Assembly: GCA_964016885.1 (NCBI GenBank)
Contig: OZ024747.1
Location: forward strand, 26,536,001-26,600,000
DNA: 64,000 nucleotides
Direction: 5' to 3'
Source of the DNA: Eledone cirrhosa
Lineage: Eukaryota
Shown: piece after piece, positions 1-64,000 of the stretch
Position numbering within the stretch: the stretch's first letter is position 1
Layout of the letters: each line of letters begins with the position of its first letter
Notes under the pieces: generated by a model
What the model was told of the DNA's origin: nothing
Databases searched by the model: none
Seen by the model: the letters and a program-made list of their open reading frames with translations, nothing else
Made by a program: the position numbers and the translations under genes

Positions 1-2089
1 GCCTCGATCTCCGAGTCGGTCGATACCATTACTGTTACGTCATCGGCGTAGGCCGACACCGCTTTGCTCAATCCTGGTTCCAGGGGGATACCCTGCAACA
101 ACTCCAACTTCCTCAGTAAAGGCTTGAGAGTCAATACGTACAGAAGGGAGGAGAGAGGGCACCCCTGTCGAATGGATCGTGTGATTTTGAACGGCTTCGA
201 AAGGTAGCCGTTCACCTTGATCCTAGAACAGATGTGGTTGCTATGTAAGGCAATGATCCAGCCTCTGAAAACAGGACCGAACCCAGCCGCCACTAGCACC
301 GCATCCAGGTAACCATGGTCGACCCTATCGAAGGCCTTAGACTGATCCAAGTTGATCAGGGCCCCACCGAAGCCGGCTTTGTTGCCAACCCTCTTTATGA
401 TGTATCGCATGAGGTGGAGGTTATCGTGAATGGACCTGGATGGGATAGCACATGTCTGCGCATCTCCCACCAGGCCACCCACGACAAGCGCCAACCTCTT
501 TGCTAACACCTTGGCCAAAATCTTTAACTCTGTGTTTAGCAGGGTTATGGGCCGAAAATTATTTATACTATCTCCCTTGTTCTCGTCCTTCCTCACCTGC
601 GTGACTACGCCCTTGGCTACAGAACAAGGAATTCTCCCGTTCTGCTGCCAATTGCAGTAGACTGCTTCGAGGAGTTCGGAGAAGAAGACCGGCATTGCTA
701 AATAAAGTTCGTAAGGTATACCATCGAGACCTGGAGATTTGCGTCTGCTGCATTGGCTCAGCGCATCCCCGATCTCATCAGCCGAGATTGGTCCCTCGCA
801 GGACTCTGCCTCTTCGCTTGAGAGACGCGGCAGGCCGTCGAGGTATGGACCGAAATCCACGTCCCCGCCCGGACCCTCGCCTCCCCGAACAATCGGGCAA
901 AGTGCCTTTGAAAGGCCTCGCACATCTGCTTAGGCTCCCGGATCACCCGTCCATCCTCGTCTTGCAAAGACCAGATGGTGGATCGATTTCCACTCTTAGC
1001 TTCTGTCACGCGGGCCCAGCCAACGGCTTTGGCCCCCTCATTACCTAGAGCACGTATTTTACTTCGAATGACACAGCCTTCATGCTTTGCATCGAAAAAC
1101 TGGCTCACGGCCGTCCTCGATGCCAGCACTCTGGCCACATCTTCGCTCTTGATTGCCTCTTCTAATTTACCTGTTAATTCTTTCTCGTTCCTATTCCTAT
1201 CGGCAGCTAACATCTTGCTATAACTTATTGATTCTGTTCTAATCTCTCTTTTGAGAGATGCCCACCATCGGTTGTTGACGATTGCACCCGTCAACCTCTC
1301 CTTAACTAATCTGCTAATCCGGTCTCTGTAAGCCTCTTTTGCCGGTAAAGACAAATTAAGTTTCCAGTAACCGGGACCCTGTCTATGTGTTCTCTCGACG
1401 TTGACTACGCAGGTCACTAATTTGTGATCTGTATAGCCGGCCGTGAGCATTTCTGGACAGCTTAATATGTCCCTATCCTTACTTCTAACTAAGAATCTAT
1501 CTAAGTACGATCTAGATTGACCACTATGGTTCGTCCAAGTCCAGGTTGGCACAGTTGGAAAATCTAGTCGATATCTATTGACCAAGTTAAAACGGTCGAG
1601 TAACCCCTTGAGGCTGTTACACCCCCCTCTATTAGGACATGCTCCTGCATAGTCCCAACGTGCATCTAGGATGTCATTCCAGTCCCCTGCTAGAAGCAGG
1701 GAACGCGACGTTCCCAGAAAAGTCTCCAGACGCTGGAAGAAGTCGGGTCGTTCAGCTCCGAAAGGGGAATAGACGGCGACCAGTCTCAAGGCCGCAACGT
1801 CTAGCACCAACAAACGACCCTCCGGGTCCGAGTGAACAACCTGTACGGCGAGACCCAGGTGTTTTTCCAGCAGTACGACAACCCCACCCCCACCTCCAGG
1901 TTGACAGAGAGATGCGTGCACCTCAAAGTCATCGAAGGTAGGGGCCAGCTGCCGCACGACGCTGATCCGAGTCTCACAGATAACCATTATATTTATACCA
2001 CGTGACCTGGGGTCATTTAGAAGCTTTGCTTGCTTCCAAGTTGAGCCCAGGCCACATGCATTCAAACATCCTACTCTTAACACATCCAT
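1..2089 (-). pseudogene. Copy 1 ORF2 (endonuclease-reverse transcriptase), frameshifted near 880, incomplete in window
   Basis: ORF 758..2164 is homologous to the intact ORF2 of copy 3 until RHFARLFG and then leaves frame; RT sequence continues in another frame to position 1. ATG of MDVLRVG at 2089. Confidence 0.88.
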
Positions 2090-3841
2090 GTGGGCGGCAA
2101 AGCCAAAGGAGAGTGTAGAGACCAACCTTTCTGCTTCCCGGGGTTCGGGTCGCACGACTTCCATGGGGTCGGGGGTGTTGGATGAAGGGTGTCTTGTGGT
2201 GGTGTGGGGTCGTCAGTGTGTGGTGGGGTTGGGGTGTTTGGAGTTGTGTTGGGGAGGGGAAGGGGAGGGGATGGGGAAAGCTTTTTAGGAGGACGCGGTT
2301 TATGGGTTTGACAGAGGGTGGTCCTACGTCCTCTTTAAAATCCTTTTTTAGTTTTTGGTAGAGGTTCATTGGGTTCTTTATTAATTTTAAATGTGGGTAG
2401 TTTTCTGATGAAACAAAGTTTACACCTTCGGTTTGTACCGAAGGGTTATTGTTTATGAGTTCTTTTAATTTATTATTGTTTCTGTTGATGTAAGTATAGT
2501 GTAATATCTTTTTTTCGGATGGTGTGAGTGTTTCGAAGAGGGGGGGGGGGGGCAGGTTTGGTTTTGTTTGTTGCTGGAGGGGTGTTTTGTGTTTTGTTGG
2601 ATTGTGTTGACATTTGGGTAGGGGCTGTTTGGCCTTGTGTGTTTTGCACATGTTTTCTTTTTTTCCTTTTAATCTGTCTGAAGGACTCCGTTCTTCCTCC
2701 GAATTCGTTGGGTTATCTTCAGTGTTGGAGGGAAGAGGTATGTTTGCTGGTAATGTTTCCGTGTTAGTCTTCTTTGTGGAGGAGATGGATGTCACTGTGT
2801 TAGACTGTGCTGTGTGTTGTGGCAGCGGTGGTTGTGTTGTTTTATTGAGTGAGGGGTTGGGTGGGACTGTGTTTTGTTTTGGGGTAATGTGTTGTGTCTG
2901 TTTGTGCTGTGGTGGTGGTGTAGTTTTACTGAGGGACTGGTTGGGTGGGACTGAGTTTTGTTGTTTGTTTATCTGTTGTGGTGGTGGTGGAGCTGGTGTT
3001 GGTAGCAGGGATTTCTTCTTGTTGAGTTGGGGACAAGCCGCCTTCAGGTGCCCTCTGCCTGCACAGATATGACAGGACGGCCTTCTCCCCTCCACGCTAA
3101 TGTTTATATAGCCGTGGCCCTCTAATAGGATTCTGTCGGGTATTTGGGCAATGCGTTCAGGCTTCATTTGCACTACAAGTTCTATACCTGTTCCACTGAA
3201 CGCATTGCCTGTGGTTTTCCCAATGGAAATCACGTTGTCATTCGCTGGATCGATGAAGCCAGCTATGAGCCAGCAGTAGTCCATATCTGGCATCATCGCA
3301 TCCAGCCATATGCGCTGAGTTCTTTTACCCATATAAGATGGATAAAAGGTAAAATTTGTCGAACGAATCGGCGACAAAGCATATTTTTTTGCCGCCGATT
3401 CCTTCTTCATAATAATGGCCAGGCTTCCATACAGCCTGTCTCTTCTTATGAAAGTGGCTTCATTAAGTACTTCTCGAAGTACCGCTTTAATTTCTGCTTG
3501 TGTTGGTTGTTGTGGCTTTTTGAGATCTTGTTGATGGTGCGGAAAACGACCGTCCGACTTTCAATATCTTTGGTGAGTTTTTGGGGCATTTTTACTGACA
3601 AGGCTCCATTTTCCCCTTGAGTTATGAATTGTTTGGCGTTTTTTATTCTTTGTGCCACATCTGAAATATTTTCAGGTATGTATGTTAAAGATTTTTTTGT
3701 TGTTTGTGCAAATGAGATGTTATTGGTGTTGACTTTGTCGTCTGTTTTGCTTTCTGTTATGATGTTGTTGTTTTCAAATGTTATTTTTGTGTTTGTTGTT
3801 TCTTTGTTTGTGGTATTAATATTGTCATGCAATTCTTTCAT
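2013..3841 (-). pseudogene. Copy 1 ORF1 (gag-like, CCHC knuckle, Pro/Thr linker, conserved C-terminal block), frameshifted
   Basis: ORFs 3446..3841 and 2013..3410 are colinear with ORF1 of copies 2-4 (GENG.SI..P, FYPSYMGKRTQR, VEGRRPSC). Confidence 0.85.
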
Positions 3842-4265
3842 ATTTTTGTTGTTGTTGGAATCAATCTCCAGATTTGTGTTTTCGTCGACATTTTTCTCCG
3901 CACATTCGTCTGTTTTTATTTTATTTTTTTCTTTCCTTCTCTATGACGTTAGTTGGGAAGGAAGGGGGGACTAAAGCGTGCGAGCTTACAACTCTTACCG
4001 CTGTCCCCCCACCACTATTTTCGTTAGCTTCGTTTAACATTTCTCCCAGACGATTGAAATTTTATGCAACAAAATTTTTTAAAACAGGTTTTTCACCCTG
4101 GGAGGGGCGAAAATGAGCTGACTCACCGCCTGACAGTTCAGACGGGGGGTCAAGCTACACAATAGTATCAAAATTAAAATTAAACTTACAAAATTTCCGC
4201 AATAAATTGGAACAAAACTTCTGCGCGAAGTGAATTACGTCTACGCTATCGAACAGACGACAGCT

Positions 4266-4279
4266 AGATTAGATAGACA

Positions 4280-4370
<91 letters not shown>
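4266..4370 (+). repeat. (GATA)n microsatellite separating copy 1 and copy 2
   Basis: Over 20 perfect GATA units plus a degenerate left edge. Confidence 0.97.
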
Positions 4371-4371
<1 letters not shown>

Positions 4372-4598
4372 ATTTCTATTTATTTGCCACGAGGGCACAA
4401 AAGAAGGGGAAATTTACACAGTGGGGGAGTTTACATAAATCGAGTAAAGAAAAAAGGAATAACAATAATAATATAACAATAAAAAGTCCTCAAAAGGGAG
4501 GGGGCGTGTTGGGGATTGTACATACCCCCGAAAAGTGTGCAACTCTTTTCGCGGGGGAAGCCCAGAGAGGAGGCGCTCCCCCTTTCCTCTTCACTTCT

Positions 4599-7500
4599 TC
4601 ACCTACAGAGAGAAGGCCCATTTACACGGGCCATTCTCGCTTCTTTCACCCACCTTTCATAAAACTGTCTGGGACCAAGCACTTCTCTCTCCATCCTGAT
4701 CCTTCTTCCGAAGTGGTATCGGAAGAAGTAAACCAGGTGATGGCCGGAGAGAAAGTCACCCGACCTCAGACCTTTCAGGCGCGTCCACCACACAACCTCT
4801 TTCATCATGGCTATTATGCACAGAAAGACCGCCTCTGCTTCATTTCTGAAGGGAGGAGGCGGCTTGATGTTCACCACAGACTCGGCGGTTAATCGAATCG
4901 GCGCCACACGCGACAGCAGTCGTTCGACGTAGCCCCACAGATCGGCAACGCCCGGGCAGTGTACCAGTGCATGCGCAACGGTTTCCTCGTCGCGCACGCA
5001 TCTGGGACAGATCTTTTTCGCGGGATCCCTGCCCGGGCGCCCGTGTCTGTAGAGCTTTTCTCGAACGGGCAGAGCCCCCCGGTAACACTGCCAGGCTAGG
5101 GACCTCTGGAAGTTGTCCATGGGTCCCGGGCCGAAAGTTCTACCGAACAGGCTGGCCAGTTCGTCCTCCTCCATGCCTAGCGACTCTCCAAGGGTGTCGT
5201 CGCCCCTGCTAGCCACCAACCCTCGAAAGAATGTCGAGGTGGATTCTCCACTGACAGTCGGGTCCGCTTGCCAGATAGCCGTGAGCGCCTGGGCACACTC
5301 GGTGTGCCAGTTGCCCAGTTTTCTCGGTCTTTGCTTCACCCAGGATTGCAGTTCGGTGAGCGAGACGAGCTGTGGGAAGGCTCGCCTCACAAACGGGGCC
5401 CACACCGGCTGACCGTTGAGGAATACCTGTAGATGCCGTAGCCTCAATGCGTGCCTACGCATCAACAGCCACGGCATACCCAGCCCTCCTTTCGAAGGGT
5501 GCTGGCAGCAGATGGATCTCCTCACCATGGGAGGCCGCTTCTTCCAGAGGAACTGGAAGAGCATGCGTTCCATGATGGTGAGCTTTTCCTTGGGGCAAGG
5601 CAAGACGGTCAGGCAGTAGTAGATGACGGACGCTATGTAAGCGTTCGTCACCTCCGCCCGACCTTTCAGTGATAGTTTGCACTTGGCCCACTTCTGGGTC
5701 AGCGCAAACACCCTGCTCGTCACCTCGCCCCAATTCTTCTCCACCTGGAGGTCCGGTCCGAACCAGACCCCGAGCAGCTTCACCGGGCCCTCCGTCCACC
5801 GCCCGACGACACCGTCTAACGGCATCGGTTTGCCCCTCCACGTTCCGAGTTGCAAACCGACTGACTTGTCCTGGTTCAGCTTAGCCCCCGTCAGCCTTTC
5901 GTATTCCTCCAGTAGGGTGGCGATCGCCCCGATTTCCGAGGCGTCCGCCACCATTACTGTTACGTCGTCGGCATAGGCCGAGACCGCTTTGTGCAATCCT
6001 GGTTCCAGGGGTATGCCCCGCAGCAACTCCAACTTCCGCAGCAGTGGCTCGAGAGTCAATACGTACAGAAGGGAGGAGAGGGGGCACCCCTGTCTGATGG
6101 ATCGGGTGATTTGAAACGGCTCCGAGAGGTAGCCGTTTACTTTAATCCTAGAGTAGATCTTGCCACTGTGCATGGCAGAAATCCAGCCCCTGAAAACGGG
6201 TCCGAAGCCCGCCGCCGCTAGCACCGCATCCAGGTAACCATGGTCGACCCTATCGAACGCCTTAGATTGATCCAAGTTGATCAGGGCCCCACCAAAGCCG
6301 GGTTCGTAGCCAACCCTCTCGATGATGTATCGCATGAGGTGGAGGTTGTCGTGAATGGACCTGGACGGGATAGCGCATGTCTGCGCGTCTCCCACCAAAC
6401 CACCCACCACAAGCGCCAACCTCTTCGCCAACACCTTGGCCAAAATCTGTAACTCTGCATTCAGCAGAGTTATGGGCCTAAAGTTACTTAAGTCGTCCCC
6501 CTTGCTCTCGTCCTTCCTCACTAGCGTGACCACGCCCTTGGTTACAGAACAGGGAATTCTCCCGTTCTGTTGCCAGTTGCAATAGACAGCCTCGAGGAGT
6601 TCGGAGAACAAGACCGGCATAGCTAAATAAAGTTCGTATGGTAGACCATCGAGACCCGGGGATTTGCGTCTGCTGCATTGGCTGAGCGCTTCCCCGATTT
6701 CAGTGGCTGTGATTGGCCTTTCGCAGCACTCCGCTTCGCCGCTCGAAAGACGCGGTAGACCGTCGAGGTATGGACCGAAGTCCACATCCCCGTCCGGCCC
6801 CCCGCCACCTCCGAACAGTCGAGCAAAGTGCCTTTGAAAGGCCTCGCACATTCGCTCAGGTTCAAGGATCACCCGTCCATCCTGGTCTCGCAAAGACCGA
6901 ATGGTGGATTTAATCCCACTCTTGGCTTCTGTCACGCGGGCCCAGCTAACAGCTTTGGTCCCCTCGTTTCCTAAAGCACGTATTTTACTTCGGACAACGC
7001 AGCCTTCGTGCTTCGCGTCAAAGAACTGGCTCAATGCCGTTCTCGTCGCTAACACTCTGGCTACGTCTCCGCTCCTAATCGCCTCTTCTAGTTTATCTGT
7101 TAACTCCCTTTCCCTCCTATTTCTATTCGCCGCTAGTTCCTTACTGTAACCTATCGAACTTACTCTAATCTCTCTCTTTAGAGATATCCACCACCTACTG
7201 TTGACGATCGCTCCCGTCAACCGCATCTTAACTAAGCTACTAATCCGGTTTCTGTAATCTTTCTTTGTCGGTAAGGACAAGTTCATCTTCCAGTAACCGG
7301 GACCCTGTCTATGCGTTCTATCAAGGTTGACCACGCAGGTCACTAATTTGTGATCTGAATAGCCAACCATGATCAGTTCTGGACAACTAAATACGTCCCT
7401 ATCCTTACTCCTAACCAAAAACCTATCTAGGTACGATCTAGATTGTCCACTGCGGTTTGCCCAGGTCCAGGTTGGCGCAGTTGGACAATCTAGTCGAAAT

Positions 7501-8038
7501 CTATCGACCAGGTCGAATCGATCGAGTAACCCCTTGAGGCTGCTACACCCCCCTCTATCGGGACATGCCCCTGCATAGTCCCAACGCGCATCTAGGATTC
7601 CATTCCAGTCCCCCACTAAAAGCAGGGAACGCGACGTTCCTAGAAAAGTCTCCAGACGCTGGAAGAAGTCGGCTCTTTCCGCCCCGAAGGGAGCATAAAG
7701 ACCGACCAGTCTGAAAGCCCCGCCTTCACCGCCTCCGACGTCCAGCACCAGTAATCGACCCCCCGGGTCCGAGTGAACAATCTGTACGTCGAGAGTCAGA
7801 CGTTTATCCAGCAGTACGGCAACTCCCCCCCCCCCCCCCCGCCTCCGGGTTGACAGAGAGATGCGTGCATCTCAAAGTCATCGAAGGCGGGCGCCAGCTG
7901 TCTCACGCTGCTGATCCGACTCTCGCAAACAACCATCACATCTATACTTTGTGACCTGAGGTCACTTAGAAGCTTTGCTTGCTTCCAAGCTGAGCCCAGG
8001 CCACGCGCGTTCAAACAGCCAACTCTCAATTGATCTAT
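4599..8038 (-). pseudogene. Copy 2 ORF2 (APE-RT-CCHC) with a frameshift in a G homopolymer (~7824-7840) and a 10-bp deletion just before the stop
   Basis: ORFs 7796..8029 and 4599..7748 together match copy 3 ORF2. The C-terminus is GPSLCR versus GPSLYIVL in copy 3. Confidence 0.9.
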
Positions 8039-9869
8039 TTTGGTGTTGAAAGTGAAGAAAGAAAAGCACTTACCTCTCCGGGTTGCGTAATTTCCATGGC
8101 ATCAGGTGTGTTGGGTGGAGGGATGTTTTGTGGTGGTGTGGGGGTACACGTGTGTGGTGGGGTTGGGGTATTTGGAGTTGTGTCAGGGAGAGGGGCGGTT
8201 ATGGGGAAATCTTTCAAGAGGACGCGATTCAACGGTTTTAAACAGGGGGGGCTCACGTCCCGTCTAAATTGTTCTTTTAAAGAACGATAAAGGTCCAGAG
8301 GGACCTTTATCATTTTTAAATGGGTGAAGTTCTCTGTTGAGATAAAGTTTGGCCCTTCGGTCTGCACCATAGGGTTATTGTTTATTAATTTAACCAGTTT
8401 TTTGTTTTCTTTATTTATATATGTGTATTGCAACGTCTTTTTTTGTGATGCTGTCAATGTTTCGGAGAGGGGAGGCGCAGATTTATTTTTGTTTGTTGAG
8501 GGTGGGGTGTTTTTGATTGGAGTTGGTGTTTGTGTGTGGGTTATTTGTGGTGTGCTGGGTGTGTGTTTTCTTTTTTTTCTTTTAACTTGTCTGAAGGCTT
8601 CTCCTCCTTCTTCTTCAGAAGTTGGGGGAAACTCTTCAGCGCTAGGTGGGAGGGACGTGTTGTGTGGTTGTTTTTTTTTGCGGGAGGGGTAGATTTGTTA
8701 CTGTTTTTTTTATTATTTGTTTGGAATGGGTTTTGTGGTGGTGGTGGTGGTAATGTTTGTGTCGTGTTTGTGGTTGGTGATGGTGGTGGTGATGTTTGTG
8801 TTGTGGTTGGTGGTGGTGATTTTTGTGTCGTGCTTGTGTTTGGTGCTGGTGGTGGTGATGTTTGTGTTGTGTTTGTAGTTGGTGGTGTCTGTATTTTGTT
8901 TGCTGTGTGTGGTATTAGTGTATTTTTGGAGGTGGGTGGTGTTGGTGTACTGTTTGTGGTGGGTGTGGGCAATAGTCCTTTTTGGGGGATACGTTTCGGG
9001 CAGTTAGCCTTAACGTGTCCCCTTTCCATGCATAAATAGCATGCTGGTCTTCTCCCCTCTACAATTATGTATATTGGGGTAAGGTCATCCAGCCAGATGC
9101 GATCCGGGATTTGTGCTATTCTTTCGGGCCTCATTTGGACTAGTATATCGAGGCCCATTCCCAGGAACGCATCTCCAGTTGCCTTCCCCATTGACAGCAT
9201 TGTGTCTTCGCCCATATCTATGAAGCCAGCAATAGCCCACCAGAAGTCCATTGTGGGCAGCATTGTTTTTACTTTTACTCTCTGTGTTCTTCTACCCATG
9301 TAGGAGGGATAGAAGCTATATGTTGTCGATGAGAGTGGGCTTAGGGAAAGCTTCTCCGCCGTTTCCCTGTCTCTTGTTAGGACCGAAATGCTGCCATAGA
9401 GTCGGTCCTTTCGTATGAAGAGAATATTCTTCATATAGTCTTTTAGGACTAACTCTATTTCCATTTGGCTGGGCTGTGCTGGCTTTCTTGTCTGGTTCAG
9501 TATAGTTCTGTAGAGAACTGTGCTTTCTGTTCTGGCTTTTTTGAATTCTGGTGGGGAGTTAATGGAAAACATTCCGTTCTCCCCCAAAACAATGTGTTTC
9601 TTTGCTTCGGCCAGTTTTTCTCTGGCGGCAGTTAGGTCAATTGGTGTGTATCTAATGGATTGTTTTGTTTTCTGGGCGAAAGTTGCCCTGTTGTTATTTG
9701 TATTATTTTCTGTTTGTTTGTTTTCTGTTTGCTCATTTTCCTTAACATTTGTTTTTTCATTTTCTTTGTTTGTTTCATTGTCTAATTTTGTTGTAATTAT
9801 TTTTTGTTCTTCAGACTTGGGGGGCGTGGCAGAGCTAATGGCAGACATGTCTGCCATCTTTTCCGCCAT
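8035..9869 (-). CDS. Copy 2 ORF1 (CCHC gag-like), split at an A9 run (8671-8679)
   Basis: ORF 8541..9896 (first ATG 9869, knuckle CYLCMERGHVKANC) joins the frame of 8035..8457 (EEEGGEAFRQVKRKKRK...YTYINK) if one A is added. Confidence 0.85.
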
Positions 9870-10070
9870 GCTGCCAGGAAAGAAATTTTTCGGCAAAAAT
9901 AGATATTTATTTTACCCCCTAAAAAGGGGGTAAATGCAAAAATGTTTCCCTAAAAAACAGGGGTTAGTGTTCCAAATGTGTTGCACTGAAAAATTTATCC
10001 GGTACTTACAATAGTAAGGGTAAATCCCGATGGAATAGCGGAGCCGATGTGAAGCGTGTCTTACTCTATC

Positions 10071-10072
<2 letters not shown>

Positions 10073-10108
<36 letters not shown>
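10073..10108 (+). repeat. (GATA)9 at the 5' junction of copy 2
   Basis: Read directly from the sequence. Confidence 0.95.
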
Positions 10109-10110
<2 letters not shown>

Positions 10111-10174
10111 TTTATATATCGATATTTTATCGATCAAGAAAAGAATATTGTGAGTGATTTCACTGTTAATATTG

Positions 10175-10432
10175 GTTTTCAATTTAGGCACAGAGCCAGA
10201 AATTTGTGGGTAGGAAAAAAACGATTATACCGATTCCTGTAAACTACAGGAATCGGTATAATCGGCTTTCTTCTACCCACAAATATAATCGACTGGTACT
10301 TTATTTCATCGACCCCAGAAGAATGAAAGGCAAAGTTAACCTTGGCGGCATTTAAACTCAGAACGTAAAATGTTCGAACAAATACTACAAATCATTTTGT
10401 TCGAGGCTGTAAAGAGTTTGCCAATCCACCAC
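10175..10432 (-). mobile_element. tRNA-derived SINE (Nin/Deu-like central domain) containing an internal fold-back
   Basis: Shares the CTTTGCCTTTCAT..GGGGTCGAT.AAATAAAGTACCAG core and TGTGCC tail with other copies in the window. Confidence 0.75.
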
Positions 10433-10457
10433 ACTATTCTTTTTAGCAGTATATATA

Positions 10458-10835
10458 ATTTTATTTATGGGATATATCATGTGACTGCAGTTTAATACAG
10501 AAAGAAAAAAAAGAAAATTTAGACTGAGAAGAAAGGAGTGTAAAAAAGGAAAATATAAAGAAAAAAAGAGAAAAAGAAAAAAGACCAGAAAAGGGAGGGA
10601 AATGCAAGGACTCTAGTGTCACAGAAGCATGGGAGAGGGGAGACAATTGGGCTCTGGGCCTAGGGCGCGGCGGTAAAGTGGTTGCGCCCCGCGGACAAGA
10701 CCGCAAAAGCTTTCCCGCGGACAATGGCCAGCGACACTCGCTGCAACAGCCACCCCACCTCGCGGGACTCCTTTCTCACACGGGCCGCCGACATTCCGAT
10801 CTTGCGGAGGAGCTTGACTGTACGGGGTCCAGGTA
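10458..10835 (-). mobile_element. 5'-truncated 3' end of a CRE-like (RLE) non-LTR retrotransposon
   Basis: Manual translation of 10830->10660 gives GPRTVKLLRKIG...REVGWLLQRVSLAIVRGKAFAVL..., resembling the CRE C-terminal QR(I/L)S(L/V)AI.RGNA motif; the 3'UTR ends near AAATAAAAA. Confidence 0.72.
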
Positions 10836-10895
10836 CTTAAATCTATTTTTCCGCTATATTATTTTATTACCAGAAGATAATTCCATGAGTGCTGG

Positions 10896-11170
10896 ACTCC
10901 TAATGGGGTCGTAGGGACTCCATCGTTACACACGGCATGCCTTATGCATTTGAACCTGGCGGAGCCTATCCTTCTCCGGATCTGAACATAGCCAATAACT
11001 TCCGGGGAAATATAGAGAAAGAGAGATAAAGAAAGAATCTACCTTCACAACTGGACTGGCACTTTATAGACATTGAACTGATGAAAGGTCATCTTAGCGA
11101 TATTTGAATTCAGGGCGCTAAGAGCCGGAACGAATACTGCAAAGCATTCTATCAGAGGTTCTAACTATAA
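10896..11170 (-). mobile_element. Diverged SINE with long distinct 3' tail (same family as 43865 and 57640)
   Basis: The GTCGTAGGG...AACCTGGCGGAGCC...TCTCC.G tail joined to a SINE core is shared by three copies. Confidence 0.6.
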
Positions 11171-11219
11171 TTAGTTACTTAGCGAAGTAGGATAGATTAG
11201 CCTCTCTATATAAGTATTA

Positions 11220-11406
11220 CGCGGTGGATTGGCAGTATCGGTAGAGGGTCGGACGCCATGCTTTCCAGTATAGTTACGTCCCTTTACGGTCTGAGTTCAA
11301 ATCTCGCCGAGGTTAACTTTGCCTTTCATCCTTATGGGGTCGATAAAATAAAGTACCAGTAATGTACTGGGTAATTGCTGGCCTTGTGCCAAAAGTAGAA
11401 ACAATT
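11220..11406 (+). mobile_element. tRNA-derived SINE, full length (~185 bp)
   Basis: A-box-like TGGCAGTATCGG, B-box GAGTTCAAATC, conserved core and GGCCTTGTGCCAAAAGTAGAAAC tail; matches 43007 and 47713 in inverted orientation. Confidence 0.85.
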
Positions 11407-11417
11407 ATATATTATAC

Positions 11418-11700
11418 GGATGCAGATATGACTGAAGGGTTAAGGTGCTCACTTCGCAATCATGTCTCCCTGCATAGTATATTGGGCGAGTGTCTATAGC
11501 TTTGGGGCGAACAAAGACTTGTGAATGAAATTGAGGTGACGGGAACTGTATGGAAGACCTTTGGAGGGATTGTACCTGTAATTCAAAGGACCAGTCGTGT
11601 TACATATTGTATCATGCTGATTCGGCTTGTGAATTATATTAAGGGTACACGTGTCTGTGAAATGCTTAACTACTGACGAGTTAATTGATCGAACAACTGA
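11418..11700 (+). mobile_element. Degenerate SINE of a second family
   Basis: tRNA-like head (GGTTAAG..GCTCACTTCGCAATCATG) similar to the head at ~49230. Confidence 0.45.
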
Positions 11701-11779
11701 ATGCTCCTCCTCAATTCGGTATTTACAACTATAAATATGAAGGATCTAGCTTTTAAGCTAGAAAAGAACCAAATTCATG

Positions 11780-12543
11780 GAAAAATAAATGAAGGAAAAC
11801 TGAGCATATAAATGAAGATTAGAAGAAAAACAAAAGAAAGTGAAAAAATAAATAAATAATGAATAAATAAATGAATGAAGGAAGGAAGAAGGAAGGGAGG
11901 GAAGAAGGAAGGAAGGAAGGAAAAAATGATCACAAAAGAAAGTAAAGGGAAAAGAAAGACTAAAAAAGAATAAACAAGCAAGTGAAGAAGAAAAATATCA
12001 AGAATATTAGAGAGAAAGAAAGACAGGTAAATAAGAAGAATGGAAGAAAAAAGGGATATAGAGTGAAATAATGGTGAAAGAAAGAAGAAAGAAAAAAGAA
12101 AGAAGGAAAGAAAGAAAACAAAGAGTATATAGATGAATAGAAGAAAAGAAAGGAGAGAGAGTGAGAGAAAGAGAGAGAAGGAGAAAGAGATAGAAAAACA
12201 GAGTGAAGGAAAAAGAAAGATGTGAGTGTGCATATGTATGTAGTGTGAATATGTATGTGTGTGCAATTGTGTGTATGTTCGTGCGCGTATGTGTGTATAT
12301 GTGTGTATGTGTGTATATGTGTATATATGTGTATATGAGTGTATATGTGTATATATATATGTGTGTATATATGTGTGTATGTGTGTATATGTGTGTATAT
12401 ATATATGTGTATATGTGTATATATATGTGTGTGTATATATATGTATATATGTGTATATGTGTATATATATGTGTGTATATGTGTGTATATATATGTATGT
12501 ATATATGTGTAAATGTGTATATGTGTATATATATATGTGTGTG

Positions 12544-12574
<31 letters not shown>

Positions 12575-12575
12575 T
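11780..12575. repeat. Purine-rich low-complexity tract followed by (TG/TA)n compound microsatellite
   Basis: Read directly from the sequence; the ORFs here are compositional. Confidence 0.9.
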
Positions 12576-12771
12576 TCCAATTACCAATTACAAATTTTGA
12601 TTATATTTTTCTCAACTTTTCTTCTTTTTTCAATTTATTAATTTTTTTGCTTTTTTTCGTTTTTGTTTGTATTATATATATATATAATTATAGAAACAAT
12701 TATATATATATATAATTCAATTATTTCAATTTAATTTCAAAAATTACATTTCCGCCCATCGTAATGCTACA

Positions 12772-15700
12772 CTCTTCTCTCTACAGACCCTGCCGCCACA
12801 TCACTACACCACCACCCCCTTCTCTATACAGACCTTACTGCCACATCACTTGACCACCACCCCCTTCTCTCTACAGACCCTGCCGCCACATCACTTCACC
12901 ACCACCCCCTTCTCTCTACAGACCTTACTGCCACATCACTTCACCACCACCCCCTTCTCTCTACAGACCTTACTGTCACATCACTTCCCCACCACCCCCT
13001 TCTCTCTACAGACCTTACTGCCACATCACTTCCCCACCACCCCCTTCTCTCTACAGACCTTACTGTCACATCACTTCACCACCACCCCCTTCTCTCTACA
13101 GACCCTGCCGCCACATCACTTCACCACCACCCCTTCTCTCTACAGACCGTACTGTCACATCACTTCACCACCACCCCTTCTCTATACAGACCTTACTGCC
13201 ACATCACTTCACCACCACCCCCTTCTCTTTACAGACCTTACTGCCACATCACTTCCCCACCACCCCCTTCTCTCTACAGACCCTACTGCCACATCACTTC
13301 ACCACCACCCCCTTCTCTCTACAGACCTTACTGCCACATCACTTCCCCACCACCCCCTTCTCTGTATAGACCTTACTGTCACATCACTTCACCACCACCC
13401 CCTTCTCTCTACAGACCCTGCCGCCACATCACTTCACCACCACCCCCTTCTCTCTACAGACCCTGCCGCCACATCACTTCACCACCACCCCCTTCTCTCT
13501 ACAGACCTTACTGCCACATCACTTCACCACCACCCCCTTCTCTCTACAGACCTTACTGCCACATCACTTCACCACCACCCCCTTCTCTCTACAGACCTTA
13601 CTGCCACATCACTTCCCCACTACCCCCTTCTCTCTACAGACCTTACTGCCACATCACTTCACCACTACCCCCTTCTCTCTACAGACCTTACTGTCACATC
13701 ACTTCACCACCACCCCCTTCTCTCTACAGACCTTACTGTCACATCACTTCCCCACCACCCCCTTCTCTCTACAGACCTTACTGCCACATCACTTCCCCAC
13801 TACCCCCTTCTCTCTACAGACCTTACTGCCACATCACTTCACCACCACCCCCTTCTCTCTACAGACCTTACTGTCACATCACTTCACCACCACCCCCTTC
13901 TCTCTACAGACCTTACTGCCACATCACTTCACCACCACCCCATTCTCTCTACAGACCTTACTGCCACATCACTTCCCCACCACCCCCTTCTCTGTATAGA
14001 CCTTACTGTCACATCACTTCACCACCACCCCTTCTCTCTACAGACCCTGCCGCCACATCACTTCACCACCACCCCCTTCTCTCTACAGACCCTGCCGCCA
14101 CATCACTTCACCACCACCCCCTTCTCTCTACAGACCTTACTGTCACATCACTTCACCACCACCCCCTTCTCTCTAGAGACCTTACTGCCACATCACTTCA
14201 CCACCACCCGCTTCTCTCTACAGACCTTACTGTCACATCACTTCCCCACCACCCCCTTCTCTCTACAGACCTTACTGCCACATCACTTCACCACCACCCC
14301 CTTCTCTCTACAGATCTTACTGTCACATCACTTCACCACCACCCCCTTCTCTCTACAGACCTTACTGCCACATCACTTCACCACCACCCCCTTCTCTCTA
14401 CAGACCTTACTGTCACATCACTTCACCACCACCCCCTTCTCTCTACAGACCTTACTGCCACATCACTTCCCCACCACCCCCTTCTCTCTACAGACCTTAC
14501 TGTTACATCACTTCCCCACCACCCCCTTCGCTCTACAGACCTTACTGTCACATCACTTCACCACCACCCCCTTCTCTATACAGACCTTACTGCCACATCA
14601 CTTCACCACCGCCCCCTTCTCTCTACAGATCTTACCGCCACATCACTTCACCACCACCCCCTTCTCTCTACAGACCTTACTGCCACATCACCTCCCCACC
14701 ACCCCCTTCTCTCTACAGACCTTACTGTCACATCACTTCCCCACCAGCCCCTTCGCTCTACAGACCTTACTGTCACATCACTTCACCACCACCCCCTTCT
14801 CTATACAGACCTTACTGCCACATCACTCCCCCACCACCCCCTTCTCTCTACAGACCTTACTGTCACATCGCTTCACCACCACCCCCTTCGCTCTACAGAC
14901 CTTACTGCCACATCACTTCACCACCACCCCCTTCTCTCTACAGACCTTACTGCCACATCACTTCACCACCACCCCCTTCTCTCTACAGACCTTACTGTCA
15001 CATCACTTCACCACCACCCCCTTCTCTCTACAGACCTTACTGTCACATCACTTCACCACCACCCCCTTCTCTATACAGACCTTACTGTCACATCACTTCA
15101 CCACCACCGCCTTCTCTCTACAGACCTTACTGTCACATCACTTCACCACCACCCCCTTCTCTATACAGACCTTACTGTCACATCACTTCACCACCACCCC
15201 CTTCTCTCTACAGACCTTACTGTCACATCACTTCACCACCACCCCCTTCTCTCTACAGACCTTACTGTCACATCACTTCACCACCACCCCCTTCTCTCTA
15301 CAGACCTTTGGCCACATCACTTCACCACCACCCCCTTCTCTCTACAGACCTTACTGCCACATCACTTCCAAACCACCCCCATCTCTCTACAGACCTTACT
15401 GCCACATCACTTCCCCACCACCCCCTTCTCTCTACAGACCTTACTGCCACATCACTTCCCCACCACCCCCTTCTCTCTACAGACCTTACTGTCACATCAC
15501 TTCCCCACCACCCCCTTCGCTCTACAGACCGTACTGTCACATCACTTCACCACCACCCCCTTCTCTATACAGAGCTTACTGCCACATCACTCCCCCACCA
15601 CCCCCTTCTCTCTACAGACCTTACTGTCACATCACTTCACCACCACCCCCTTCGCTCTACAGACCTTACTGCCACATCACTTCACCACCACCCCCTTCTC

Positions 15701-18700
15701 TCTACAGACCTTACTGCCACATCACTTCACCACCACCCCCTTCTCTCTACAGACCTTACTGTCACATCACTTCACCACCACCCCCTTCTCTCTACAGACC
15801 TTACTGTCACATCACTTCACCACCACCGCCTTCTCTCTACAGACCTTAATGTCACATCACTTCACCACCACCCCCTTCTCTCTACAGACCTTACTGTCAC
15901 ATCACTTCACCACCCCCCCCCCTTCTCTCTACAGACCTTACTGTCACATCACTTCACCACCACCCCCTTCTCTCTACAGACCTTACTGTCACATCACTTC
16001 ACCACCACCCCCTTCTCTCTACAGACTTTAGTGTCACATCACTTCACCACCACCCCCTTCTCTCTACAGACCTTACTGTCACATCACTTCACCACCACCC
16101 CCTTCTCTATACAGACCTTACTGTCACATCACTTCACCACCACCCCCTTCTCTCTACAGACCTTACTGCCACATCACTCCCCCACCACCCCCTTCTCTCT
16201 ACAGACCTTACTGTCACATCACTTCACCACCACCCCCTTCTCTCTACAGACCTTTGGCCACATCACTTCACCACCACCCCCTTCTCTCTACAGACCTTAC
16301 TGCCACATCACTTCCCCACCACCCCCATCTCTCTACAGACCTTACTGCCACATCACTTCCCCACCACCCCCTTCTCTCTACAGACCTTACTGCCACATCA
16401 CTTCACCACCACCCCCTTCTCTCTACAGACCTTACTGCCACATCACTTCCCCACCACCCCCTTCTCTCTACAGACCTTACTGCCACATCACTTCACCACC
16501 ACCCCCTTCTCTCTACAGACCTTACTGCCACATCACTTCACCAACACCCCCTTCTCTCTACAGACCCTACCGCCACATCACTTCACCACCACCCCCTTCG
16601 CTCTACAGACCTTACTGCCACATCACTTCACCACCACCCTCTTCTCTCTACAGACATTACTGCCACATCACTTCACCACCACCCCCTTCTCTCTACAGCC
16701 CCTACCGCCACATCACTTCACCACCAGCCCCTTCTCTCTACAGACCTTACTGCCACATCACTTCACCACCACCCCCTTCTCTCTACAGACCTTACTGCCA
16801 CAGCACTTCACCAGCACCCCCTTCTCTCTACAGACCCTACCGCCACATCACTTCACCAACAGCCCCTTCTCTCTACAGACCTTACTGCCACATCATTTCA
16901 CCACCACCCCCTTCTCTCTACAGACCTTACTGCCACATCACTTCACCACCACCCCCTTCTCTCTACAGACCTTACTGCCACATCACTTCACCACCACCCC
17001 CTTCTCTCTACAGACCTTACTGCCACATCACTTCACCACCACCCCCTTCTCTCTACAGACCCTACCGCCACATCACTTCACCACCAGCCCCCTTCTCTCT
17101 ACAGACCTTACTGCCACATCACTTCACTACCACCCCCTTCTCTCTACAGACCCTGCCGCCACATCACTTCACCACCACCCCCTTCTCTCTACAGACCTTA
17201 CTGTGATATCACTTCACCACCACCCCCTTCTCTCTACAGACCTTACTGTGATATCACTTCACGACCACCCCCTTCTCTCTACAGACCTTACTGTGATATC
17301 ACTTCACCACCACCCCCTTCTCTCTACAGACCTTACTGCCACATCACTTCCCCACCACCCCCTTCTCTCTACAGACCTTACTGCCACATCACTTCCCCAC
17401 CACCCCCTTCTCTCTACAGACCTTACTGCCACATCACTTCACCACCACCCCCTTCTCTCTGCAGACCCTGCCGCCACATCACTTCACCACCACCCACTTC
17501 TCTCTACAGACCTTACTGTGATATCACTTCACCACCACCCCCTTCTCTCTACAGACCTTACTGTGATATCACTTCACCACCACCCCCTTCTCTCTACAGA
17601 CCTTACTGTGATATCACTTCACCACCACCCCCTTCTCTCTACAGACCTTACTGTGATATCACTTGCCCACCACCCCTTCTCTCTACAGACCTTACTGCCA
17701 CATCACTTCCCCACCACCCCCTTCTCTCTACAGACCTTACTGCCACATCACTTCCCCACCAGCCCCTTCTCTCTACAGACCTTACTGCCACATCACTTCA
17801 CCACCACCCCCTTCCCTCTACAGACCTTACTGCCACATCACTTCCCCACCACCCCCTTCTCTCTACAGACCTTACTGCCATATCACTTCACCACCACCCC
17901 CTTCTCTCTACAGACCTTACTGCCACATCACTTCACCACCACCCCCTTCTCTCTACAGACCTTACTGCCACATCACTTCACCACCACCCCCTTCGTTCTA
18001 CAGACCTTACTGTCACATCACTTCACCACCACCCCCATCTCTCTACAGACCTTTGGCCACATCACTTCCCCACCACCCCCTTCTCTCTACAGACCTTACT
18101 GCCACATCACTTCCCCACCACCCCCTTCTCTCTACAGACCTTACTGTCACATCACTTCACCACCACCCCCTTCTCTCTACAGACCTTACTGTCACATCAC
18201 TTCACCACCACCCCCTTCGCTATACAGACCTTACTGTCACATCACTTCACCACCACCCCCTTCTCTCTACAGACCTTTGGCCATATCACTTCACCACCAC
18301 CCCCTTGTCTCTACAGACCTTACTGCCACATCACTTCCTCACCACCCCCTTCTCTCTACAGACCTTACTGTCACATCACTTCACCACCACCCTCTTCTCT
18401 CTACAGACCTTACTGCCACATCACTTCACCACCACCCCCTTCTCTCTACAGACCTTACTGCCACATCACTCCACCACCACCCCCTTCTCTCTACAGACCC
18501 TACCGCCACATCACTTCACCACCACCCCCTTCTCTCTACAGACCTTACTGCCACATCACTTCCCCACCCCCCCTTCTCTCTACAGACCTTACTGCCACAT
18601 CACTTCACCACCACCCCCTTCTCTCTACAGACCTTACTGTCACATCACTTCACCACCACCCCCTTCTCTCTACAGAGCTTACTGTCACATCACTTCACCA

Positions 18701-21700
18701 CCACCCCCTTCTCTCTACAGACCTTTGGCCACATCACTTCACCACCACCCCCTTCTCTCTACAGACCTTACTGTCACATCACTTCACCACCACCCCCTTC
18801 TCTCTACAGACCTTACTGTCACATCACTTCACCACCACCCCCTTCTCTCTACAGACCTTACTGTCACATCACTTCACCACCACCCCCTTCTCTCTACAGA
18901 CCTTACTGTCACATCACTTCACCACCACCCCCTTCTCCCTACAGACCTTACTGTCACATCACTTCACCACCACCCCCTTCTCTCTACAGACCTTACACTC
19001 ACATCACTTCACCACCACCCCCTTCTCTCTACAGACCTTACTGTCACATCACTTCACCACCACCCCCTTCGCTCTACAGACCTTACTGTCACATCACTTC
19101 ACCACCACCCCCTTCTCTCTACAGACCTTACTGTCACATCACTTCACCACCACCTCCTTCTCTCTACAGACCTTACTGTCACATCACTTCACCACCACCC
19201 CCTTCTCTCTACAGACCTTTGGCCACATCACTTCACCACCACCGCCTTCTCTCTACAGACCTTACTGTCACATCACTTCACCACCACCCCCTTCTCTATA
19301 CAGACCTTTGGCCACATCACTTCACCACCACCCCCTTCTCTCTACAGACCTTACTGTCACATCACTTCACCACCACCCCCTTCTCTCTACAGACCTTACT
19401 GTCACATCACTTCACCACCACCCCCTTCTCTCTACAGACCTTTGGCCACATCACTTCACCACCACCCCCTTCTCTCTACAGACCTTACTGCCACATCACT
19501 TCACCACCACCCCCTTCTCTCTACAGACCATACTGTCACATCACTTCACCACCACCCCCTTCTCTCTACAGACCTTACTGTCACATCACTTCACCACCAC
19601 CCCCTTCTCTCTACAGACCTTACTGTGATATCACTTCACCACCACCCCCTTCTCTCTACAGACCTTACTGTCACATCACTTCACCACCACCCCCTTCTCT
19701 CTACAGACCTTTGGCCACATCACTTCACCACCACCCCCTTCTCTCTACAGACCTTAATGTCACATCACTTCACCACCACCCCCTTCTCTCTACAGACCTT
19801 ACTGTCACATCACTTCACCACCCCCCCCTTCTCTATACAGACCTTACTGCCACATCACTTCACCACCACCCCCTTCTCTTTACAGACCTTACTGCCACAT
19901 CACTTCCCCACCACCCCCTTCTCTCTACAGACCCTACTGCCACATCACTTCACCACCACCCCCTTCTCTCTACAGACCTTACTGCCACATCACTTCCCCA
20001 CCACCCCCTTCTCTGTATAGACCTTACTGTCACATCACTTCACCACCACCCCCTTCTCTCTACAGACCCTGCCGCCACATCACTTCACCACCACCCCCTT
20101 CTCTCTACAGACCCTGCCGCCACATCACTTCACCACCACCCCCTTCTCTCTACAGACCTTACTGCCACATCACTTCACCACCACCCCCTTCTCTCTACAG
20201 ACCTTACTGCCACATCACTTCACCACCACCCCCTTCTCTCTACAGACCTTACTGCCACATCACTTCCCCACTACCCCCTTCTCTCTACAGACCTTACTGC
20301 CACATCACTTCACCACTACCCCCTTCTCTCTACAGACCTTACTGTCACATCACTTCACCACCACCCCCTTCTCTCTACAGACCTTACTGTCACATCACTT
20401 CCCCACCACCCCCTTCTCTCTACAGACCTTACTGCCACATCACTTCCCCACTACCCCCTTCTCTCTACAGACCTTACTGCCACATCACTTCACCACCACC
20501 CCCTTCTCTCTACAGACCTTACTGTCACATCACTTCACCACCACCCCCTTCTCTCTACAGACCTTACTGCCACATCACTTCACCACCACCCCCTTCTCTC
20601 TACAGACCTTACTGCCACATCACTTCCCCACCACCCCCTTCTCTGTATAGACCTTACTGTCACATCACTTCACCACCACCCCTTCTCTCTACAGACCCTG
20701 CCGCCACATCACTTCACCACCACCCCCTTCTCTCTACAGACCCTGCCGCCACATCACTTCACCACCACCCCCTTCTCTCTACAGACCTTACTGTCACATC
20801 ACTTCACCACCACCCCCTTCTCTCTAGAGACCTTACTGCCACATCACTTCACCACCACCCGCTTCTCTCTACAGACCTTACTGTCACATCACTTCCCCAC
20901 CACCCCCTTCTCTCTACAGACCTTACTGCCACATCACTTCACCACCACCCCCTTCTCTCTACAGATCTTACTGTCACATCACTTCACCACCACCCCCTTC
21001 TCTCTACAGACCTTACTGCCACATCACTTCACCACCACCCCCTTCTCTCTACAGACCTTACTGTCACATCACTTCACCACCACCCCCTTCTCTCTACAGA
21101 CCTTACTGCCACATCACTTCCCCACCACCCCCTTCTCTCTACAGACCTTACTGTCACACCACTTCCCCACCACCCCCTTCGCTCTACAGACCTTACTGTC
21201 ACATCACTTCACCACCACCCCCTTCTCTATACAGACCTTACTGCCACATCACTTCACCACCGCCCCCTTCTCTCTACAGATCTTACCGCCACATCACTTC
21301 ACCACCACCCCCTTCTCTCTACAGACCTTACTGCCACATCACCTCCCCACCACCCCCTTCTCTCTACAGACCTTACTGTCACATCACTTCCCCACCAGCC
21401 CCTTCGCTCTACAGACCTTACTGTCACATCACTTCACCACCACCCCCTTCTCTATACAGACCTTACTGCCACATCACTCCCCCACCACCCCCTTCTCTCT
21501 ACAGACCTTACTGTCACATCGCTTCACCACCACCCCCTTCGCTCTACAGACCTTACTGCCACATCACTTCACCACCACCCCCTTCTCTCTACAGACCTTA
21601 CTGCCACATCACTTCACCACCACCCCCTTCTCTCTACAGACCTTACTGTCACATCACTTCACCACCACCACCTTCTCTCTACAGACCTTACTGTCACATC

Positions 21701-24700
21701 ACTTCACCACCACCCCCTTCTCTATACAGACCTTACTGTCACATCACTTCACCACCACCGCCTTCTCTCTACAGACCTTACTGTCACATCACTTCACCAC
21801 CACCCCCTTCTCTCTACAGACCTTACTGTCACATCACTTCACCACCACCCCCTTCTCTCTACAGACCTTACTGTCACATCACTTCACCACCACCCCCTTC
21901 TCTCTACAGACCTTACTGTCACATCACTTCACCACCACCCCCTTCTCTCTACAGACCTTTGGCCACATCACTTCACCACCACCCCCTTCTCTCTACAGAC
22001 CTTACTGCCACATCACTTCCAAACCACCCCCATCTCTCTACAGACCTTACTGCCACATCACTTCCCCACCACCCCCTTCTCTCTACAGACCTTACTGCCA
22101 CATCACTTCCCCACCACCCCCTTCTCTCTACAGACCTTACTGTCACATCACTTCCCCACCACCCCCTTCGCTCTACAGACCGTACTGTCACATCACTTCA
22201 CCACCACCCCCTTCTCTATACAGAGCTTACTGCCACATCACTCCCCCACCACCCCCTTCTCTCTACAGACCTTACTGTCACATCACTTCACCACCACCCC
22301 CTTCGCTCTACAGACCTTACTGCCACATCACTTCACCACCACCCCCTTCTCTCTACAGACCTTACTGCCACATCACTTCACCACCACCCCCTTCTCTCTA
22401 CAGACCTTACTGTCACATCACTTCACCACCACCCCCTTCTCTCTACAGACCTTACTGCCACATCACTTCACCACCACCCCCTTCTCTCTACAGACCTTAC
22501 TGCCACATCACTTCCCCACCACCCCCTTCTCTGTATAGACCTTACTGTCACATCACTTCACCACCACCCCTTCTCTCTACAGACCCTGCCGCCACATCAC
22601 TTCACCACCACCCCCTTCTCTCTACAGACCCTGCCGCCACATCACTTCACCACCACCCCCTTCTCTCTACAGACCTTACTGTCACATCACTTCACCACCA
22701 CCCCCTTCTCTCTAGAGACCTTACTGCCACATCACTTCACCACCACCCGCTTCTCTCTACAGACCTTACTGTCACATCACTTCCCCACCACCCCCTTCTC
22801 TCTACAGACCTTACTGCCACATCACTTCACCACCACCCCCTTCTCTCTACAGATCTTACTGTCACATCACTTCACCACCACCCCCTTCTCTCTACAGACC
22901 TTACTGCCACATCACTTCACCACCACCCCCTTCTCTCTACAGACCTTACTGTCACATCACTTCACCACCACCCCCTTCTCTCTACAGACCTTACTGCCAC
23001 ATCACTTCCCCACCACCCCCTTCTCTCTACAGACCTTACTGTCACACCACTTTCCCACCACCCCCTTCGCTCTACAGACCTTACTGTCACATCACTTCAC
23101 CACCACCCCCTTCTCTATACAGACCTTACTGCCACATCACTTCACCACCGCCCCCTTCTCTCTACAGATCTTACCGCCACATCACTTCACCACCACCCCC
23201 TTCTCTCTACAGACCTTACTGCCACATCACCTCCCCACCACCCCCTTCTCTCTACAGACCTTACTGTCACATCACTTCCCCACCAGCCCCTTCGCTCTAC
23301 AGACCTTACTGTCACATCACTTCACCACCACCCCCTTCTCTATACAGACCTTACTGCCACATCACTCCCCCACCACCCCCTTCTCTCTACAGACCTTACT
23401 GTCACATCGCTTCACCACCACCCCCTTCGCTCTACAGACCTTACTGCCACATCACTTCACCACCACCCCCTTCTCTCTACAGACCTTACTGCCACATCAC
23501 TTCACCACCACCCCCTTCTCTCTACAGACCTTACTGTCACATCACTTCACCACCACCACCTTCTCTCTACAGACCTTACTGTCACATCACTTCACCACCA
23601 CCCCCTTCTCTATACAGACCTTACTGTCACATCACTTCACCACCACCGCCTTCTCTCTACAGACCTTACTGTCACATCACTTCACCACCACCCCCTTCTC
23701 TCTACAGACCTTACTGTCACATCACTTCACCACCACCCCCTTCTCTCTACAGACCTTACTGTCACATCACTTCACCACCACCCCCTTCTCTCTACAGACC
23801 TTACTGTCACATCACTTCACCACCACCCCCTTCTCTCTACAGACCTTTGGCCACATCACTTCACCACCACCCCCTTCTCTCTACAGACCTTACTGCCACA
23901 TCACTTCCAAACCACCCCCATCTCTCTACAGACCTTACTGCCACATCACTTCCCCACCACCCCCTTCTCTCTACAGACCTTACTGCCACATCACTTCCCC
24001 ACCACCCCCTTCTCTCTACAGACCTTACTGTCACATCACTTCCCCACCACCCCCTTCGCTCTACAGACCGTACTGTCACATCACTTCACCACCACCCCCT
24101 TCTCTATACAGAGCTTACTGCCACATCACTCCCCCACCACCCCCTTCTCTCTACAGACCTTACTGTCACATCACTTCACCACCACCCCCTTCGCTCTACA
24201 GACCTTACTGCCACATCACTTCACCACCACCCCCTTCTCTCTACAGACCTTACTGCCACATCACTTCACCACCACCCCCTTCTCTCTACAGACCTTACTG
24301 TCACATCACTTCACCACCACCCCCTTCTCTCTACAGACCTTACTGTCACATCACTTCACCACCACCCCCTTCTCTATACAAACCTTACTGTCACATCACT
24401 TCACCACCACCGCCTTCTCTCTACAGACCTTAATGTCACATCACTTCACCACCACCCCCTTCTCTCTACAGACCTTACTGTCACATCACTTCACCACCCC
24501 CCCCTTCTCTCTACAGACCTTACTGTCACATCACTTCACCACCACCCCCTTCTCTCTACAGACCTTACTGTCACATCACTTCACCACCACCCCCTTCTCT
24601 CTACAGACTTTAGTGTCACATCACTTCACCACCACCCCCTTCTCTCTACAGACCTTACTGTCACATCACTTCACCACCACCCCCTTCTCTATACAGACCT

Positions 24701-27700
24701 TACTGTCACATCACTTCACCACCACCCCCTTCTCTCTACAGACCTTACTGCCACATCACTCCCCCACCACCCCCTTCTCTCTACAGACCTTACTGTCACA
24801 TCACTTCACCACCACCCCCTTCTCTCTACAGACCTTTGGCCACATCACTTCACCACCACCCCCTTCTCTCTACAGACCTTACTGCCACATCACTTCCCCA
24901 CCACCCCCATCTCTCTACAGACCTTACTGCCACATCACTTCCCCACCACCCCCTTCTCTCTACAGACCTTACTGCCACATCACTTCACCACCACCCCCTT
25001 CTCTCTACAGACCTTACTGCCACATCACTTCCCCACCACCCCCTTCTCTCTACAGACCTTACTGCCACATCACTTCACCACCACCCCCTTCTCTCTACAG
25101 ACCTTACTGCCACATCACTTCACCAACACCCCCTTCTCTCTACAGACCCTACCGCCACATCACTTCACCACCACCCCCTTCGCTCTACAGACCTTACTGC
25201 CACATCACTTCACCACCACCCTCTTCTCTCTACAGACATTACTGCCACATCACTTCACCACCACCCCCTTCTCTCTACAGCCCCTACCGCCACATCACTT
25301 CACCACCAGCCCCTTCTCTCTACAGACCTTACTGCCACATCACTTCACCACCACCCCCTTCTCTCTACAGACCTTACTGCCACAGCACTTCACCAGCACC
25401 CCCTTCTCTCTACAGACCCTACCGCCACATCACTTCACCAACAGCCCCTTCTCTCTACAGACCTTACTGCCACATCATTTCACCACCACCCCCTTCTCTC
25501 TACAGACCTTACTGCCACATCACTTCACCACCACCCCCTTCTCTCTACAGACCTTACTGCCACATCACTTCACCACCACCCCCTTCTCTCTACAGACCTT
25601 ACTGCCACATCACTTCACCACCACCCCCTTCTCTCTACAGACCCTACCGCCACATCACTTCACCACCAGCCCCCTTCTCTCTACAGACCTTACTGCCACA
25701 TCACTTCACTACCACCCCCTTCTCTCTACAGACCCTGCCGCCACATCACTTCACCACCACCCCCTTCTCTCTACAGACCTTACTGTGATATCACTTCACC
25801 ACCACCCCCTTCTCTCTACAGACCTTACTGTGATATCACTTCACGACCACCCCCTTCTCTCTACAGACCTTACTGTGATATCACTTCACCTCCACCCCCT
25901 TCTCTCTACAGACCTTACTGCCACATCACTTCCCCACCACCCCCTTCTCTCTACAGACCTTACTGCCACATCACTTCCCCACCACCCCCTTCTCTCTACA
26001 GACCTTACTGCCACATCACTTCACCACCACCCCCTTCTCTCTGCAGACCCTGCCGCCACATCACTTCACCACCACCCCCTTCTCTCTACAGACCTTACTG
26101 TGATATCACTTCACCACCACCCCCTTCTCTCTACAGACCTTACTGTGATATCACTTCACCACCACCCCCTTCTCTCTACAGACCTTACTGTGATATCACT
26201 TCACCACCACCCCCTTCTCTCTACAGACCTTACTGTGATATCACTTGCCCACCACCCCTTCTCTCTACAGACCTTACTGCCACATCACTTCCCCACCACC
26301 CCCTTCTCTCTACAGACCTTACTGCCACATCACTTCCCCACCAGCCCCTTCTCTCTACAGACCTTACTGCCACATCACTTCACCACCACCCCCTTCCCTC
26401 TACAGACCTTACTGCCACATCACTTCCCCACCACCCCCTTCTCTCTACAGACCTTACTGCCATATCACTTCACCACCACCCCCTTCTCTCTACAGACCTT
26501 ACTGCCACATCACTTCACCACCACCCCCTTCTCTCTACAGACCTTACTGCCACATCACTTCACCACCACCCCCTTCGTTCTACAGACCTTACTGTCACAT
26601 CACTTCACCACCACCCCCATCTCTCTACAGACCTTTGGCCACATCACTTCCCCACCACCCCCTTCTCTCTACAGACCTTACTGCCACATCACTTCCCCAC
26701 CACCCCCTTCTCTCTACAGACCTTACTGTCACATCACTTCACCACCACCCCCTTCTCTCTACAGACCTTACTGTCACATCACTTCACCACCACCCCCTTC
26801 GCTATACAGACCTTACTGTCACATCACTTCACCACCACCCCCTTCTCTCTACAGACCTTTGGCCATATCACTTCACCACCACCCCCTTGTCTCTACAGAC
26901 CTTACTGCCACATCACTTCCTCACCACCCCCTTCTCTCTACAGACCTTACTGTCACATCACTTCACCACCACCCTCTTCTCTCTACAGACCTTACTGCCA
27001 CATCACTTCACCACCACCCCCTTCTCTCTACAGACCTTACTGCCACATCACTCCACCACCACCCCCTTCTCTCTACAGACCCTACCGCCACATCACTTCA
27101 CCACCACCCCCTTCTCTCTACAGACCTTACTGCCACATCACTTCCCCACCCCCCCTTCTCTCTACAGACCTTACTGCCACATCACTTCACCACCACCCCC
27201 TTCTCTCTACAGACCTTACTGTCACATCACTTCACCACCACCCCCTTCTCTCTACAGAGCTTACTGTCACATCACTTCACCACCACCCCCTTCTCTCTAC
27301 AGACCTTTGGCCACATCACTTCACCACCACCCCCTTCTCTCTACAGACCTTACTGTCACATCACTTCACCACCACCCCCTTCTCTCTACAGACCTTACTG
27401 TCACATCACTTCACCACCACCCCCTTCTCTCTACAGACCTTACTGTCACATCACTTCACCACCACCCCCTTCTCTCTACAGACCTTACTGTCACATCACT
27501 TCACCACCACCCCCTTCTCCCTACAGACCTTACTGTCACATCACTTCACCACCACCCCCTTCTCTCTACAGACCTTACACTCACATCACTTCACCACCAC
27601 CCCCTTCTCTCTACAGACCTTACTGTCACATCACTTCACCACCACCCCCTTCGCTCTACAGACCTTACTGTCACATCACTTCACCACCACCCCCTTCTCT

Positions 27701-30700
27701 CTACAGACCTTACTGTCACATCACTTCACCACCACCTCCTTCTCTCTACAGACCTTACTGTCACATCACTTCACCACCACCCCCTTCTCTCTACAGACCT
27801 TTGGCCACATCACTTCACCACCACCGCCTTCTCTCTACAGACCTTACTGTCACATCACTTCACCACCACCCCCTTCTCTATACAGACCTTTGGCCACATC
27901 ACTTCACCACCACCCCCTTCTCTCTACAGACCTTACTGTCACATCACTTCACCACCACCCCCTTCTCTCTACAGACCTTACTGTCACATCACTTCACCAC
28001 CACCCCCTTCTCTCTACAGACCTTTGGCCACATCACTTCACCACCACCCCCTTCTCTCTACAGACCTTACTGCCACATCACTTCACCACCACCCCCTTCT
28101 CTCTACAGACCATACTGTCACATCACTTCACCACCACCCCCTTCTCTCTACAGACCTTACTGTCACATCACTTCACCACCACCCCCTTCTCTCTACAGAC
28201 CTTACTGTGATATCACTTCACCACCACCCCCTTCTCTCTACAGACCTTACTGTCACATCACTTCACCACCACCCCCTTCTCTCTACAGACCTTACTGTGA
28301 TATCACTTCACCACCACCCCCTTCTCTCTACAGAACTTACTGTCACATCACTTCACCACCACCCCCTTCTCTCTACAGACCTTTGGCCACATCACTTCAC
28401 CACCACCCCCTTCTCTCTACAGACCTTACTGCCACATCACTTCACCACCACCCCCTTCTCTCTACAGACCATACTGTCACATCACTTCACCACCACCCCC
28501 TTCTCTCTACAGACCTTACTGTCACATCACTTCACCACCACCCCCTTCTCTCTACAGACCATACTGTCACATCACTTCACCACCACCCCCTTCTCTCTAC
28601 AGACCTTACTGTCACATCACTTCACCACCACCCCCATCTCTCTACAGACCTTACTGCCACATCACTTCCCCACCACCCCCTTCTCTCTACAGACCTTACT
28701 GCCACATCACTTCCCCACCACCCCCTTCTCTCTACAGACCTTACTGTCACATCACTTCCCCACCACCCCCTTCGCTCTACAGACCGTACTGTCACATCAC
28801 TTCACCACCACCCCCTTCTCTATACAGAGCTTACTGCCACATCACTCCCCCACCACCCCCTTCTCTCTACAGACCTTACTGTCACATCACTTCACCACCA
28901 CCCCCTTCGCTCTACAGACCTTACTGCCACATCACTTCACCACCACCCCCTTCTCTCTACAGACCTTACTGCCACATCACTTCACCACCACCCCCTTCTC
29001 TCTACAGACCTTACTGTCACATCACTTCACCACCACCCCCTTCTCTCTACAGACCTTACTGTCACATCACTTCACCACCACCCCCTTCTCTATACAAACC
29101 TTACTGTCACATCACTTCACCACCACCGCCTTCTCTCTACAGACCTTAATGTCACATCACTTCACCACCACCCCCTTCTCTCTACAGACCTTACTGTCAC
29201 ATCACTTCACCACCCCCCCCTTCTCTCTACAGACCTTACTGTCACATCACTTCACCACCACCCCCTTCTCTCTACAGACCTTACTGTCACATCACTTCAC
29301 CACCACCCCCTTCTCTCTACAGACTTTAGTGTCACATCACTTCACCACCACCCCCTTCTCTCTACAGACCTTACTGTCACATCACTTCACCACCACCCCC
29401 TTCTCTATACAGACCTTACTGTCACATCACTTCACCACCACCCCCTTCTCTCTACAGACCTTACTGCCACATCACTCCCCCACCACCCCCTTCTCTCTAC
29501 AGACCTTACTGTCACATCACTTCACCACCACCCCCTTCTCTCTACAGACCTTTGGCCACATCACTTCACCACCACCCCCTTCTCTCTACAGACCTTACTG
29601 CCACATCACTTCCCCACCACCCCCATCTCTCTACAGACCTTACTACCACATCACTTCCCCACCACCCCCTTCTCTCTACAGACCTTACTGCCACATCACT
29701 TCACCACCACCCCCTTCTCTCTACAGACCTTACTGCCACATCACTTCCCCACCACCCCCTCCTCTCTACAGACCTTACTGCCACATCACTTCACCACCAC
29801 CCCCTTCTCTCTACAGACCTTACTGCCACATCACTTCACCAACACCCCCTTCTCTCTACAGACCCTACCGCCACATCACTTCACCACCACCCCCTTCGCT
29901 CTACAGACCTTACTGCCACATCACTTCACCACCACCCTCTTCTCTCTACAGACATTACTGCCACATCACTTCACCACCACCCCCTTCTCTCTACAGCCCC
30001 TACCGCCACATCACTTCACCACCAGCCCCTTCTCTCTACAGACCTTACTGCCACATCACTTCACCACCACCCCCTTCTCTCTACAGACCTTACTGCCACA
30101 GCACTTCACCAGCACCCCCTTCTCTCTACAGACCCTACCGCCACATCACTTCACCAACAGCCCCTTCTCTCTACAGACATTACTGCCACATCATTTCACC
30201 ACCACCCCCTTCTCTCAACAGACCTTACTGCCACATCACTTCACCACCACCCCCTTCTCTCTACAGACCTTACTGCCACATCACTTCACCACCACCCCCT
30301 TCTCTCTACAGACGTTACTGCCACATCACTTCACCACCACCCCCTTCTCTCTACAGACCCTACCGCCACATCACTTCACCACCAGCCCCCTTCTCTCTAC
30401 AGACCTTACTGCCACATCACTTCACTACCACCCCCTTCTCTCTACAGACCCTGCCGCCACATCACTTCACCACCACCCCCTTCTCTCTACAGACCTTACT
30501 GTGATATCACTTCACCACCACCCCCTTCTCTCTACAGACCTTACTGTGATATCACTTCACGACCACCCCCTTCTCTCTACAGACCTTACTGTGATATCAC
30601 TTCACCACCACCCCCTTCTCTCTACAGACCTTACTGCCACATCACTTCCCCACCACCCCCTTCTCTCTACAGACCTTACTGCCACATCACTTCCCCACCA

Positions 30701-33700
30701 CCCCCTTCTCTCTACAGACCTTACTGCCACATCACTTCACCACCACCCCCTTCTCTCTGCAGACCCTGCCGCCACATCACTTCACCACCACCCCCTTCTC
30801 TCTACAGACCTTACTGTGATATCACTTCACCACCACCCCCTTCTCTCTACAGACCTTACTGTGATATCACTTCACCACCACCCCCTTCTCTCTACAGACC
30901 TTACTGTGATATCACTTCACCACCACCCCCTTCTCTCTACAGACCTTACTGTGATATCACTTGCCCACCACCCCTTCTCTCTACAGACCTTACTGCCACA
31001 TCACTTCCCCACCACCCCCTTCTCTCTACAGACCTTACTGCCACATCACTTCCCCACCAGCCCCTTCTCTCTACAGACCTTACTGCCACATCACTTCACC
31101 ACCACCCCCTTCCCTCTACAGACCTTACTGCCACATCACTTCCCCACCACCCCCTTCTCTCTACAGACCTTACTGCCATATCACTTCACCACCACCCCCT
31201 TCTCTCTACAGACCTTACTGCCACATCACTTCACCACCACCCCCTTCTCTCTACAGACCTTACTGCCACATCACTTCACCACCACCCCCTTCGTTCTACA
31301 GACCTTACTGTCACATCACTTCACCACCACCCCCATCTCTCTACAGACCTTTGGCCACATCACTTCCCCACCACCCCCTTCTCTCTACAGACCTTACTGC
31401 CACATCACTTCCCCACCACCCCCTTCTCTCTACAGACCTTACTGTCACATCACTTCACCACCACCCCCTTCTCTCTACAGACCTTACTGTCACATCACTT
31501 CACCACCACCCCCTTCGCTATACAGACCTTACTGTCACATCACTTCACCACCACCCCCTTCTCTCTACAGACCTTTGGCCATATCACTTCACCACCACCC
31601 CCTTGTCTCTACAGACCTTACTGCCACATCACTTCCTCACCACCCCCTTCTCTCTACAGACCTTACTGTCACATCACTTCACCACCACCCTCTTCTCTCT
31701 ACAGACCTTACTGCCACATCACTTCACCACCACCCCCTTCTCTCTACAGACCTTACTGCCACATCACTTCACCACCACCCCCTTCTCTCTACAGACCCTA
31801 CCGCCACATCACTTCACCACCACCCCCTTCTCTCTACAGACCTTACTGCCACATCACTTCCCCACCCCCCCTTCTCTCTACAGACCTTACTGCCACATCA
31901 CTTCACCACCACCCCCTTCTCTCTACAGACCTTACTGTCACATCACTTCACCACCACCCCCTTCTCTCTACAGAGCTTACTGTCACATCACTTCACCACC
32001 ACCCCCTTCTCTCTACAGACCTTTGGCCACATCACTTCACCACCACCCCCTTCTCTCTACAGACCTTACTGTCACATCACTTCACCACCACCCCCTTCTC
32101 TCTACAGACCTTACTGTCACATCACTTCACCACCACCCCCTTCTCTCTACAGACCTTACTGTCACATCACTTCACCACCACCCCCTTCTCTCTACAGACC
32201 TTACTGTCACATCACTTCACCACCACCCCCTTCTCCCTACAGACCTTACTGTCACATCACTTCACCACCACCCCCTTCTCTCTACAGACCTTACTCTCAC
32301 ATCACTTCACCACCACCCCCTTCTCTCTACAGACCTTACTGTCACATCACTTCACCACCACCCCCTTCGCTCTACAGACCTTACTGTCACATCACTTCAC
32401 CACCACCCCCTTCTCTCTACAGACCTTACTGTCACATCACTTCACCACCACCTCCTTCTCTCTACAGACCTTACTGTCACATCACTTCACCACCACCCCC
32501 TTCTCTCTACAGACCTTTGGCCACATCACTTCACCACCACCGCCTTCTCTCTACAGACCTTACTGTCACATCACTTCACCACCACCCCCTTCTCTATACA
32601 GACCTTTGGCCACATCACTTCACCACCACCCCCTTCTCTCTACAGACCTTACTGTCACATCACTTCACCACCACCCCCTTCTCTCTACAGACCTTACTGT
32701 CACATCACTTCACCACCACCCCCTTCTCTCTACAGACCTTTGGCCACATCACTTCACCACCACCCCCTTCTCTCTACAGACCTTACTGCCACATCACTTC
32801 ACCACCACCCCCTTCTCTCTACAGACCATACTGTCACATCACTTCACCACCACCCCCTTCTCTCTACAGACCTTACTGTCACATCACTTCACCACCACCC
32901 CCTTCTCTCTACAGACCTTACTGTGATATCACTTCACCACCACCCCCTTCTCTCTACAGACCTTACTGTCACATCACTTCACCACCACCCCCTTCTCTCT
33001 ACAGACCTTACTGTCACATCACTTCACCACCACCCCCTTCTCTCTACAGACCTTACTGTCACATCACTTCACCACCACCCCCTTCTCTCTACAGACCTTA
33101 CTGTTATATCACTTCACCACCACCCCCTTCTCTCTACAGACCTTACTGTCACATCACTTCACCACCACCCCCTTCTCTCTACAGACCTTTGGCCACATCA
33201 CTTCACCACCACCCCCTTCTCTCTACAGACCTTACTGTCACATCACTTCACCACCACCCCCTTCTCTCTACAGACCTTACTGTGATATCACTTCACCACC
33301 ACCCCCTTCTCTCTACAGAACTTACTGTCACATCACTTCACCACCAACCCCTTCTCTCTACAGACCTTTGGCCACATCACTTCACCACCACCCCCTTCTC
33401 TCTACAGACCTTACTGCCACATCACTTCACCACCCCCCCCTTCTCTCTACAGACCTTACTGCCACATCACTTCCCCACCACCCCCTGCTCTCTACAGACC
33501 TTACTGCCACATCACTTCACCACCACCCCCTTCTCTCTACAGACCCTACCGCCACATCACTTCACCACCACCCCCTTCTCTCTACAGACCCTACCGCCAC
33601 ATCACTTCACCACCACCCCCTTCTCTCTACAGACCCTACCGCCACATCACTTCACCACCACCCCCTTCTCTCTACAGACCTTACTGCCACATCACTTCAC

Positions 33701-35930
33701 CACCACCCCCTTCTCTCTACAGACCTTACTGCCACATCACTTCACCACCACCCCCTTCTCTCTACAGACCTTACTGCCACATCACTTCACCACCACCCCC
33801 TTCTCTCTACAGACCCTACCGCCACATCACTTCACCACCAGCCCCTTCTCTCTACAGACCTTACTGCCACATCACTTCACCACCACCCCCTTCTCTCTAC
33901 AGACCTTACTGACACATCACTTCACCACCACCCCCTTCTCTCTACAGACCCTACCGCCACATCACTTCACCACCACCCCCTTCTCTCTACAGACCCTACC
34001 GCCACATCACTTCACCACCACCCCCTTCTCTCTACAGAGCCTACCGCTACCTCACTTCACCACCACCCCCTTCTCTCTACAGACCCTACCGCCACATCAC
34101 TTCACCACCACCCCCTTCTCTCTACAGACCTTACTGCCACATCACTTCACCACCACCCCCTTCTCTCTACAGACCCTACCGCCACATCACTTCACCACCA
34201 CCCCCTTCTCTCTACAGACCCTACTGCCACATCACTTCCCCACCACCCCCTTCTCTCTCTACAGACCTTACTGCCACATCACTTCACCACCACCCCCTTC
34301 TCTCTACAGACCCTACCGCCACATCACTTCACCACCACCTCCTTCTCTCTCTACAGACCTTACTGCCACATCACTTCCCCACCACCCCCTTCTCTCTCTA
34401 CAGACCCTACTCCCACATCACTTCACCACCACCCCCTTCTCTCTACAGACCCTGCCGCCACATCACTTCCCCCACCACCCCCTTCTCTCTACAGACCTTA
34501 CTGCCACATCACTTCACCACCACCCCCTTCTCTCTACAGACCCTACCGCCACATCACTTCACCACCACCTCCTTCTCTCTCTACAGACCTTACTGCCACA
34601 TCACTTCACCACCACCCCCTTCTCTCTACAGACCCTACCGCCACATCACTTCACCACCACCCCCTTCTCTATACAGACCTTACTGCCACATCACTTCACC
34701 ACCACCCCCTTCTCTCTACAGACCTTTGGCCACATCACTTCACCACCACCCCCTTCTCTCTACAGACCTTACTGCCACATCACTTCACCACCACCCCCTT
34801 CTCTCTACAGACCCTACCGCCACATCACTTCACCACCACCCCCTTCTCTATACAGACCTTACTGCCACATCACTTCACCACCACCCCCTTCTCTCTACAG
34901 ACCTTTGGCCACATCACTTCACCACCACCCCCTTCTCTCTACAGACCTTACTGCCACATCACTTCACCACCACCCCCTTCTCTCTACAGACCCTACCGCC
35001 ACATCACTTCACCACCACCCCCTTCTCTATACAGACCTTACTGCCACATCACTTCACCACCACCCCCTTCTCTCTACAGACCTTTGGCCACATCACTTCA
35101 CCACCACCCCCTTCTCTCTACAGACCTTACTGTGATATCACTTCACCACCACCCCCTTCTCTCTACAGACCTTACTGCCACATCACTTCACCACCACCCC
35201 CTTCTCTCTACAGACCCTGCCGCCACATCACTTCCCCACCACTCCCTTCTCTCTACAGACCTTACTGCCACATCACTTCACCACCACCCCCTTCTCTCTA
35301 CAGACCCTGCCGCCACATCACTTCCCCACCACTCCCTTCTCTCTACAGACCTTACTGTCACATCACTTCACCACCACCCCCTTCTCTCTACAGACCCTGC
35401 CGCCACATCACTTCCCCCCACCACCCCCTTCTCTCTACAGACCTTACTGTCACATCACTTCCCCACCACTCCCTTCTCTCTACAGACCCTGCCGCCACAT
35501 CACTTCCCCACCACTCCCTTCTCTCTACAGACCCTGCCGCCACATCACTTCACCACCATTCCCTTCTGTCTACAGACCTTACTGCCACATCACTTCACCA
35601 CCACCCCCTTCTCTCTACAGACCCTGCCGCCACATCACTTCCCCACCACTCCCTTCTCTCTACAGACCTTACTGTCACATCACTTCACCACCACCCCCTT
35701 CTCTCTACAGACCCTGCCGCCACATCACTTCCCCCCACCACCCCCTTCTCTCTACAGACCTTACTGTCACATCACTTCCCCACCACTCCCTTCTCTCTAC
35801 AGACCCTGCCGCCACATCACTTCCCCACCACTCCCTTCTCTCTACAGACCCTGCCGCCACATCACTTCACCACCATTCCCTTCTGTCTACAGACCCTGCC
35901 GCCACATCACTGCACCACCACCCTCTTCTC
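12772..35930 (+). repeat. 45-bp minisatellite array (~23 kb, ~515 units), consensus CTTCTCTCTACAGACCTTACTGCCACATCACTTCACCACCACCCC
   Basis: Continuous tandem repeat with recurrent variants (TGTC/TGCC, CCCTGCC, TGTGATAT, 43-bp CTTTGGCC) and kb-scale higher-order duplications. Confidence 0.99.
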
Positions 35931-36175
35931 GCATTCTTTTACAATCTCAGTTTCGGTTAACCAGATACACACAGACACATACACACACACACACACGCAC
36001 ATACACACATACACACACGAATACACACATACACACACACACAAATACACACACACACTCACACACACATATACACACACACACATACATACACACACAC
36101 ACACACTATAATACTCACACATACACACACACAGAGCCAAGTACAGTGTCACGGACAGGCAGATAGACATACAGA

Positions 36176-37023
36176 TGTACACAGATATACACAGATATAC
36201 ACAGATATACACAGATATACACAGATATACACAAATATACACAAATATACACAGATATACACAGATATACACAGATATACACAAATATACACAAATATAC
36301 ACAGATATACACAGATATACACAGATATACACAAATATACACAAATATACACAGATATACACAGATATACACAAATATACACAAATATACACAGATATAC
36401 ACAGATATACACAGATATACACAGATATACACAAATATACACAAATATACACAGATATACACAGATATACACAGATATAAACAAATATACACAAATATAC
36501 ACAGATATACACAGATATACACAAATATACACAAATATACACAGATATACACAAATATACACAGATATACACAGATATACACAAATATACACAGATATAC
36601 ACTGATATACACAGATATACACAGATATACACAAATATACACAAATATACACAGATATACACAGATATACACAAATATACACAGATATACACAAATATAC
36701 ACAAATATACACAGATATACACAGATATACACAAATATACACAAATATACACAGATATACACAGATATACACAGATATACACAGATATACACAAATATAC
36801 ACAAATATACACAGATATACACAGATATACACAGATATACACAAATATACACAGATATACACAGATATACACAGATATACACAGATATACACAAATATAC
36901 ACAGATATACACAGATATACACAGATATACACAAATATACACAGATATACACAGATATACACAAATATACACAAATATACACAGATATACACAGATATAC
37001 ACAGATATACACAGATATACACA
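36176..37023 (+). repeat. 10-bp tandem repeat ACA(G/A)ATATAC, ~84 units
   Basis: Read directly; preceded by a (CA)n-type tract at 35965-36135. Confidence 0.98.
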
Positions 37024-37383
37024 TGGACGAACAGAGCCATGTAGACAATAAAATAAACCGATAGACAGACAGATACAAGAACAGTTAGACAGAGATGGAC
37101 AGACAGACACATCCTCACAGATAGACAAACACACATACACACAAATAGATAAATTTCTATTTATTTGCCACGAGGGCACAAAAGAAGGGGACATTTACAC
37201 AGTGGGGGAGTTTACATAAATCGAGTAAAGAAAAAAGGAATAACAATAATAATATAACAATAAAAAGTCCTCAAAAGGGAGGGGGCGTGTTGGGGATTGC
37301 ACATACCCCCGAAAAGTGTGCAACTCTTTTCGCGGGGGAAGCCCAGAGAGGAGGCGCTCCCCCTTTCCTCTTCGCTTCTTCAC

Positions 37384-40300
37384 CTACAGAACAATGTAGA
37401 GAGAAGGCCCATTTACACGGGCCATTCTCGCTTCTTTCACCCACCTTTCATAAAACTGTCTGGGACCAAGCACTTCTCTCTCCATCCTGATTCTTCTTCC
37501 GAAGTGGTATCGGAAGAAGTAAACCAGGTGATGGCCGGAGAGAAAGTCACCCGACCTCAGACCTTTCAGGCGCGTCCACCACACAACCTCTTTCATCATG
37601 GCTATTACGCACAGAAAGACCGCCTCTGCTTCATTTCTGAAGGGAGGAGGTGGCTTGATGTTCACCACAGACTCGGCGGTTAATCGAATCGGCGCCACAC
37701 GCGACAGCAGTCGTTCGACGTAGCCCCACAGATCGGCAACGCCCGGGCAGTGTACCAGTGCATGCGCAACGGTTTCCTCGTCGCGCACGCATCTGGGACA
37801 GATCTTTTTCGCGGGATCCCTGCCCGGGCGCCCGTGTCTGTAGAGCTTTTCTCGAACGGGCAGAGCCCCCCGGTAACACTGCCAGGCTAGGGACCTCTGG
37901 AAGTTGTCCATGGGTCCCGGGCCGAAAGTTCTACCGAACAGGCTGGCCAGTTCGTCCTCCTCCATGCCTAGCGACTCTCCAAGGGTGTCGTCGCCCCTGC
38001 TAGCCACCAACCCTCTATAGAATGTCGAGGTGGATTCTCCACTGACAGTCGGGTCCGCTTGCCAGATAGCCGTGAGCGCCTGGGCACACTCGGTGTGCCA
38101 GTTGCCCAGTTTTCTCGGTCTTTGCTTCACCCAGGATTGCAGTTCGGTGAGCGAGACGAGCTGTGGGAAGGCTCGCCTCACAAACGGGGCCCACACCGGC
38201 TGACCGTTGAGGAATACCTGTAGATGCCGTAGCCTCAATGCGTGCCTACGCATCAACAGCCACGGCATACCCAGCCCTCCTTTCGAAGGGTGCTGGCAGC
38301 AGATGGATCTCCTCACCATGGGAGGCCGCTTCTTCCAGAGGAACTGGAAGAGCATGCGTTCCATGATGGTGAGCTTTTCCTTGGGGCAAGGCACGACGGT
38401 CAGGCGGTAGTAGATGACGGACGCTATGTAAGCGTTCGTCACCTCCGCCCGACCTTTCAGTGATAGTTTGCACTTGGCCCACTTCTGGGTCAGCGCAAAC
38501 ACCCTGCTCGTCACCTCGCCCCAATTCTTCTCCACCTGGAGGTCCGGTCCGAACCAGACCCCGAGCAGCTTCACCGGGCCCTCCGTCGACCGCCCGACGA
38601 CACCGTCTAACGGCATCAGTTTGCCCCTCCACGTTCCGAGTTGCAAACCGACTGACTTGTCCTGGTTCAGCTTAGCCCCCGTCAGCCTTTCGTATTCCTC
38701 CAGTAGGGTGGCGATCGCCCCGATTTCCGAGGCGTCCGCCACCATTACTGTTACGTCGTCGGCATAGGCCGAGACCGCTTTGTGCAATCCCGGTTCCAGG
38801 GGTATGCCCCGCAGCAACTCCAACTTCCGCAGCAGTGGCTCGAGAGTCAATACGTACAGAAGGGAGGAGAGGGGGCACCCCTGTCTGATGGATCGGGTGA
38901 TTTGAAACGGCTCTGAGAGGTAGCCGTTTACTTTAATCCTAGAGTAGATCTTGCCACTGTGCATGGCAGAAATCCAGCCCCTGAAAACGGGTCCGAAGCC
39001 CGCCGCCGCTAGCACCGCATCCAGGTAACCATGGTCGACCCTATCGAACGCCTTAGATTGATCCAAGTTGATCAGGGCCCCACCAAAGCCGGGTTCGTAG
39101 CCAACCCTCTCTATGATGTATCGCATGAGGTGGAGGTTGTCGTGAATGGACCTGGACGGGATAGCGCATGTCTGCGCGTCTCCCACCAAACCACCCACCA
39201 CAAGCGCCAACCTCTTCGCCAACACCTTGGCCAAAATCTGTAACTCTGCATTCAGCAGAGTTATGGGCCTAAAGTTACTTAAGTCGTCCCCCTTGCTCTC
39301 GTCCTTCCTCACTAGCGTGACCACGCCCTTGGTTTCAGAACAGGGAATTCTCCCGTTCTGTTGCCAGTTGCAATAGACAGCCTCGAGGAGTTCGGAGAAC
39401 AAGACCGGCATAGCTAAATAAAGTTCGTATGGTAGACCATCGAGAACCGGGGATTTGCGTCTGCTGCATTGGCTGAGCGCTTCCCCGATTTCAGTGGCTG
39501 TGATTGGCCTTTCGCAGCACTCCACTTCGCCGCTCGAAAGACGCGGTAGACCGTCGAGGTATGGACCGAAGTCCACATCCCCGTCCGGCCCCCCGCCACC
39601 TCCGAACAGTCGAGCAAAGTGCCTTTGAAAGGTCTCGCACATTCGCTCAGGTTCAAGGATCACCCGTCCATCCTGGTCTCGCAAAGACCGAATGGTGGAT
39701 TTAATCCCACTCTTGGCTTCTGTCACGCGGGCCCAGCTAACAGCTTTGGTCCCCTCGTTTCCTAAAGCACGTATTTTACTTCGGACAACGCAGCCTTCGT
39801 GCTTCGCGTCAAAGAACTGGCTCAATGCCGTTCTCGTCGCTAACACTCTGGCTACGTCTCCGCTCCTAATCGCCTCTTCTAGTTTATCTGTTAACTCCCT
39901 TTCCCTCCTATTTCTATTCGCCGCTAGTTCCTTACTGTAACCTATCGAACTTACTCTAATCTCTCTCTTTAGAGATATCCACCACCTACTGTTGACGATC
40001 GCTCCCGTCAACCGCATCTTAACTAAGCTACTAATCCGGTTTCTGTAATCTTTCTTTGTCGGTAAGGACAAGTTCATCTTCCAGTAACCGGGACCCTGTC
40101 TATGCGTTCTATCAAGGTTGACCACGCAGGTCACTAATTTGTGATCTGAATAGCCAACCATGATCAGTTCTGGACAACTAAATACGTCCCTATCCTTACT
40201 CCTAACCAAAAACCTATCTAGGTACGATCTAGATTGTCCACTGCGGTTTGCCCAGGTCCAGGTTGGCGCAGTTGGACAATCTAGTCGAAATCTATCGACC

Positions 40301-40824
40301 AGGTCGAATCGATCGAGTAACCCCTTGAGGCTGCTACACCCCCCTCTATCGGGACATGCCCCTGCATAGTCCCAACGCGCATCTAGGATTCCATTCCAGT
40401 CCCCCACTAAAAGCAGGGAACGCGACGTTCCTAGAAAAGTCTCCAGACGCTGGAAGAAGTCGGCTCTTTCCGCCCCGAAGGGAGCATAAAGACCGACCAG
40501 TCTGAAAGCCCCGCCTTCACTGCCTCCGACGTCCAGCACCAGTAATCGACCCCCCGGGTCCGAGTGAACAATCTGTACGTCGAGAGTCAGACGTTTATCC
40601 AGCAGTACGGCAACTCCCCCCCCCCCGCCTCCGGGTTGACAGAGAGATGCGTGCATCTCAAAGTCATCGAAGGCGGGCGCCAGCTGTCTCACGCTGCTGA
40701 TCCGACTCTCGCAAACAACCATCACATCTATACTTTGTGACCTGAGGTCACTTAGAAGCTTTGCTTGCTTCCAAGCTGAGCCCAGGCCACGCGCGTTCAA
40801 ACAGCCAACTCTCAATTGATCTAT
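37384..40824 (-). CDS. Copy 3 ORF2: APE endonuclease, reverse transcriptase, C-terminal CCHC; probable non-ATG start
   Basis: Motifs VGCLNARGL, CESR, YAP, GDWN, YLDRFLV, SDH; FRPITLLN, DQSKAFDRV, QGCPLS, YADD, LLGVWF; CPRC..ETVAHALVHC. ATA at 40824 aligns with the ATG of copies 1 and 4. Confidence 0.95.
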   Translation of the reverse strand: MDQLRVGCLNARGLGSAWKQAKLLSDLRSQSIDVMVVCESRISSVRQLAPAFDDFEMHASLCQPGGGGGGVAVLLDKRLTLDVQIVHSDPGGRLLVLDVGGSEGGAFRLVGLYAPFGAERADFFQRLETFLGTSRSLLLVGDWNGILDARWDYAGACPDRGGCSSLKGLLDRFDLVDRFRLDCPTAPTWTWANRSGQSRSYLDRFLVRSKDRDVFSCPELIMVGYSDHKLVTCVVNLDRTHRQGPGYWKMNLSLPTKKDYRNRISSLVKMRLTGAIVNSRWWISLKREIRVSSIGYSKELAANRNRRERELTDKLEEAIRSGDVARVLATRTALSQFFDAKHEGCVVRSKIRALGNEGTKAVSWARVTEAKSGIKSTIRSLRDQDGRVILEPERMCETFQRHFARLFGGGGGPDGDVDFGPYLDGLPRLSSGEVECCERPITATEIGEALSQCSRRKSPVLDGLPYELYLAMPVLFSELLEAVYCNWQQNGRIPCSETKGVVTLVRKDESKGDDLSNFRPITLLNAELQILAKVLAKRLALVVGGLVGDAQTCAIPSRSIHDNLHLMRYIIERVGYEPGFGGALINLDQSKAFDRVDHGYLDAVLAAAGFGPVFRGWISAMHSGKIYSRIKVNGYLSEPFQITRSIRQGCPLSSLLYVLTLEPLLRKLELLRGIPLEPGLHKAVSAYADDVTVMVADASEIGAIATLLEEYERLTGAKLNQDKSVGLQLGTWRGKLMPLDGVVGRSTEGPVKLLGVWFGPDLQVEKNWGEVTSRVFALTQKWAKCKLSLKGRAEVTNAYIASVIYYRLTVVPCPKEKLTIMERMLFQFLWKKRPPMVRRSICCQHPSKGGLGMPWLLMRRHALRLRHLQVFLNGQPVWAPFVRRAFPQLVSLTELQSWVKQRPRKLGNWHTECAQALTAIWQADPTVSGESTSTFYRGLVASRGDDTLGESLGMEEDELASLFGRTFGPGPMDNFQRSLAWQCYRGALPVREKLYRHGRPGRDPAKKICPRCVRDEETVAHALVHCPGVADLWGYVERLLSRVAPIRLTAESVVNIKPPPPFRNEAEAVFLCVIAMMKEVVWWTRLKGLRSGDFLSGHHLVYFFRYHFGRRIRMEREVLGPRQFYERWVKEARMARVNGPSLYIVL

Positions 40825-42651
40825 TTTGGTGTTGAAAGTGAAGAAAGAAAAGCACTTACCTCTCCGGGTTGCGTAATTTCCATGGCATCAGGTGTGTTGG
40901 GTGGAGGGATGTTTTGTGGTGGTGTGGGGGTACACGTGTGTGGTGGGGTTGGGGTATTTGGAGTTGTGTCAGGGAGAGGGGCGGTTATGGGGAAATCTTT
41001 CAAGAGGACGCGATTCAACGGTTTTAAACAGGGGGGGCTCACGTCCCGTCTAAATTGTTCTTTTAAGGAACGATAAAGGTCCAGAGGGACCTTTATCATT
41101 TTTAAATGGGTGAAGTTCTCTGTTGAGATAAAGTTTGGCCCTTCGGTCTGCACCATAGGGTTATTGTTTATTAATTTAACCAGTTTTTTGTTTTCTTTAT
41201 TTATATATGTGTATTGCAACGTCTTTTTTTGTGATGCTGTCAATGTTTCGGAGAGGGGAGGCGCAGATTTATTTTTGTTTGTTGAGGGTGGGGTGTTTTT
41301 GATTGGAGTTGGTGTTTGTGTGTGGGTTATTTGTGGTGTGCTGGGTGTGTGTTTTCTTTTTTTTCTTTTAACTTGTCTGAAGGCTTCTCCTCCTTCTTCT
41401 TCAGAAGTTGGGGGAAACTCTTCAGCGCTAGGTGGGAGGGACGTGTTGTGTGGTTGTTTTTTTTGCGGGAGGGGTAGATTTGTTACTGTTTTTTTTATTA
41501 TTTGTTTGGAATGGGTTTTGTGGTGGTGGTGGTAATGTTTGTGTCGTGCTTGTGGTTGGTGATGGTGGTGGTGATGTTTGTGTTGTGGTTGGTGGTGGTG
41601 ATTTTTGTGTCGTGCTTGTGTTTGGTGCTGGTGGTGGTGATGTTTGTGTTGTGTTTGTGGTTGGTGGTGTCTGTATTTTGTTTGCTGTGTGTGGTATTAG
41701 TGTATTTTTGGAGGTGGGTGGTGTTGGTGTACTGTTTGTGGTGGGTGTGGGCAATAGTCCTTTTTGGGGGATACGTTTCGGGCAGTTAGCCTTAACGTGT
41801 CCCCTTTCCATGCATAAATAGCATGCTGGTCTTCTCCCCTCTACAATTATGTCTATTGGGGTAAGGTCATCCAGCCAGATGCGATCCGGGATTTGTGCTA
41901 TTCTTTCGGGCCTCATTTGGACTAGTATGTCGAGGCCCATTCCCAGGAACGCATCTCCAGTTGCCTTCCCTATTGACAGCATAGTGTCTTCGCCCATATC
42001 AATGAAGCCAGCAATAGCCCACCAGAAGTCCATTGTGGGCAGCATTGTTTTTACTTTTACTCTCTGTGTTCTTCTACCCATGTAGGAGGGATAGAAGCTA
42101 TATGTTGTCGACGAGAGTGGGCTTAGGGAAAGCTTCTCCGCCGTTTCTTTGTCTCTTGTTAGGACCGAAATGCTGCCATAGAGTCGGTCCTTTCGTATGA
42201 AGAGAATATTCTTCATATAGTCTTTTAGGACTAACTCTATTTCCATTTGGCTGGGCTGTGATGGCTTTCTTGTCTGGTTCAGTATAGTTCTGTATAGAAC
42301 TGTGTTTTCTGCTCTGGCTTTCTTGAATTCTGGGGGGGAGTTAATGGAAAACATTCCGTTCTCCCCCAAAACAATGTGTTTCTTTGCTTCGGCCAGTTTT
42401 TCTCTGGCGGCAGTTAGGTCAATTGGTGTGTATGTAATGGATTGTTTTGTTTTCTGGGCGAAAGTTGCCCTGTCGTTATTTGTATTATTTTCTGTTTGTT
42501 TGTTTTCTGTTTGCTCATTTTCCTTAACATTTGTTTTTTCATTTTGTTTGTTTGTTTCAATGTCTAATTTTGTTGTAATTATTTTTTGTTCTTCAGACTT
42601 GGGGGGCGTGGCAGAGCTAATGGCAGACATGTCTGCCATCTTTTCCGCCAT
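40821..42651 (-). CDS. Copy 3 ORF1 (CCHC gag-like), split at an A8 run (41457-41464)
   Basis: ORFs 41428..42678 and 40821..41243 are near identical to copy 2 ORF1. Confidence 0.85.
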
Positions 42652-42855
42652 GCTGCCAAGAAAGAAATTTTTCGGCAAAAATAGATATTTATTTTACCCC
42701 CTAAAAAGGGGGTAAATGCAAAAATGTTTCCCTAAATAACAGGGGTTAGTGTTCCAAATGTGTTGCACTAAAAAATTTATCCGGTACTTACAATAGTAAG
42801 GGTAAATCCCGATGGAATAGCGGAGCCGATGCGAAGCGTGTCTTACTCTATCAAA

Positions 42856-42882
42856 ATAGATAGATAGATAGATAGATAGATA
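42856..42882 (+). repeat. (ATAG)n at the 5' junction of copy 3
   Basis: Read directly from the sequence. Confidence 0.93.
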
Positions 42883-43006
42883 AACACAGAGACAGACACA
42901 CAGCCAGACAGACAGACGGCAATAATTAGTTAACAACAATAACATCGTTGCCACAAAACACTGCTACCACCACTACTACTACTAATAATAATAATAATAC
43001 TAATAA

Positions 43007-43193
43007 CTGTTTCTACTTTTGGCACAATGCCAGCAATTATCACAGTGTATTACTGGTACTTTATTTTATCGACCCCGTAAGGATGAAAGGCAAAGTTAAC
43101 CTCGGCGGGATTTGAACTCAGACCATAAAGGGCCGTAACTCTATATTGCAAAGCATGGCGTCCGACCCTCTACCGATACTGCCAATTCACCGT
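43007..43193 (-). mobile_element. tRNA-derived SINE, full length
   Basis: Reverse complement closely matches 11220-11406. Confidence 0.85.
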
Positions 43194-43864
43194 CCTCTTA
43201 CTAATAACAGTACGGTGGTGTGGAATTTGCACAATCGTAAGAGCCTTGGATTAAATGCTTTGGTATTTATTCCAATTCCCGACATTCTGAGTTCAAATGT
43301 TAAGGTAAAGTTTGCTTTTCATCCTTTCGAGGTCAGGTGTTCAGATAAAGAGTTCAAATCCTCACCATCTGTTACCGGAAAAGTGGTATGCCAAGAATTA
43401 CAACCGACAGGTAATATCAGCAATGGAAAGACCAAGGGAAACATACTTTCTGTGGTCTGATCTGACAATCAATTTCTTTCCTACCACTACTACTACTACT
43501 GCTTCTGCTGCTGCTCTGCTACTACTGCTGCTGCTGCTGCTGCTACTACTACTGCTATTACTACTGCTACTACTACTACTACTACTAACACCACAATCAC
43601 GACCGAGCCAAGGGGAGAGTTTCTAGGTCATTTTCCAAACTGTGTGCCTCGGCAGACAGTTGCACCCACAAGATGTAATTAGGTGTGCTGCGGAAGAGCA
43701 AGATTCTATTTCAAAATATGAAAAATACAAATTAAATCTCGTAATAAAGTTCATATATAACAGTTAAAGTGGGAAATAATTTAACTAAGAATGAAAACAT
43801 TGCTAAAGATAATACCAAACGCATGTTTCCCATTGATGTATGCATGACTTGCATGATACCGTAA

Positions 43865-44185
43865 CTCCTGGTGGTGTCGTAGGGGCGCCATATTTAGATA
43901 GGCCTTTCTAGGGGGGGGTTTAACCTAGTGGAGCCCATCGCTTCTCCAGGTGTGAATACAACATATTTCTTCCAGAGAAGGATAGAGAGACTGAGAGAAA
44001 GAAAGTGAAAAAGAGATATATAGGAAGAATCGACCCCGGGTACTTGACTGGTACTCTATTTATCGACCTCGAAAGAATGAAAGGCAAAGTTGACTTCAAC
44101 GGGATTTGAACTGAGAGAGAGTTCAGAGAGCCGAAACAAATGCTGCAAAACATACTATCCGACGTTCTGACGACTGCCAATTCGA
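43865..44185 (-). mobile_element. SINE with long distinct 3' tail
   Basis: SINE core (TTTATCGACCTCGAAAG.ATGAAAGGCAAAG) joined to the tail shared with 10896 and 57640. Confidence 0.68.
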
Positions 44186-44234
44186 TGCCTTCTTATTGAT
44201 ACTTTACTCTATTTATTGACCAAAGGTGAAAGTA

Positions 44235-44664
44235 GAGGGTGGTCCGAAAGTCTTGTCACCCTCTACCAAAAAGTAATGAGAAACAGTTTATGTTCCCATC
44301 GCAGTATCGTCCTCTTCGGAGGAGCTGGTTTGCCGAATCTTGCAGTGAAGTCATGCCACACATCCTCCATGCTCTTGCCAGAATACACACGATCATGTGT
44401 TCATACACTTGCAAGCAGCCTCTCTTCCAAACTGTAGGAGCTCTGAAATAGAAAATTATATTATTATTATTATTATATATTACGGAGTCGATAAAATAAA
44501 GTACCAGTAATGCACTGGATAATTGCTGGCCTTGTGCCAAAAGTAGAAACAATTATTATTATATATTATAATTAATGATATTATATATTATATTATTAAA
44601 GCAAAAAATAATGAAAGTTAAAACAATATATGACAAGGGGTGACAAGCCTTTCGGACCCCCATA
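44235..44664 (-). mobile_element. Non-autonomous Tc1/mariner element with a remnant of the transposase N-terminal HTH and a nested SINE fragment (~44485-44555)
   Basis: 27-bp imperfect TIRs (GAGGGTGGTCCGAAAGTCTTGTCACCC / GGGTGACAAGCCTTTCGGACCCCCATA) flanked by TA; minus translation YSLEERLLASV*THD...FTARFGKPAPPKRTILRWEHKLF resembles a DUF4817-type HTH. Confidence 0.75.
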
Positions 44665-44984
44665 TATAATTTTGTCTGTATTTTTAATTATCTATATTTC
44701 TACTTTATACTGGGTTACTGTGTATAAAATTAGGTGGCGGACTAGCAGTCTTAGAACTTTGGAAACACTGCTTTTGTAGTGTTCATTCCGGCTCCCTATG
44801 TTCTGAGTTCAAATTGGACCAGGTTTAAATATCCAAGACATGTCACAGTGGCGCCCCTACATACATATAATGTGTATAAATACATTTCTTTTAAATAAAG
44901 TTTCTATATTGGTACAAAGCGTGGCCAAATATTTTCACTTGTTCTAAAGTGCGACTTATCTTAAGATGTGTAATTAACTTCTTC

Positions 44985-45195
44985 AGCTGAGTTTACACTC
45001 GCAAAGATTCAGCCTGCTCTCTCTAATCGTCCCGGTCGAGCATGACATTTCTCAGTTCATCGATTTTATCAATGTTGGCATCTCTCAGCAGGGTATCAAT
45101 GAATGAGACGGCCTGTCTTCCCATGCTTCTTCGTCCAACCGCCGGTTTCTAGAGCACAAGTTGTGATGTTATCTCTTCTGGTTGAGCAATTGTAG
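44985..45195 (-). mobile_element. 3' fragment of an RTE/RTE-X LINE
   Basis: Manual translation SQLVL*KPAVGRRSMGRQAVSFIDTLLRD...ELRNVMLDRDD*R matches the RTE C-terminal pattern LW.P..G.R..GR...(Y/F)ID....D...DR..WR, with both Trp codons mutated to TAG. Confidence 0.72.
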
Positions 45196-45930
45196 CAGGA
45201 GTTGCCTCCCTTGTTGTGACACTCACATCACCAATAGATTAACGCTCTCTAGATAGGAAGTAGAACCCTTTCTGTAACTTCCGTTCCAACCCTATAAAGG
45301 GAATAACTTTAAGCTCCCTATCTCTCATTTGCCTTTTCGGCTCCTGGTCTTCGGCCAGTCGTCTACGGCCAGGCCCGTTCGCCTGGCAACCAAACGGTAA
45401 CTAATAACTTTGCTTCATTCTCTCATCTATTCATTGACATGTCAACTATACTGTTCTATATATCCACAAATTGTTAATTAAATATTATACACACAAACCA
45501 CGTCTCTTGTTATACTTATACAACCCAGTATTATGTTATACAATTAAACATTTTGTGTAAAAATATTTGTTAAACAATAAAAAAAATACTATTTAATTTT
45601 TTGTGTTAATTTCTTATTTCAGTATCGCATTTGATGACGAAATTAACATTTTATGGTAAAAAATGAATTCATGTTTAAAAAAAAAAAAAAACTTGATGTG
45701 ATAGGAATTTTCTGTTGGTATTTCTAGACTCAGCACGATCATATTAGATAAAAACAGTTGTAAAAAGTTAAACAACTAATTTCTTTTCGAAAATGTTCCT
45801 CGGTGTTGTTTAAATTAAATTAGCTTATTGCGGCTCAGTGTTCAGATGAGGTTTGGATGAAACAATTGTAAGTTAATAAATGCTTTGAACATAGCTTTGA
45901 TTCTTGTGAATTCTATATAACTGCTCTGTA

Positions 45931-46036
45931 CCCGCCGAGGTTAACTTTGCCTTTCATCCTTACGGGGTCGATAAAATAAAGTACCAGTAATACACTGGGA
46001 TAATTGCTGGCCTTGTGCCAAAAGTGGAAACAGTTA
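45931..46036 (+). mobile_element. 5'-truncated SINE
   Basis: Core and tail nearly identical to the 11220 and 43007 family. Confidence 0.8.
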
Positions 46037-46168
46037 TTACATTGAGCTATTTATCTTACTGGTAATAAGATAGTAATTAATTACTGACCTTCACTGTTTA
46101 GGGTTGAAAATATATATAACTATAAAAAGTTTTAGTATATACATAACTATAAATAGTATCCTTAATAT

Positions 46169-46199
<31 letters not shown>

Positions 46200-46202
<3 letters not shown>

Positions 46203-46401
46203 GGAACGAGTAGGACCCCGACGGCTGAGCTCAAGCCGTTTCGACGGCTAATTCTGGACTGAATTAGCCAGAATTAGCCGTCGAAACGGCTTGAGCTCAG
46301 CCGTCGGGGTCCTACTCGTTCCTATTACCCACTCTACTACCCTAAGTATTGAGTACTTTGGTGCGTTATGGTCCATCTGGTTCCTTACCACATTTCCTTC
46401 G

Positions 46402-46402
<1 letters not shown>
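46200..46402 (+). mobile_element. Fold-back element in (TA)n, probable Penelope-like terminal-repeat remnant
   Basis: Perfect 58-bp inverted repeat (46200-46257 / 46268-46325) plus a ~77-bp tail containing TATTGAGTAC; GAAAC-stem-GTC hammerhead half. Confidence 0.65.
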
Positions 46403-46461
<59 letters not shown>

Positions 46462-46641
46462 GTGTGTATGTGTGTGTGTGTGTATAAATAGGAAGACACA
46501 AAGCAGCCTTTGTTTAGAAACGGCTAGCGAATTTGAAAATTAGGTAGTAACATGTGCTTACGCCGTATTTGGCTAAATAGAATTAGTTTGTTAGTCAGGA
46601 TTTAAAAAAACCCTCTGAATGGAAAAAAAAAGGATGAGTAT

Positions 46642-46712
46642 TGGCGTACATGGGACACAAACCCACATCTTTGGTTTGCCGGACCAATGTGTTACCATTA
46701 CGCCAACACGCC
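46642..46712 (-). pseudogene. tRNA-like sequence (Ala-GGC-like), probably a SINE head or pseudo-tRNA
   Basis: Acceptor GGCGTGT/GTACGCC-A, anticodon stem TTGGT/ACCAA with loop CCGGCAA, degenerate T-loop TTTGTGT. Confidence 0.55.
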
Positions 46713-46789
46713 ACCTATGTGCCCTTGCATTCAATTAGAAGCTATATAACCATAGCAGGTACGTATATATATATGTATATAAATAGAGA

Positions 46790-49220
46790 GGTGGTGGTAG
46801 TGGTAATGGAGGTGGTGTTGGTGGTGTTGTTGTTAGTGGTGGTGGCGTTGGTGGTGGTGATGGTGGTGGTGGTGGCGTTGGAGGTGGTGATGGTGTAGTG
46901 GTGGTGATGGCGATGGTGGTGGGGGTGGGGGTGATGGTTTTGGTGATGGTTGTGGTGGTGGTGGTGTTGGTATTGTTGGTGGTGGTGGTAGTGGTGGTGA
47001 TGTTTGTGGTGGCGTTGATGGAGGTGTTGGTGTTGGTATTGTTGTTGTTGTTGGTGGTGGTGGTGGTGGTGGTGGTTGTGGTGATGGTGGTGGTTGTGGT
47101 GGAGGTATAATGGTGGTGGGGTAGGGTGTGTGGCTGTGGTGATAGTGGTGGGGCTGGGTGGGTGTATTTTGTGGTGATGGTTGCCTCGATAGAAATTCTA
47201 AGTTACAATTCGTGTTGAAGGAGGGAGAATGCCTTCAGCTGGAATTGACAGGATATTTGAAATATCCAGAAGTGAACTTGGTATTGAGAGACCATGTCTC
47301 AGGTAGACAGCTAGCCTATAGTGATGGCTGGTGTGTTGAAGCAATGTCCATTATATTCGGAACATAGGTGGGGATAGTGGGGGAATAGTGATGGTGGTAG
47401 TGGTGGTATTGGTGGGGGTATTAGTGGGGGTATTTGTGGTGGAGGTGGTGGTATTGGTGGTGGTGGTGGTGGTGGTATTGGTGGGGGTGGTATTTGTGGT
47501 GGAGGTGGGGCTGGTAGGAATGATGGTGATGGTGTGTTGGTGATGGTGGTGGTGGAGTAATGTCTGCTTTAGCAATGAGAACTGTGCCTCAAGTAGGTAG
47601 TGGGGTGGTAAGTGGTGTAATGGAGTAATGTCCATGGCAGTCGGAACACGGTTCCATGTTGGAAACATTGCTGTTTCTTTCCATTGAGACCAAGGAAATT
47701 GCTGTTAATAATAATTGTTTCTACTTTAGGCACAAGGCCAGCAATTACTCAGTACATTACTGGTACTTTATTTTATCGACCCCGTAAGGATGAAAGGCAA
47801 AGTTAACCTCGGCGGGATTTGAACTCAGACTGTAAAGGGACGTAACTATGCTAGAAAGCATGGTGTCTGACACTCTACCGATTCTGCCAATCAACCACCC
47901 TGTTAATAATAATATTGGTATTGCAGCATCTAGCTCACAGTGATGAAATATTGGTGGTGGTGGTGGTGGTGGTGGTGGTGGTAGTCGTGGTAGTCGTGGT
48001 AGTCGTGGTGGTAGTGGTGGTAGTGGTGGTGGTGGTGGTGTTGCTGTTGGTGGTGGTGATGGTGGTGGCATGATAGTGGTCGGGATAATAGGGGTGGAGG
48101 TAGTGTAAAGGGGTAGGTGGAATTGGTCTCGGTGTTGCAAAAGGAAACACCTCGTTAAATGAAGCCTTCCTAAGTGTTCCCAGTCACTCAATCTTAATTA
48201 GAATAACACAGTGATGACAATGGCCATAATGGTGGTGGTGGTGGTGGTGGTGGTGGTGGTGTTCGTGGTGGTGGTGGTGGTGGTGGTGGTGGGGTAGTCG
48301 TCGTCGTGGTGGTGGTGGTGGTGGTGGTGGTGGTGGTGGTGGTTGTGGTGGTGGTGGTGGTGGGGTAGTCGTGGTAGTCGTGGTGGTGTTCGTGGTGGTG
48401 GTAATGGTGGCGTTGGTGGTGGTGGTGGTAGTCGTGGTAGTCGTGGTGGTGGTTGTGGTGGTAGTGTTGGTGGTGGTGGTGGTAATGGTAGTGGTGGTGG
48501 TGGTGGTAATGGTAGTGTTGGTGGTGGTGGTGGTGGTGGTGGTGGAGGTGGTGGTGGTGGTGGTGGTGGTAATGGTAGTGGTGGTGGTGGTGGTGGTGGT
48601 GGTGGTGGTGATGGTAGTGGTCATGCTGGTGATGTTGGCGATTACGGGTGGAGGAGGAAAAAGTCAGTGACATCGATAATTGCGATGATGACGATGTTGA
48701 CAGTGATGACGATGATGGTGATGATGATGAATATGAGGATGATGAGGAGGAGAGGGGGGAGGAGGGGGAGAGCAGGAGGAGGAGGATAATGATGATGACG
48801 TTAATGCTAGAAGTAGGTAAAGTTTAATGATAATTATGATGATGGTTTTCATGACGACAGCGTTGTTCATAAGGTTGGTAATACGTGCTAGCATCATCAT
48901 CATCATCGTCATCACCATCATCACCATCTTCCTCATCTTCGTCATCATCACCACCATCACCACCATCTTCCTCATCTTCATCGTCATCATCACCACCACC
49001 ACCATCATCACCATCATCACCATCATCATCATCATCTTCATCACCATCATCATTACCATCATCATCATCAACATCATCACCATCATCATCATAACCATCT
49101 TCTTCACCATCATCATCATCACCATCATCACCATCATCATCATCACCATCTTCTTCACCATCATCATCATCACCATCATCACCATCATCATCATCACCAT
49201 CTTCTTCACCATCATCATAT
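46790..49220. repeat. Interrupted trinucleotide microsatellite zone: (GGT)n, (GAT)n, (CAT/CAC)n
   Basis: Read directly; the poly-V/T/H/G/M ORFs are compositional. Confidence 0.92.
47713..47901 (-). mobile_element. tRNA-derived SINE, full length
   Basis: Matches 43007-43193. Confidence 0.85.
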
Positions 49221-49442
49221 TATAGGCATACCTATGTGGTTAAGGAATTCACTTCCTCACCATATGATTTCATGTTCACCTCCACAGCTTGGCACCTTAG
49301 GTATTCTACGACTGAAATTTGGTATATATTTATATATATTTTTAGGAACGATCGACTTTCGTCAAATCGGACCGAGGGAACAATGTTTCCGTTGGTCTTT
49401 CCAATTGCTAATACTATCTATCGGTCGCAACTCCAGGTAGAA

Positions 49443-49563
49443 GGAGCAACGTGAAATAAAGTGTCTTGCTCAAGGACATAACGCATCGCCTGGTCCAGGA
49501 ATCGAACTCACAACCTTACGATTGCGAATCCAATTCTCTAACCACTCAGCCACACGCCTTCAC
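49443..49563 (-). mobile_element. CORE-like tRNA SINE fragment
   Basis: Minus strand GGCGTGTGGCTGAGTGGTTAGAG...GAGTTCGATTCC followed by TCCTTGAGCAAGACACTT. Confidence 0.68.
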
Positions 49564-49631
49564 AAATATATATATTTAATAGAATAGAGGTGTAACCTGG
49601 TCAACTAACTTAATGTATATATATATATATA

Positions 49632-49971
49632 CAGTTGTGCCTCAGTATTCGCGATAGTTACGTTCCTGGAGCACCCGCGAAGAGTGAAAAACCGTGAATA
49701 CTGGACGTGGGCTATAAAAATGCCTATAAACGTCAAAACATAACGTCAAATATAAGCCGGAAAATAGGGTATATGGTTATTAATAGTTTAGCGTTAAAAG
49801 GCGTGAAAAAATATATTTTGCCACGAAAAGAGACCTGGAAAAAGCGGAAGATATTTACGATTCCGCGATAATGCAGTGGTTTCCACGAACAATTATTAGT
49901 TAGGTTCTGACGAAACATCCGCGAACAACCGGGACCGTGAATGTTGGGACCACGAATGCCGGAGTACACTG
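49632..49971. mobile_element. Tigger/pogo-type MITE
   Basis: TA|CAGT...ACTG|TA termini with imperfect ~21-bp TIRs and internal CGCGAA/CGTGAA subrepeats. Confidence 0.62.
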
Positions 49972-50124
49972 TATATATGTGTGTGGGTGTGGGTGTAGTT
50001 CATTTAAAAGGAAGACAAACACGAAGTACAATAGACACAATGTATGATTAGTTCCACGTTTTATCAGAGGCCGTGGAACTGGGGGAGGGGGGGGGGGCAT
50101 CCCTTCCCCCCCAAATTGGAGAGA

Positions 50125-50345
50125 TAGATATAGATAGAGAGAGGGGGGGTTGGAAGAGAGTTCCGGGTACCAGATATAGAGAGGGGGAGAGTTTGGTGTT
50201 AATTGATATAGAGAGGTGTATTGGAAGAGAGTTCCGGGTAGCAGATATAGAGAGGGGGAGAGTTTGGTGTTAATTGATATAGAGAGGGGGATTGAGAGAG
50301 AGTGTTGTACGGTTGATGTAGAGAGGGGAAGAGTTTGGTGATAAT
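50125..50345 (+). repeat. 71-bp (32+39) minisatellite with GATATAGAGAG subunits, left of copy 4
   Basis: Period 71 (50173 to 50244); the same repeat resumes at 56140. Confidence 0.82.
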
Positions 50346-50705
50346 GAATAGAGTGGGACAATTGATAGAGATAGGTGTTGGTGGATATAGGGAGGGGGAG
50401 AATTTGGCAGTGATGGATAGAGTGAGATGGAATGAGAGAGAGTGTTTGTTGTATGATAAATATATATTTCTATTTATTTGCCACCAGGGCATCAAAGATT
50501 GGGACAAATACAAAGGGGGGAGTTTACATACATTTAAAAAGACGTGTAAAAAACATATAACAAATTAAATTTAACAATCGATGTCCTCAATAGGGAGGGG
50601 CGTTGACATGGGTCGCACACACCCCCGAAAAAATGTGCAACCCTCCTCTTCAGAAGCACAAAGAGCGGGTGCTTCCTTCCTCTTCTCATTCTTCTCTTCT
50701 CTCAC

Positions 50706-53700
50706 CTACAGGCTGATATAGAGAGAAGGCCCATTCACTCGGGCCATTCTCGCTACTTTCACCCATCTTTCATAAAACTTGCTGGGGTAGAGCACCTCTC
50801 TCTCCATTCTGATCCTTCTTCTAAAGTGGTACTTGAAAAAAAAGACCAGTTGTTGGCCGGAGAGATAGGTGTCTGACCTCAGCCCTTTCAACCTTGTCCA
50901 CCATACAACTTCTTTCGCCATGGCTATCACACAGAGGAAAACCGCCTCTCCTTCGTTTTTGAAAGGGGGAGGCGGTTTGATTGTGACAATGTTCTCGGTG
51001 GTCAACCGGATTGGTCCCACCCGCGACAGTAGTCGTTCTACATAGCCCCACAGGTCAGCAACGCCCGGGCAGTGTACGAATGCGTGTGCGACGGTTTCCT
51101 CGTCACGCACGCATCTTGGACAGATCTTCTTCGAGGGGTCCCTACCCGGGCGCCCGTGTCTGTAGAGCTTGTCCCGAACGGGTAGAGCTCCTCGGTAACA
51201 TTGCCAAGCCAGGGACTTTTGGAAGTTGTCCATCGGTCCCGGGCCAAACGTCCTACCGAACAGACTGGCCAGCTCGTCTTCCTCCATGCCCAGAGCCTCT
51301 CCGAGAGCGTCGTCACACTTACTGCGCACCAACCCTCTATAGAATGTTGAGGTTGAGTCTCCACTGATTGCCGGATCCGCTTGCCAGAGGGCCGTGAGCG
51401 CCTGGGCACATTCAATGTGCCAGTCGCCCACTTTTCTCGGTCTTTGCTTGACCCAGGATTGCAGCTCGGTGAGTGAGACGAGTCTCGGAAAGGCTCGCCT
51501 CACAAACAGGGCCCACACCGGCTGACCGGTGAGGAATACCTGGAGGTGCCGTAGCCTTAATGCGTGTCTACGCATCGTCAGCCACGGCAACCCCAGCCCT
51601 CCGTTCGAAGGGTGTTGACAGCAGATGGATCTTCTCACCAAAGGAGCCCGCTTCTTCCAAAGAAATCGGAAGAGCGCGCGCTCCATTTTGGCGAGTGTTT
51701 TCTCTGGGCAAGGCACGACGGTCAAGCGGTAGTAGATGACGGACGCTATATAAGCGTTCGTCACCTCCGCTCGACCTTTCAGGGATAGTTTGCACTCGGC
51801 CCACTTCTGGGCGAGTGCAAACACCTTGCCCGTTACCTCGTCCCAGTTTTTCTCCACCTGAAGGTCCGGTCCGAACCAGACCCCGAGCATCTTCACCGGT
51901 CCCTCCGGCCAGCGTCCGACGATGCCTTCGGAGAGCATCGTTTTGCCCCTCCACGTCCCGAGTTGCAAACCGACGGACTTGTCCCGGTTCAGCTTGGCTC
52001 CTGTGAACCTTTCATATTCCTCCAGTAAGGTGCCGATCTGCCCGATTTCCGAGGCGCACGACACCATTACTGTCACGTCATCGGCGTAGGCCGACACCGC
52101 TTTCCGCAATCACGGTTCCAAGGGGATGCCCTGCAACAGCTCCAGCTTCCTCAGTAGTGGCTCGAGAGCCAGCACATACAGGAGGGAGGAGAGAGGGCAT
52201 CCCTGTCGAATGGATCGCGTGATTTGGAACGGCTCTGAGAGGTAGCCGTTCACCTTGACCCTCGAGCAGGTATTGCTGCTGTGCATTGCAGCAATCCAGC
52301 CCCTGAAATCGGGTCCGAAGCCTACCGCCGTGAGCACCGCATCCAGGTACCGATGGTCAACCCTATCGAACGCTTTAGATTGATCCAAGTTGATCAGGGC
52401 CCCACCAAAGCCGGGTTCGTTCCCTACCCTCTCTACGATGTATCGCATGAGGTGGAGGTTGTCGTGTATGGACCTGGACGGGATTGCGCATGTCTGCGCT
52501 TCTCCCACCAGGTTCCCGACGACAAGCGCCAACCTCTTCGCTAACACCTTGGCCAAAATCATTAACTCTGTGTTTAGCAGAGTTATGGGCCTGAAGTTAT
52601 CTATGTCATCCCCCTTGTTCTCGTCCTTCCTCACCAGCGTGACTACGCCCTTGGTTACAGAACTGGGAATTCTCCCGTTCTGTTGCCAGTTGCAGTAGAC
52701 CGCCTCGAGGAGACCGGAGAACAAGCCCGGCATCGCTACATAAAGTTCATATGGTAGACCATCGAGACCCGGAGATTTGCGTTTGCCGCATTGGCTCAGC
52801 GCTTCCCCTATTTCAGCGGCTGAAATCTGCCTCTCGCAGGACTTCGCCTCCCCGTCCGAGAGCCGCGCCAGACCGTCGAGGTATGGACCGAAATCCATGG
52901 CCCCAGTCGGCCCGCCGCCCCTCCCGAACAGTCGTGCAAAGCGCCGTTGAAAGGCCGCGCTCATCCGCTCAGGTTCAAGGATCACGCGTCCATCCTGGTC
53001 CTTCAAAGACCGAATCGTGGACTTGTTTCCACTTTTTGCCTCTGTCACTCGGGCCCAGCTAACAGCTTTGGCTCCCTCGTTACCCAGAGCACGAATTTTA
53101 CTCCTGACAACGCAGCCCTCGTGCTTCGCATCAAAGAACTGGTCTAGGGCCGTTCTTGACGCCAGCACGCCGGCCACGTTGCCACTCCTAATCGCCTCTT
53201 CTACTCTATTTGTTAATTCCCTTTCAGTTCTATTCCTATCTGATGCTAATTCCCGACTAAAACCTATCGACTCTATTCTAATTTCTCTCTTGAGAGAGCC
53301 CCACCACCTGTTGTTGACAATTGCCCCCGTCAAACGCTGCTTAACTAGTGTGCTAATCCGCTTACTGTAAGCTTTGTTTGTCGGTAAAGACAAGTTTAGC
53401 TTCCAGTAACCGGGTCCCTATCTATGAGTTCTATCAAGGTTGACCACTCCGGTCAACAACTTGTGATCCGAATAGTCAACCATGAACATTCGTGGACAGC
53501 TTAATATGTCCCTATCCTTATTTCTAACTAGGAACCTATCTAGGTACGACCTGGATGTTCCACTGCGATTACTCCACGTCAACCGTGGCACAGTTGGAAA
53601 ATCCAGTCGATATCTATCGGCCAGATCAAATCGGCCGATTAATCGTTACACCCCCCTCTATCGGGACATGCCCCTACATAGTCACAACGTGCATCCAGGA

Positions 53701-54133
53701 TACCATTCCAGTCCCTCACTAAAAGCAAGGAGCGAGACGTTCCCAGGAAATTCTCCAGGCGTCGGAAGAAGTCCGGTCGCGGTGTCCCCGATGGGGCATA
53801 CGCTGCCACCAGCCTGAAAGCTCCACCTTCACCACTGCCGACGTCTAAAACCACCAGTCGACCCTCCGGGTCCAGGTGTACCTGCTGTGTGGCAAGACCC
53901 AGGTATTTTCGCAGCAGAACGACAACCCCACCCCCACCCCTCGGCTGACAGAGAGATGCGTAGATCTCAAAGTCGTCGAAGATGGGGGCCAGTTGGCGCT
54001 CGCTGCTGATCCTGGACTCACAAATAACCATTACATCCACTCTGTGCGACCTGAGGTCATTTAAGAGTTTGCCCTATTTCCAGGACATCCCCAAGCCGCG
54101 TGCATTCACACATCCAACTCTTATATTGGCCAT
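50706..54133 (-). pseudogene. Copy 4 ORF2 (APE-RT-CCHC) with nonsense mutations and a frameshift
   Basis: Fragments 53639..54040, 52110..53393 and 50706..52109; ATG of MANIRVGCVNARGL at 54133. Confidence 0.92.
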
Positions 54134-55960
54134 GTTGGTGCTGAAGAGGTAAAAAGGAAGAGGAAAGGAAATTACTTACCTCTTCGTCTCCTGGGGGCCA
54201 GGCTGCACAATTTCCATGGGGGTGCTGGAAGGGTTGTTTGGTGGGGTGGTGATTTGTGATTGGTGGGGTGAGGACATCAGTGTGTGGTGGGATTAGGGTG
54301 TTTGGTGGGGTGTGGGTGTCTGGTGTGGGGGTGGGGAAACATCTCAATAGGACGCTGTTATGTGGTTTGGTGCAGTTGGTCCCCACATGCATTGGATGGT
54401 TCTTTTTCAAAGTTACATAGGTTTCCGTTGGGACCCTAATCATCATTAGGTGCGGTTTGTTTGCTGCGTAGGTGAAAGTGATCCCTTCGGTTTCCACCGA
54501 AGGGTTATTTTCTATCGCTTTCATCAACGTTTTATTGTTCTTGTTAATGTATGTATAGAGTTTTTGTTGTGTTGTGTTTGTTTCTGTTTGTTGTTCTTGC
54601 GGGTGTTTGCGTTTTATAGTACGTGTTATGTTTTGGGGAGGGGTGGGTTTTTTTATTTGTGATGTTTGTTCTGTTTGTGCTGGTGGCTGTGTGTTTGTGG
54701 CATTTTTGTTAATGTGGTGCCTTTTTTTTTGCCTTTTCACCTGTTGAAAGGGTTCTCCCTCGTCGTCACTGGGTGACGTTGATACGGAGTCCTCTTCCGT
54801 GTTGTTGGGGAGGGGTATATTTTGGGGTTTTGTTGTGGTTGCTTTTGTATTTGTTTTAGGTGGGGAGGGGTTGGGTGGAACAGTGTTTTGTGTTGTTATT
54901 TTTCCGTGTTGTTGTTGTGGTGGTGGTGGTGGTGGTGGTGGTGGTGGTGGTGTTGTGTTCGGGGTTGACAGAAGAGCCTTTTTTTTTACTCATTAATTGA
55001 GGACAGGCAGCCCTCAGGTGACCCCTGCTTAAGCAGTGGTAACATGACGGCCGCCTTCCCTCCACTGAAATGTTTATATAAGTTAGCCCGTCCAGAGGCA
55101 CGCGTTGTGGGATATTCGCTATTCGTTCTGGGCTCATTTGCACCAGAACTTCTACGGTGGTCCCACCAAATATACCTCCGGAGGACTTTCCTATTGAAAT
55201 TATCTTGTCTTCGTCAAAGTTTATTATTCCACATAGTATCCACCAAATGTTTACATTTGGTGTGATACTCATTATTTTTATTCTTTGTGTCCTTTTTCCC
55301 CTGTATGTGGGGTAAAAGGTGAAGTGGGGGGACACAATGGGTGCTATCGAGTACTTTTGAGCTGTTGACTGGTTGTTCATCAGCACCGAAATGCTACCAA
55401 ACAGTTTACCTTTTTGTATGAAGGTTAAGTCCTTCATTGCGTCTTTTAGAACCAGCTCAATTTCATTTTGTGATAATTGAGCTGGTTTTCTTGTTACGTT
55501 CGATATTGTCCTGAAAACCACAGTTTTCAGGACAGCCTCTCTACGTAATTCCTGTGGAGAATTAATGCTAAAAGCACCGTTTTCGCCAAAAGTCACGAAT
55601 TGTTTTGCGTCTTGTAATAGTTGTTTAGCATTTGTTATGTCTATTGGCGTGTATAGTTCGTTTTTTTTTTACGGTCTGTGAAAATGTTGTTTTGGTGTTG
55701 TTGTCTTTCGTGTTACTGTCACTGTTGGTAATATTGGTGTTGCTATTGTTGCAGTTGTTGGTTGTGGTGTTGTTGTCATTGTTCTTGTTGTTGGTGCTGG
55801 TATTATTTGCCGGATTTGGTTTCGCGGTTTCGATATTTTCCACGTTTTTCGATGATGCGAGGGGGGACGGCTGCAAGCTTTGCACTCCTACCTTCCCTCC
55901 ACCACTTTTCTTAGTGAACGTGGCACTCACGACAGTGTGCGAGGTGGAAATGGCATCCAT
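54057..55960 (-). pseudogene. Copy 4 ORF1, frameshifted at A homopolymers
   Basis: Fragments 55625.., 54856..55596 (CYHCLSRGHLRAAC) and 54057..54740 (YTYINKNNK block). Confidence 0.87.
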
Positions 55961-56139
55961 TGCCACCAAGTCTACAGTTTTTAGATGAAAATTGAAAATT
56001 TGTTGACTTAACGTCTGACGGCCAAGGCAAGGGGCTAAACCAAACAGTGTTATTAAATTGATCAATAAACTCACAGTTTTTTTTGACAAAAATCCGTAAA
56101 AATCCGGAGCAAAGTAAATCACGTCTATATCAAGTGGTA

Positions 56140-56253
56140 ATTGATATAGAGAGGGGGTGTTGGGAGAGAGTTCCGTGTAGTAGATATAGAGAGGGGGAGA
56201 GTTTGGTGTTAATTGATATATAGAGGTGTAATGGAAGAGAGTTCCGTGTAGTA
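56140..56253 (+). repeat. 71-bp minisatellite, right of copy 4
   Basis: Same GATATAGAGAGGGGGAGAGTTTGGTGTTAATT unit as 50125-50345. Confidence 0.85.
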
Positions 56254-56861
56254 GTGTGAGTTTTGGTAGTTTCTCGCCAAAACACATCTATCTGGATATA
56301 CGCTACAATTTATATACATGTTTTGTTTATCGCATATCAAACTTTTCTGACCATTTTAGAGTGCAAATAGCTAAACTAATCACTACAACTAAATTGACCA
56401 AATTTGCCCAAATTTCGCCCTGGATTAGAGCTCAGAACATAAAAAGACGCGACTAAACTGTAATGAATGTTGCCTGAGGTTTTACGTTTCCATCTCCCCT
56501 CCTCAGTCCTAACTCACCCCTTTCGCCTGTTGCACTATTCTTAACCCATTAATATTAATCTCCATTGGAGAAAAGCGTTTGGAGTAATAAAAAAAAACGA
56601 AAAAATGTCTACAAATCATAATTTAACACATCGTTTTTCATAACTATCTTTTCTTCCTTGTATTAATTTGGTACGGTCGTAATATATTTTTAAAAAATAT
56701 TTTTATTTGTGTGTCTGAGTGTGTGTTTGTCGGTATGTGTGTGTGTGTCAGTCTGTGTGAGTGAGTGTGTGTATGTGTGAGTGGTTGAGAGAGAATGTGT
56801 GTGTACGTGAGAAAGAGAGGTTAAACAGGCAAAGAACGAAAACAATGTGAAAGACCATACG

Positions 56862-57126
56862 TTAACCCTTTTAATACGAAACTGCCTGCAACCGTTCATG
56901 GTTATATTTATGATTCAGAACTGTTTATTTTAAAATGTCTATATTTATCTAAAAACCTTTCACCATAATTGTATGCAACCTTTGTTAAATTATGCTTCAA
57001 ACACCAAAATAATAAATAAAGTTACATATAATTCCTAAATCTCTCCAAATTCTTCATTATTGTCAAAAGTATTTGAAAATCATAGACAGTGTCTTTTCAG
57101 TAGAAATATGATAACGAAAGTATTAA
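56862..57126. mobile_element. Possible TTAA-flanked (piggyBac-like) MITE
   Basis: TTAACCCTTT...AACGAAAGTATTAA termini; further TTAACCCT ends at 57123 and 57181. Confidence 0.4.
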
Positions 57127-57566
57127 CCCTTTCGTTACCATAGTTTTCAAATGACACAATCTACATATGATTTTTCAATATTAACCCTGTGACCACATCT
57201 ATAAGGACAGAAAGAAAGTCTTCTCTGTGAGGGTTATAGTTAAATATATGTGTGTGTATGTGCCTGTATGTCTGTTTGTGTATGAGTCTGTGTATATGTG
57301 CATGAGTGTGTGTGTGCGAGGACCGGAAATACCGCAAAACAGAGTAGTGAATGTTATGCTAATTAAACAAGCCATTTCAGCTAAATACTAGCTTGTGTTT
57401 GATATAAATAGGGATTTGCCGTCAGTTCTCTTCGTAGGTGGGAAGTCAATGCATTTATCAAAGCTTGCTCGTTGAAGTACATGTAGCAGTCCAACCGACA
57501 GACATTCCTATTTCACTCACTAAGCTTAGATCGACACGAGTTAAAAGCCAAATAATAGACTTACTC

Positions 57567-57629
<63 letters not shown>

Positions 57630-57639
57630 TCCCGTAACC

Positions 57640-57928
57640 CTTGATAGAGTCGTAGGGGCGCCGCATTGACATAGGCGTTTCTTGGGCATTTTAAGCCTGG
57701 CGGAGCCCATTCCTCTCCAGGTCTGAGTACACCAGATTTCTTCCAGAGTGAGATAGAAGAAATGAGAAAGATATATAGAGGAAGAATCTACCCCAGTAGT
57801 AGGCAGGTACTTTTTTTATCGACCTCGAAAGGATGAAAGGCAAAGTTGACCACGGTGGGATTTGAACTCGGAGAGCAGCGAGCCAGAACAAATACCACAA
57901 AGCATTCCAGTTAATTCGCCGCCGCCTA
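57640..57928 (-). mobile_element. SINE with long distinct 3' tail
   Basis: Homologous to 43865-44185 and 10896-11170. Confidence 0.68.
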
Positions 57929-58331
57929 CATGTATGTTTATACATGCTACTAACATTGCTCGAACCTGAAATTTCATGATTACAAAGCGAACTTCATCAC
58001 TCGGTCTTCCTGACTCCTCTAATCTACGTTCAATAATAAGGAAGTCTTTATTATATACGTGTGGGAGGGGGGGTACATCTCTTGATGTCACTCTTTTTGC
58101 ATGTTTTGTGTGTCTATTCATTGTAGTAGTTGACGGCGTTGTTGTTGTTGGTGGTGGTGATGATGGTGGTGATAATGGTGGTAGTGGTGTTGGTGGGGCG
58201 TTGTTAGTGGTGGTGGTGGTGGTGGTGGTGGTAAGGGGGGTGCTTTGGTCATGGTTTGGGCAGAGATATCGATAAAATTCTTTTTCAATAGTGGTGATGG
58301 TTTTAGTGGGGGTGGTAGCAGTGATTAATGG

Positions 58332-58381
<50 letters not shown>

Positions 58382-58792
58382 GTGATGGGGGTATTTGTGG
58401 CGTTGATGGTAGTGGTGATGGTGCTGTTTGAGAATAATAATGATGATGATGATAATAATGATGATGATGATGATGATGATGATAATAATAATGATGATGA
58501 TGATGATGATGATGATGATGGTGATAAAACTGTTTATTGTTTAGCCAAACATATCGTTACAATATGTACATGACTAACATATATCTTGAGGGAGTAGCAT
58601 ATAGCATATAAACCGGAGGATATAGAAAATGGCTCTCACGAGCGAGGGAGACGTGTTAACAACAACTTTGCTGACATATCGATTGAGTTGGAGACAAGTT
58701 AAGGTTGCCTAAAATGGCGGAGAACTTTATACTGTTTATACTATGATGGTGCTTTTGTTTCTGGACATAAAGCTAATATCTTTATATGTGTG

Positions 58793-58949
<157 letters not shown>

Positions 58950-59060
58950 ATATACTGTACCGATTGTGTTGTTATTTCTGTTTACCTTTTATATATATAT
59001 ATAATTATATATATATGTATATATATATATATGTGTGTGTGTGTATATCTATATATATAA

Positions 59061-59102
<42 letters not shown>

Positions 59103-59131
59103 TATATATATAATATATATATATATATACG

Positions 59132-59220
<89 letters not shown>

Positions 59221-59669
59221 ATACATATATATATACAGTGAATATATAATGTGTCAGAAAAATATTTAGGGCAATGCACGACAGCTACAGACAACTATCT
59301 CCATCCCCCAATAATAATAATAATATTAATAATAGTTTCTTTAGTTTAGTTAGACACGAGCCTAATTTGTGTAAGAAGAAGTCATTGCAATATGACAAGC
59401 CGAATGGTATAAGTATTTTTACTTTCTCGATCTCTGAGGAATGAACGACAAAGTAGACTCCAGTATAATAACGACTTCTAACTTCAATACATTGACCAGA
59501 ACTATGTATATATATAGTAATAATAATAAAATTGAAGACTAAATCCAAAGAGGGCTCGATAAGGATAAATATATATCAAATATATAAGAACCGTAGAGCA
59601 AATATTTATATATATATATATATATTATATATATGTATGTATATATGTATATATGTGTATATATGTGTG

Positions 59670-59712
<43 letters not shown>

Positions 59713-59822
59713 ATTAATTTAGAAGGAGAGTGAGAGAAAGAGAGAGATGAGGGGAGGTATATATATATACTTACATATACATCTATATATATACATACAT
59801 ATACATATATATATATACATAC

Positions 59823-59894
<72 letters not shown>

Positions 59895-60740
59895 GAAAGA
59901 AACATTCCTTTTTTATGACGTGTTAATTCCTCCCTCCGCCCCTAGAAATTTTCTCATTTGCTATGAACGCATCAAAGAAACAGTCTTTTTTCTGAGGGGT
60001 CTCTTGATAAGCCGTCTCAGCTTCACAGTGATTAAGCATTTTTATAGTGCAGAATGTTGCAGACGGATCGGCGAAACTGCAGTCGGGACTTTGAGGAAAA
60101 AATATGTATATTTTTGTCTATTATTTCCACATATTTTGTGATTTGATGTATAGCTCTAATTATTGAATTATTTTAATTACTTTGATTATTTTAGCTCTTT
60201 CGGTCATCGAGCAAAACTTGTTAAGACGGACACCACACACACACACACACACACATACATATGAATATGTGTGTATTTTATTATTATATTGTCCCAAACT
60301 CCCCTATGGTCGAGTTAACCCAGGAGTGTACTAACTGCTTTTTCTAGCAAATACGTTATTCGCTCACTGTCCACCTTTCTACCCGTCTGTGACCACTGTA
60401 TCATCTGTTAATTTCTCACTCCGCCTCTCAAGATATTCTCACTTGCTACGAAAGAAACAGTCCTTTTTTTACCACTGTATCATGTGTTAATTACTCCCTC
60501 CGCCCATAGAGATGTTCTCACTTGCTACGAACGCATCAAAGAAACAGTCCTTTTTTTCTGAGGGGCCTCTAGATAAGCCTTATCTGCCTCACAGTGATGA
60601 TGCATTTTTATAGGGCAGAAACGTTGCACACGGATCGGCGAAACTGCAGTCGGAACTTTGCGGAAAAAATAGATATATTTTTGTATATTATTTCCTCATA
60701 TTTTGTAATTTGATAAATAACTCTGATTATTGAGTTATGC
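59895..60740 (+). repeat. Diverged ~290-bp direct repeat (59895-60170 and 60450-60740) with a partial third subunit at 60393-60470
   Basis: Shared blocks GAACGCATCAAAGAAACAGTC and CGGATCGGCGAAACTGCAGTCGG. Confidence 0.8.
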
Positions 60741-60809
60741 AGTTTTTAAAGAGATCATTCAGCATGGCTGGATATATATATAGATATATATAGAGAGAGA
60801 GAGATATAG

Positions 60810-60994
60810 ATATAGAAGAGCTTCTACAGGACTAGAACTGTTTCATTCGTGAGAAATCATCAGGAATCCTGATGACTTCTCACGATTGAAACAATTCTAG
60901 TCCTGTAGAAGCCCTTCTATATTAAAACTTTTATACTCTGCTATGTATTGAGTACCTTACTTACTGTGGTTACCTCCGACTCAACCCGGAATAA

Positions 60995-60997
<3 letters not shown>
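60810..60997 (+). mobile_element. Fold-back element in (TA)n with a CTGATGA...GAAAC hammerhead-like core
   Basis: 56-bp inverted arms (4 mismatches) centred on 60866; tail containing TATTGAGTAC. Confidence 0.65.
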
Positions 60998-61035
<38 letters not shown>

Positions 61036-61042
<7 letters not shown>

Positions 61043-61273
61043 TGTAATAAACAACATAAGGCAATCATTTCATATACCAGTGGTTTCTTAAAAGCAAAAA
61101 AATTTTGCTTTCAATCATCAGAATGAAAAAATCCTGGTGTATTTATTGACGTTGGATTTTAAAAACAAAAATCTTTGAAATGATTGCCTTATGTTGTTTA
61201 TTACATAACTATTAAGCTCTGTTACCTACATAGAGCACTCTTTTTTCCTGGACTTTTCCGACGGAATTACTTC

Positions 61274-61277
<4 letters not shown>
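61036..61277 (+). mobile_element. Fold-back element in (TA)n
   Basis: 37-bp perfect inverted repeat (61036-61072 / 61176-61212), 103-bp spacer, tail with CTCT...CATAGAGCAC. Confidence 0.6.
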
Positions 61278-61314
<37 letters not shown>

Positions 61315-61322
61315 TGTACCAA

Positions 61323-61435
61323 AAGTACAGATTAAAGTTTAAGCAAAAAATCGCTGCTTTCACCCTTAACGTGATTCTTTGCGTATTTGCTGAAACGTTA
61401 ATCTGTACTTATAATAAATATTTGCTCTACGAGTT
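61323..61435 (+). mobile_element. Small fold-back element in (TA)n
   Basis: 25-bp inverted arms with 2 mismatches (61323-61347 / 61386-61410) containing GAAACGTT. Confidence 0.5.
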
Positions 61436-61548
61436 TATATATATAATCCTTAGACAGTCTTCATGAATGGACCTGTTATTTTTATCTAAAGACATTTTTT
61501 CCAATTCCACCCCGCCCGTCACTTCAATCTATCTTATTTCTCATTCTT

Positions 61549-61584
61549 TCTTCTGGTGTAGGACTAGCGTCCGAAACGTTAAGA
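61549..61584 (+). other. Degenerate minimal hammerhead-ribozyme-like motif
   Basis: TCTT-CTGGTGTA-GGAC TAGC GTCC-GAAACGTT-AAGA: stem II and flanks pair, but the CTGANGA core is mutated. Confidence 0.45.
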
Positions 61585-61682
61585 CCCTCTTCCTGCTATT
61601 CCCCTAATATATCCCTTCCATATAATGTACCGATTGGGTTGTTATTTCTGTTTGCATTTTACACACACACACACATATATAC

Positions 61683-61715
<33 letters not shown>

Positions 61716-62177
61716 CGCATATACATATACGTATATACATATACATATATACATATACGTATATACATATACATATATGTGTGTGAAAGAGAGAGTGTGT
61801 ATTTGTATGTGTGGCGTGTGTGTATGTGTGATGTTAAAGACAGGAATATTTTCATATATTTTCATATTTTCTAAGACCTCTACAATTCGTTTGAATTAAC
61901 AAAATTCCTCGGATCATAATTCAACTGGAAAACAAGAGATTCTTATAAAGAAATTGAAATTCGAAAAAATAGCTGTGTCTTCAACATGTATGTAATGCTG
62001 TTGATGTGGTAGGGGTTGGATATATTTGCGTCAGCAACCGTGGGCTGGTGTTGAAGGGAGGGCGTGTGTTAAATTTTAAACTTTGACGTCATGAGAAACT
62101 GATAGTCTACCTTTAAATTTCTCCTATTGGTTCTATAGATATTTATATATGTAGTGTTATATATATATAATATATAT

Positions 62178-62347
<170 letters not shown>

Positions 62348-62380
62348 ATGTGTGTGTGCAGGAATATATATATGTGTGTG

Positions 62381-62414
<34 letters not shown>

Positions 62415-62506
62415 GATATGTATATATATATATATATAATTCTATATATGTATATTGTTATACTTGTATAATAGATAATATACATATATATACATATATA
62501 CATATA

Positions 62507-62541
<35 letters not shown>

Positions 62542-62579
62542 GTATATATATATACATATATATATGTATATATATATAC

Positions 62580-62678
<99 letters not shown>

Positions 62679-62694
62679 TATATGTATACGTATA

Positions 62695-62726
<32 letters not shown>

Positions 62727-62832
62727 CATATATATATGTATATATATATACATATATATATGTATACGTATATATATATATATATATACATAAAGAGAGA
62801 GAGGGAGAGAGAGAGAGAGAGTGAGAGAGAGA

Positions 62833-62903
<71 letters not shown>

Positions 62904-63138
62904 ATGTATATGTATGTATTATATACAATATATATGCCGTATGTCAAGGTGGAAGTTTATAAAGATTTTCACACATTTACTTGATGTTTACAAGGAATAG
63001 CTAATACAGCTTCAATTTATCAAAGAAAATATATCTAAATTTATTGGAGAATATTATATATATTCATATATATGTGTGTATACATGTGTGCGTAGTCGTG
63101 TGGGCGTTTGTTGGGGTGTGTGTATATATATGTATATG

Positions 63139-63232
<94 letters not shown>

Positions 63233-63260
63233 GTATATACATATATACATATATATATAC

Positions 63261-63310
<50 letters not shown>

Positions 63311-63440
63311 CAATTTCACACTAATGTCACTTTACATCTGTATAGAGAAAATATCTATCTATATATCTGTATCGAAATCTATTAATCTATATCCAAAGAC
63401 ATTTTATACTCATGCACAAACACACAAACACACATACGCA

Positions 63441-63487
<47 letters not shown>

Positions 63488-63612
63488 ACACACACACACA
63501 CACACATACACACACACACAACAACAACAACAACAACACATATGCCTCTACTTCCACAAGCTTCTGCGTTTGTTATGTGGTTATGTGTGCCAATGTATGC
63601 ATATTCACTTAC

Positions 63613-63759
63613 ACAGAGATAGCAGCTCATTCTCCGCCTCCAGACTTGATGCTTCGGGCACAAACAGTGATCCGCTGTCTGCAATGCGGGAGCCTTCCTC
63701 TTTGCACCAGTCACCTTCAAGAACTTTCTCGTCGTTGGCCTCTGCGCTCCTGATTTCCT
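63613..63759 (-). CDS. Candidate internal coding exon of an unidentified host gene (147 nt, phase 1-1)
   Basis: Acceptor TCTTTCTGAATTTACAG|, open frame [48 protein letters not shown], donor |GTAAGT; non-repetitive sequence of balanced composition. Confidence 0.45.
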
Positions 63760-64000
63760 CTGTAAATTCAGAAAGACGGCGATCCACTTGAGGCAGGATT
63801 ACCGTCAGGTAAGTCGGCTATTGCAACAGGTGGCTGAGGCTAATTTTCACGGGTCGTGGTTGAGGCACTGTTCAGAATGGGGTGTAGTATCTGTACCCCA
63901 GTCTCGCTTTCTTTCAATGCTTAATCTTTATTTCTTTTTTTTCTTTTCATTTCCCTTCTTTTTTTTTCTTGTTCGTATTATTAACATATACCAAGACGGT

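What the first reader, a model, noticed from the sequence alone, without database searches (positions are those of the whole stretch)
37384..40860. ORF2 of the LINE is bracketed by splice signals: possible ORF1-only spliced mRNA
Seen: near the end of ORF1 there is GAG|GTAAGT in copy 2 (8068-8073), copy 3 (40854-40859) and diverged copy 4 (54174-54179), and AAG|GTTGGT in copy 1 (2121-2126). The motif is kept although it lies in different codon phases relative to the conserved PME(I/V)/AMEI frame, which points to an RNA-level signal. At the other end the ORF2 stop is an acceptor-like site: CCTTCTCTCTACATTGTTCTGTAG|GTGAAGAAG (copy 3) and CCTTCTCTCTATATCAGCCTGTAG|GTGAGAGAAGAG (copy 4), each followed by a purine-rich enhancer-like tract. 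Removing the ~3.47-kb segment deletes ORF2 while keeping the 3'UTR and AATAAA. In copy 4 the spliced junction AAG AG|G TGA gives the same C-terminus (ETKR*) as unspliced AAG AGG TAA. Established: Drosophila copia makes excess Gag from a spliced RNA lacking pol. Inference: an analogous strategy in an L1/Tx1-type non-LTR element, which I do not know to be described.
Basis: partly seen in the sequence, partly recalled or inferred. Interest (0 to 1): 0.85.

Follow-up and report, generated by a model that had tools for sequence, protein, structure and literature searches.

The report
LINE RNA zipper hides splice signals
In a young, abundant family of jumping genes, the sequence around the start of the reverse-transcriptase gene is complementary to the sequence around its end 3.4 kb away, and this predicted RNA zipper would cover both splice-like signals, so it likely controls the gene and keeps it in the message rather than marking it for removal.

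Summary
The motifs are real at the stated coordinates. A donor-like site sits at the end of ORF1 in all 11 lineages sampled, in three codon phases. However, both sites lie inside a predicted ~70-nt long-range RNA duplex that joins ORF1 end/spacer/ORF2 start to ORF2 end/stop/purine tract/3'UTR hairpin. The duplex is lineage-specific and favoured on the sense strand. It accounts for the 'enhancer-like' tract and most acceptor and donor letters. Against a whole-ORF2 intron: no ORF2-less genomic copy was found (0 against 360 unspliced copies in the window's family; none in the others tested), and the spliced ORF1 would run 32-78 residues into the 3'UTR in 4 of 11 lineages. No run on record as RNA was available, so splicing is untested, not refuted (~0.22). 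Against my reading: the duplex appears in a full-span fold for only 1 of 3 lineages. Best reading: an RNA zipper that likely gates ORF2 and masks the splice-like sites, with possible U1 binding on nascent RNA. The scan reported this feature before on other pieces of this genome, the zipper idea included (e1-8673698); I tested it here.

The parts
37150..42852 (-). Copy 3: full-length L1/Tx1-type non-LTR retrotransposon, family A, in a (TATC)n tract
   Evidence: 360 exact matches to the family-A donor region in the genome
40821..42651 (-). ORF1 of copy 3 (610 aa in an intact copy, L005; CCHC knuckle); frameshifted in this copy at the A-run near 41456
37384..40824 (-). ORF2 (APE endonuclease, RT, zf-RVT). 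It begins at ATA 40824-40822, which overlaps the ORF1 stop TAG 40823-40821; no AUG at this position in family A
40854..40862 (-). Donor-like motif GAG|GTAAGT; predicted paired except for +2..+4
40803..40871 (-). 5' arm of the predicted zipper: last codons before the donor, donor, pyrimidine tract, first ~7 ORF2 codons
   Evidence: -67.7 kcal/mol, 52 pairs in copy 3
37336..37416 (-). 3' arm of the predicted zipper: last ORF2 codons, TAG, purine tract, first 3'UTR hairpin
37384..37407 (-). Acceptor-like tract: GPSLYIVL codons plus the ORF2 stop, inside the 3' arm
37334..37363 (-). 3'UTR hairpin 1, mutually exclusive with the outer zipper helices
37160..37165 (-). 3' AATAAA of copy 3
8017..8085 (-). 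Copy 2 (family A): donor and 5' arm
4555..4625 (-). Copy 2: 3' arm, with a private 10-nt deletion
54112..54191 (-). Copy 4 (family B): donor (Arg codon + TAA stop) and 5' arm
50658..50738 (-). Copy 4: 3' arm with the ORF2 stop
   Evidence: -60.8 kcal/mol, 54 pairs
2121..2129 (-). Copy 1 (family C): donor with a private A-to-T change in the ORF1 stop

Best explanation
The two ends of ORF2 in this LINE group are complementary over about 70 nt, and this predicted long-range RNA duplex likely closes ORF2 into a loop, masks both splice-like sites and gates ORF2 translation on an RNA that would stay unspliced. Shown from sequence: the complementarity, its lineage specificity, its sense-strand bias, and the position of donor, ORF2 start codon, ORF2 stop and 3'UTR hairpin 1 inside it. 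Inferred: (1) the duplex forms once the 3' arm has been transcribed; (2) it hides the donor from U1 and the acceptor from U2AF, so full-length RNA is kept; (3) in the cytoplasm the ORF2 start stays closed until a ribosome ending ORF1, whose stop is the unpaired triplet in most lineages, melts the 5' arm and reinitiates, giving much ORF1p and little ORF2p without splicing; (4) opening the duplex lets 3'UTR hairpin 1 refold, possibly for recognition by ORF2p. The acceptor-like site would be a by-product of codons, stop and pairing.
For: In 9 of 9 representatives (8 lineages) the best partner of the 5' arm, among 342-352 windows along the element, is the ORF2-stop region; the exact cognate window beats every non-overlapping window in 8 of 9. 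In 11 of 11 lineages the duplex beats all 200 dinucleotide shuffles of the 3' arm (z -3.6 to -8.3). The sense strand pairs better than the antisense in 10 of 11, through G-U pairs. Own-lineage arms fit best: cognate rank 1 in 7 of 11, rank 2 in 3, rank 3 in 1; 1 of 100,000 permutations reaches the observed sum (relatedness is not controlled). Anchored helices: 329 of 429 cells paired, 11 of 39 pairs with a two-sided change. Donor -1G, +5G and +6U each have a partner in 11 of 11, and +6U is opposite A or G. The duplex persists in family K (68% ORF2 identity to A, four-fold identity 0.54). Co-folding the two ends with their local hairpins gains 10-33 kcal/mol in 5 of 5, and the outer duplex is in the free 3.8-kb fold of family E (35 of 35 pairs). 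No spliced genomic copy was found. A structure next to the ORF2 start affects ORF2 translation in SART1 (PMC3894237, passage). Sequestration of an L1 donor by structure was proposed in PMC5860796 (passage).
Against: In free folds of the 3.8-kb span the duplex is absent in A and K (0 of 35 and 0 of 36 pairs; enforcing it costs 8.8 and 8.5 kcal/mol). In co-folds of B and C a local hairpin replaces the inner helices. Much of the pairing is pyrimidine-rich against purine-rich sequence, and non-cognate arms still pair at -31 to -70 kcal/mol. The helix register was set by hand: 4 offsets were tried for the outer helix (74, 54, 90 and 54 of 110 cells) and the best kept, with K set separately. G, H, I and J rest on single copies. 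The duplex does not explain why the unpaired triplet stays UAA in A and K, where it is not the ORF1 stop. All functional steps are inferred.
Confidence: 0.5

Rival explanations
1. ORF2 is a real, regulated spliceosomal intron: removing it gives an ORF1+3'UTR mRNA, and the duplex brings the two ends together or sets the spliced fraction.
For: The donor is the best U1-consensus match on the sense strand in 4 of 5 loci scored and second in the fifth. It is kept in three phases and with TAA, TAG and TGA. The best site was GT-bearing in 124 of 127 junction contexts. The ORF2 stop is TAG|G in all 11 lineages. The spliced ORF1 stops within 4 codons in 7 of 11 lineages, including phase-0 A (EVKK*) and phase-1 K (EGW*). 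An ORF2-less RNA needs trans-mobilisation, so genomic copies could be rare. A conserved donor with a less telling acceptor is also the pattern in Arabidopsis Ty1/copia (PMC5580714 section 8).
Against: There are 0 junction-type copies against 360 unspliced in A, 0 for the A/B gapped pattern, 0 among the 86 listed hits for C-F and 0 for K. Human L1 leaves spliced copies at about 2% of full-length insertions (PMC5860796 passage), although those keep ORF2. The spliced ORF1 gains 32-78 unconserved residues in E, F, H and I. An immediate stop is expected from G-T-purine-purine in 3 of 4 cases, yet is seen in only 3 of the 8 phase-2 lineages. Both sites are predicted to be paired and lie some 35 bp apart along the helix, which more often blocks splicing (general knowledge).
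Confidence: 0.22
2. The donor is a U1 snRNP landing pad used without splicing. On nascent RNA, before the 3' arm exists, U1 suppresses premature polyadenylation at AATAAA sites in the A-rich ORF1; the zipper later displaces U1. This is compatible with the zipper but makes U1 the reason for the motif.
For: An AATAAA lies 225-353 nt upstream of the donor in 5 of 5 lineages, and there is none inside ORF2 in 4 of 5. The motif is kept regardless of phase. U1 at a retroelement donor represses premature termination in EVD (PMC5580714 section 8). Suppression of an upstream poly(A) site by a downstream donor is known from HIV-1 (recalled).
Against: ORF1 is very A-rich, so AATAAA is expected by chance; I did not test for enrichment. 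In EVD the suppressed sites lie downstream of the donor. Most donor letters already have a pairing or stop-codon explanation.
Confidence: 0.18
3. Neither splicing nor a functional duplex: the motifs come from an Arg+stop context and common descent, and the complementarity is a low-complexity coincidence.
For: Four-fold sites are still 44% invariant across A-H (127 of 290) and 25% across all 11. The duplex is missing from 2 of 3 full-span folds. The 3'UTR alone folds no better than shuffles (z -0.76).
Against: Shuffle, window-scan, cognate-versus-swap and strand controls all favour the duplex. The spacers differ in length (donor to start codon 25-46 nt among A-H) yet match their own purine tracts. 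The motif survives two frame changes.
Confidence: 0.1

Closest known systems
Tx1-group L1-clade non-LTR retrotransposons that target microsatellites (Kibi, Koshi, crocodilian Tx1; PMC4494074 passages); 'L1-Tx1' families are listed as recently active in Octopus vulgaris (PMC13282606 passages)
   Same: ORF1 with a CCHC knuckle, ORF2 with APE + RT + zinc-binding domain, no LTRs, insertion into a simple repeat
   Different: The target is (TATC)n. No ORF2-spanning duplex or ORF1-end donor appears in the passages I saw. Clade placement was not tested against named elements.
Ty1/copia gag-only subgenomic RNA (Arabidopsis EVD, PMC5580714 abstract and section 8; Drosophila copia, recalled)
   Same: A conserved U1-type donor at the end of the structural-protein ORF; the need for excess structural protein
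   Different: Those are LTR elements with demonstrated splicing, and in EVD a short intron is coupled to early termination. Here splicing is not shown and the stop is not regenerated in 4 of 11 lineages.
SART1 and mammalian L1 ORF2 translation by termination-reinitiation (PMC3894237 passage; AUG-independence of L1 ORF2 recalled)
   Same: Bicistronic RNA with ORF2 starting at or just after the ORF1 stop; structure next to the start; family A has an overlapping A-TAG stop/start without AUG
   Different: The SART1 structure is described as lying just downstream of the start; here the predicted partner strand lies 3.4 kb away and includes the ORF2 stop and the 3'UTR.
Human L1 splicing and SpIREs (PMC5860796 abstract and passages); HAL1 ORF1-only elements (seen only as a reference title; otherwise recalled)
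   Same: A functional-looking donor retained in an intronless LINE, possibly hidden by structure
   Different: SpIRE splicing is in the 5'UTR or 5'UTR/ORF1 and is described as detrimental. No ORF2-less or spliced genomic copy was found here.

Membership tests
L1/Tx1-type non-LTR retrotransposon | ORF2 with APE endonuclease, RT and C-terminal zinc-binding domain | tested here: met
   PF03372 E=7e-12, PF00078 E=6e-24, PF13966 E=3e-5, the last just under its cut-off
L1/Tx1-type non-LTR retrotransposon | ORF1 nucleic-acid-binding protein with a CCHC knuckle | tested here: inconclusive
   PF00098 E=0.018, below cut-off; Atlas feature hits to CCHC clusters at 0.90-0.92; no sequence homologs
L1/Tx1-type non-LTR retrotransposon | No LTRs; 3' AATAAA and simple-repeat tail; 5'-truncated copies; microsatellite target | tested here: met
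L1/Tx1-type non-LTR retrotransposon | RT phylogeny inside the Tx1 clade | not tested
   Close homologs carry no names; no reference Tx1 set was on hand
Spliceosomal GT-AG intron spanning ORF2 | 5' splice-site consensus | tested here: met
Spliceosomal GT-AG intron spanning ORF2 | Pyrimidine tract and YAG acceptor | tested here: inconclusive
   TAG|G in 11 of 11, but it coincides with codons, the stop and predicted pairing; branch point not scored
Spliceosomal GT-AG intron spanning ORF2 | Junction present in RNA | not testable with these tools
   no run on record as RNA was offered
Copia-type structural-protein-only subgenomic mRNA | Splicing yields a conserved, properly terminated ORF1/Gag | tested here: not met
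   stop within 4 codons in 7 of 11 lineages; 32-78 extra residues in 4 of 11
Copia-type structural-protein-only subgenomic mRNA | Abundant spliced RNA on polysomes | not testable with these tools
   needs RNA and ribosome data
HAL1 / SpIRE-type spliced or ORF2-less retrocopies | Genomic copies that lack the segment precisely | tested here: not met
   (exact-match patterns; diverged copies would be missed)
Conserved long-range RNA duplex | Complementarity above composition and position controls, lineage-specific fit, two-sided changes, strand bias | tested here: met
Conserved long-range RNA duplex | Forms in the full-length RNA | tested here: inconclusive
   in the free fold of 1 of 3 lineages; 8.5-8.8 kcal/mol above the minimum in the other two; no probing data

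The most novel reading that the evidence does not exclude
A LINE whose whole reverse-transcriptase ORF is a structure-controlled intron: a 3.4-kb-range RNA zipper holds both splice sites, the ORF2 start codon and the ORF2 stop, and switches the RNA between a full-length retrotransposing form and a spliced ORF1-only mRNA.
Probability: 0.2. Interest if true: 0.85.

Novelty: new variant of a known kind. Interest (0 to 1): 0.6.

Why it matters
How bicistronic LINE RNAs make much ORF1p and very little ORF2p, and how they keep strong splice sites without being spliced, are open questions. A co-varying duplex that pairs the ORF2 start with the ORF2 stop and competes with a 3'UTR hairpin gives one directly testable switch, using compensatory mutations in a bicistronic reporter. 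The same RNA experiment decides the copia-like splicing model, which would be new for a non-LTR element. Three full-text searches (listings only) showed no paper on either a whole-ORF2 intron or such a duplex in a LINE. The library lacks most subscription papers.

Tried and rejected
RNA evidence: no RNA holder was listed. Four runs of unrecorded kind were laid as contigs. In run X4 one contig bridges the donor unspliced (40639-40985) and one bridges the acceptor (37145-37752). No 40860-to-37383 joint is among the 15 joints shown, and 131 were not shown. Contigs drop rare forms and X4 may not be RNA, so this is not used as evidence. Depth differences were not used. Idea that the phase differences are homopolymer errors in single copies: rejected, they are family-wide. 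A 34-39-nt mini-intron or ORF1-ORF2 fusion using an AG before the ORF2 start: rejected, such an AG is present in A, B, G and K but not in C-F, and the gap is very short. Back-splicing of ORF2: rejected for the same missing AG. ORF1 proteins with a spliced C-terminus in databases: no ORF1 homologs were found, and the representative search was still queued, so it gave no result. Distant relatives with DNA: the metagenome scan gave 6 loci at 23-32% identity, not analysed. Rfam: two weak hits far below gathering score. Truncation hotspot at the zipper: of 44 breakpoints, 16 had TATC upstream, and 2 of those 16 fell in the arms, too few to judge. In one search most of the 86 hits are an unrelated stretch, at least partly inside family-K ORF2; the rest are point changes or small deletions at the donor. 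All own-genome pattern searches were exact-match, and the pattern covers only families A and B. No MaxEnt-type score was available; a simple consensus count was used. Paper supplements were not opened.
Full report
Setting. The window is bases 26,536,001-26,600,000 of contig C7 in a 3.0-Gb genome. Earlier scan notes suggest an octopod; I did not test this. It holds four minus-strand copies of one LINE group. ORF2 has APE, RT and zf-RVT domains, and ORF1 (610 aa in intact locus L005) has a weak CCHC hit. Copies 2 and 3 belong to a very young family A: the 40 best matches are 100% identical over 421 bp, and 360 copies match the donor region exactly. A pattern for the ORF2 start of AUG-bearing families has 2,701 matches. 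Copies insert into (TATC)n and stack head-to-tail.

Observation. From 201 own-genome loci I defined 11 lineages, A-K, each represented by one natural copy; G, H, I and J rest on single copies. The donor reads GAG|GTAAGT (A, B, D, E, F), AAG|GTAGGT (C), AAG|GTAAGT (I, K), GAG|GTAGGT (J), AGG|GTGAGT (G; a sister type reads GAG|GTGAGC) and CAG|GTTGGT (H). In B-F, I and J it is the Arg codon plus the ORF1 stop; H has the same phase with the stop lost in that copy. In A it lies 12 codons before the stop (phase 0), and in K it is in phase 1. Copy 1's GTTGGT is private: 26 of 29 other C copies read GTAGGT. Only 2 of 1,314 stop-like triplets in ORF2 bodies have such a context. The lineages share one origin, however, and neutral divergence is not saturated: 127 of 290 four-fold sites are invariant across A-H, 26 of 106 across all 11, and K-A identity is 0.54. 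Conservation is thus good but not overwhelming evidence of selection.

Tests of the splice model. Genomic ORF2-less copies: none for the exact family-A junction. None for an A/B pattern that allows any join 55-115 nt wide. None for A with any non-T at +6 (against 360 unspliced). None among 86 hits for C-F, and none for K. These are exact-match searches, and an RNA without ORF2 would need mobilisation in trans, so this lowers the model without refuting it. Product: the spliced ORF1 ends within 4 codons in 7 of 11 lineages (A EVKK*, B-D unchanged, G, J, K EGW*), but reads 78, 70, 35 and 32 residues into the 3'UTR in E, F, H and I. RNA could not be tested; see Tried and rejected.

The zipper. An earlier scan note (e1-8673698) suggested complementarity between the ORF2 ends, and I tested it. 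The 5' arm runs from about 10 nt before the donor through the spacer to ORF2 codon 7. The 3' arm runs from the last ORF2 codons through TAG, the purine tract and 3'UTR hairpin 1. In the window it gives -67.7 (copy 3), -61.9 (copy 2) and -60.8 (copy 4) kcal/mol. The best partner of the 5' arm along the element is the ORF2-stop region in 9 of 9 representatives. The duplex beats all 200 shuffles in 11 of 11 lineages (z -3.6 to -8.3), and the sense strand beats the antisense in 10 of 11. After double-centring, cognate arms rank first in 7 of 11, and 1 of 100,000 permutations reaches the observed sum (relatedness not controlled). In hand-anchored helices 329 of 429 cells pair and 11 of 39 pairs show a two-sided change; the outer-helix register was the best of 4 tried. 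The ORF2 start codon lies opposite the ORF2 stop. The G of the TAG pairs with a C just upstream of the start in 10 of 11 lineages (U in J), and the purine tract pairs with the spacer, which explains the 'acceptor' AG|G and the 'enhancer'. Donor -1G, +5G and +6U are paired in 11 of 11, while +2..+4 are unpaired in A, B, D, E, F and K. The outer helices use the loop and strands of 3'UTR hairpin 1, so the two structures exclude each other.

Results against the zipper. In free folds of the 3.8-kb span the outer duplex forms in E (35 of 35 pairs) but not in A or K, where enforcing it costs 8.8 and 8.5 kcal/mol out of about 1,600-1,700. In co-folds of B and C a local hairpin takes the inner helices. 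Non-cognate arms also pair fairly well because of composition. The 3'UTR alone folds no better than shuffles. The zipper does not explain why the unpaired triplet is still UAA in A and K.

Mechanism. Most likely (0.5) the conserved object is the duplex. It would form once the 3' arm is made, mask donor and acceptor, and hold the ORF2 start closed until a ribosome ending ORF1 opens it. Family A has no AUG at the ORF2 start: ATA overlaps the ORF1 stop in 43 of 43 junctions seen, some loci overlapping, which fits reinitiation. All of these steps are inferred. Rivals are a regulated whole-ORF2 intron (0.22); a U1 landing pad against premature polyadenylation, since an AATAAA lies 225-353 nt upstream of the donor in 5 of 5 lineages, not tested against chance (0.18); and no function (0.10).

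Comparison with what is known. The element works like a microsatellite-targeting Tx1 LINE (PMC4494074, passages). L1-Tx1 families are active in Octopus vulgaris (PMC13282606, passages). Clade membership was not tested with a tree. EVD makes Gag from a spliced RNA, and U1 at its donor also blocks early termination (PMC5580714, abstract and section 8). Drosophila copia splicing is recalled. Human L1 keeps donors that are rarely used, possibly hidden by structure (PMC5860796, abstract and passages). SART1 ORF2 initiation depends on a nearby structure (PMC3894237, passage). Searches (listings only) showed no whole-ORF2 intron or ORF2-spanning duplex in a LINE; some searches were used to find the comparisons.

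Verdict. This is a new variant of a known kind, interest 0.6. The scan has reported the same feature on other pieces of this genome.

Noticed in passing
window 40821-40824 and 8035-8038 (-); family A loci: ORF2 of the youngest family has no AUG: ATA overlaps the ORF1 stop (A-TAG) in 43 of 43 junctions seen, yet the family has at least 360 near-identical copies. This suggests AUG-independent reinitiation.
   Followed up: partly
window 12774-35930: 23-kb satellite of a 45-bp unit, 515 copies, 93% matches. Its unit begins with a pyrimidine stretch that resembles the ORF2 end of the LINE; this may be chance.
   Followed up: no
window 4338-4370, 10070, 42852; L094, L152: Copies insert into (TATC)n and stack head-to-tail (window copies 1 and 2); in L094 one copy's tail runs directly into the next copy's 5' end.
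   Followed up: partly
window ~41456 (-); L001-L030: The ORF1 A-run varies (10 A in 19 loci, 9 in 5, 11 in 1, 8 in 1, not matched in 4), and ORF1 is open to its end in only 9 of 30 near-identical copies: homopolymer slippage or assembly error.
   Followed up: partly
window 37297-37363 (-): Two 3'UTR hairpins that recur across lineages, as in LINEs whose 3' end is recognised stringently; the region alone is not more stable than shuffles.
   Followed up: partly
L182-L201: Family K: young, at least 45 copies with open ORF2, 68% identical to family A; the best material for functional tests of the zipper.
   Followed up: partly
L114 and L092: Two 5'-truncated copies begin inside the zipper arms (7 nt before the donor; 15 nt before the ORF2 stop); 2 of 16 breakpoints, too few to call a hotspot.
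   Followed up: partly
window 37417-37430 (-) and homologs: A local hairpin in the RMARVNGP codons competes with the inner zipper helices in B and C and may explain invariant synonymous sites there.
   Followed up: no
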